From Kondoa subrosea (taxonomy: Eukaryota): a DNA stretch of 64,000 bases. The notes under the pieces were generated by a model. It worked only from the letters and a program-made list of their open reading frames with translations, was not told where the DNA came from and did not search any database. Below are positions 1 through 64,000 of this stretch, piece after piece. Each line of letters starts with the position of its first letter. Position 1 is the first letter of the stretch. The stretch is from NCBI GenBank assembly GCA_039545335.1, contig BCIN01000005.1, forward strand, positions 62,001-126,000, read 5' to 3'. The position numbers and the translations under genes are program-made.

Positions 1-521
<521 letters not shown>

Positions 522-539
522 CATTTCATAAAGACTACT

Positions 540-2385
540 TTATGCTTCGATAGCTAATTGTACTTCCGACACGGGAGGGAAGCCAAACGTCGGTGCGGTT
601 CTCTGAAAGACTATCTGCCCTGTTGAATGCTGGATATACCCCTTCAAATATCCCTGTCCGGTTTTCGTCAGCCCTCAGTACGGCAAAAAGTACAGGTCTG
701 ATGCACAAAACGGACCTGATCTATCAAACTGACACACATGCATTCCACATCGTCCAGATCCAGACTCTCATCATCAAAAGCAATCAAAGCAGTCTTGAGC
801 AATAAATCCATCTTGAGAACAGGAGGACGTTTGGAATCAATTTGAGGACGATCGGTGATCCAAAGCCTGTACGATATACTCTTTCTGTAAGCGACAAATT
901 GCGCAAACAACGAAAAAGGCAATCGCACGTCTTTCTGATCAAGTTCCGCCAACAAATCACTTCCAGTTTCTCTCGCAACAAAAGATAGGTCCCTTTTGAG
1001 ATATGCCAATCTTGCCAATCATCTAAATGAGCTAACAGAGCTGCATAATTGCCTTCCTAATTCGAATCTACTATCAATTTTTTGTCTTCTTCAAGGAAGG
1101 AGAGACGACCGACCTTGAGATGAGAAATCAATGGAAAATATTGATGCTCCAATCCATACATTTGTAAGAGTTGCAAAGATGGGAAATTTCCTAGTGGTAG
1201 TGAAGCAGTAATCAGGTATATCAATATCAGTCTGATGTCCAGCTTTAGAAATGTTGATGACAATGCGAAGAAGGTTCAGACGAACCTTTTGTTCTTCCTG
1301 TGCGAGTTTGTACACATATTGAAAGCCAATGAAAGTTCTCCAACAGCCTGTACGTGCCTAAGTATACTGTGAGAGATCGGTAGAGCATCTTTGCTTACCT
1401 TTCGCAAACGACGCTGAAAGAGGTGTATTCTTCCCATATAATAAGCAAAGGCTACTCTATCCGCTTTCGGATAATCTTCAAGACTTGCTCCTGAGCTTCT
1501 GGTATTCGTAATGACCGTATCACAAAGACGAAGATTGTTGAGCTGCCAAAGATATCAGCGATCGTAGTTGATTAAGCAAGATTGGGGCTTACGTGGAAAT
1601 AGATCTTGAATGTCTCATTCGCCAAGAAGAGGATAGCTTCTCTTTTAGTTCCAGTCCTGAACACTTCCTTAGAGGGGATATATGCGCCTGAACAGCAGGT
1701 AGGCGTACCGATCTGGAGCTACCGTACTTAATGCTCGAGTGAGCGATCTTGCAGCATCAGTACATTTTGGTTGAGCCGGATCTTGAGAAAGTCCATCTGC
1801 CTGTTATCCCCATAGTTCTGTGTCACAAAGATGCTTGGAAGCGTGAATTAAGGACTGACTTGAAATGCTAGGCCAACAAGCCATTGAGTGAGATACCGCA
1901 GAGAAGGGATAAAGAAACCAGCTTCAGGAGATCTGGCCAATAATTGAATCGCTTGACTGAGATACCAAAGTAGATTAGATCCTGTCGTCGAAAGCATGAA
2001 ACTATAGCTAACCCATAAGCCGTCGCAAGTAGATCAAAGTTTGAATTGGCTTCTTGATAATCGTCTGTATCGGAAGCGGAAGAGTCTTTGCAGAAGAGTA
2101 AATAGGCGACAAGAAAGTTCGATAGCAGGTCATTCGAGGAAGTGAAAGCCAAACAACGTTTCTGAAGATCTTTCTTGTGCAAATGAGAGTTCTAATAGCA
2201 CATAACACCGAGTGCATCAGATTCATGGAAATCCAGCGCTCAAAGAGAGAAGAATAGCTTGCTTTCAGTGTAAGCTGCAAGTTGACGAAAGTTGTGGAGA
2301 AGGGAGCTAGGTATTGCGCGAGTCCAAGGGAATCATTCTGCTTGTAGGCTTGAGCTACAGCACTCAGGTACTGCTCTACAGACAT
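540..2385 (-). CDS. PCI-domain protein of the CSN12/THP1/PCID2 family, multi-exon
   Basis: MSVEQYLSAVAQAY start; internal YYMGRIHLFQRRLRK / AFNMCTNSHRKNKRLILIYLITASLPLGNFPSLQLL; C-terminal DDVECMCVSLIDQ..GYI winged-helix; stop at 540-542. Confidence 0.85.
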
Positions 2386-2487
2386 TTTGGCTGATTTCGG
2401 TCAACAAGCATGAAACATCTTGGAGTCTTTCTCGTCCAGCCGAGCCTAAATGTGTCCTCTGTCTGAGCTGCACGAGCACTCCGTACT

Positions 2488-3316
2488 ATGCAAAAATCTG
2501 TACCAAGGCGCGTGAACTCTACTTTACCTCGTTTGGCAGCTAGGAAGCCAACACCTTATAAGAAACCCGGGCGTATTGCTCTGCCAGCTTATACATGGCA
2601 TTCTCAGTCAAAGAAAATGGAGTTGGATTGGTCCAGAAACGCAGAACAAACTAATGACTTCTTAACTCGGAAACTGGCTCTGCATCCGCATGAGAAGCAC
2701 CTTGTTTGCTTGGTGAACTGGGAAACGTTTCAGTATAGACCAAGAGATAGAACTGCCATTATTGGTTTAGCGGGACCCGACTGGATCTCAGTAACGCGAG
2801 TTCTGGAAATGACAAAACTACCATCTCAGCTACAAAAAGTACTTTGATCCAATTCCTATGAGAAATGGGTCACCGAGTAAGTACTACATTCATGCGTTAT
2901 GTATCTTAGCTTCCCGACTGAGATTGCTTCCTTTGCTTTCATCACAGTCTAGAATTTGCAATGATCCTTCATGGAGACTTCAAGATGCCACAAACCACAA
3001 TATCGGCATGGTCAAGTTTGATCAATGAAGGTGCATCTTTCACTTCACGCTGATAAGTCTGTTCCGAGATGCTGATATGTCGACGATACAAGGCGCTGAG
3101 CAGTATATGACTCTTCCGAAAGATTGGAAATCACTCACTCCGCTCGCTGCTCGAGAGATGGGTAGACTGAGCGAATTGGCAGCTTTGACGGTACATTTGG
3201 AAAGGAAAGAACTCAGCTTGAGTCCTCAAAATTCCCATAGATGGGCGCTCAAATCTGAATGGGATAGCGATAGTCAGTCCTTCTTACATGTTTTAGAATT
3301 TCTGCGTGCTGAATAG
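2488..3316 (+). pseudogene. Degenerate 3'-5' exonuclease-fold (WRN-exo/RNase D-like) protein, paralog A, with one in-frame TGA at 2845-2847
   Basis: Aligns without gaps to the adjacent gene (TAIIGLAGPDWISVTRVLEMTKLPSQLQKVL*SNSYEKWVTD); downstream exons stay in frame through GT-AG introns (~2877-2947, ~3032-3092) to TAG 3316. Confidence 0.6.
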
Positions 3317-3690
3317 CTTTATGATGCAGTGAATGAAATAGCAAACGTAAGCACATAAAAAGCTTGCATCGAATCACGAAAGCTAATCTTTCTCTCGCAA
3401 AGATCTTATCAGCCAGTAGGAATCTATTGGATCACTTCAAGACTGCAATGACATACGGAACTACTCCCCGACCGTTCATCTTCTGACAGAATCAGCTTGA
3501 AAATGTACAATGTAATGTTTAGAGCATGTTTCGATCGTAGACACATAGCTAGTAGCAGAGGCCATGTGGTGCTTTCCCCTTTCCAGGCATCCCGACACCC
3601 GTTCGTCAATCATTACGTAATTTGCTTTTCAAGTTGTTGTCGTACGAGCGACTTTGATACCTCAGGAGCGTGTTTATACCGTGTCATTCC

Positions 3691-4624
3691 ATGCAGAGGA
3701 GTATACCTCGTGCTATAAAACACTCTGCCAATCTCAATGCAGCGCGTAAACCTACCCCTTACATCAGTCCCAAAAAAGCGCAATGGATCAGCAAACAAGA
3801 GGTTTACAAGCCTTATGATTGGAGAGAAATGGGTGCATTCGGTACTACTACGGCAGCGAACCGTATGATCCCTTTCCTTGGTCCTTCAACCTCAACACAA
3901 ATGGATTTCCAATGGCATGATACAACAAAAGATGCAAACGATTATCTGAAGAAGAAGTTTAGTAGAATGAAGGACGTTGAGAGATTGTTTCTTACATGTT
4001 ATGTGGATTGGGAAGTACCAGAATTTGGACCAAGAAGTGAGCATTCACACTCAAGCTCGAGAAGAAGGTTATGCACATTTTGATTCACTCGATACTAGTG
4101 AAAGCCAACATTATTGGTATCGCTGGAGCAGACTTTATCTCAGTCTCTCGTGTCTCAGTGATGTCTGAGTTCCCATCGGAGCTGAAAAAGATCTTGGTCA
4201 GCGAAAGTTATGTAAAGTGGATTATAGAGTAAGTTGCTCTCTGTCTCTGAATCTCAAGTCTCACTTCCGTGAAACTTATCCTTGTTTTTTTTTGTGCGAA
4301 AGTCTAGCATATGTGGGCGTCCTGGCTGAAGATTTTGGTTTCGCTTGGAATCCAAAGTCGAAATCCTGGCAAAACCTCCTCAAAACAGTTCCTCATCATC
4401 ATCCAAGACTACCAGCGGATTGGCAAACACCAAAAGACCCACTTAAAAGAGGGTATGGCGCTAAAGGAGCGCTGGCCTCCTTGGTCTATCATCTGCTCAA
4501 GAGGGATCTTGCATTGGCAAGTAGAAACTCGCACGATTGGAACGAAAGTGCAAGAGATCACGATAGTTCGTCTCTACTCTCCGCCGTACTTTTGAAGGAG
4601 TGCGCTGACTATCCTGTACGCTGA
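3691..4624 (+). CDS. Degenerate 3'-5' exonuclease-fold (WRN-exo/RNase D-like) protein, paralog B
   Basis: Spliced ORF MQRSIPR...AARKPTPY...CYVDWE...ANIIGIAGADFISVSRVSVMSEFPSELKKILVSESYVKWIIDLAYVGVLAEDFG...LASLVYHLLKRDL...SHDW; pattern resembles the WRN-exo core but lacks the ExoI DxE. Confidence 0.65.
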
Positions 4625-4839
4625 CCAGAGCATTTTGTCGCTAATGTAAGTCACAAAGCATTCCGTGGTAACTCCCTAAGTATATTCGTAGCTTTTATCG
4701 GCTTCAACATGCCTATTAAACAGAACAAGACCATTGATGGCGGAAGAAATCGCGATATCATACGCTAGAGATCATCAAATATCGCCGGAGAAGGCTCGGG
4801 AACTATTCAAAGATTTGACATGATTTACACTGGTCGTTA

Positions 4840-5635
4840 TTAGAGTGTGGATTGAGAGCAGACAGTAAGAAATGGTAAGGTGTGGATTGAGAGCAGGAAA
4901 TATCCTCCATGTATTGCATTACATAAGATAGTCAATAGATATAATACCACGGCCGGACAAAGTGATACTATCTCTACCCAATACAGTAATTTGTATATCA
5001 CTCCCTGCGTAAATCTCAAGCGATGGAGACCCAACAAACTGAATAATTTGAAAACCCCTTTGCGCCGCCAAGCGACTCTGAAGACAACAATAGCCAGACA
5101 CGAACTGAGAGGAAATCGTCCAATTCCGACAATACTCTGTAGCAGTGGCGAGGGTATAGCTGTGAGAACGTTATCTAGCTTGATCAAGGCGATAATTATA
5201 TTATGATCTGCTAAGTGGTAAGTAAAGTCAGCTATCTGTTGCGGAGAGTGACGATCATGTCAATCAAAATGGAATTTGGCGAGCGGACGGCAGGAAACGG
5301 TCCCATAACTACTTCCTCAGCGCAACAATGTCAAAAGCAAATATGCAAAACTCACAAGGATCAGCAAAGCTGAAAGGCCATGATCAATAGAGATTGTGAA
5401 AGATCTGACGCAGCGCCCAGTCTTTGACTTCTCGCTCGAAAACTTGCAGGTAATATAAAGTAGCAAAGGCAGAATTCCAGTGTTCCTGTGCACATGCGTA
5501 ACAGAAACCTGGCAGCGCCACAACGCTGAGTATCATATCTGGGAAAAGGGCAGAACAAGACAATCAGCGCAGTTTTATCGATTGCTGTTGTGACAATTTC
5601 AAAATCTCCTGTTGACTGAATTCAAATGGCTTTGA
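4840..5635 (-). other. Possible orphan or decayed membrane-protein gene
   Basis: Hydrophobic ORF segments (5317-5523, 4840-5187) separated by an intron-like GTGAGT..CAG; no clean start found; boundaries approximate. Confidence 0.3.
4845..4896. repeat. 17-bp direct repeat GTGTGGATTGAGAGCAG x2 with 18-bp spacer
   Basis: Identical copies at 4845-4861 and 4880-4896. Confidence 0.9.
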
Positions 5636-6346
5636 GGAACAAAACTCATTTGGTCTGAGCGTTTCGATTAGCGCGCTAGGCATTCCTGCGAGATAAAGCG
5701 TATTGTGCTAGCGGAGAGAAAATGCAAGAATGTCTTTGTATGCGCAGTCATGTCAAATAGATGTAGACTGGCCGCGTACGTGCGACCGTCGACAGAGGAA
5801 GATCTGTCCATGAACAGAACTAGACAGCGAGATTCGAGAACCACAAGCATACATCGAGAGCTCAAGGCCGACGCCATGTACAGTTCATGTGCAGGCAGTA
5901 CACTTGCAGAGAGAGTACTAAATCATCTGCCCGTGATGACGGAAGCTCGCAGTCTAGAAATCTGGGATGAGTCGGAAGAATCGTAGGCACTTGCATAAGG
6001 CATGAAAAGCAAAGCGCACGCATGCTGGCATTGAAGATGGACATGCAGGAGCAGCGTCATAGCCCTTCGACCATCGGAATAGTTATGACATGGCTGCTTA
6101 CTCCAACTACTCTGAGTTACGGTAGATTGTAACGAGCAAACAGATGAAACCCGAGTGCCACGAGCCATTAAAGGCGTTCGCAAACACAGAGAAGAGGAGT
6201 CTTATATAGTACATTCACACTTATGAGATAACCAAAAAAGAGCATTTCCCCAATCAAGTACGAGCTGAGGAGAATCTCCGTCATGTCCTTTTTGTACTGA
6301 GCGATCCCGATACAACAATGCAAAAGCTCTTGAACACGATCCACAA

Positions 6347-8631
6347 TTAAGCGTTCACTGTGATTCGGGACTTCAAACAGAGTTCAACAAAACACCGATG
6401 AAGTCAACTCACTGTAAGTGCTTGAGTCGATCTTCTCTGGCAGATCAGGAATAGCGACTTCGAAACGAGATTGTATCTCCTTGAGGACAACTTCATCTGC
6501 GTCTGAGGTGACGAAGGTGATAGCGAGACCCTTGGTACCGAATCGACCAGCACGACCTACTCTGTGAAGGTAGGAAGGCGCATCGCTGGAGCAATCGTAG
6601 CTTCGCAAATAATTTTTAGACTTGTTCCTCGAATGAAGGCACTAAGTATAGCTCACTTGATGACAATGTTGACACGTTCCTGTGGGTAATACTGAGCATC
6701 CATCTGAATTGGAAAGGTCCTGAAATTACTCACGACATCGATACCACGACCGAAGATATCAGTAGCAACCAAGATGCGCTTTTCGAAATCCTTGAACTGC
6801 TTATAGCGCTTGATACGCTCTTCTTGACCAAGACCAGAGTGGATAGAGATACTCGGGAAGGAGCACTCGGTCAATAGCTTGTCCAAGGCGATTGCTCGCT
6901 GAACTGAGCGAACAAAGATGACAACCTGCAAACACGAAGATAGACTCAGCATTCACGATGACCAGATCATCCAGTATAATAACCTGATTGAATTCTAACT
7001 CGTCAAGCAAGTCATTCAGCTTGCGATTCTTGGCGGTTTCTTCTAACTTGACGTAATGCTGCTGAAGACCGTGCAGTGTGAGCTTGGTCTCGTCATCGAC
7101 GTAGATCTCGAGAGGCTATTCGGCCAAACTTGAGTTAGCATTACATATTGCAAACAGAACTATATAGCGAACATTTTGCATGAATTTCTTGCAGGTTGGG
7201 CGAATTTCTTTGCTCAGAGTAGCGCTGAACATCATGACTTGTTTGGTTCTAGGTGTAGCTCTGAAGATTTCTTGAACATCGCGGCGCATGTCTGTAGATT
7301 ACAAGTAAAAATTTAAAGTAAGCGATCTTGTTCTTCAAAAAGCGTTCATTCAACAACCAATGGGCGCATCTATAAAGAGAAGAGGAAAGAAGAGAAGAAG
7401 CACAAATTCAGCTTGAAGTAACCCATTGAAAGGTCGAACTGGCTGTGATAGTCGTGTCGAAGGTGCCGAAGTCGAGCAATATCGTTCATGTACCAGTCGT
7501 CCTCGTTTCTCCTCCCCGTACCTCGCCCATTCTGTCGACAATCGCAACAGAATACGACCAAAAGGATTCAAGCCGTCAATATTTCGCTGATGATTGATTA
7601 GCTGTACTTATGTGTATGAAAATCGTTCTCATGCTGATCTTCAGACCCCACAGCTGCCGGAAAGCTGTAACGAGCCCAAAATCTTCCCAAGCCATTCCAG
7701 ACGGAATCAATCAAAAGGGAAAGTGAAGAGGGAAGGGTAAAGAAGATGGATGCGCCCATTGGTTTGTTTGCGAGAATTCCAAAAGTGGATGATGACTAAC
7801 CAACTGATTCAAGCATTTTGTCGCATTCGTCCAAAACAAAGTTTTTGACAGTCTTAGCTTGTAAAACCTTTTCTCGGATGAGGGCGTTGAGACGACCAGG
7901 TGTAGCAACGATGACGTGAGGGCACTTGTCTTTCGACTTGAGCATATCACGGTCGGAAGCGATGGGCGTTCCACCATAGAAGACTGCGGTGCGAACATCA
8001 GGCATATATTTGCTGAATCGAGCATATTCATTCTTGATCTGGTAAGCCAATTCGCGAGTGTGGCACAGTACGATGACTGCTACTTCGCCAGCGATGGGCT
8101 CAATTTGCTGAAGGGTAGCGCAGACGAAAACGGCGGTTTTACCTGATTGTGCCACGTTTTTAGCATACATTCCTTGAATTTGAGTAAAAGCAAAGACTGA
8201 CCCATTCCTGATTTAGCCTGGCAAAGCACATCCATACCCAAGATAGCTTGAGGAATGCATTCTTGTTGGACTGTACGGACAAGAGAGCACTATATAAGCT
8301 CCAGATCGCTTATAGTGCCTGCAATACGCACCTTCTGAAGGATGTTCGAAACCTAAATCCGAGATAGCTCTCAACAATTCAGGCTTGAGCAAGAAATCTC
8401 TGAAGCCGGTCTAGATAAAGGGAAGAAACGCCGCAAAAATGGTAAGACTTGGTTCTCGTCTTGCTCGTGTGGACCACAGCGTACAGAGTGAATGCCGACG
8501 TAAGAACCTTTCTGGTCTTTGGATTCAGCGACGGCAGCAGTTTTAGCTGTTCCATTGGTTGAAGGGGCTGCGGCTGTTGTCGTGAGGTCGTCTTCCTCGT
8601 AATCAATGAGATCTTCATTTTCAGCGCTCAT
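6347..8631 (-). CDS. SUB2: DECD-box RNA helicase SUB2/UAP56 (DDX39B), multi-exon
   Basis: [81 protein letters not shown]; ends STYMNA* (stop 6347-6349). Confidence 0.98.
7292..7800 (-). promoter_or_regulatory. 509-nt structured intron of SUB2 with 16-bp long-range stem, decoy 3' splice site and candidate poison exon
   Basis: Donor GTTAGT at 7800 and acceptor TACAG at 7292 join [13 protein letters not shown]; arms at 7749-7764 and 7355-7370 are exact reverse complements. Confidence 0.8.
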
Positions 8632-8771
8632 ATTGTGTTATAGGGGTAGTAGGCGAGTATAAGAAGGGCACAACAGAGGTCGAAGGCTTCGTTGGAGGAA
8701 GACTTCGAAGAAGAGAGAGAGAGACAAGAGTCCGGCTCGGACCGCTTCATGCTCACTCAGCTCTACAAATC

Positions 8772-10465
8772 TCAGCGAAGCACAGATGCATGTACAGCTA
8801 CTCCATCGTTCCCTCCGACTTCATTAGAGTATAGCCGTGTCCCAAACGAAGAAACGCAGAATCTCCCTTTGTAATCGACATCTGAAAAAGAACGTGAGCT
8901 ATTCCGTTGCAGAAGAGAGGTAGAACACACGGAGTGATGATATGGGACCAGAGTGAGCAACAGTTGCGATCCGATAAGGCAAATTCTTCGATTCTTCAGC
9001 TTCCAAATCCCAAACTCTGATTACATCGCTTGACCCGCAAGCTAGATGTCTTTTATCTGGCATCATCGCTAAGGCTGTTACTGGACCAGACGCAGAAGGT
9101 AACCGTAAGGTTCGAGATTTCAGCGTTCTCAGGTCATAGACATCTACTGAAGCGTTTCTTCGACCGATAAGCACTTGCTGTCCATCGGTCGACCATATCG
9201 CCTGTACCGATTCAGTAATATCCAAGTCTCGCGTATACAAACGTACACTCAGAGCCCATGGCGGCGTTTTCTCGTCCCTTGTCAGCTCGCATGCTTCTTT
9301 CCCAGCAGATCTTCTATCCCACAACAAGGCTTGACCATTCACACAAGTACCAAGTAAAACATCGCTTGACATAGACTTGACTTTCTTATCTATCAGTTCC
9401 GTTTCTTTAGTTGCTGGTTTCGGTTTCAAAGCTTCTACTCCTTCTTCGCCTGATGATTTATCACCTTCGTCAAACAAGGGATCGTGATCCTCTCCCATAT
9501 CTTCGTCCATTGCTGATGAGTCACTTGTTGAAGGTCGAAAAGAGAGTAATGTGATTTGATGAGTCGCCCCATCAAATGTCCGGGCGCATTGTCCAGTATT
9601 GAGATCCCATTGCTTCGATATACGTCATCAAATCTGACTGCATCGACCAAAGGATCAAGGTATAAGCTTACAAGTACTTTCTTGTCCCATCCGCCTGAAC
9701 AGAAACTTGTTTCATCCCAATCAAGAGCCAGAGCAGAAACAGGTTGATCGACCTTATGAGCCGTATTTGAGTCTTTTGCAGGTCGGAAAGTATGCCTGAT
9801 ATGTCCTTCGTCCAGTCGGACAGTAAACAGATTGATTGATCCGTTCTAGCATTCGAATGTCAATCATTCGGCGTCTTCTTTTCATGATAGAGACCTACTT
9901 CCGATCCACTCAAACCCCAAAGTTCTTCTGCTTGTAAAGCAAGAGAATGAACAGCGAAATTGCCAGTCTTTTGTAAATGTTCACCAACAGGTCTTGGACC
10001 GAATCTAGCTTTCGTTATCGAATCTTTGGCTGGTATTGTACCAGGTAGATCTTCTGGATCCACATTCTCCCAGTATGAGAAAAGAACGGGATTGGGCGAG
10101 CTTTGTACGTAGGTTGCTGGTTGTGGTAGAAGATTGTTTGCATGATTTGTACCGTTTAAGGAGTCAATGAGTGCATACCGACGAATGTATCCATCTTGTG
10201 AGCCAGTATAGAGATGTCCAGAATCCCGAGACAAGATTGAAGCGTTGACTGAAACTCCATGCGGCAGAGAAAGAACAGGTTCAAAGAGATACGAGGGAGG
10301 AGAAGAAGAAGGAGAAAGAGACGGAAAGTCCGAAAGCTTGCGTCGCTTAGCTACTGCTTCAGGGTATGGAAGGGAATCGAAACTAGTATTGTTTGCTTGA
10401 GCTGCATCAGCGACTGAGGCATCGTCATTGGCTGGAGAAGGGCCAGATGCGGGCGTAGCAGACAT
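8772..10465 (-). CDS. SPT8: WD40 protein, SAGA subunit SPT8-like
   Basis: LYTGSQDGYIRRY, YWEN, VHSLALQAEELWGLSGSE, acidic linker, LLWDRR, TPPWALS, IGRRNASVDVYDLR..LRLPSASGPVT..GSSDVIRVWD. Confidence 0.85.
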
Positions 10466-10533
10466 CCAACAACGCGAAGCAGGGTATCTGAAGCAGTGCT
10501 GCCGACCTGGTCAAGAGCAAGAGTGCCATTGAA

Positions 10534-12020
10534 ATGACCGAAGTTAATCAAGACGCAGAAGCGCTGCACATTCAGAGCGTTGTGCGTTAAATTGAGACAC
10601 TTGTATCTCCACTCTCTCATTCTCTATCGAACTTAAGATTGCTACCTTTTTGGGCTATCGAGCTGTACTTCTTGTACACTTCTTCCTCTCATCCATTTCT
10701 CATTGCTTGCCTCTTGCAGTACTCTCTATCGTATGCATCATTGCTGCTTACTTTTGCTTTTCGTCTCATTCCATTCAAAAAGAGCAAACAATCGGCGACG
10801 CAAAGATTTCTGTAGTCTTCCTAATTCGCATCAAAAGCTCTTGCCAGACTACCTAGATCTACTAGAAGAGATAGATACCAAGATCATACAGAATGGTCTC
10901 TTCCTGGCTGAACTGGCTGAATCGGCTAAAGGCTTTCTCGGAACTGACGTCGATGTTGATATGGCTCCTTCCATGGCCGAGGGCGAGCATGAAAGGCTCA
11001 GATCTACTCTAAGACAGATCGTCAGAGATTGGGCAAGTGAAGGAAAAGAAGAACGAGATGCTGCATATCAACCTATTCTACATCACCTCGATTCCCTCGT
11101 TGCCGGGCTGACGGAAGAAGAGAGGCGGCATTTCAATGTGCTAGTGCCTGGTTCGGGTCTAGGCAGACTTCAGTTCGAGATCTGTAAAAAAGGTTTGCCA
11201 TGCCAAGGTCAGCTCGGTGTCAGCTTGTCGAAATCGACTGAACTTACCGCAGGCAACGAATGCAGCATGTATATGCTGATGGTTTCGAACTTTCTCTTGA
11301 ATCACACCACTCGTCCGCTTCAGCATACAATCTATCCTTGGTGCCATTCGCTCTCTAACGTTAGAAGTAGTCAAGACATTCTCCAAGCGGTTCAGATACC
11401 AGACATCCTGCCTTCAGAGCTTGCTCCAGGTCTGATGAGTATGGCAGCAGGGTAAGATCACCTCTTACCTCAAATATCCGAGCTAGAAAAAATGGTAGGG
11501 ACTTTGTGGAAGTCTACTCAAAGCCAGAGGAGCGCCGGAAATTCAATTGCGTGGTGACCTGTTTCTTCATTGTGAGTCAACAGACCTTCCTGCAAATTTG
11601 ATTGACATTGTCAAAGGACACGGCAAGCAATATCATCGACTACCTGAACACCATCTCGAATACTCTAGCGGAAGGTAAGGCTGTTTGGCAAAACATGCTT
11701 GTAATCGAGCTGACCTAGATTTGATAGGAGGCACGTGGATCAATCTAGGTCCTTTACTGGTCTGCCTTTTCTTCCTGCAATCCGCGAGCGGAAACTAACA
11801 TCATAGACATTTTGAATAGTGGCATCACGAAAACTCATTAACGGAAGGAAGTCTAGAGCTTTCGCTCGAAGATCTGCTTGCTTTAGCAGGAAGACTAGGT
11901 TTTCGCATTCAAAACGAGCAATTCGTCAAAACGCGCTATACGGGAAATATTGCAAGCATGATGAAGTACGAGTATAGCTCGGCTTTCTTCACAGCAACTC
12001 GACCTTCGGCATACAAATAG
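10534..12020 (+). CDS. Carnosine N-methyltransferase / N2227-like SAM methyltransferase
   Basis: RLRSTLRQIVRDWASEGKEERD, VLVPGSGLGRL, GNECSMYML, MSMAAGDFVEVY, VVTCFFIDTA, WINLGPLLWH; TAG 12018-12020; start inferred. Confidence 0.92.
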
Positions 12021-12106
12021 CAAATAGTTAGGTAGAGTGAAGAGAATGATTATACAAGTACAATGGGAACGAAACTATGCATATATACACTTTTAACGAC
12101 ATTATT

Positions 12107-15100
12107 TTACAAGCCAGAGCGCTGCCTAGCAATCGACACTACTTCCTGGAGATCCGCGAAAGAGTAGAATTCTGCAACACTTGCGGTAATTTGCAATCGT
12201 TTGCCGAATTCCTTTTGAGCATCTGCTGTCGTGTAAGACCCGGAGCAATCGCAATGAATAGATAAGTTGTTTGACTTGATCTGTTTGCATCGACCACAAC
12301 GAAGATCGCCAAGCTGATAGGCTGTCATCTGTCTCGTTACTAAATCCAATAATCCAGCCTCGATTGCCTTGCTGTCGTGCGAATGATGGCACTTGAGACA
12401 AGGGAAGAGACGCTTCTGACCGGGAGAGATTGGATCGAGTAAATCGGTGTCGCGAGTGAGATCGAAAGACCGGACTGTTGTGCAATAATGACAAACCAGC
12501 TCGATGCGGAAAGGCAAAGCTGGATTTGTGAAGACGGCTTGCGGCGAAAATCTTTGCTTCATGTCAGATTTACGCGAGTTACGAAAGACAAATCGGCTTA
12601 CTCTTTTACGCCAATCAAGTCCAGCAGATTTCGCCTTAGCACACCTACTTCTGCATTCATCTCCTTTGACAAAGCCAACACTGCGCAGATAAATTTAATA
12701 CATTCAAGGATCGGGTTCTTCATTGGCAGGTGCGAGCCGGGCAACACGGGAAAATGCCAGTTCCGGCGCAGATCAACGTCAGGTGCGTCTTCTGCGTGCT
12801 GGCGTTGCATACTTTGCACAGCTTTCAGCAATTGTCTGGTGAGCTTGGTTTGAATAAATTCTTTGGCCATGTCGTTCTCTTTGGCTTTCAATGGATCAGG
12901 TTGAGTCTGAGAAGCATTCTGTAACACCTTGAGCGGAGATCTGAAGCCTTCATTTGTTTCCATCTTCGCCAAGTGTATACCGTGCACAAAGGCTGCAACG
13001 ATTTCGCGGAAAATCGGCCGGACTGCATCAGGCAAGAAAGTTGCAATGTTCCAATTCATGTCAATTTCTCTAGCCGCTTCATCGACTTCGACTAAAGGAT
13101 CAGGACATGTGATTCCACTGAAATTGGCAGAGTCCATCCAAAGCAAAATGTCCCAGTAGTGAATGATTTGCAGCGAGACATATTTGAAGAGCTCCCGCGC
13201 ATTGACGGAAGACACAACTACGATCGCAAATCAATTGTATAATCAAAGTGGAGCGTACGACATACCGTAATTTGAGTATGCGTAAGCCATACTTGAAGTC
13301 GGTTTGGTGGTTGCCAAGAATCTTAATGCAAAGTTCAGCGAGAAAGATTGAACGATACTCGCTGACTTACAAGCGACCAAAGTCGGCAAAGACAACATCA
13401 CAGCCGAGGCGACGGAACTCGGCAATCAATTGAGAAAAGGTCTTTCGCATTAAGCCGTGAATGAAGCGATGTATCGCTGGATCGAAGGACTTGGCTGCGG
13501 GCGATGAGATCCAACGCCAAAAGTGATCGAGTACCTTCCGAGAGCTGGCTCCATCCGCTTTACCGCTATCGGTCCACCACTTCTTCACCATGCTTTTCAG
13601 AATAGTGAAAGTTGCGGCTGGCAACACGGCGTCGCCTAATTCGACTCCAGCATGCGCAGTACCCTTCGAATACTCATCGAGTGTATGCGATGCTTCTGCA
13701 GCGAAGCCGACCGCCGCTCCTTCGGCTCCTTCGAGCTCATATACCAGAGCTGATTGTAATACAGCGTCCACTACCAGATCGCGTAGCTCGACTTCCAAGC
13801 ATGCATTCGTATAGCAGCCAGCACGGGATATTTCAGTAGTAGCAATATCTTCTTGAGGTGCATTTGCATCTTCTTCCGAACCGCCAAGATCGGGTTTGGG
13901 AGCAGCAGACCACCAGAGAACAGAATCAGCCTTCATTAGTCGGCGGGAGAAGTCCAAATCAGCACAGAAGAGCGTCTCATCGCGCTCCAAGTTGCAAAGA
14001 GGTAAGTCGAAGCGATCGGCAATATCGATTTGATTCCGCATATGAGTCGACAGGCGCAAAAAGTGCTGAATGAAGCGTTTGCCTGTCGGTGTTCTCCAGC
14101 CAAGAGCATTGAAAGTATTGTCGGCACTCCTTGCGTTGATCATCAGGATTGGGAAGTGAGATACAGCAGCTGACATTCGCTCATCAAAATAAGTTCGATC
14201 TTGAGCTGAATAGATAGCCAAAAGAGTAGCGCCTTGTTTTTGACTATTGAAGGCAAGAAGTTCACGCGCGACCGCCCGGAAAGCAACATCTTCAGCGGCG
14301 TGAAAAGTAACTTCGGTCTTGATGGCTGCAGGGTAGTCGAAGACGCCTCGCCCGCCTTCAATATTCTCGCCTCCAGTCTTCTTAGCTCGGACGGCAGGCA
14401 ATTGCTCGCCGTAATATTTCTCCAAATTGGGGAATTCTCTATTCGTTCCTCGTTCGACGATAAAGACGCGAACTTTGCCTGTTGGTAGGACTAGACCGAT
14501 CATGTGACGGCTATCTGCATTAGCGTGGAAGAGATATGCATAGCGAAGTTGTCGGCCATTCTGCAGATAGCGATGCTTGGTCAGACTGACGACTGGTCGA
14601 ACCAAATCATGCATCTCAAAGCCTTTGTCCAAACCTTTACCCAAGTTCTGTCCCTTGCCCGGTACAACGGTGTTGCCAAGATGTAGAATCGCTCTAACCA
14701 ATAACGGCACTTGAAGTTCATATACTCCATCAACTTCGGGACGATTGAGCAGTAGAGCGAACGCGCTCTCTTCGCGAAGGAAGACATCTTCTTGCGTTGT
14801 GACGCGGACCAGGTTCAATGAGCGTTGATTGCGAGGCAGAGTTCGGCTCAGCTTCTCGACATAACACTCGGTTGGCCAGTCTTCTTCAGCAGGCATGGAA
14901 TCGAGATTGAGATAGAATTGCCGAGGGACACGGAGACGAACCACTTGAAAGACATCTTTGATCAAGAGGAACACTTTGAATTCCCCAGGGCGACCGACAG
15001 CTTCTGTGATTTGAACGATATCCCAGTTGGCAGATGTGAGGCTGAAGGTTTGTTGACGCATCATCGAGCCCAAAAGACCGCCTTTACCGCTTGGTTGGGC

Positions 15101-18100
15101 GAAGCCTGCTGCTAAAGCTGCTGCTCGCTCTTTTCGAGTGTGTCTCCATACTCGCTTCATATGAGCTAGCCAACCAACATAGTCTGAATTGATGTCAGGA
15201 GCAGGACCTTCTGGAAGGGTGTCGTCCAATTTAGCCTTTCCGACCTTTTTGCCTTTCTTGACCACTGGAAGCAGAGCTTTCTTGGCATTGGTAGCAATCG
15301 CGTCTTCCATGTCTTGCAACGCAGGTAGACCAGCATCTAGTCGCTCTTTCATTTTGAACTGTTGCTGCTGAAACATACTGGTAAGCGAATGTTGCTTGAA
15401 TTTGTCATCGAGATTGGCGACGCGACGAGCAAGCCAATCTGGATGGTGAATACGAGGTACTGGATTAGGGATCTTTTGCAGTGCAGCGGGAATGGTGATC
15501 AGCTACCGTTAACAAGTTAGCTTATCTGCTCAAGACTGCAAGCCATATAACACACTTTTTGAATGACAGAACCTAATCGCTCGATGTAATAATTCCAGTC
15601 TAACACATCTCGTAGATCAAAGGTGACGAGACCATTATCCTTGAGCCACTTGCGAAGGAAATTCTTCTTAATAGCAGGATCAGCATTGAAAATGGCTACA
15701 GGAACAGCTCTTTCCGTGACCGGTGAGCCATGAGGTTTTGCAGAAATGATGAACTTGCATGCCAGACCCTTGTCTTTTGTCATTTGTTCGCCCAAGAACT
15801 CGGCAAGACGTTTCGCAGTGCTGATAGAAGTCGATTTCTGGCCAGCATATTCCGCCAGAGTCCGAGACATGCTTCTATTTTCAGCAATGAGTTCGACCAA
15901 TTCATTATCATCCAGGCTTGCACCCTTGGTCGTCAAGACATCAAGCCACTTGTCAGCAACTGAAGCGACCGCAGAGTAGCATTCTTGCAGTGTTTCTCCT
16001 TCCAAGAACTGCTCGAAAATAGTAGTCTGGAAGATCTTGATCAGCTGAAGTTCTCCTCTCCGCTTGACTTCGAAGCCTTTTAGTTCAGCCAGCGATCCAT
16101 CTTCGTTGAAGACGGCATAACGCTTCTTTAGCAGCTTGTCTTCCTCTTTACTTGCAGGCAAAATCATGGCCCGATAGGGACCGTCGAGCTCGAAGAAAAT
16201 ACTGTTCTCGCTATGAACTTCATATTTACCTCGTTCAGCATCGACAAGAGTGTGGTATTGATGATTGGTGAACTTTTCGTGAACCAAATGATTCAACATC
16301 GTGCAAGGATACGACAGGGAAAGCTTCTTTCCGCCGACCAGCTCGAAGGTGAAGTTGTCGGGAAAAGTGCCAGGAAGCATGCACCAAATTCCATCCGTAT
16401 CCAGTTCAAGCGGTCGACCTATTTGTTCCACTAATTGACGAGCGAGCTGAATGATATGAGCTCCAGTGAGACAGGTAATGCCAGCCATTTCCATAGAGTG
16501 CCAACGAGCTCCTTTGCGCATGACGTAGCCATAGAAAGAGTTGAGAATACACTTGTGAGCCAGTTGCAGAGAGTCATAGAGGACAATCATCTTCTTTGCT
16601 TCGGCGCTTTCTGTAAGATTGGTAGCTTTGTCTAAATTGCCTTTCCATTTCTTGTGGTAGCCTTTGTATTCGTATCGACGATCACGGAAAGCTCGAACAG
16701 TATCAATGTAGAAAGGGTTCTCTCGTTGACAGATGATGGATTCCTTTTCGACAATCTTCGTTTCGTGTGTCTTGTGATAGACTTTGCGCGAATAGTCGCC
16801 GAGTCTTTTGTGCAAAAGAGAAGTCTGTTCGGCTGGAGCAAGATCGATAAAGCGGCGATCAGGCTGATTAGGCCATTTAGGCGGGAAAGATTCAGATTCA
16901 AGCGCGTTGCGAATCATCTTGTATTCATCCAATTTAGCAGGAAAGAATTCTCCACGCCAGGCCCAAGTCATTCTCCGATCGCATGTCTTGTCTGGTCTAT
17001 TATAATCGCAAGCAGCACACATTGCTTCATCCACTACCGAATCCGGTTGAAGTCGATTTGACAACATGATATTTGGATACATAGCAGCGACATCGAGATG
17101 GTAAATTAGCGGTTTATCTTTGCGGATGGGATTGTCACGAAGTTCTTCTAGTGAAGCTTGAATAGATTCTTTGACCTCGTCGTAATTTGTGATTGATGCT
17201 AGATCCATCTTGTTCTCCTCCACGATTGCGAACTTGAGCGCCTTGTCCAAATCGTCAATGAGCTGTATGAATATCAATTGAGTACTTAGTATGGATCACA
17301 TCACTTACTGTTTGTATGGCTGCGGGAACCACCTTGAAATCAGTATCGATATCGTTTCTGAATACTCCAGCTTCGAGAGCTTCTACATGTCCTCCGACAT
17401 AAGTTTCAGATTCGAGCAAATGTCCTTCGTACATGTTGCCATGAGCTTCAACATGTCGATTTGGCATAAGAATCTTTGCTTTGTAAGCTTCAACCTGTCA
17501 AGCAAAAATATATCGATCAGCAAAGCCGTCTGAAAGACATTGTAACTGACCATTAGCAAAGTCTCGCATAGCGTCCCTGACCCTTTACGCAACACTTCAT
17601 CAGGATTGAGCGGAATGATGTTGCATAGTGAAAAGACTGCACGGGATGTCAGAACAGCTCTAGTAGTTTGTTTTGTACGCACTGAAAGGATGAACATATT
17701 TCATGTAGAGGTAATAGGTAGCTACAGCATCCGAAACTGAATACTGCGCCAACACATGCGGACGCTCGACCGCATATCTTGTTCGGCATGTCAGTCATTT
17801 TATGAAATGACAGCAAGACTTAGACTCACGGCGTCATCAATTCTGGATCCAGTTCATCGGGATTGTAGCCTAGCTTGGCTTTCGTGACGGCTTTTAGACC
17901 TTGACTACCTTGTGGCAAATAAGAATCTCTCTTGACCCATCTTTCAAACGGATCAGCTCTGTCCAATGTCATATGCTGCAACTTACTTGAAGCAATCCAT
18001 ATGAGCACAGGCTCTACTAGTATACTCTCCTTCATTATTGATTTTGAAACCGATCTCTCGATACATATCGATTCCATGAACTGCAGCTCGAGCATGAACG

Positions 18101-19613
18101 AAAGGGAAATCGAAAGAATCTCCGTTGTAGGACGAGACGACGGTTGGCTTGACTTCACACCAATGCTCAAAGAAACGTCGGATCAAAGCAGCTTCGTTTT
18201 CTTCGTTGAAGATAGTGAAAGGACCTTCGTATTCTGCTGTAGGTGTATATTCGAAGTCTTCAATATCTTCACTAACAATTTCTCGATTAGTGATAAGGTA
18301 GCCCTGTCAGGCAGAAAAACATGTTGAATAGTTGAAGGGCCACTCCCTCTCGATTACTGACCTGCCCGTCCACCATGTATGATATCATCATGATCTGATC
18401 ATTCGCTTGATCGGGGAACTTGAGCGGAGCTTTAGTAGTTTCAATATCGAATGCCAAAACCACCGGATCATTACGTTCCAGACGTTCGGGGATTAGCTTG
18501 ATATCCGTTTGGCCTTCTTTCGTTTCCACAGTGTACCAAAGCCCAACTCGAATGTCTTTGTCAATCGCAACTCGTAGATAATAGTTGACGTCGTATTCTC
18601 GAATGTCAATGATGAAATCTATTGGGTTCTGATTCGATCCGTGAGCTCGTGCAGCTTTAGGTGCATATGTTGCTCCTGAATCGCCATCGCCGAAGTCTAG
18701 ATCCATCTGCGTTTCGTTGCCGACAACTTCAGCATAGGCATCGACCACATCCAATTGAGCAATATTCTTTGTTACGATGGGTAAGATCTCTCTTCGGACT
18801 TGAAAGAAGTCATTCATATTGTTAAAGGCGAGTTTCAGAACAGATCTTTGGTAGCCCATCAAGTGATTTGGCTGTCAACCAATGTACACATGATTCAGCA
18901 CACGCTTGCACTCAAACTTCACGGACTGACCATTTTGAGATCTTCTTTGCGCTCCTTGCTAATCCTCAAGATCTGACCTTCGAAGCGCTTCAGTAGCCAT
19001 TCTTCTACAAGGGCTTCTGATCCTTTCTGCACAGATTATCAGCGGCATTCTCTTGATCGTATCCTGACGCACTTTGCAAGCGAGATAGAAATACGGTTCA
19101 TAGAGTTGAGTACTCTTGAAAAGATTCCCATCTTCTTCGATGAAATAGAAGTCAACAGCAGCTCTGCCAGCAGGGTGTGTATCATCTCGTATCAGTGTCT
19201 GATGCATACATCAGTCAAGAAGCCTACGGGCGGCGTAGATTCAAAACTGACAGCGTGCATGTTGACTAGCCAGCCAGTCTTTGCTGGACCTTCCATATAG
19301 CGAGGAAACCCAACCTTTTCATCAATCTCATCTCGAGCAGCCTCTTCTTCTACTAGAGCTTCTTGACTGGTCCCATCTTCGCTGTACCAACTTCAGCTCA
19401 ATCCCAAACATTTCGACAAATTAACGCGACGAACGTCTGTAAAACGACACCCGTATGACCTCCACGCCCGCGACCACGATATGACCCTCTTCCTCGGCTG
19501 AAATTACTTCCTCTGCCTCTTCCTCTGAACGAAGATGATCCACCTCGATTTCCACCTCTGTTTGCACCAGATTTCACAAAATTGCTATTATGGCTTCCAC
19601 CACCTCTAGCCAT
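12107..19613 (-). CDS. POL2: DNA polymerase epsilon catalytic subunit
   Basis: [15 protein letters not shown] (ExoI), [52 protein letters not shown]-terminal CysA/CysB (CHYC..CLKC; CGRC..CDC). Confidence 0.99.
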
Positions 19614-19724
19614 GGCGAGCTATGCAATCTGTGTGCGAATGCAGGGGTAAAGATCTGCAGGAGGGTATAGAGTTGATGGTTACAGGTCAAAGGAAATGGA
19701 AAGTCGCGTCTCGGTGAATGGCGA

Positions 19725-21775
19725 TCAAAAGATTATGCATGTTATGTTTACAAGAATTAATGTGCACACAGAGACCCGAATCGACATACTACGCGTATGG
19801 AGTCAGTATTGAACAGATGCGAGTAAAAGTGGAAGACGTACCACATTACTTCAAAGCATATTAGAAACAGAACGCAGTAGCCAGATCTTCGATCAGGAGT
19901 GAAGACAACGACCTGCGCTACTGTTATTTCGGCTCGATAATCGCACGGATCAGAGCTCACTTTGGTGATGATAGAAATTGCTATGACTCCTCTCCGCGTG
20001 AGAAGCTTCTTATTCCTCTTTATTCTATGGACATAACTTGCGACCCCGATATTTAGTGTTGGAGATACTTCAAGTTCAGGTAGAGGTGGTGACAAATTTG
20101 GACTGATTTCAGACGGTCTCCGGACGATCGCATTCTTTTCCGGCTGCTGGACTCGTCAGGTGAAGTATAACAAAGGAAGACACGAACCAACCTTGTTGAA
20201 GCTCTGCACGATCAGATCTAGCTTCCGTAAAACTTCACTTGCGATTGGACGCGTGATCGGATCCCGATGAATAAGCTGAGACATGAGTCGTTCCAGCGCG
20301 AAAGGCAAATCGTAGCGAAGGCTATCGTGAGCTTGATATCTGCTCGAAACCATGTGAGCTAGAAGGCAAATATCCTCACGCCAGACCAACCCTGAATAAG
20401 ATGAGATCTCTTCTTTCAGCAGATTGATATCTTCTTCTTGCTGGTAAGGAAGACGAAAGAAGCACAAGCGATGTAGCAGTAGTCTGTGCAATAGGATTAG
20501 ACATGGCACATAATCTGCCTGTCACAACCCTCCGTACCCTAAGCTCCAAAGATCTGCCTTCGCATCCTGTTCTCGCAGCTCTCCGGTTTTCGGATCCAAT
20601 TGAAAGCACTCAGGAGGAACATAGTCCAGAGTTCCAGTCATTCCAGACCGTTTGCGAGCAGCACCTTTAGCTTCTGATGATCCAAAATCCGACAACAGGC
20701 ATGTAGGCAAGACTTCTTCCAGATCTTCGTAGTGCAAGAGAACATTAGCGTCTTTCAGATCTAAATGAAGTATGTCGTGCGAATGCAGGAACTCAAGCCC
20801 AGAAGTAATGTCGCTGAACAACATTCAACACATACACGTACGTACATGGGGCCAGCTCACCGAAAGAGAGAACAAATCTCGTCTAAGCGAAGATAATGCA
20901 CCGCCATTTGTTTCGGTCCTCGTTTCGCCTTGAAAGCTAATTTCCTCAAATCTGTGTTAGAGCTACTGCTACTCTTCCCATTCTTTCTTTCATCCAAGAA
21001 ATTCTCTAGACTTCCTCCGTTACTGTAAACGTAATCGCCGCAAAAGTCAGCTAGGCTGATTTGCACGCAAATTTTCTTACGCAAAAGACATGAGGATGAA
21101 CAGATGCGGAACTTCTGGTGCGAAAGGGGTAGTCTTGTATGATTCCAGCCAAGCATGATGATAAGAGATTATGTTTGGGTGTCGCAAAGATTCCAGATGC
21201 TTGATTTCCCTCAATGAAGCCAACAAAGTTGAACTGGAATCGCCAATACTGACAATCTTTATAGCATAGAGTCCTAATTCGTGACGATCCAAAACATGCT
21301 GCACCAGGTAGACGGTTCCTCTTTGCCCTCGACCCAAACTTCGTTGCTGGACAAAGAATTTGGAGAAGTAGCCTGCGCAAAATTATGAAGGCGACAGAAA
21401 GCTAGCTCAGGCAGAAGACCAACCTGGCACAAAGCTATCTGAACCAATCTCATGGTCCTGCTCTGATTCTTCTATGGTAGGGCTGCTCGGTCGGCTGCTG
21501 ACTGGACTAGGCTGTAACGAGCGAAAGTAGTCTGGTTCTTCGAGAGCTCTTTGAAGAAAGGGAGTCACGCTAGCTTGAGCTTGCCTTATGTCTTCATGCA
21601 ATGTATGACCACACAGAGCGCAGATTGGAGGAGCATGAAGCGGTGGATGTAGAACAGGCTTCTGTACGGATACTTGTTGACTTGTAGTACGCTGTTCCAC
21701 CAGACGAGATTCATTGGTCCGCAAAACAACTTGAAGATTCGAAGGTGAACGCGAAAAGGCCATATCAGGAAACAT
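19725..21775 (-). CDS. IKS1: IKS1-family Ser/Thr protein kinase with hydrophobic C-tail
   Basis: LGRGQRGTVYLVQHVLDRHELGLYAIK, HPNIISYHHAWLE, ILHLDLKDANVLL, LLSDFG, GMTGTLDYVPPE; N-terminal CALCG; 3' end inferred from splicing. Confidence 0.88.
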
Positions 21776-21920
21776 CAGACAGCATTGGTATCGTGGATAA
21801 GGGTATTAGAGAGCTCTCTTTTCCATGGGAATGCTTTGATATCACGGTGGTGCGGGACAAGAAGTATTATGTCAGCAAATCCTGATTGAAGTTCGAACAC
21901 CCTGAGTATGCAAGACATGT

Positions 21921-22755
21921 CTACAATTCATCCATACCAGCTCGCTGAAAGACGTTAGGTTGATCATACCTTTCCTCCGTCTGTTTCGCGTCCTCGTGTT
22001 CGTCTAGTCGGGGATCGCCTGAAGCAGGATGAGCTACAATGTAGACAGAGAAAGAAACCATACCGGAATAGTCGCCATGATGTGCTTTGTTGAATCTTCG
22101 CCAGCCAAACTGCAACGAAGGCTAAGCGCAACGGGAATCGATCAAGGCCGAAGACTTACCTTCACAATACCAGTCCCTATCCCTAGCGCTGCTCCGGCTG
22201 GTAAAGACGTCGGTAGTAGAATCCATGAAGTGCCAGCCGTAATAGCCTGCCTGCAAGCGTTACCTAAAATACGATATGCATGACACACGATCTTACACCG
22301 CTGTAATAGCAAATACATCAGCATATACCAGAATCTCGCGTCAGTATGAGCTTACAGCACTCCTGTGCCAATAGCTGCACCAGCTGCACCTATCGCTGCA
22401 TATTTCGCGTAGCGCACAAGCTTTGAGGGTGCTGATCAGATCCGTCTACAAGCTCATAAGGTAAACACTCACCCGCTGTATGAATACTATCAGTTTCAGC
22501 TACGATTCTATGCAAACACTGACCCAGAAGATGAAGCGCAGGATATAGCGAGTCGCCTGGAGTATGCCTCGTCTGTTTCAATGAAGTAAGTCCTGGCTCG
22601 TTTTACCTGTGACATAAAACGCACCTCCCAACTGAAGATGCTGGAGCTCGGCCACCTTTCGCCAGGAAATTGAAGCCTTCCTTGACATTTCTTGCTGCAC
22701 TCGCTGCCCTTCCTTCCAAAGCAGCGACTTCGCTCCCACTGTGTACAGCTGCCAT
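21921..22755 (-). CDS. Small glycine-rich membrane protein of unknown function, multi-exon with microexons
   Basis: Spliced MAAVHSGSEVAALEGRAASAARNVKEGFNFLAKGG..RGILQATRYILRFIFWRLVRYAKYAAIGAAGAAIGTGVLGAITAG..GAALGIGTGIVKFGWRR..GDPRLDE..DEL*. Confidence 0.75.
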
Positions 22756-23090
22756 TCTTATTATCCACCAGTCTTAATGCACGTCGGCTGTGCAGTGCAA
22801 TCCAGCGCAAGGCCGATACTGTCTTTGCCAAAGATTTGAACTTCTTGAAGTTACGACAGCGATGCGATGGCCCTTGTCTGGCTTCTTGTGTGTCCTTTCC
22901 GTGCTACTAACCCTGCCGCTTCTGTCCAAGTCTTCCGAAATCCAACAGATCGCTGTTACGACCGATGGTAGCAACATTTGTCTCGCTCGATGTTGGACAT
23001 CTCGAGCTTTCTTGTTCTCGCATTGTTCTCGCTCGAGCTGCCAGAACGATCTGATAATACTGATACCCTGGTATGCATCCAATCAAGCGT

Positions 23091-26000
23091 CTAAAGAATG
23101 CTATTTTACAAAAGATAAATGAGATTGTCCAAGACTTAGCGCATTCTGAGTATAGAGGACCTTTTCCGCACTGCAGGTGGTCGAGCTTTAGATATCGTAG
23201 GAGAAATGATGCTCGTGCTAGTATGATAAATCAGCGAAACCCAAGGAAAATGGAAGAAAGAAGCTGACTTTTCTTGACTTTCTCCTCCTCCGGTATAGAG
23301 CTCACTATCTCTACTCCTTTCAAAGTTACGGTCAGGCTGTACTAATCCTTCCAATCTTTTCTGACTGTATGAAATCACATCCCGTCTTCTCTTGCTCGTC
23401 TTCTCTTCTACCACGTTGCTCATAGTAGCTCCATTGAGCAGTTTAGGCGCTAGAGCAGATCTTCGTGCTTTCTTATCACTTGTAGGATCCGAAGCAACCA
23501 AAGAAAGTTTCTTCAGTTCGACACTGCTTGTTCGTTTGTGTTGTTGTATGGTGGATAAGACTAATGGGCGAAGAACTCTAGGAGCAGGACTTTCCTCGAA
23601 AGAAGGAGAGAAGGAAGCTGCGGAATTTCTGCTTGATCCAGCATCGGAAGAACAGGGGCTAAGATCTGGTGTTCCGGCTTCATAGCTTGAGCTCGATTCC
23701 CGAGAGGAGATGGACTTGTATCTGTCTTGACTGTTGAGAATGAAGCGAGCAATTTCGAGACCATTAGCAGGAGGGGTGAAAGCTGCATAAAATTATGAGA
23801 GGGTAATCACCTAATAATAGAAGGTATCTCACATTGCACTTCCGTAGCAGAGTATTCAGTATCGGGAAAGATTTTCTTACTTTGGCTCAATTCATCTTGA
23901 GCTTCGCGACAGAATTTCAGCAAATCAATAGCTTGATCAGAGAAGGGTTCGCTAGCTCTGTTGTCGTCCAATGGGTCAGCAATATGCACTCGATCAGCAA
24001 AGTAGTCCTTCTGCTGTGCTTGAGGGCTCGGCTCTTCCACAATAGTTTGTTGAAAGAGAGGTGCACGGGCAGAAGGTCGGCGTGGATCTTTCGGCGGTAC
24101 TTTAGGTGCTAGTCTAATGATATTGCTCTGGGCTATCTCTGGCCGATAGTTAGCGAAAGAATCGCTTGACAATCGATTGCCATTATCTGAAGATGAAAAT
24201 TCCGAAGCCGAAGGTGAGCTGGCAGGTGGGGTATCGGGCTGCCAGAGCTGGTCAGCACAAATCAATCGGTAAGAATAAAACCTACTGGAACAATGCCCGA
24301 AGTAATGCTCGAAGAGGACAAAAGTTGAGGTCGAGCAATGATGACTTGATCAGTTTGGGTAGTCGGCAAAGGTCGAACATAGCGCGGAGAGGGTTCTGCT
24401 ATCACATCAGTAATTTAGAGTACTGACTCGTGAGGAGCGTACCCGAAGACCTCTCGGAGTCCTGATCACTTTCACCAAAGCTGATTGGACCCAAATGAGC
24501 TCCAGGTCTTGGTAAACGATTTCCAGTGAGCATAGCAACTTTCTTGCCTACCGGTCTAGGACAAGGCGAGGAGCCAACGGAAGAAATGGTCAAGAAAGAC
24601 TGTCTGTTGTTTCGAAGTGGATACAGTGGACGATGATCTTCGGCTGAACTACCAGAGTTCGAGTCGACTGAAAGTTGCGATTGATGTCTTACTCCGATTG
24701 TTGGATGAGGAGCTGGTTCAAGTTGACCCATTTCGGATTGTCTGAGATGTGAATAGCGGCGAAGACTGTTTCGAGTGCGTTTGCCGGGACAAGGTGAATG
24801 ACCAAGAGACTTGTTAGTGTCCATGCTGATGATGCTGGAGCGAGCACTTTGTGGCATATGAGGCGGAGCTTCAGAAACTTGAGATGATGCCAAACTAGTT
24901 CTTCGCGAATGATGATACTGACGAGAAGGCATTTCTGGAGAAGGTGATCCGGCCTGAACAACGAATTAGCTGATATTGATTTGGTGTATATGTAACTCAC
25001 CAGCGGATCAAGGGAAACGATAAAGTCAATATCATCCAGCATTCTCGCACCGCAACTTGGTCGACCCATTTCGATATATCGATTGAAAGAGCTTCTAGTA
25101 CTTGTGCGATCCCCAGACTTGGGTTCATCCAGTTCGAAAGAAGTTCTATGAGTTTCGTAGCTTGGTCTTGCCTCGTCCATACTTCTGCGACCATACTCGG
25201 ATACATCAAAGCTACTTCTACCATTGCTGGAATCCAGACTTGGTCGGCCGATAGTCGCCGAACCATCTAGCATATGTTGCAACGCAATAGCAGCGGCTTC
25301 AGTAGCAGTAGAAATATTGCCTTCGAAACTTGAACGGGATTGGAAAGTCAGATCTTCTTCAGGTGAAAGTTTAGCTGAATGAAGCGCTTCTTCCATAGAG
25401 CTACGAGGTGATTCGTACACTACTGCGTTGATCAGATCTTGAAGATCATCGGGAACTTCGTGTTGGGTTGAAGCGTTGCTGTGCTTTCTGGTAGAAGCTA
25501 ATGAACCGAGAGTAGCATCTTCTGCGTCCGGATCATTGAAACCAGTTAGAAGACTTGCTAGCTGACTGTTGGCGAATTGCACATGTTCAATATCAGCTAA
25601 GAGGTACGTAAAGTATAAGCAAGTATATGAGGACAAGCGAAAAGATACGAACTGGATTTGCGAGGCGGAGGCGACTCAGCTTGTATGACGGTCGTGTCGG
25701 GCATAGAGATTGGCGAAGGTAGCGGCTTTGTGAGAGTACCAGACCCTCGCAGCGCTTTGACTAGCTTCAATGATTTCTTCTTGAACATCTTAGGAGGTGT
25801 CTTAGGGGATGGACAAGGTGAAGAGAGCTGAGTTGTGTCTTCGCAAGATGAACTGTAGGACTTCTCTGATGCTGATCTGATGACGGTCGGTCGTGGCTGA
25901 GGAGCAGACCGAAGGGCGTAAGTAGATTGAGCTTTGCGAATTTCTTTATCATGTTTAGCTCTCATACAAGGACGACCGTTGATCACTCACCAAGGACAGG

Positions 26001-26747
26001 AGAAGCAGAGCGAGGTACCATTGCTGTCAATTGTTTGACCTCTTGTTCAATCGAGGAAGCGTTAGAAGCTTTTCTTCCAGCACTCTTGTTGCTAGAAAAC
26101 ATCTTGGGCAGCCATTTGTGACTGGAAGCGCTCTTCGGCGATTGTTCTTTGGTCTTGTTGCTTGAAGCGGAGTTTGTGAAATCGCGAAGAGCAGATCGCA
26201 AGAAAGCTGTTTTCGGAGTCTTGGTGTTTGTTTTAGTGGAAGTCTGTTCGTGAAAAGGAGTGGCCAGCACTTCTTGTAGTGTTTGACTGTCTTCTGGCGG
26301 TGCAGGATCGGAAAACACTTTGAGTCGTAAAGAAGAGGACATGCTTTTGAGCTTCTTGCCGGGAGTTGTACTAGCCAATTTGGCCATAGAAGGCATCTTG
26401 GATAAGCTCTTCTTGCTGCTGGTTGAAGAAGGTGGCGCCAAAGTCCTTGACGCTGAACCTCGCTCGACCACAGGCGATTTGGAAGCTCGGTGAAAAAGCA
26501 TTGGTTCGTATCGAGAAGAATATAATACTTCTGAAGATTGAGATGTCGTGAGTGAGCGCTTGAAAGCGTTCTCGGGTATCAGACGGAAAAGGTCTGAACT
26601 TGATCGTAAAGCTGGATCGATGGAAAGCTGGCTGGAAAGACTGCTCGAGCTGGATCGTCTGGATATAGTAGTTGTTTGAAAAGTGCGTGAGCGATACGGT
26701 ATGTTTTGATTCGTGTGAGCAGAAGTATTGAATACTTTCTGGAGCAT
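23091..26747 (-). CDS. Large Ser/Pro-rich low-complexity protein of unknown function
   Basis: Consecutive long minus-strand ORFs (25983-26747, 25597-25986, 24689-25636, 24402-24932, 23807-24265, 23136-23501) flanked by GT-AG intron signals; no recognisable domain; 3' end uncertain. Confidence 0.65.
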
Positions 26748-28738
26748 CAGGTCGTAAGGAGAGTCGTTAAAATCGTGTATAGCCCAAAGGCATTCGTTAA
26801 AAGTTCGTGATCACGGTGGTTAGAGGCAGGGCAGAAGCAGAAAACGCAAGCTCTGAAAACAACATAGGAAGACAGATTCTGAGCTTCTTTGGAAGCCTAG
26901 ATGTTGCGTGACGTGCGAGAGAAAGGGAGAGACAGCACAGCACCCACAAAGGCGAGCATGACAAGGGAGAAGAAGACAGCTGCAGCGAGGCATAGAAGGC
27001 AGTTAGAAGGCAAACCAGATCTCCAGACTTGCAAGCTAGAAAGCTGTCCAAGCAAACCACCAATCAAAAGCAGGCATATCGCGCTCCACGATCAGACAGA
27101 TAGTTCTACAAGTAGCGCAAGATCAGAGATGTGTCGAGGTTTCTGTGCAAGAAACTCGAATCAAACGTCAAGAGCACTTCTGAGTGGGAGTTGTGGCAGC
27201 AAATACTTGTCAGGCTGCCTTTGTTGAGCGGCGAAAGTCTGGTTTCCTTCAGCTCTGCCTCTTCATATATTCTTCTGTGCTGAGGCCGACTTTCATGCAA
27301 AGCTAAGCCGAAATTGCAACTCGCTAATTTCTTGTCAATCTCAACTCATTGATTGCCTTCGTTCTATTGCAATCTCCCGCTATTGCTCACACTACTCGCA
27401 TGTCTCCGACAACCCAAAGGGGACGAAAGACCGTTTAGCTTGTTGGTCAACTAGTTATCTTCGAGATGCTGCATCTCTTGTTTGCGTGCTTGTACACTCT
27501 CTCATTGGATCTGTATTTATCTGCTGTATGGCTATCAGCAGATTTGTCATCTTTGTGCCGTCACCTCGCCGAATTCGTCAGAAACGTTTGACAGCTAGAC
27601 TTCAGCATAATCTGTCTTGCAGGCTCTGTGTTAGCTTTGTCTGCTGCTTTCGTTGAACGCTCTTTGCTTGTGCATCAGTACAGTACTCGTCTGCCAAAGT
27701 TTTGTCGGACTCATTGTCTCACTTTGCACTTCCACCGTTGACTATGGCAGAATGGGCTGTAATGTGACAGATACCTTCAAATCTGCTCATCTGATAGTAC
27801 TCCTTCTCGGTCAGATGATTACACCAGAATTCATTTCTTGCTGAATTCGATCCTTTCATCTGTCAAAAGGCGGAAGTTGCTTGACTGTACTAGAGTCTCT
27901 TTCTCGGATTCTCTTATCTTCAGTCATGTACACCGGGTATTTTCTTCTTGCTTCGCATACATCATTTGGATCGGGAAAGGTATTCCAGCTGGTGGATGGA
28001 AAGGAGTCTAGTACATCGCAGCAGAGCATGGCTAAACGCCTAATACTAATACGAGGTCTGAGTGTGAGGGCATCGCGCGGATGATCCTTTGACGATCGCG
28101 ATGGGGGCTCGCACCTTCACGGGCAGAGAAGAGGTCGAAGAGCAACTTATGGGCCGGGCAGTTTTCTACTACATGGGGAGCTTCCCGCTCAGTTCAGGGT
28201 CATAGCGAGCCAAGGATATGTACTTCTTCTGTGTGCTCTGGTATAAAACGAGTTTGCATGACTTGATAAACAAAACAATTGCCCATCCGTTGTCAAGGAA
28301 TTTGTCTCCCTTGCGAAAATACCATCATCTCGTGGAATAAATGTAGGAGTTTAAAAGTGCTAAGCGTGCGTGCGGGCCTCTGCGCTGCGCTTCCTCCGCT
28401 AGATAGAGCTTGCATCCGTGCTCTCAATTGAGGCTGAAACCGATAATTTCGTCAGAGTCATTCCCGGCTGAAATGCACTGACCTTCGCATCCACACTGGA
28501 CTCGTTTAGTGATGTGATTGATTCCTGTGATGCTCTTTTTCATTCTACGCTCTGCTGCCTTCCTCTTCTTCAAGTACTTGTTCTCACACACGAAATCATC
28601 TAAAAACCCATACATCAAAGAACCGAAGCACATTTCCGGCTAACTCGATTCCTAAGCAACGAACTTCCTGAAATGAGCTGTCCTCTCTTTTCTCCTTCAA
28701 CAATCTCTCCTTCAATTTTCTACACTCCCTCTTATCCA

Positions 28739-30670
28739 ATGGATCTCAACAACTTATGTGCCGCCACTGCCGCTGCACCTCCTGCTACAGCTCCAGCTCA
28801 TATTCAAGGCAGCAAAGCAAAACCTTTTAAGTGGTGAGTCAGGGGTGCTCTGTCCTTTGCAGATCACTTTCGCACAGAGCCTGACCCGCTTTTCATGCAT
28901 GACAGTGGTTGGACAGATTGTACTAAAGCTTTCTTGCGCAAATCGGATCTTATCAGACACTCTCGCATTCACACACAAGAAAGGTGAGATTCGACTTTTT
29001 CAAGCATCTCATTGATCAGAACTTATTTTTTAAAATTCGTTACAGGCCCTTCGCTTGCACTCATGAGGGCTGCGGCAAGACTTTCATTCAACGTTCTGCT
29101 CTCACAGTCCACACGCGGGTACAGTAAGTTCTTTCGGAATCCATATGAATCTGCTTCTCGGATTCTAATTCAAACGTCAGTACCGGCGAAGTTAGTCCAT
29201 TCTAACCTTCTCCTTATTATCAGCCATTCTAATCCCATTGACAACAGAAACCTCATGAATGCGAGACTTGTGGCCGATGCTTTTCGGATTCCTCTTCTTT
29301 GGCTAGACATCGTCGAGTTCAGTGAGTGTTGTCATCTTCATTGATAGCGTGGCATTTAGGGCTGACATAATTTGGTTACCAGTACCGGAGCGCGACCTTA
29401 CAAATGTACCATGAACATGTGTACACGCACTTTTTGTCGCAAGGCAAGTGTTTCATCGTCATTATCGAGTTGCTCGCGTGCTAACTCAATTCAACAGACT
29501 ACTCTTGTCAAGCATCAGAAACGCAACCACCCTGAAGGTGCTGAAGGAGAGCAGGCCTCTCAACCATCTTCAGCCAATTCTACCAACAGAAGCTATACTT
29601 TCCCTGCCCGCAACAGTAGTCAATCTCGAGGCAAGAGCAACAATGATGACGACGACGAAGACTACTACTCAGAAGAACACATGTCTCCTCGTCATACTCC
29701 AAAGCTAGAAGAACAACAGCGCAGTCCATATGAAAGCAAACATCGCGCTTATCCGGCTGCCATTCTTCCACCTCCTTCCTCTTACGGCTCTTCTCGCGGT
29801 CCATACAGTCTTCGCAGCAGATCAAACACTCACCATGCTGTGAGACATGTTCAGGAAGATGATCCAGAACCGGAAAGCCCTCAATCTGCTCATTCGGCTC
29901 CTTCTTTGGTTGAATCGGATATGTGAGTGTCTACTACTATTTTTCTACGATTTGAGCTAATTTAATAATTCAGGCTTCGTCGGGATTCGTATATGCAAGA
30001 TCAGCAAGATCAGCGCAACAGTCATTATCAGATGACCGTTCCTGCTCCACCTATCGCTTCTCCAAGCCATCATCAGGAAATGCCTCGCTATTCTCACAGC
30101 GCACCGGCTTCTTCCGCCTACCAAATGATGCTTCTTCCACCTCTGCAACTCCCTTCAGTTGAAATGCCTCGCAGCATGGCAAGACAAGAAGTTCATCTGC
30201 ATCATCCTGTCCCTTCTCCTCACTCTCCTCACTTCCTGCATTCGGTCCACAACGGAAGTCCATACTTTTCTCATCAACCTCTTCCACCTTTGCCTTCTAT
30301 CCCTCATTCCCCAATGGTTCATCACAATCATTCACCTATGATCCATTCTCCAATGCCGCACTCACCAATGATCCAGCAATCATACGTCGGCCAAGGCACT
30401 TATATGGCCTTTGATTCCAATTACGCAGAAGAAGACATCGCACCTCCTTTGGATTCAGCGACTACAGCTCATTCCATGGACAGCGCTCCTCACACACCGC
30501 CAGGCAACGAAATGCACATGTCTTACCTTACTCATTCAGCTCATCATTCTCCTTCTTACAACAACCCAAATTATCCCTTCAGACCACATGCCGATGTCAA
30601 AGAAGAGTTTGTGCAGCCAACTTACCATTCTCATACAAGATCTTTCGATATGTTGCAGCCTGGTTACTAG
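28739..30670 (+). CDS. C2H2 zinc-finger transcription factor (4 fingers) with His/Pro-rich C-terminal region
   Basis: [110 protein letters not shown]. Confidence 0.95.
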
Positions 30671-31467
30671 ACAACAATGTTTCAAGATTTCTCTGTCTCT
30701 CCCCTTTCTTCTGTCAATACACGTTTTTTTCTTTACTTTCTATCGGTACAAAGCAGTAATCAGTATCAAAGTTTCTTCTGTGAAGAATCAGTCATTCGTC
30801 TTCATACCGCGGGTTTGGAGATCAGTCATTCGTTTGGGGCATTTAGATTGGCAAGTGGTTTGAGTTGGGTTCGGTAAGGTAGAGGGGAAGGAAAGGAAGA
30901 AAGAAAGAGCGAACTGTGAAGTTATACCAAAGCAAACGGGTCGGACAATGCGAGCTTGCAGTATCAAGGAAAATGCATTATACATTCAATTCATTGCAAG
31001 TCCAGCTCCGCGAGACAGTCCTACATCACCAGCTGTTCACTACGAGCATTCTTCAAGATATCTTCCGCACTTCCTCGTTGATCAAGTCGACGCCACCATT
31101 TCCTCGGTGAGGAAACTTTTTTGTGCGAGGACAAACTTCCATCTTTGTTCGCTCAACAGCAAGTAAAGTTCAGCGTAAGCTACAATGCTTGAATTGTTGC
31201 TCTCTGTGTATACCCAAGACCTTAAAGCCAACAAACGACTCAAGGTCGAGCAAATCTGCAAAAGTCGTATCTTTATGCACGCATATCTCAGCTCGCTAGG
31301 CTGTCAAGCTATACTCAACGGTCTATAGTCAACAAACACCTTGCTCTACCGCTTTTGTCTGCATGCATCAGGCTTCCCTTATGAAGCAAATCTCGAACGA
31401 ATGCTAGAAATAAAGAACAGGTCGCTGACTTTGCTATCTTTGTGCATTGACAGCTTTCCTGCCCATC

Positions 31468-32051
31468 ATGTCGGACGCATCAGGAGCAATTACCATTCGC
31501 ACACGCAAGTTCTTGACCAACCGTCTGCTTCAACGCAAGCGTATGTTCACCTACCCGCTGATTTGAGTATATCGCTCATATCCTTTGGTGATATTCTATA
31601 CAGAAATGGTCATTGATGTTCTTCACCCTACCAGAGCCAACGTCTCAAAGGAAGAACTGAGGGAAAAGCTTTCAAAAATGTACAAGACTGAAAAAGATCT
31701 CGTTATCGTCTTTGGTTTCCGAACTCACTTTGGTGGTGGACGAAGCACGGGTTTCGGTTTGATTTACGATACCAAGGAAGCACTCAAATTTGAACCAAGA
31801 TACCGATTGATCAGGGTGGGTCTTAAATGGAGAAAACATAAGGTTTCTGTTGCTGATTTCCAATACTTTCCAGAATGGTCTTGCAACCAAGAAGGACCAA
31901 GCATCACGTAAATTGCGCAAGGAAAGAAAGAACAGAGCCAAGAGTGCGTTGTTCCAATGAAGGTCGCTTGATTTTGTTAAACTTTCCTGTTATAGAGTTC
32001 CGAGGTACACAAAAGCTCAAGGCCGCATCTGCGGAAAAGAAGAAGAAGTGA
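31468..32051 (+). CDS. RPS24: 40S ribosomal protein S24 (eS24)
   Basis: [72 protein letters not shown]. Confidence 0.98.
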
Positions 32052-32725
32052 CGGAAGCTTCACAGCACTTACTTCTCGCTTGTATTGGTCTTGGAAGCTG
32101 GAAGTCATTTGTTCGGATGCTGGGATTTCAAGCGGTGTTTTACGAATTCAAAGAGTATAAAGGAATGGCAAAGAAGAGTCTTACTCGTCAACAGGGGACA
32201 GAGCGGATTGGGACTTGCATCGGTCTTTTTGCTACTTTCTGGTCGAAGCGCTGTTTGGGAATTCTGCTTCGGCATTTGCATTGATAGCTAACTGGCATTT
32301 CATTCATCGCATCTCACGGCGTGTGTAGTAAGCTTGCACATATGCACGCATCAGTGATCAGACACTTTTGCTCAACACGCCTGTTGACCCGTGTCAATAC
32401 CTCGTGCGCATGAGGAACGGGTATCAAGCCGCTGTCTTCGGCCCATGTAATCCATCGCTCGCTCAGCTCTCGCCTGCTCTTTCATCCAGAATGACCCAAT
32501 AACTTCTGTACAGTACTACGTAGATTCGATTCTTTCCCAAGTCTGGCATTACTGCATTCACGTACTTGGCCTCATTACACTATCCACATGCGAGCGCGCT
32601 GTACCTATTGCTCAGTACGCTGTGCTTTCGCGAACTATCTTTACGGCACAGCTCATCATACTGCCTTTGTTCTTTCTTTCAGTGCACCTATTCTCGATAT
32701 CTTCACCTCTTAACACTCGACTACA

Positions 32726-35700
32726 ATGTATCTCTGTTCGGATGAATGGTCCTTTGGAAATGCAGGAAGCTCTTGCAGAGTATTTGATCTGAACCTGGCT
32801 GCTTCTTCTATTCTTCTGTCTCTTCTACCTTCTTGTCTGTTCATCTGCACAGCATGGTTCCGTTACAGAAGACTATACGGAAAGATGGATCGTGTCAACA
32901 GAAGTAGAAGTAGCTCGATCTTTTGCGCTAGCAAGATCAGTTTATCGATAATCACAATAATAACAAGTCTCGCTTGCCTCATTGTCTGGCCAATACAAAT
33001 AGATCGTACTGCATTGGGAATCGCAACTCTAGTGATGGAATTCCTGGCCGCTCTACACATTTTGCCGGTAACTTATCAAGAGCATTTCAAGACGAATCGA
33101 TCTTCTCTGGCCTTGCCTCTATATCTCTTTGCAAACACACTACTGGATGTCGTCCGGATACGTACCTTCGTAATAAGCGGTATCAGCAACAAGAGCATCG
33201 CCTTTTTCGCTTTCTTCTGCATTGGCTACGGATCGAAGGTGTTTCTGCTGCTGTTGGAAAATCTTGACAAGTCTCGTTGGCTCATAGACGGGACTACGGA
33301 AAAGGTGAATACTTGCCGCACGTTTACTATCGCGACTGATTTTTCGGTCACGACAGATGTGCCCGGAACTGACAGCTCCATTCTTCTCTCGCTTGACCTT
33401 GTTCTGGTTTCGCAAATATGTGCGCAACTAATTTAGTCACTCTTTGCTTCAGCTAAAGGTGCCTTTTCCAGCTCGCACTTGGTTGGAAAGGTCAAATCAA
33501 GGCTTCCGATTTGGGTTCCGTCGATCATGAAGATCCTCAAGTCTTGCATCAAGAATTTGAGAAAGCATGGCAGCAAACAGAAAAGAAAAAGTATCGCTTG
33601 CTACGAACGCTTTTTAAGACTTTGGAACTTGATATCGTTGCTCCTCTTTTACCTAAATTGCTACTAGTGCTCTTTACTATGTGTCTACCGTTGACTCTCA
33701 GTGCACTTTTACGCTTTCTGAACTCTTGGCGAATTGAAGGTGGTGGCCGTCAGCCAACCGCGTACGGCTATGCTCTTGCAGCAGGTAAGCATGTTCTCGA
33801 AGCCTCCGGAGCTAGTCATAGTCTGAATTCAGTCTGTAGCATATGGAATTGGCTTGCTTGGAGTTACGCTGTCGACGATGATGTTTACAGTTGGGATAAC
33901 TCGACTGGCTGGACGAATCAGAGTCGCGTTGATGCAAGCGGTCTATCAAAAAGCGCTTCGAATTCATGTTTCACAATCAGAAGAGTTGGGTTCGGGCTTT
34001 CTAGCAAGTGCAGAATCGATCGATATTGAGAGAATCGCAAATACAGTGGGGTAGTCTCGAAGGCAGATTTCGATCGGTTTCTGATTATGATGGCTATAGA
34101 TCGAATTCCCATATGGAGTACTACAACTCTTACTCTATGCGATTCTCGTTAGCTTAGTCATTGCTCGCGCTTTTGGGATCTCAGTGCTCGGCATGATTAT
34201 TGGCGTTTCTTTGCTCGGTGTCTTACTGCCTTCATTCGGACACAAAATGACTGCCGACCAAAGCAAATGGTCAGCTGCAACAGATAGGCGTGTAAAGTTG
34301 ATGAGCTCCGTGAGTTGTCTACTTAGCCATGAAAGTATAGACAAGCTGATGCAAGTTCAGATATTACATTGTCTTACTGCGGTCAAACTTGGTGCTTACG
34401 AACGACCTTTGCACAAGGAATACATGGAGGCTCGTGATAAGGAGTTGTTTGAGCAAAACAAGTTCCTTAAGCGAAAAGCCTTGAACGGTGCATGGAACAA
34501 CACGCTGTAGGCAGTTATGCTATATTTTTGGACTTTAATGACTTCTGGAGCAGCTGGAACCTGCTCAAGTATACTGTATTCGCAACGCATGCGGTATACT
34601 GTCATTTGACAAACAAGAAATTCGAATACAACGATGTCTTCGTTGCTCTGGCCGCGTACGAAGCTTTCGGAGCTGGATATTGGGGTGTTGTCTGGCATCT
34701 CAATTCCTTCATGACAGCGTGAGTTCAGACTGAGCATGCTGGCTTCTCTCAATAAACGCTCTTCTCTAGCCTATCGTCAGTTCAAAGGATAGAAAGCTTT
34801 CTTGAGATGCTCGAAAGGCCTCCATCAAGAGATTCATCTGCTATGCTTGAAGAGCCGCCGAAATCAGACAAATCATCCGAAAAATCTGTCAATCTGATAT
34901 CAACATTGGGAGAAGTCCTCGTACTCCAGAACGCAAACATTGGCTACAAAAGCAAAGATCTCACTATTCTCAAGGATGTCTCAGTCAGTATTCCACGAGG
35001 ACAATTGACTATGGTCATTGGGCCAGGTGAAGCTGCTTGTGTTCCTCCATGTTCACATAACTGACTAGCGACTCAGTTGCCAGTGGGAAATCAAGTCTAG
35101 TGAATTGTGTGCTTGAAGAAATAGACGTGCTTTCGGGCTCAATGTCAAAATCGCTGAAAGGCTCTATCGCTTACAGTACGCGCTTCTAATCATTACAAAC
35201 TGATTCCTTGTCTCATCATGTTGAAGGCTCTCAAGATCCCTATATTCAAGATGGTAATGTGCGAGACAATGTCTGTTATGGTTCAGCTTACGATCAAACT
35301 CGATATCAGCGAGTCATAAAAGCTTGCTTACTGCATGAAGATATCGACGGATGGTCCGAGGGTGATCAGAAGAAGGCCTTGAGCTGCTCAGGTGGTCAAA
35401 AGCAGCGCATTGTTAGTCGCAGTCTTTGCCTGTAGGTTGACCTAAATGCGATTCAGGCTCTGGCTCGATGTCTATACGAAGCTACCGAGACATACCTCTT
35501 CGACGATGTCTTGTCAGCCTTAGATCAGAAATCAGAACGACGGGTTTTCCGAAACCTCTTTGGTGCCGATGGATTGCTGCGGGGCAAGACCATCATCATG
35601 GTCACAAATAATCTTACCAGACTTCAACATGCCGACTATATCATTCAGCTCGCAGGTGGACAAGTCGTGCAAGCTGGCTACGAAAGCGCCTTCAATCTAC

Positions 35701-38231
35701 AAGTTTCTGCGCTCCATTCACTGCCTAGTCCGAAATCACCTGGCGCGGGAGTAATCGAGCAAGAGGATTGCTCTACATCCGCGGTAATATCAGATGTAGT
35801 GCAACAAGCAGATGAAGAAGCTATGGACTCCAGTCGAGGGGTTTTTCGAAGTCAGTCTCGTGCTCCTGTAGTAAGTATATGCTGAACAGATGTCCAGCTG
35901 CCTATGACTATCACAAATCGGCTGGTATCACTTTGGCGATACTCGGCAACCTCGTTGTCAGTCAAACTACAGCTGTCACCTCCATTCGCTCATGACGTTG
36001 CAGACGATTGCCAATTGGAGTCCCTACTACATTGGCTGGCAATTGTATTTCAGAGGATGGACTGGTTTTTCTTTAGCTGCGCAAGACAGCAACTTTGTTG
36101 CGTTTCTCCTTGGTCTGACTGCAATTGCTCTCTACTTCGTGTTCTTTTCAACCATTTGGTTTCTCATCTGGTGGCAGACCTTTATAATAGCCGCAGCAAG
36201 AAGCATACACATCAAGCAAACAAACGGCTTTTTCAACGCGTCTTTGCATAAACTTCAAGAACACTCCATCGGATTTCTTTTGAATCGCTTTCAAAGCGAT
36301 GTAATCGGCTTTGAACAGGAATATACTGATGCATGGTGTACACTCGAATATACCACTGCAGAACTTATACCTGTACGTCTTCTCTGAAGCGTCATGATAC
36401 TTTTCACTGATGGTTGCGTCAAGCAAATCTTGTGAGCTGCCAGACCAGCTGGTATCATCAGTGATTGACGATTATAGGTTGGTGGCTATCATCACACCTT
36501 ACTCCCTTATCGTTATTGGTATAACATGTTTATTCTGCGGTTTGGCGACACGATACTACGCCAAGACTTCGCAACAGTTGCGAGCTCTCCAATCCAGCTC
36601 CAAGACACCTTTGTATTCTGCTATCCAAGCTATCTCCGATCTCAATGGCCTGAGATGTGCTCGCGCATTCAACAAGCAGAACATATTACAAGCTAAAACT
36701 GTAGATGCGATTTCTGCTGCTCAGCGTCCATTTTGTGTGTTGGCATAGCTTACTTTGGTCATAATCTAAATCTACTCTCCAGATCTATTGCAGTGCGCCC
36801 GTCAATGGCTACTGGGTGTTTTCTCTTCTTTTCTCTCCCTTCTAGCGGTCTGCATTGTATGCGTGGCAGTCTCGCAAAGGGGATCATCAAACACCCTCTT
36901 GGCTTTGGCTCTTGTTCAGCTCACAAGTAGATCAAGTTCTAAACAGACGGACTGTTACTAAATACTTTTTGTCAGGTTTACCGTACATGTTCTCGCAGGT
37001 GTTCATGTCTTACACCGGTAGCTTGAATATGAATACGTTACATGTATCTCGCTAATTCAGCGCCCTGCAGATCTACAAATCCATAGCGTTTCGCTGCACC
37101 GGATCAATCACATTGCTACTCTCCCGCCAGAGGACACCATCCCAGCTTTGGAAGATAGCAGTAAAGATCGAGGTTGGCTGAAGGAAGGGGCACTCAGCTT
37201 TCGCAATGTTTCTATGCGCTATTATGAGGACGATAAAGCGCCCTTAGCTCTGCGCAACTTGAACTTCGATATCCGAGCTGGTGCTCGAGTTGGCATATGC
37301 GGTGTGAGTTGCATATCCCACGCTTTGGACTCAATTCATGTTCTGGAACGCTCTTAGCGCTCTGGCGCTGGAAAGAGCTCGACCTTGAATGCTATGCTGC
37401 GAATGCAAGATATAGCAGAAGGGCAAATCTTGAGTCAGTGATGTTTCTGTCTCTAGAACGCCCCTGACAGGCAATTTACAGTTGATGGTCGCGATATCAC
37501 TACCATCAATCGCTATGGACTTAGAGATGCCTTGACTATCATTCCGCAAGAACCCGTCCGTAGCGTTTTCCTCGAGTTGCGACCTCAGCTGACTCGTTGT
37601 ATCTACAGCTACTGCTCGAGATGAGCATTCGCAATAATCTAGATCCTTCAGCGGAGAAGAGCGATGCAGAAATTTGGTCTGCCTTGGACAAGACTCATTG
37701 CAAATATCTTATCGAGTCTCTGGAGAATAAGGCGAGTCTCAGCGCCTTCACAGGACACAGGAGAATGTTTGCCAAGACTTTACTTATAGCTGGATCATGT
37801 AGTATCTTCGAATGGTGGGGCTTTTTCTAGAGGACAACGCCAACTGCTCGCTTTGGCTCGAGCATTACGTGGGTGCCAACCTAGCATTCGTATTGGCTTG
37901 GCTGAATTTCTGGTAGTTCGCAACAGGAAAATTCTATGCTTGGACGAAGCCTCTGCCAGTTTGGATAGCGACAGCGATCACAATATGCAAATTGCTTTAC
38001 GGACAGCGTTTAAAGACACTACAATCATTGTTGTCGCTCATCGCATAGCGTAAGCTCTCTTTGTAACTTGACTCTAGTATCCCATCTGATCTCACCTTAT
38101 ATAGGACGATCATTGATTCGGACCAGATTCTGGTACTGGATTCAGGGGAACTTGTCGAATCAGGTCCACCTCAAGAGCTTTTAGCAAGAGGTGGTCGCTT
38201 TGCGGAATTAGCGGGTCACTTTGAGGAGTGA
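32726..38231 (+). CDS. ABCC/MRP-type full-size ABC transporter (TMD0-TMD1-NBD1-TMD2-NBD2), many introns
   Basis: N-terminal TM bundle; GPVASGKSS, CSGGQKQRI, LFDDVLSALD; GRSGAGKSS, IIPQEP, FSRGQRQL, LCLDEASASLD, VAHRI; TGA 38229-38231. Confidence 0.93.
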
Positions 38232-38345
38232 AAAGAAAATGAGGAGTGAAGAGAAAATGCAATGTTATATGAGAGAGGGCATAAACTGTAATGATATAAT
38301 ACATGCACTTGTTTCATTCGAGACCAGCTCTGTCTTTTCCTTTCA

Positions 38346-39612
38346 TCATAGATCCTCGTCATCATCATCTTCTTGTCTTGTCGCGAATAGATTGACTGGA
38401 CCACGTCTCATTTCCCCAAAAACTCGTTTGTTTGAAATAGCTCTGACGGACGGCTTTGGTCGAATGATCAACGTGGAAATGTCTTTCTCTCGCTCAATAA
38501 GCATCTGAGCGATTCTGTCCTCCGAAGATGCTACAGGTCAAAGGGACTGAGCATGAGCCGACTAAACATGGACAAGAGAAAGCTTACAAGATTGAACAGA
38601 AGTAGCTGTAGATGTACCAACTTCCCCGTCTTCGCCGGAATTAGAGCACGGCGACAAAGACGAACTTTTGTCTTGTTCCTCTTGTATCGCGATTCCATCC
38701 TCCTTTTCGTTCTCTTTACTCAGCCCGATTCTCCACCACAAGCCTACATATTCACCAGGTAGATCCACTGCAGCTTCATCATGATTTTGCCAGCTACAAG
38801 CTAGCAGCTTGTTCGGGTGAATAGGAAGTCGGAATTCTTCCTTCTCTGGTATAGTAAACCGATTTTCAGGGAAAGTTAGATTCATCTCCAAAGCAATAGC
38901 TCTCAAGTAATCGAAATCATCATCTTCTTTTTCTCCTCCTTCGGACGGTGAATCCAACAAAGTCAAGTTGAGAGGAGATTGGGATTCTGGTTCGGGTGTG
39001 ATGTTTTCTGCCAATTCAGATACTTGAGTAAGGGAAAGACTTGTTGTTGGTCGGTTGTCTTCTGCTTCTCCTTCTGAAGAGACTTCCATGTCACTACCAT
39101 CCAAATTCTCTTCGATGTCAGGTTGGGCTGGTTTAGCAAAAGGAGAGTAATACGGATTCTGCGAAGACATAAGAGTAGAAGTAGGTACCATACGATAGGC
39201 TTCTTCTTCACTCTTGCGTCTAGCAATGTACTTGCGGCCTAGGAAGAGGGTGCGAGGAGATCTAGGCGTGTCAAAGATCTTTTGCGAAACAAGGGATTGC
39301 ATTCGCTTGACTGTCGCATTAAGAACCTGGTCAGCTAGAAGCTAGCGTACATTGAGATTGAGACAGACCTGACGAACCATCTACGCGCTGCATCTTGGCT
39401 GGTCTTTCGCTCATCTCTGCTTCAGCACGCTGCAGTCTTGGCGATTCTTCTGCAATTGGAGCAACGCCAGGGCCCGTGTAATGAGGAGCGAAAGAGAAAG
39501 AGATAGGTTCTCTGTTGGCTGGAGCTCGTCTGGCTGCAGAAGACTTGTTGTGCGAATTGAGCGAAGGTAGAGTTCTGCCTCTATAAGCAGTATATCTCAG
39601 CATGGAGCCCAA
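38346..39612 (-). CDS. Hypothetical low-complexity acidic protein
   Basis: ORFs 39331-39612 and 38562-39302 joined in frame by a GTACGC..GACAG intron; probable final exon ending QEDDDDEDL*. Confidence 0.6.
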
Positions 39613-39987
39613 AGACAGATCAGAGACTCAAGAGCTCACTGAGCTGCTTTCTTAGCGCGCTGCTTCCTCAATCTGAGTGCAGATGAGAGTGTTCAAAATT
39701 TATCATTACAACGCGGAGAGGGAGCTCTTACCGCGTAAGGTTAGATAGCTGGTTGTGTCCATGACCGGTCATAGACTGGACACGAGATGCATCAGGCCAA
39801 GGTAGGCAAGGGTCTCGGTGAAGAGTCAAGCTCGATATTGACGAAATTATGTAAAGTATCGGTGACAGTAATGCTCTTCAAACTTATCCCTGAATATCAA
39901 CAGACGTAGCGTGCAGACAAAGAGAGTCCGTCAAACCCCAACAGATCTATGAAATTGGTTTGCTATACTTGTCTCGAGGTACATCAA

Positions 39988-41534
39988 TCAATGGCCAGCC
40001 TTTTCCAACTTCTCCTTGAGCATTCCACGGAGTTCAACAGCATCAGCAGCGAACTGTACTCGCAAATGTCATTTTCCAAGTCTTACAGCACTATAACATT
40101 ACATACCTTCTTAATACCTTCATGAAGCTTGTCGAAAGCCATTTGATCTTGAAGCAATTCCCAACGGAATTTGGGTTCATCGTCGACGAAGCTGACTTTC
40201 TCCATAGGTTGAGCTTTACCAGACTTCTCAACAGATAATTCTGGCATAATATTGTCAGCCTATATCCATTTCATCCAAGCTCGAGAGGCGACACTCACTC
40301 TGTTCTAGAGATTTGTTGCTGTTCTTGAGCTCTTCAAGCAAGTTTGGTGAGATGGTGAGGAAATCAATACCGCAAAGCTCTTCAATTTCAGAAACATTGC
40401 GGAAAGAAGCACCCATAACAATAGTATCGTATTTGTGTTGCTTGTAGTAGCTGTCAAGCAAACATCGATGGAATGAGAATCACTCAAAGCTCCCGATGTC
40501 TCACTGACTTGTAAATCTTTTGTACGGATTGTACACCTGGGTCATTGGCGCCGTCGAATTTGCCATTGGGCTCGTTCTTCTTGTGCCAATCAAGAATACG
40601 GCCTGTACGCCATATGGTTCGAAGTCATCAGCCGAAGCTGCGACCATCCAAATACTACGCACCAACGAAAGGTGAGATAAGGGTGACCTTAGCTTCAGCG
40701 CAAGCAACAGCTTGACCGAAACCGAAGAGTAGAGTCAAGTTGCAGTGAATGCCATGCTCTTTTTCGAGAACTCGAGCGGCTTGAATACCTTCCCAAGTAG
40801 AGGCAATCTTGATAAGCACACGTTCCTTTTCAATTCCCTTGTTCTTATATAGACGAATGAGTTCAAGGGCTTTATCAATGGTAGCCTTTGTATCGAAGGA
40901 AAGACGGGCATCAACTTCAGTTGAGACACGACCAGGGATCAATTTGAGGATTTCAGTACCGAATTCGATCAGCTATCAGCGTGCATACTGCAATTAGCTT
41001 CGTATAGATGCTGAAGAAGCAGAAACACTGACGAGACCATCAATGGTAGATTCCACCTTCTCATCAATGTTGCTGCCTAGATTAGTGCCATGCGCGACAG
41101 CATTGTCTACGAGTCGAGCGTAGTTGGGCTTCTTGACAGCGGCCAGGATAAGAGAGCTGTTCGTACGTTGTCAGCTGGACTTGATTGTCTCGAGCAGAAG
41201 CAAAACGAACGGGTTCTGAACGTGCGACAGAATCAGCGAGCAAGAGGCCACAGATGTAAGAGAACACTTACGGTGGTGGCATCTTGAGGATTGTATTGTC
41301 TGTCTGGACATCAGCTGTGCCAGCGAAGCTGCAGCAGTCCGAAGCTTACGCAATAGATTCGACTAAAAATGAAATGTCAGCGTTTCATCATGCTAGCGAG
41401 TGTGATCAGCAGCTCACAGTCACCAGAGTCGGAGACGACTGTTCGAAGAGTACTTAGCTAGCGTTCAGGAGTACAGCAGGAAGCTTGGACTAACCTGTTG
41501 TATATTTCTTGAGGGATTCGAGGGAGTTGCTCAT
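39988..41534 (-). CDS. TAL1: Transaldolase
   Basis: [90 protein letters not shown]. Confidence 0.98.
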
Positions 41535-41971
41535 GTTTGATACTGCAGAAGCCTTGCTTAGGCTTATATAGACGTATTACCAGAGCTAGTAGCTCACTTT
41601 GTTCGAGGATATGACCGTCGAAGTGATACGGGCTGACTCGTTCGTCGAAATGACAGCTCCGTGGCACTAGCGCAAATAGGCAAGACCGGTTTCGCTCACT
41701 TCAAAAGACTACACGCTGTGTACAAGCTAAGAATGATCATGGAGGATGGAGCTATAAATCCATACTCATCCGCTGTCAATGCGTCATTCAAGTTCAAAAC
41801 TTCTCACACCTCATTAACACCGACTTCTTCAAGGGAAGGCAGATAGGAGATAGATAGATTCAATAATTCCCAAAAGATCATGATAAGATGATTGGCCAAG
41901 ACGCTCCTTGAATTGGGAATGTAATTGTCAATGTTGTTTCTCTTGCCTCCTTCTTGCCTCATTTCACCTCT

Positions 41972-43376
41972 TCATTGGAATATCGGGCCCAAAACAGGTA
42001 TGATTGCGTATCTGTTATTCTCAGGGTCCATACGAGCGAAAGCGTAACCGCTATTCAACCAATATCAAAACTTGTTCGACAACAAAGACTGATGAGCTTA
42101 CTAGTATGGAGTACTGAGCGTCAAGAATCCAATAACCCACACATAACCAATCAACTTGTGCCATAGCTTGATCTGGTTGCCAAAGAACTTGCGATAGAGT
42201 GCTTCGATAGTGTCCTCGAACATGACACCAAATGCTTGCATACAGAAGAAAGTGATGGCTCCCAGTGCTTCATGAGCTGGCATACCCATTGCAAGAGAGA
42301 GCCAGTAGTGATAGAAACCGCTTTGCGCGAAAATGAGGAAAAGGTTCAGATAGCGAGCGACAAAGCTTTTGCGCGGGATGCGGAGAATCGAATGGGTGAG
42401 GAATTCTGCATGCACTGTGAAAGGCTGTCGAACCATTTGATGCCAGAATACGCTCCAAAATCCTGCTCTATATGTCAGTCTGACATGTCGCAAAGCAGAC
42501 AAGCGGACCTACTTCGAACAGAGAAGGCGGTCAAAGGAGATTTGAACAGTTTGCGATCATTGGCTGGATCGAAATAGCCAAAGACAATACCGATGATGCG
42601 CACGAAATTGTGTGACGCATGTATTGCTACATAGGCGAGAAGCCACATCGCTACGAGAAGAGGAGATGAGTGCTCGTCGAATAATAAAAGGGTATGCGTA
42701 CCCATACTGAAACCCATCCTGAAAATCCAATCAAAGCAATTCATGCTGATGGATGGATTTACCATTTCAGGCGCAGTATTCCGAAGGATTTCCTGCCGGT
42801 CCGTGCTTGCATGTTGAATGTCATTCAGTTCCAGTAGGAGATATAGAAGCGAGAACAACGAGGCGTATTTGAAGAGCGCCGTCGCTTTGGACGGAGTCGA
42901 GCTATACGGAAGCATGTCTTTGACTTCCCACGGCCGACCAACTGATCGATTGTCCGTCATACTGCAAACCGAGTATAGGTCAGAATTGACGGCAACTGCA
43001 TGCGAGGTAGACTAACTATCGACATGCATCTCGCCAGTCTTTCGGTTCAAAGGAGCGGAAGGCAAACATCTCGCTTGCATGGAAAAGGGCCAGAAGTTAG
43101 ACTGCACATCAGATGTGTTGAATCAAGCTCAAGCAAAGTCGAGCGTACTGGCGTGTTTCCCATGATGAATGGAGTCCAGCCTTTGAAGACTGGTATATCT
43201 CTTTCTATGGCACCTGAGCGTATGAGCTGGGCAATGATAGCACCAGTAGAGGCGAGCATGCATAAACGAATGCCAGTATCTCGTACGCCATACGCCCCAT
43301 GTATGGTAGTCAGCAGAGTCAGACCAACGCTCCATAGTACAGGCGATGTGAAGATGAACTGGATCGTGCTGGACAT
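41972..43376 (-). CDS. Membrane-bound O-acyltransferase (MBOAT_2 / wax synthase / Tri7-like)
   Basis: RSVGRPWEVK, LFKSPLTAFSVR-GFWSVFWHQMVRQ, FAQSGFYH (catalytic His region), FFCMQAFGVMFED, KLIGYVWV; start inferred. Confidence 0.85.
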
Positions 43377-43841
43377 TGTACTTGCTGTGATGGTCATAAG
43401 TAAGAGCAAACAAGGCGAGAGAGCGAGAGCGAGAAGGGAGCGCTAACGAAACGCCAGAATCGGGCAGAAGCATCGGTCAGAACTGTTCTTCTTCACAGCC
43501 ATGCAGCCAAGCGAAAGGAGAAAGCAAGCAGAGTGTCGACCGTTCTCCAGTTACGCCGCCGACGACAGGCTCATTGAAGTAGTGATACGATGCAAATGAG
43601 ACAAGCTGGGCATCAAGTTCGAGCGATACCGTATCATTGACGAAAGTTAAACCAGTTCGCCAGCATGTATGGCGGCAAGTAACTAGAGCAGAGTGGTGCA
43701 AGAGGCTCCAACATCGCGGCAGAATGTCTGCGAGCTTCTTCATCGTTCCTCGTTAACCGTTCAATTCTCGAAAGTCGAAGTTCGGGCTCGAGTGTTCTCT
43801 TTCTCTTGTGTCCTCTGCTCTATCATTTTGTACTACACACT

Positions 43842-44323
43842 ATGCGTTCGACTGCTGTCTTGTTTCTGGCTTTCACTTTGTCTGTCCCAGCGAATTGTGC
43901 TGCAGAGCCGAATGACTTCATGTTCATGGATGGTATTAATAAGCAATGCGCGACTATAAATCTAGCTCCCATACCTGTCCCTTACACGTCTGCGTTGCCC
44001 AAGAGGCATTTTCTGCGAAGTCCATCATGTGGCTGGAGCGTTATATCAGCACCAATTGTGTATCAGCTACGGAACGCCCGGATTCCCTCTTCCTGACAGC
44101 CTGGCTGGGCAGAATTATCTCAGAGCAAAGAGCAGTAGCTGAAGTGGACAGCCTGATGTATGGGAACAGAAGAAACACGGCAAACAAGAGCGCAGCTGAT
44201 CCAGAATGCTTCTACGTAACGGAGGAGCTGGAGAATACAGCAGACCTGTCCGGACATAAACTGGTCGAACCTCTAGAGCGGGAAGCAGGACCAAGTAGAT
44301 ATGACATAGAGACAACGCGATAG
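43842..44323 (+). CDS. Possible small secreted orphan protein
   Basis: Signal-peptide-like MRSTAVLFLAFTLSVPANCA; may join ORF 43946-44323 through a weak intron (~43933-44003). Confidence 0.4.
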
Positions 44324-44551
44324 ATCAGAGCAAGAAGCAGGATCAAAGAAAGACGTAGAAAGGGAACAAAAAAGGGCGAAGGAGTTCAGCTAGATCACCC
44401 GCAACTGGGGACCAGCCCTGAAAGTTACTGTTACGAAGATATATAATCACAAACGGAAGCATTGATTGTGTAACTACTTTTCGAATCCTCAGTCCCCGAG
44501 TAAACAGTTGTAGGTTAGACTCACGAAGCTGCGACGCAAAAAATGCACCAT

Positions 44552-45853
44552 TTACCAACCCATTACCAACCGGATTCTGTCTTCCATACTTCTGGTTCTC
44601 TGAAATTCTTCCCACACAAAACCCTCCCTTACTAAAGCATATCCAAAGATTCCACTGGCGTGAAAGAGCATCGCAGCCCAAATCTCTTCTCTGCTTGGCC
44701 AGTAGTAAGGTGGAATATCTTCGCTGGAATGAATTCGGTTGAATCTCGTTGGTAATAAAGCCAACGGGATACCGGAATCAACGTAAATTTCTGGAGGCGG
44801 GCCATTCGGGTAGATATCACTGTAGACTGGCGGCCGCTGTGGACATGGACTGCGAATTGATGTTGCAGCTGTTCGAGCTGCAGGTGAATCATCTTGAGCC
44901 GTCTCTAGTGCCTCGCTTGCATCGGAACTAGCCAACGCTTGGTGTGTAGCGAAGCTGTCTGGATCAGGAAAAGCGCCTGAACCTAAAAAGTAGGTTTAAG
45001 GTTTAGCAAGAGACATAATGCATAATCACAACTCACCAGCCAAATACTCCTCTTCGGAAAGCTTGCCAACAAGCCAGTACTCCTGGATGCTCAAATGAAG
45101 CCAAAGGAAGAAAAGATCCACGAAAGTAATCAGGTGGATTATCCCGAATTGAATGGGTTGTGTTGTTCCAGATCGGCGCAAGCGACGATGAGTACTTAGT
45201 GTACTTTGTTTTTCATGTAGTGTGGCTGTGAACTGACGCGAGTGCCCGTCGAAATGATTCAAATCCAATCTAGGAGATGGAAGAGATCTTGCTAGAGTAG
45301 CTGGAGCTGTTGCTGGCTGATTTACTTCAATTAATTCGATTTGCGGGACAGACGAAAGAGGGGGAAACAAGAGATTGCGGTCCAAAGCTGGTGACGAGGA
45401 ATTATTGTGCTGCAGATAGTCTTTGTCGCCGCAAGGCAGCTCGTCTCTGAGAAGTGTTTCACCAATGGTACTTGTTTCATGATATGAGCCCACATCAGCA
45501 ATGCAAGAGTAGGTGTCTCGATCACTCGAGTTCATTTGCTCTAGTTGAGCTTGCCAGTATTGCCGCGTAAGTCTTTCGTATGAATTTTTCAGTTCAGGCT
45601 GGTGACGCGCGAATTTCCATCTAAATCGAGGCCATCGGAAGGAGCTCCGCTTGGAGTAGATCGATCGCGTAGTGGTGAAAGAACGAGAAGAGGAAGATGA
45701 AGATTCATGTGTCAGAGCTTGAGAAGCATTTGAGCTGACAGAAGCTGAGATTGAAGGCATGGAATGAGCAACAAGCTCCTCGGCATTGCGACATGAGACA
45801 GACTTACAATTCGTGTTAGTCTGTGTAGAGAATGCGCGTGACGGAACAGACAT
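44552..45853 (-). CDS. Hypothetical protein with one predicted TM segment
   Basis: 275-aa ORF followed by a GTGAGT..TAG intron and a 127-aa ORF (PPVY, PPYY motifs). Confidence 0.55.
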
Positions 45854-45931
45854 CGCTGTGGATAAGGATTGGACCCGCTTGATTTGTGTAAGTTATGCGA
45901 TTGTTGGGGGCGGAAGGGAAGTCGAGGGTTG

Positions 45932-45958
45932 GAAGAAGAAGAAGAAGAAGAAGAAGAA
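45932..45958. repeat. (GAA)9 microsatellite
   Basis: Run gaagaagaa... just upstream of the 45853 ORF. Confidence 0.95.
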
Positions 45959-46636
45959 AGGAGAAATCTTATGTGTAGCATCGGCCCTAGCCGCTGGATC
46001 AGGAATGCATTTCTCACATCCAATAAAAAACAAAAACAAGATTTGGCATACTGGGTTCAATAGCAGAAGAGTTTACGGCAAGAAGATGACTGGAGCTAGC
46101 AGAGATAGGTGCAGCAAGACTGCCTCACATGTTTGGACGTCGGTGAAAGTCAAGGAAACAAGAAATATTGATGCTGCTGTTCGTAACTTACTGAGGACTC
46201 ACAAAGTAGTCTTAGTAAGTCCGAATAGGGATCGCGCGGGTTGCACATACATGAACACGTCTAAAGTCCTCTTTTCAAACAGAACGGAAACCTAACATAA
46301 GCATATCCTCTACGATGTATTCTTAATTAATCTATATAAATTCCTCTCACGGACAGCAACTTTCGCAATGTACGGAGCTGCAGAAGCGCTGTTGAGGAAC
46401 AGCGCTTAGAGCTGTTTGCGGAGCTGCACAGAAAGAGGACTTACGTGCTGCTGCTTAAGATTCAATGCGGTCGCCTCCATGAAATCACGCTCTGGCCCTA
46501 ATTGTAGAAGTGCTTTGAGATGGGGCAGAGCTGAATATGCTGTTGATGATATTCAAGTGAAATATCACTGCGAGATAGACAAAATGACAGATAGAATCGT
46601 ATCCGGCGGTTGCACAATAGGCGACAATAGCATGCA

Positions 46637-48169
46637 TTAGGTCTGAAAGTGGACGTGAGTAACAAGACAACGCAACGGCGTGAGGGACACACGTTCACAG
46701 TACAGAAAGATAGCTGTTGCCGGACCAGCCAAGAAAGACAACGGAAATCCAAAACCCAGAGCCATCAGCGTTAGCGTGAGCATAATCCACACGACGACGA
46801 TAAGGCGAAGATGAAACAGCTTGATCTCTTCCTCGGGCCGTTGCTCCATCTCAGCCGCAATTGCTGCCCGCTCTTCTCTCCTGAATGCCAAATTCGCGCG
46901 TTCGATGGAAAGTTGCTCTTGAACAGTGAAGCTTTCGGCCCGGATGGCCAGAAGCGCATTGTTGTCTTCCTCAAGTTCACTTTCGATGCGATCTATCTCT
47001 GATCGAAGCCGGCTGAAGTTGCTCTGACGCTCTTGCAAATCCATTTTCAATCCACCAATTCTTGTCTGAACTTCTGCTAAAGCTGCCCGAGTGAGTTCCT
47101 CAGCTTGATGCATGTCTGCAAAGCGTTTCCTTCTCTGTTCGGCGATATCGAGATCGCGATCATTCTTCCAATCCTCGTTTTCTAAAAATTCGATCTGTTG
47201 TTCTAAATTATGAATCTTCTCCATGTTATCCTTGTTGATCGAATTCATGATATCCAAGTCCATCTGCAAAACTTCACGACGCTTCAAATTCTTCTCCAAA
47301 TCATGGATGCGCTGTTCACGTTGTTGCAGTTCATCGATCAAACGAGAATTCTCGGATTGACTAGCTTGTAAGCGATCTTGCAGGCTTGGACCTGTGACTG
47401 CTGATACAGATCTTCTTAAAGGATTGATGACAGTAGTGGCAAAATTGCGAATAGGTGATTGAACCGGATTGTGTGCAGAAGTGACTGCTTTTGCAGTCTC
47501 GGAATCAGTAGTGGAAGGTAGAGCTTGACCAGTCGATCTAATATATGTAGCACCTTCAGGTGAAGCGAAACGAGGTACGGATGAAATGCCTTCTTCTGCT
47601 TGTTCAAACATTTGGGCCAAAGATTCGCGAAGAGATTGATGGACTGCATCGTTTGACGTTTGTTGAGGTGTAGTTGTAGCACTAGAGGCGTCCAGATGAT
47701 CAATGCCACAATTCAAAGGCCTTTTGGTTGGCGAAACAGGACCGAACACGTCCGCGCCATCCAAATTCTCATTCTTGATCTGTCTGTTGTGACCAGGATC
47801 GAGAATGATATCGCGGATCTTTGAAGGAGAAGATAGAACCGATTTACCGAGGCGACTTAAAGTTGTAGCGATACGAGAAGTCGTTGCTGGAGAACGAGAG
47901 GGAAGTTGTGGGACGTTCGCGCGCCATAGCTCGATATTTGTAGCCAGGTTGTCACCAGTGAGAATATTGCAAGGATCAGAATGGCGACGCGTTCTTCTTC
48001 GAGCTGGTTGAGGAGGATCGATACCTTGACGCTCTAGACGGATATTGTGCACTTCTTGCAAAAGCTGCATGAAGAAATTACCTCCATCGTATGGTGTATA
48101 AGGACGAAGGTGATAATTGGAGTAGTCACGATAATTGGAGTAGTCACGAAGCGTTCTAGGTCCTTGCAT
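46637..48169 (-). CDS. Hypothetical coiled-coil protein with C-terminal TM hairpin (510-aa uninterrupted ORF)
   Basis: Heptad-rich LQDRLQASQSENSRLIDELQQREQRIHDLEKNL.. followed by LIVVVWIMLTLTLMALGFGFPLSFLAGPATAIFLY. Confidence 0.75.
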   Translation of the reverse strand: MQGPRTLRDYSNYRDYSNYHLRPYTPYDGGNFFMQLLQEVHNIRLERQGIDPPQPARRRTRRHSDPCNILTGDNLATNIELWRANVPQLPSRSPATTSRIATTLSRLGKSVLSSPSKIRDIILDPGHNRQIKNENLDGADVFGPVSPTKRPLNCGIDHLDASSATTTPQQTSNDAVHQSLRESLAQMFEQAEEGISSVPRFASPEGATYIRSTGQALPSTTDSETAKAVTSAHNPVQSPIRNFATTVINPLRRSVSAVTGPSLQDRLQASQSENSRLIDELQQREQRIHDLEKNLKRREVLQMDLDIMNSINKDNMEKIHNLEQQIEFLENEDWKNDRDLDIAEQRRKRFADMHQAEELTRAALAEVQTRIGGLKMDLQERQSNFSRLRSEIDRIESELEEDNNALLAIRAESFTVQEQLSIERANLAFRREERAAIAAEMEQRPEEEIKLFHLRLIVVVWIMLTLTLMALGFGFPLSFLAGPATAIFLYCERVSLTPLRCLVTHVHFQT

Positions 48170-48800
48170 CTTGGTTTCGGATTAGAAGGTGGAGTATTGT
48201 GAGCTTGTAAGGTAATCAAAGTCTGTGCAATGGCTCGAGGCTGATGATGAGCAAGAAGAAGAAGCAAAATAGGCGAAATAAAGCGTGCATAAAGCGTCGA
48301 AGGGAATGGACACTTTCACCGGGTAGGAATATCGTCAAACCAATGCAAGACACGGCGTCTTGTCTCACGAAGGCCGAAGAGCAATCTGCGAAGCTCTGAA
48401 GAGGCGCAACCAGTGTATAGTAAGAACAGTTCAAGTCATTCTGAGTAATAGGCTTGACGTTGAAAGAGTTCATGTCGTCCGCAAGCTCGTACGCTAGGCT
48501 ACAGGCGATCTAGAGACTCGTCAGGACTAGGGTGACCGTCTGATGAAGTAGTAAAATCTAGGCCGATTGCAGCAGGTATATGGTAGTGCACAGCAAACCT
48601 GTGACTTGAAATTTGGAAACTCTTACGTAATCTTCAGGTCCAGAAGAATCACGAAATCGAAAAGCATTGAAGAGCTATGGAAGCTGTTTACAAGCATGAC
48701 AAGGTGTTTGCATTGTCTGTATCGCTTTCAAGAGTCTATGATTGATGAAATTTGAGGAAATGAAATGGAAGCTATTTACAAGCATACATGGCTTGGCCAA

Positions 48801-49838
48801 CTATTGGAAAGTCACGTAACCCTCCGGCAACGGTACCCACTTATTGTCAATATGATGGCACCATGCATTGTTGAACCAAATGATTTGTCCGTTACTTGGG
48901 TCGTATTCTTTCCACTGGCCGCCTTCGTAATATTTGATGGGTTTGATTGCTTGAGAGTGCAAGACTTGCTTAACGGCACTGGAAGCGGCGTGCATAGCTC
49001 CATGAGCGGTCGCAGCGACTGATTTGATTTGTAAGCTGCGATTTCGATGTGACGGCTCCTTACCTGGAGACATCGGAGGTTTCCAGCCAAACGTACGCTC
49101 TCCCATTGTACTGCCAGAATTGCCACTAGCAACGCTAGCTCTGTCTGTGGAAATCTCTGTCAGTGATCGGAAATTGGCCCTCTGAGTTACTATCGCTTAC
49201 TGGCACTAGCAATCTGGTTCTTCCGGGCATTGTAGTCGGTCATTTTTTCATAGCCTCCGTGCGAATAAAGCACGACATCGGCAGGCCAATGGTGAACTTG
49301 GGAACCTGGGGATTCGAGCATATATTGAGCATCTAAGCTCTCGCCAATCAGTAGGTTGAGAGCAAAGAGCTTTCTTTGGACTCACTGTGGTAGGCTGCCA
49401 CTGTCTGTCCGTTAGCTTGAGATCTCCACCGGAATTGTTGACGGGTAGCATTCTCCGGAAGAGTATGCTGGATCAGTTCTAATTGCCAGCCTGGAAAAGC
49501 TGCTTTCTTGATGTATAAGTCGCCCGAATGAAGATCGACATCTGTGTTGTTTGCAAAGCCGAAATATAGCTTATGTGGCTCTCGAACAGGAATGGTGATA
49601 TCGGTAGTCGTTGAAGCAGACGCCATTCTATTGCCAAATGTCAAGGCTCTGTCCGTTCATATTCAAGAATGACCCTCACGATAGTTATGGTCGAGTTATA
49701 GTGGTCGATAAGGATCAAAGAATAAGAAAGAAATAGGTTGTGAGAAAGAAGGAGAGAGAGGTCATCGAATTTATACTCGCTGGTTCTAAACGAGGCGAGT
49801 AACCAGGACCAAAATAGAGCTTTCATAGCGGTGAACAA
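48801..49838 (-). CDS. Hypothetical secreted protein, multi-exon
   Basis: Signal-like MKALFWSWLLASFRT; downstream exons join in frame through GTGAGT and GTAAGC introns; ends WVPLPEGYVTFQ*. Confidence 0.55.
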
Positions 49839-50788
49839 TCCCGTTATTGATAGCCAGAAGTCATACTCTCAGAAGGCAAAAATGACGGCTTCCGCAGAGG
49901 CAGACCTCGAATGATGAAAAGGAATCCAATTTGGGAGATCATCTGCGAAATCATCTGTGAAGAGAAGAAGTTGCCATCCGCATCAACTCCACCGAAGATG
50001 TACAAGCCCTTTAGAAGACAGAATATGATATCAACAGGCGATCAATCTGAACATTGACAGTGCGAAGGATTCTTCCGTTTGAGAAGAACAGCTCTTGTCG
50101 GAAGTGGAATTCCTCATCAGATGAGTCTACTTGTACGCATTCTGAAGAGTGACAAAGGGAATAGAAATTGGATGACAGGTTAACCAAGTGCAGTCAATCG
50201 ATATCTCCTCAAACTAGAGCTGCATCGCGGCGTACCTCATTTGGATGAGCAAAGCGAGGAAGTGATCTCTGATCCAGTCTACTTGCGCGTTTTTCGCTTT
50301 ATATATAAATCAGCCGGACTTCGCTTTCGTATTACTGGCGACGCAGAAGATGGGGATATAGCCAATAGATTTGCCCGCCGTGTTGTATTATGCAAGAAAT
50401 CACTGCACGGCATAGAGAGAGCGCAACAGGTTGCATCGACGGAACGAAAGGGCAGAGGGAAACAGAAGAACATTCAGGACGACTAGCCAGAGAACCAGCA
50501 CAAGATATCCGACATTAAGAGCCAGCATTAAATCTCTGAGCGAAAGACGAAGCCAATGTGCAGTGGTGCCATGCCTTGATATGTAATAAGTTCTGCTCAT
50601 TGTTCATGTCTCGCCAGATACGCTCAACTTGCCCAGTATAGCAGTGTTGCGAGTGCTTTGAGTAAAGCAAGCAATGCGATTGTCGACATAAGCCCTTGCT
50701 GCTCCATTCGTGACCTGTATATCATCTAAGAATGTACGGAAATAGAGAATTGACCTTGCGGACATACAGATCATCGGGCGTCCTCTAC

Positions 50789-52173
50789 TCAAGCCTTATC
50801 GATACAAATTCGGCTGCATGCCTATTTGCTATATTAGCAACAGTTATTGGAACGATTGTATAACGAAGTTGCCTTCCTATGACCGCCCTCTTTCCAATGT
50901 TTTTTTTTGACATTCAGGACTACAACTGCGAGTATAATCAGCGTGGTCAGAGAAACAGTAAGAGAGGCGAGACGAACTACATAGCGACAGCACAATAAGC
51001 GCACAAACGGAACCTCCTCAATTCTCCTCCATCATCCGGCAACGACTGATGACTTCCGCAATCAACACAGACGTCCACCCTGTCACCGTTCCAGAACACC
51101 CCTGCAAAAGTCGTACGAATCGCTTGTGCGCGATCTTCGAAATTGGATATAAGGGCTATGCGATCGAATTGCTCATAAGATCTTTCAGGTAATCTTGCTC
51201 TCAAGAATTCTGTTCCTGAAGCTGGAAATGGAACGCCAAGTAATGCTTGCAGAGTTCGAGCCCTGATGACATTTGCATATAATTCGTTTCCAATCTTTTC
51301 CCTGACAAAGACATTCTTGATGTAAAGAAGCAGAACTTCGGACCAACTGATATCAATTAGCTGTCGGCCATTGAACAGTGTACTCGACAGCCGTCTGTCG
51401 CAACGAAATGATACAGATGCATGTCGCATCAAGAACCGAGCGAGTTCGGCTAGATAACCTCCCAACAAATTATGCTTTCCCATCATCCAATCAGCAACGA
51501 CTTGTTGACCTGCTATTGCGCCAGATACTGCAAATGTGAGATATAGATGTAGATCCAGGAAGTTTTCGATGAAGGCCTTTAGATAGGACATAGAAAGCTT
51601 TTTCAAGTTGTAGACTCCGTATAAAACCATTTGAAAGAAAGTCGTAGCCGAAGAGATGCGGCGCAAGTCGTCTGAGCTTGAGCAGTTTTGAGCCAGAGTT
51701 TCCTGGAGCCTTTTAAGAAGAAGGGTTGGTTGAGCAGCCATGACAAGTCTCAGAGTAAGTGCAGAGGCAAATGTATTCATGTGAAGTACGATTGGGGAAC
51801 ACATGAGCCACATTAGAGGCGAGTTCTCTTCAAGCAGAAATCTGAAGTACAGTCTTGATAAGAGAAGAACAGTCGTGCAAGGCTTTAAACCAACAGGATC
51901 CGCTCAGCCCCATCTTGGCAAGCACCAATCTCCTCATCAGTCAGCTTTCCGGCCGCAGGTCGTGCTGTCAGCATAAATATAGCTTCTGCCTTTGCGTTTC
52001 CAAGACTTTCGTGATAGCAAGCGGTGCAGTATTTGATAGAATATCCTGCGCGCGTGGTGCAGCTGATTGCCTTGTGAGCTTGATGCTATGAATGGCGCAT
52101 GTATGACGAAGAGTCGTTGCTGCAGAACAACTAACTTATTGGCTTCCGCAGAAGCGGAAGGGAAACAAGCCAT
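50789..52173 (-). pseudogene. MYND zinc-finger protein, apparently disrupted
   Basis: CVDC..CAYCAVAMYCSPECQKK then +1 shift in an A9 run before HWKEGGHRK; 5' part could not be joined without stops. Confidence 0.6.
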
Positions 52174-52346
52174 TGTCGTGCCAAAGATACGGCAGGTAAG
52201 GTCACAAGCGACTGAGAAATAATGATCCTTTGTTGTGTAGACGCGAACAGATCTCAACAATCCAAATGAATGCAAGAACAGAATCTGCAACTGAAAACAA
52301 CCTCGTATAACAGTCTACAATAACAAAGGCAAAAGTACTTCACCAC

Positions 52347-53344
52347 TCATCCCAAAGGTTTATAGACCTTCTTCTTCTTGCTCGTTCCACCACTACTGAA
52401 ATTTCTCCCTATCATGACACATCAGCATCGAAAGGCTACAGTGAGAGCGCGTGAAGGAAACACTTACAATCTGCAACTCTAACTTCCCTAGTATCTTCCC
52501 ATTTCCTCTTCAATTCCTTTTCCCTAGCTTTCTCTTTCGCTTCCTCTTCTTTCTTTGCAGCATCCGCTCCTTCAGCAATCATAGTCATCTTGACACTTCT
52601 TCTTTTCCTCAATTCTTCATCGATCAACAACTCTTTAGTCTTTTTACGGACTTGCAGAGGTAATGGTGGATCTAATCGACGGAGCATAGGATGGGAATCG
52701 GGCGTTTCTGGTTTCAAAGGTGGATCTAGACCTCGGAGGACTAGCATTCTTGCGTCGGTACTGTAGAACGGAAACCAAGCTATTAGAAAGGCAATCTAAA
52801 ACGCTTTAGTATGGTGTCCTACATGAGTTGATCCAAAACACTGTTTGCAAGCTGAGTGAAGCACATTAGGGCTTAAAAAAGGGACATACGCTCGTTTATC
52901 CTTATCGCTTAATTCACCTTCGGCCTGTGCACATAAGAACCAATGAACATCATACGAGGATGAAATTCAAAGGAGTTTGACTGCACCTTTTTAAGCATAT
53001 CAAAACTTTCAGGACCTCTAGCATGTTTGAGTTTATCAGGATGAAGCAACAAACTCTTTGTCCTATAAGCTTTCTTAATCATTGAATTGATCAAATCCGG
53101 ATCTGTTGCTGAAGTGATTGTTATATCCAAAACTTCATAAGGGTTCAATTTGAAGCTGCTCAATACTCTGTGCATCTGTCAATTCCCCAGCACTCCAAAA
53201 TCAGACTAAAAGCTGAAAAGCGAAGATACGGGAACCGACCTCTTTCTCTCGAACGAGTTCTGAAGCTTCTTGATTCAGCATAGCATCGATATCGAAATCA
53301 TCATCTTCATATTTGACTCGACTTGAAGAAGCATGAGGTGCCAT
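52347..53344 (-). CDS. SPF31: J-domain protein SPF31/DNAJC8-like
   Basis: RVLSSFKLNPYEVLDI, IKKAYRTKSLLLHPDK, LIDEELRKRR, RKWEDTREVRVADWRNF, KKKKVYKPLG*. Confidence 0.88.
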
Positions 53345-53738
53345 TGTTTGGGAATCGAAGGTCGAGAGTGCAGAGTTTGACGGTGACCGGAGGGTGATTC
53401 TCTTAGCTTGGGATACGGGAAACGATAGCCTTACCGAGCAGCTAAGTGTAGTGAATATTCACAGTCAACTGATCTTGGTGCAACTTGTCGAGAATCACAA
53501 AGTGGTCGAATTGGGAAGAGAGGCAATACTAACGAAGGCAGATGTTGCGGCACTCTCGGATGCTGTGAACTCGGTGCAAAATGAAGATAAGCAGCTCCAA
53601 CAGTTCCAGTACAAGCACTGCTCGCTCTTATACCAGTCCGGAAGATTGATATGGTCGCTAGGCATACACGACATGGAGATAATGGAATGCATTGAACATC
53701 CTTGACCCTTTTCCTAGTACACCATTACATCCTTTCTA

Positions 53739-54334
53739 TCATACTGCTTTAGACGCGCTCAAAGGTGTAGGGCCAGCAACAGGTTTTGGTGCAGAATAGG
53801 CAGAAGCGTGAGGTAAGATGGTAGATTGATCTGCTACTCGATAGCCAGGAACCTGTACGATTGTTCACATCACTGAGCTGAGATATCAGCATAAATGGTA
53901 CTATGACGTACAGCTGCTGGGTTGAATGTCATTTGGCATTCTGAGTAGGATGATCCTAAACCTGCTCCAGTAAGTAGCCACACAGGTGCCGCTCGTCCTG
54001 TGAGATCCAAATAAGTCAGAATCAGGTCATACACTAAGAGATAAGAGTAGAAGACGAGATGCGAGAGGATGGAGATCTTCGAGAGTAGAGAAAAGCAATA
54101 TAGCGAGGAACCTACTTTTGAACAAGACAACAGAAGCTACTACACCAATACCGAATCCCATTCCAGTCTTTACCAATGCATTCGCCAAACAGATGTCCGT
54201 TCTGCAGCGCAACCAAGGTCAGCTATCTGAAACATTTGTACTCGAGCATAAGAGAGCCCGCACTTTCTGCCCAGAATGTCTTCTGATGCTGTCGAGGGAC
54301 TTGTTACAGCAGGTGAAGAAGGTGCAGAAGCCAT
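53739..54334 (-). CDS. MIC10: MICOS subunit Mic10
   Basis: [56 protein letters not shown], with GxGxGxG motifs and a KRR loop. Confidence 0.93.
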
Positions 54335-54552
54335 TGCGCTTGGTGCTTGCGAGAGATGACTGTCTTGATCCAAAATGCATGTCAAGCTCAAGCAGCCAGA
54401 GCCTCGCTGATATCGGATGTGCTGGGATACCACAGCTGCAGGCTGATCAACTAGAAGTACTTCTTATATATCCACAAGTTCTTCTCTTTATACCCGCTCT
54501 GTCCTTCGAAGTATTGTGTGAAGTCAGAGCTCACGTACTTGCCTGATCTCGC

Positions 54553-57500
54553 ATGGCTTCCCTCTCTCCTCCTTTCGTAACAGCTTCAATAGCTATTCCT
54601 TCTCCCGAAGCTATTCCTTTACCTTCGCCCAGTCCTTCCTCCGCATCAACGCTTTCAGCATCACCTCGACCAGATTACTTCTCAGCTTCATCCACTTCAA
54701 GTAAATCAAGTTCTTCAGCAGGTAGATTAATTCGACGTGCTTCAGACGCTGCCAAATCTGCAAAATCAGCTGCTAAAGCTTTACCAACCCGAATCCGAAA
54801 TAGAAACAGTATGACTTCCGTCATTCCTTTATCCCTTCCTATCAATATTGAAGGTGAAGGACCACAAGATATGCCTTCTTTCTTATTATCTGGTGTTTCT
54901 ATGCTTAAAGTATCTAAAAACAAGAAAAAGACAACAAGGACTGTGAAACTCTTACCTGAACATGGACAACTTTCTTGGTCTAAGAAGAATTCAGCTGATG
55001 GTTGGGCTTATTTATCTTTGGAAAACGTTTTGGAACTTCGGTTTGGTTCAGAAGGAAAACCTTATAGAGTTTCTTTTGGTTTAAGTGAAGAAAGTCAGGA
55101 GAAATGGATGACGGTGGTTTATGTTGCTTCTAAAGAAGGAGGAGAAGAAAGAAGGATCAAAATGTTGCATTTGGTCGCATTCGAACAGCAAGTTATTGAA
55201 GCTTGGGAAAAGAGTTTGACTAGTTTGGTCAAAGAAAGAAGAGCTTTGATGATGCAGGGTTATGATTTGGCTGAAGGAAGTAAAAGATGGAATGTCTGGT
55301 TGAAACAATGTTGGAGAATAGCCGATAGCAATGAAGATCAGAAAGTCGATTTTAAAGAGGTTGTTGCATTATGTCAAAGGCTGGGCATTGCTGCAAGTAC
55401 CGCTGATTTGCAGGTGCACTTCAATGTCAGTGATCATTGTATGCCAATCAACCTAGGCTGATTGAGCATATGGATGATCTGACAGAACGCCGATATTGAA
55501 GATTCTGGCTTTCTTGATTTCGCTCAATTCCAGACTTTCGTCAAGCGTCTTCGCACTAGGTCGGAAATCGATACTCTCATGTCTACCCTGACGTCAAAGA
55601 CTTCCACTTCGCTCTCGTTGAAACTCTTCTTGACTTTCATGCGAGATGTACAAAAGTCCTCATTGGCGACTGATGAGCTGCATGCAATATACGACAAATA
55701 CGCTACTTTTTCACCAGAAACAGGCATGAACTCTTCTGAACTGGCTAATTTCCTCATCTCGGTCGATGCGGCTGCTTTTGATCCGCAGCATCAAAATGTG
55801 GTACAAGATATGACCCGACCATTATGTGAATATTTTGTTTGCAGTTCTCATAACGTTAGTAGTATTTATTGTACCGATGATGATACTGATGAGACTGCAC
55901 TGCAGACCTATCTTGTCGGGAATCAGCTCAATGGGGATAGTTCGCCTGAAGGTTATGTCAGAGCACTGCAACAAGGCTGCAGATGTGTTGAACGTGCGTG
56001 ATGAACTTCAGAATCTGTTTAGTCAGCTTTTTGAAGTCTGATTCATGCACAGTCGATGTATGGGATGGACCTGAAGGCCAACCTGTCGTATATCACGGTC
56101 GAACTTTGACATCTAAGATCCTCTTCTCCGATGCCTTGCAAGCTATCAACAAATACGCTTTCGTCTCATCGCCTTATCCTGTAATTTTATCTGTCGAAGT
56201 TCATTGCGATACAGTGCAGCAAGCAGCAATGGCGAAACATCTGAAAGAGATTCTTGGTTCAGCTTTGGTCGATAAACAGCTCGATGACTGTTCAACAACG
56301 GTTCTACCAAGTCCTGAAGACCTGAAATATCGATTCTTACTCAAAGCGAAGAATCTGTTCGAAGTATCCAAAAACGAAGGTGTTCATGCTACTTCGGTCA
56401 GAGTCAATCAAGAAAGCGAAAGTGAAACCACTACGACTACGACCACTGAAAGTGAGAACGATCTTAAGAAAGGTTTCAAGAACGCTTTTCGGAAGTTCAG
56501 AGATACTTCTCCCGCTCCAACTTCTACCTCATCATCCTCTGCTGGTAAAGCACCAATGTCTTTTGAATTAGCCGCTTTGATCGTCTATACTATTGGTGTA
56601 AAATGTCGAGGCTTTAACAAGAAAGAAACTTATGCACCTTTTCATGTTTTATCTTTGGGCGAAAGAAGAGCAGCCAAAACTATCAAAGAAGCTCGATCGG
56701 ACTTGCTGGATCACAATAGAACTCATCTTGTTCGAGCTTACCCTGCCGGAACTAGAGTATCGAGCAGTAATTATTTACCGCAACATCTTTGGGCTGTCGG
56801 TATGCAAATGGTTGCTATCAATTGGCAGACTTTTGGTTCGTCAGATCATGATGTGTCAAGCTATTCGCAGCTTGCATTGTTGATGGCGCGGAACAGATAT
56901 CGGAGCTGAAATCAATGCTGCTTTCTTTCAAGCTAACGGAAGATCAGGCTACATTTTGAAACCTGATATACTGCGTATGAAAGATCCTGTAGCGAAAGAT
57001 AAAGAAGTATTAGCTTCACCAAAGAAGTTTATACTCAGAGTTAGCGTGCGTTTCTGATTTTCTCCTCTGTCCGCGGACGTGTCTGATAAGGCAAAAACGT
57101 GCAGATCCTCTCGGCTCAACAGCTTACCCGAAGTAAATGTCAGACCGATACCAAGCTTGGATCAGAAAACCTTGACAAAGGGAGTATTAACCCTTGGGTT
57201 GAAGTTGGGGTCTTTGCGCCTGGCGTAGAAGCTTCAAAAGCGCCGCGAGCGAAGACGTTTACAGTCATGTAAGCTTTCTTAGTGCCTTAGGATTGCGCAA
57301 AGCTGATGGTCGACACAGCGGGAACGGATTCAATCCTGTCTTTCCGGCCGATAGCTCTACTTTTGAATTACCTTTTGAAGTCATTGGCGGCATGCTTGAG
57401 CTGGTCTTCATTCGCTTTCTTGTTCAAGAAGGCGACGGCGATGACGATGAACAGTTGGGCAAGTATTGCATTTCAGCTAGTATGCTTCAACCAGGTATGT

Positions 57501-57637
57501 ATTGCTTTGTGCAGCTTAGAGAATGCAGGCTGATACAGGTGGGCATAGGCTATCGTCATTTACCTCTTTACGACGCGCTGGGTCATCAATATCTGTTCAG
57601 CTCGATTTTCGTCAAAACCTCTATTCGCTCTGTATGA
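54553..57637 (+). CDS. PLC1: Phosphoinositide phospholipase C (PH, EF-hand, X/Y, C2)
   Basis: [86 protein letters not shown]. Confidence 0.97.
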
Positions 57638-58086
57638 TTTCGGGAAATACGGACATTGATATCTGGCATCTCATATAACCAACCTATTGTACTATAGCTG
57701 CATGAATATTTTAGTCTCTCTCGTTTGGAGTCCCGCTATCGGTTATCCGGGGGGGGGCCGAGACATAGACTAAATTCACTTGCTTGGTCAGCCTCCTTTC
57801 TTCCCTTCCACGACTTGATCGCTCCGAGTCCCATTAACAAGACACACATACAGCATGACAGCACCAATCCCAGTCCGAAAGCGCAGCAACACTTGTAAGT
57901 GCCTTTGCCGGACTGGGCACAGCACAAACGTTCTTGGGCGCTGATTTTGTTCCTTGTATAGTCTCTTACGTCGAAGACCAGACTCACACTGCTCCTCCTG
58001 ATCAGACCAGCACCAACAAGACTACCTTCTCCTCACCTCGAAGCGCAGGCTGGTTCACTTCTTTCCTTTCATCCCCATCCAACAAA

Positions 58087-58718
58087 ATGCCTCAGCATGG
58101 CCGTGAAGCTTCCATAGCCTCTTCTGTCTCTTCTGCTGAATCGTCTGGTGTCCGAACTCCAGAAGATATGGAACCCGTTCCCTCTACTTCTGCTAATACC
58201 AAAGTCAAGTTCGCTCAACAAGATGCAACCCATACTTTATCTTCAGCTGACGATCTAGTTGATCTACAAGCTTTCAGAAATGCGAGTAAGAGGAGAGCAA
58301 GCTGGGGTGGTGGTGGTCTTCTTCCTGGTACCGAAAAAGCTGCAACATCTCCTACTTCTTCGGGATTGTTTTCTTGGTTACAAACTGTTCAACCTGCTTC
58401 TCCTGTAGCAGAAAGTGCTGGTCTATTCAGAAAGATGAGCTTGGGTTCTCCGACCAAGGTTAGACGCTCACTATTCACCAAAAGGCTTCCTGCTGACAAA
58501 TCGCTTACTTTACAGCCGAGGGATGTCAAACCTGTTGATCTAGCAAACGATGAGAGATCTGCAAGAGGGTTGGCTAGGCGTGCTTCGGCTTCTCAAGGCA
58601 GAAGACCTTCTCCAATGGTAAGCGTTCACAATGCAACATAAGCCAAGTGCTTATACTACATTGGGGCGCATTACAGGGCGAGCGCATGTTAAAAGGCGTT
58701 TACAACCATCAATTCTAA
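58087..58718 (+). CDS. Small Ser-rich fungal protein of unknown function
   Basis: MPQHGREASIASSVSS..RRASW..LFRKMSLGSP..GRRPSPMGERMLKGVYNHQF* after removal of GT-AG introns. Confidence 0.7.
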
Positions 58719-58965
58719 GCTCTACTCATTCAACTTTACGAACATCAACCTAGACGCCTCTTTTCAGCATGCATTCTTCTGCTTGGTCGTGTACAAAAGG
58801 CAATTTGGATTGTTAATACAAGTATACTTGGAATCGGGTTCTCTTCATGGATGCAGTTCTCTTTCTACACATCACAATAGTACATAGACTTCTAGGGTTT
58901 TATCTGTAATCGTTTGTACATAAAATATCCGGGGGTTTGTAAATGCATTCATTGTATCTATCTTA

Positions 58966-59636
58966 TCATTGAATCACTTCCTCCGGTTTGATAATACTGA
59001 TCGGTTCTGGTCTTCTCACGAAAATGATCTTCCTTTTGATCAAAGTAACAATCTCGTGCTTCCCATTTGTGAGATCAGAAATTGATAAAGGCGTAGCAGG
59101 AGAAGGTGGTAAAGGTGAAGAAGAAAGAGAAGATTTGCTAGGTGTTTTTAATTCCGTTATCCTAGCTGGAGTAACAGTTTGCAAAGCCGAATGTCGAGCG
59201 AAAGAATCTTTGTCAGGTGAAGAAGTAACTGGCGGCGGATTCAGCCGAGCTTTCTTACTACTTGGCTCTTGTTCTTCTTCTTCTTGTGACAGGGAAGAAG
59301 AGGGAAAGAAAGTATGTTTCAAGACTGCGAGGGGTTTAGGTAAAGTATCAATTCTGCCTTGTAGTCGATGATGTCCAATAATCAGGAAAGGTTTCGCCTA
59401 GTCTCTATTCAAGTCAGCATCAGAGGTACAAAACAGAGGAGATATGTAGGCACAGGATTAGACATGTCCAGTTGACCTATCATTTGCCCTTGCAGCTCTT
59501 CAGGCGAATCAGCATCCGTTTCCAAGCTACCTTGCAGCTCCAAGAGGAAAGGCTCGTTCTCGTGAATCACGAATGGTCCAGAGATGCTTGTTGACGCGCT
59601 TGAAGCGCTCAGATTTGAAGTGATGGGCAAACGCAT
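58966..59636 (-). CDS. CTF8: Ctf8 subunit of the Ctf18-RFC complex
   Basis: LLELQGSLE..IGQLD, LIIGHHRLQGRIDTLPKPLAVLK, IVTLIKRKIIFVRRPEPI. Confidence 0.9.
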
Positions 59637-59916
59637 AATTCGTCGAATGCCAATGGGGTTTGTAATGTTATGTCAGAAGCAGACGCGATTAACAGACAGA
59701 GGCTAGATTTAGATGACTTTTGAGGTCCGTCAGCGGAAAGAAGGAGCAAGCAATACTTCGTTTCGTGAGAAGTGATGAAAAGTATGCTTACGTAATACGC
59801 AGAACACGACAAGCAAAGGAAGATTTAGTAATGCGCTTCACAAAGGAAGAATGTATCGAGAATCTGTCCTATATACAATCGAGAGTCCGTCCGGTCTGCC
59901 CTTACCAAATGATACA

Positions 59917-62834
<2,918 letters not shown>

Positions 62835-63089
62835 CGCATTGGCCTCAACTCTTGCCTAATGTCTAATATTGCCTCGTCCTGCCCTTCTCGCTTATCTCCA
62901 CGCGTTTCCTCCCCTAAGATGTGCTCTTCTATGTCCAGACGGCCGGTGCTGACTTGCTTAGAGCGCTGTAGCGGTATTAAGTGATCAATCTTAAGTCCGC
63001 GTCATGGTATCAAACAAAGCAAGCTGCTTTTTGTTTCCTTCTTGTTCTTGCACAGTAACCTCATCTGCACCCCTCACTCACATCCCAAT

Positions 63090-64000
63090 ATGACAATCAC
63101 AATCTATGGAAACGTGAGCAGCTTATCAATCCTCCTTCTCGTGCTGATGTGACTTCGATTTGTCTTAGCCAATGTGAGCGGGAAGCAAGCGTTGACTGCG
63201 AGCATAGACTGAGCGCGGTATTAGGTCTACCTGCACTCAGCGTGTCATCGCAGGTGAGTTGCTCTCACTTCAGCTATGGCCTACGTATGCTTATACTTTG
63301 CATGATTCTAGTTTGCAAGGCTAAACAGCTCGACTACAAGATCTCAGGTTATTCTGGAAAAGAGGGTTTTGATTTCATCAAGGTAAGCTCATTCTTGTGC
63401 TTTACATTGGGTTCGGCTGTTGATGAGCAATTATATCAGGATCCCAAGTTCATCGAAGAGAAGCAGCCTTTCGGTCAAATGCCAGCCATTGACGAGTATG
63501 TCGCATTCGTGTTCATACTCCATGCAGTCTCCTGACAGAATCCATCTTCAGCGATGGTTTCTCAATGTTTGAATCAAGAGGTGAGCATCAATCTCAAAGC
63601 TTCCCGTCATCACCTTCAACTCATGTGTGATGCCTCTCAGCTATATGCATTTACCTAGCGACGAAGTACAAGGTTAATCTTCTCTATTCTCAGTGGTCTC
63701 ACAGGTCTGACCCAAAGTACTATCAGGACCAAGGTATCGATTTGATGCCCGCATTCGATGCTGAAGCTATGGCTGCTTTCAACCAAGGTCTGACCTTCTA
63801 CATTCTCTTCCCTATGCATCGCTCAACTTCCATCTAGGCATGTTCATTGAGGCGTTCAACTTTGACAAGCACGCTGCAGCCATTGTATACGAGATCGTTT
63901 TCAGCCGTGTGTTGTTTCTGCTGCATGTTGGAACGATGCCCTTACAATGACTTATAGCAATGTACGGCGGAAAACCTGACGAGGCTATTATCAAGAAGGA
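63090..64000 (+). CDS. Glutathione S-transferase (phi/theta-like), truncated by window end
   Basis: MTITIYGNPMSTCTQRV..QPFGQMPAID..FESRAICIYLATKY..GMFIEAFNFD. Confidence 0.9.

Follow-up and report, generated by a model that had tools for sequence, protein, structure and literature searches.

A long-range stem in the exceptionally long fourth intron of a basidiomycete SUB2/UAP56 gene: a candidate lineage-specific zipper stem that would also cover a cryptic 3' splice site

SUB2/UAP56 is a dosage-sensitive DEAD-box helicase that is essential for splicing and mRNA export. Genes involved in mRNA export can be subject to intron-based autoregulation, as in yeast YRA1 and human CHTOP, and the yeast helicase gene DBP2 is reportedly autoregulated through an intron as well. 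YRA1, DBP2, and CHTOP share an atypically long intron, non-optimal splicing signals, a dosage-sensitive mRNP factor as the product, and a premature stop upon intron retention, and the SUB2 locus analysed here resembles them in these respects.

Two described classes of intronic RNA structure come closest to this locus. In Saccharomyces cerevisiae, zipper stems such as those of RPS17B and RPL7A/B are helices in unusually long introns that connect the region past the 5' splice site with the one preceding the branch point (PMC12350175, PMC12311795). According to PMC12350175, zipper stems are widespread in long yeast introns and poorly conserved across species, their linkers measure at least 10 nt and at least 20 nt with a total of 42-85 nt, and cryptic consensus 3' splice sites in yeast are preferentially protected by structure. 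PMC12311795 describes an RPL7B intron with a non-consensus branch point that requires its zipper stem, and PMC12350175 reports that disruption of the RPL28 zipper stem lowered intron retention. The second class is the plant DEAD motif of DRH1/RH46, as described in a preprint (bioRxiv 10.64898/2026.01.23.701338). An alternative 3' splice site lies at the base of a stem of about 20 bp (20 bp in DRH1) within a DEAD-box helicase gene, and opening of the stem shifts splicing to non-coding forms; a negative feedback through helicase activity was proposed. This DEAD motif is a local hairpin in a DDX5/Dbp2-type gene, is conserved across land plants, and was validated by disruptive and compensatory mutants in that study. 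Literature searches on SUB2/UAP56 introns yielded no paper on a regulatory or long fungal SUB2 intron, and 12 of the 20 matching passages of an Ustilago helicase survey contain no connection between Sub2 and introns.

Here we report a long-range 16-bp stem in the fourth intron of a SUB2/UAP56 gene from a Pucciniomycotina-like basidiomycete. The most economical reading of this helix is a lineage-specific structural splicing enhancer that would in effect shorten a 509-nt intron to the size usual for this gene and conceal a dangerous AG. A first-pass annotation of this DNA knew of no description of this architecture, a statement outdated by the plant DEAD motif (bioRxiv 10.64898/2026.01.23.701338) and the yeast zipper stems (PMC12350175).

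The gene was identified by protein matches as SUB2/UAP56, a DDX39-type DEAD-box helicase, within the window, that is, the whole 64-kb stretch of DNA that was analysed. Its features are as follows.

6347..8631, minus strand: coding sequence of SUB2/UAP56, with 10 exons and 9 introns as read from the sequence; the ATG is at 8631 and the stop ends at 6347
7292..7800, minus strand: intron 4, 509 nt, phase 1, GTTAGT...CAG, found at the same position in 69 of 80 related loci
7795..7800, minus strand: donor GTTAGT of intron 4; if the intron is retained, an in-frame TAG at 7798-7796 ends the translation as ...ESVG
7749..7764, minus strand: 5' arm of the 16-bp stem, intron nt 37-52 (7749-7768 with extension)
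7406..7412, minus strand: branch-like GCTGAAT, 38 nt upstream of the cryptic AG; its GCTG is predicted to be paired (probability 0.87)
7374..7400, minus strand: all-pyrimidine run of 27 nt upstream of the cryptic AG; partial pairing is predicted with the purine-rich 7517-7500 (probability ~0.3)
7370..7371, minus strand: cryptic (decoy) AG, whose G forms the first base pair of the stem
7355..7370, minus strand: 3' arm of the 16-bp stem, intron nt 431-446 (7352-7370 with extension)
7350..7352, minus strand: TGA stop, reached on use of the cryptic AG
7317..7323, minus strand: GCTTACT, the putative true branch site, with its A (7319) 35 nt past the 3' arm and 27 nt short of the acceptor

Every exon junction of this gene model agrees with spliced transcript-like contigs of relatives (loci L001-L003), and the model can be regarded as fixed because blocks of these contigs match each exon read. 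Exon 4, whose translation begins with KTAVF, is 96% identical to L001, a transcript-like metagenome contig. Its identity to named SUB2 proteins, from Pucciniomycotina and other basidiomycetes, is 75-81%, led by Rhodosporidiobolus (81%), Mixia (81%), and Meredithblackwellia (80%), with Puccinia graminis at 75%; two further proteins, P0009 and P0010, are 82-86% identical. Judged by the protein names, the source is probably a Pucciniomycotina fungus. The introns measure 74, 61, 59, 509, 57, 58, 54, 56, and 55 nt in gene order, so that intron 4 is a length outlier among eight introns of 54-74 nt. The open reading frame at 7796..8170 runs through the exon-intron boundary and ends at an in-frame TAG provided by the intron 4 donor (GGT TAG), so that translation of a transcript retaining this intron would stop at once.

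An inverted-repeat search detected two arms of 19 nt at 7355-7373 and 7746-7764, which are 95% complementary and separated by 372 nt. Their perfect core consists of 16 bp (7764-7749 with 7370-7355) without wobble or mismatch, and flanking pairs extend the stem to 19-20 bp. There are 36 nt between the donor and the start of the 5' arm, and 63 nt between the end of the 3' arm and the acceptor; the stem closes a loop of 378 nt, and 99 nt of the intron lie outside the arms and loop. This complementarity exceeds chance, as none of 300 dinucleotide shuffles of intron 4 reached 16 bp (mode 8, maximum 14). With a 12-nt seed and a limit of 1 kb, five inverted repeats are present in the whole 64-kb window, approximately the chance number, and among these five the intron 4 stem has the longest perfect run; the arm 16-mer has no further occurrence in the window with up to three mismatches allowed.

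The stem is present in both the minimum free energy and the centroid structures predicted for intron 4. Its 14-bp core has a predicted pair probability of 1.00, which is retained when exon 4, the intron, and exon 5 are folded together, and the mean over all 16 bp is 0.94. The predicted duplex energy is -29.4 kcal/mol, or -32.9 kcal/mol with the AACAA/TTGTT extension and one bulged A. The folding energy of the intron as a whole is ordinary (z = -1.36, with 9 of 100 shuffles folding equally well), and hence the structural signal is this single helix. Before the 3' arm is transcribed, the nascent 5' arm is predicted to have no strong competing partner (mean probability of being paired ~0.5), and its alternative, a 7-bp pairing with the start of exon 5, is predicted at -14.6 kcal/mol vs -32.9 for the stem.

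The position of the helix is that of a zipper stem. It connects the region past the donor with the region ahead of the branch site, where a helix of at least 6 bp is expected for this class, through 16 perfect bp (19-20 bp with extension). The two linkers of 36 and 35 nt add up to 71 nt, or 64 nt with the extension, given A7319 as the branch A; this A is assigned from the motif position in relatives, and the 35-nt linker depends on it. All published positional limits are thus observed by the SUB2 helix, which further resembles its S. cerevisiae counterparts in residing in an unusually long intron and in the poor conservation between species that is typical of them (PMC12350175, PMC12311795). 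If formed in vivo, the stem would loop out 378 nt of the 509-nt intron, leaving the donor and the putative branch site GCTTAC at ~36 and ~35 nt, respectively, from a common helix base. The effective spacing from the 5' splice site to the branch point would thereby become ~64-71 nt, near the 54-74 nt of the normal introns of this gene. CTTAC-like branch motifs are present also in ordinary short introns of the same gene, as read from its sequence, and for this reason calling the branch point of intron 4 weak is a modest claim.

Closure of this helix would also hide the G belonging to a cryptic 3' splice site and so favour the productive acceptor. This cryptic site appears credible: the branch-like GCTGAAT, which resembles the putative GCTNA-type branch-like motifs in the other introns of this gene, is followed by the 27-nt pyrimidine run, and the first AG downstream of the motif is the cryptic one, with no other AG between GCTGAAT and 7370. 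Splicing to AG 7371-7370 yields ESVDAPIGC followed directly by a premature stop. These features agree throughout with what the first-pass annotation had read from the locus. Its assignment of the gene to SUB2/UAP56 is borne out by the exon 4 matches to named SUB2 proteins, and its contrast of a 509-nt intron with neighbours of ~50 nt by the lengths given above (509 vs 54-74 nt); the arms are, as it had stated, exact 16-nt reverse complements (7764-7749 and 7370-7355), and the distances that it had put at 36 nt from the donor and ~60 nt to the acceptor measure 36 and 63 nt. It had likewise been right that the 3' arm starts on the G of a UAG (G7370, the first stem pair), that a long pyrimidine tract (7400-7374) and a branch-like GCUGAAU (7412-7406) precede the decoy, and that splicing to the decoy AG reads ESV-DAPIGC-stop, which translation reproduces.

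Taken together, we give about an even chance to the reading that the stem is a lineage-specific zipper stem, a structural splicing enhancer that also occludes the cryptic 3' site, inside an intron that is probably regulated. The direction of its effect on splicing is not guaranteed, because disruption of the RPL28 zipper stem lowered retention in yeast. The SUB2 case differs from the hosts of yeast zipper stems in that it belongs to a Pucciniomycotina-like basidiomycete, in which introns are short and numerous. It also differs from the yeast stems in its perfect 16-mer, its 378-nt loop, and the strong cryptic 3' site that the predicted folding would bury as well.

To place the intron among its relatives, we used 80 loci retrieved in one metagenome scan with exon 4 as the query. 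Seven of them are spliced cDNA-like contigs, four end ahead of exon 5, and the remaining 69 have an intron at the exact phase-1 position of intron 4. Its short form, 36-72 nt long with branch motifs mostly of the CTAAY/CTGAY type, was found in 40 of these 69 loci (33 distinct sequences), and its long form of 290-891 nt in the other 29 (23 distinct sequences), although the long-intron loci are phylogenetically non-independent and represent about 8-9 lineages, so that locus counts overstate the independent observations. The donor GTTAGT begins 28 of the 29 long introns vs 4 of the 40 short ones. Other introns of the long-intron genes have approximate lengths of 43-122 nt; ten of them, from five loci, were resolved exactly at 49-112 nt by a crude splice finder that left 14 of 28 junctions unresolved, and none of these ten starts with GTTAGT. 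A CTTAC motif lies 19-34 nt ahead of the acceptor in the window, L003, L015, L027/L029, and a large clade, here called clade A. In L003, GCTTACT is found 34 nt ahead of the acceptor, and the block GAAGAACAAGATCGCTTACTTT is the sole part of the window intron that aligns with the L003 intron. Among k-mers shared over nine lineages, only GTTAGTC, which occurs in six, lies above the shuffle maximum of five; GCTTACT occurs in five lineages and equals that maximum. An AG-exclusion zone past GCTTACT was considered for the introns of 800-900 nt and rejected: 15-27% of shuffled pyrimidine-rich tails contain no AG, and AG-free runs of equal length are found also upstream of GCTTACT in the same introns. 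Since the AG-free tail is insignificant, a distant branch point in these introns is unsupported.

Two further observations bear on the function of the long intron. In clade A, it is more conserved than the third codon positions of the adjacent exon in 55 of 55 pairs (means 0.85 vs 0.71), which indicates that the intron sequence is under constraint in this clade. The 99.6-99.8% identity of contigs L002 and L003 assigns both to a single species; no intron is left in L002, whereas L003 retains solely the counterpart of intron 4, its other introns having been removed. By these comparisons, intron 4, which is conserved in basidiomycete SUB2 genes, is probably regulatory and inefficiently spliced.

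The stem has a different distribution. The L003 intron, the closest available orthologous intron (exons ~77-87% identical), contains no counterpart of the arms, and its longest perfect inverted repeat of 8 bp is at the chance level. A compact-helix test looked for pairing of intron nt 11-100 with a 100-nt segment whose end lies 20 nt ahead of the branch motif. Here, the window intron scored 43 vs a shuffle maximum of 28 (0 of 100 shuffles), and the 18 other long orthologous introns subjected to this test yielded no comparable 5'-to-3' helix; the best of them, L020, L006, and L015, were equalled by 1-3 of 100 shuffles and mostly had linkers longer than 85 nt, and the rest were unremarkable. A wide-window duplex test, less informative since it gives long gappy duplexes, agrees in singling out the window intron alone. 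Thus, among the introns examined, the stem appears private to this lineage. It is not obligatory for splicing at this position, because relatives splice introns of 290-891 nt here without a comparable stem, and its restriction to one lineage is compatible with the zipper class, because conservation of zipper stems between yeast species is poor. The long intron, and not the stem, is conserved and probably regulatory. Accordingly, the first-pass annotation fared unevenly on conservation: the arms that it had proposed to check for conservation and covariation are absent from L003 and the 18 other long orthologous introns, one of the outcomes that it had listed as refuting, and its wider idea of a regulatory intron gains independent support from the 29 of 69 loci with the long form, the GTTAGT donor with its TAG, the constraint in clade A, and the selective retention in L003.

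In a separate examination of clade A, a candidate helix formed by TTGTCTGC and GCAGGCAG was rejected, as it is broken and not compensated in L019/L039. L027/L029 have an internal stem of 13-14 bp with a single C:G to T:A double change, located at a different place in the intron.

A young inverted repeat without function is a serious rival to the zipper-stem reading because the helix is both perfect and private to this lineage. The perfect, wobble-free 16-mer looks evolutionarily young, and it could conceivably be a neutral inverted duplication. Under this explanation, the remnant of a small inverted duplication, a template switch, or the termini of a miniature transposon came to lie in an already long intron, where the repeat is tolerated and harmless to splicing. 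Such a recent origin fits the perfection of the 16 bp and their absence from all relatives examined. The 99 nt left without arms and loop would suffice for an ordinary intron, and a hint of local duplication lies in the likeness between the beginning of the 3' arm, AG/ATGCGCC, and the junction at the true acceptor, AG/ACATGCGCC. However, there is no target-site duplication, and the complementarity ends sharply at the arm ends, with the outer and inner arm flanks aligning no better than shuffles. Neither the arms nor the interior recurs elsewhere in the 64-kb window or among the 80 related loci, and the interior contains no open reading frame longer than 73 aa. A miniature inverted-repeat transposable element is disfavoured in particular: inverted repeats are present, but no direct repeat was found at any of four boundary choices. 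Moreover, the arms are placed nearly symmetrically, with 36 nt to the donor and 35 nt to the putative branch site, as expected for a zipper stem. We consider a neutral origin unlikely on balance, at a level that still deserves weight.

Improbable in our estimate is a helicase-sensing autoregulatory switch, in which the closed stem gives productive splicing and its opening by Sub2 or another helicase exposes the cryptic AG 7371-7370, so that an mRNA ending in ESVDAPIGC-stop is made and degraded. Several features speak for it: the cryptic site is credible, G7370 is the first pair of the helix, the resulting product has a premature stop, and the intron looks regulated in relatives. TREX partners such as YRA1 and Chtop are generally known to be autoregulated through introns. 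In addition, a near-identical logic was shown experimentally for the DEAD motif in plant DRH1, according to the preprint (bioRxiv 10.64898/2026.01.23.701338), and the SUB2 locus matches that motif in the helicase gene, in the site (G7370 as the first stem pair), and in the product (ESVDAPIGC-stop). It parts from it in conservation of the structure among orthologues: the plant element is described as conserved across land plants, but the stem and decoy are unconserved in every orthologous intron examined (L003 and the 18 other long introns). In contrast to the plant hairpin, the predicted SUB2 helix is long-range and resides in a DDX39/Sub2-type gene. A switch would also have to open a duplex of 16-20 bp, predicted at -29 to -33 kcal/mol, that closes a 378-nt loop, whereas DEAD-box proteins are reported in the same preprint to unwind efficiently only ~10-15 bp (bioRxiv 10.64898/2026.01.23.701338). 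Folding predictions were searched for a mutually exclusive alternative structure of comparable strength, and none was found; the transcript of the closest relative, L001, shows the canonical junction and not a 7801-to-7369 one.

A broader form of this idea, which we rate as quite improbable, takes the long phase-1 intron that precedes the DMRRD exon to be a Sub2-dosage sensor of ancient origin in Basidiomycota, which this lineage would have rebuilt as a helicase-openable long-range stem that masks a poison 3' site. The GTTAGT donor with its in-frame TAG, the CTTAC-type branch site, and the selective retention may be features of such a sensor. If it exists, fungi would have independently evolved a DDX39-type equivalent of the plant DEAD motif.

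Very improbable is a function of the looped-out 378 nt as a structured intronic RNA closed by the stem, be it a platform for protein binding or a non-coding RNA hosted by the intron. In its favour, internal helices are predicted at high probability (248-256/264-272 at 0.97 and 88-95/203-210 at 0.85, for example), and the orthologous intron of another clade contains strongly conserved internal blocks. Against it, the folding energy of the intron is ordinary (z = -1.36), no orthologous intron resembles the interior, the consensus structure of that clade (RNAalifold, 12 clade A introns) is essentially without covariation (covariation term -0.16; double changes in 4 of 66 pairs), and neither an Rfam match nor a C box is present. 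An intron-hosted snoRNA or another Rfam family was rejected on the same searches (0 matches at positions 6000-9000 of the window at E values up to 1), and ten related loci gave no Rfam match at the gathering score. A nested gene was rejected as well, since intron 4 contains no open reading frame longer than 73 aa on either strand.

If the SUB2 helix acts as a zipper stem, the class would extend beyond budding yeasts to intron-rich fungi with a spliceosome tuned to ~60-nt introns. A side result is perhaps weightier, namely that many basidiomycete lineages have one conserved, exceptionally long SUB2 intron with an unusual donor and an immediate stop on retention. Through this intron, tractable basidiomycete yeasts offer a way to test whether a core mRNP helicase is under homeostatic control. 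The long intron may also have left a trace in public annotation, where many SUB2 models break off near 210-230 residues: 16 named ones located on large contigs measure 204-246 aa, exons 1-4 of the gene described here encode 212 residues, and the short models would fit gene callers breaking at the long intron.

At the exact position of the window's 509-nt SUB2 intron (7800-7292, minus strand, between exons 4 and 5), an intron of 290-891 nt was found in 29 of the 69 related metagenome loci that carry an intron there, representing about eight further lineages, for example:

L006, 3341-4231, long intron
L007, 3226-4034, long intron
L013, 3341-3731, long intron
L015, 3341-3630, long intron

All but one of the 29 share the GTTAGT donor, which gives an in-frame TAG; the remaining introns of these genes span about 43-122 nt. 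Within one clade, conservation of the long intron exceeds that of synonymous sites. Our search of the literature on SUB2/UAP56 introns found no description of a long GTTAGT intron at this position. Sixteen named public SUB2 models on large contigs (P0012-P0014, P0017, P0020, P0021, P0024, P0026, P0027, P0039, P0047, P0055, P0057, P0086, P0106, and P0107) comprise only 204-246 aa, approximately the length encoded by exons 1-4, and were probably cut off at the long intron by gene callers.

The short introns at this site have a donor peculiarity of their own, as GC replaces GT in 10 of 40 (GCATGT, GCATGA, or GCACGT), in each case directly after the exon-4 match (L005, L010, L011, L018, L030, L037, L043, L044, L048, and L051). 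GC is a rare donor class retained at this single SUB2 intron site, and a second fungal group thus also has a non-optimal donor at the same place.

In the transcript-like contig L003, which comes from a related species, the long intron (654-1008) is kept while every other intron is gone; L002, from a different sample and 99.6-99.8% identical, has all introns spliced out. Judged from these two sequences, the difference suggests that removal of the long intron is slow or regulated in this relative.

Several further pairings and repeats were detected:

L027, 865-877 / 988-1000, stem inside the long SUB2 intron
L029, 845-858 / 967-980, the corresponding stem
Window 7369-7363, minus strand, ATGCGCC after the cryptic AG
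Window 7289-7283, minus strand, the same heptamer at the exon 5 start (AG/ACATGCGCC)
Window 24966-24979 / 25587-25600, inverted repeat in a minus-strand gene

The perfect 13-14-bp stem of the two related contigs (intron nt 116-131 / 239-253) differs between them by one compensatory change, C:G to T:A. Because ATGCGCC is shared by the 3' side of the cryptic site and the exon 5 start, the 5' arm of the window's 16-bp stem (7764-7749) can also form a weak duplex (-14.6 kcal/mol) with the true acceptor and the beginning of exon 5; the repeated heptamer may hint at an origin by local duplication, or be a coincidence. The inverted repeat is a perfect 14-bp one with a spacing of 607 nt; the chance expectation for the window is about 0.2 repeats of this kind. 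One of its arms overlaps a short intron's branch-like GCTAAT, and the second is located at the beginning of the upstream exon.
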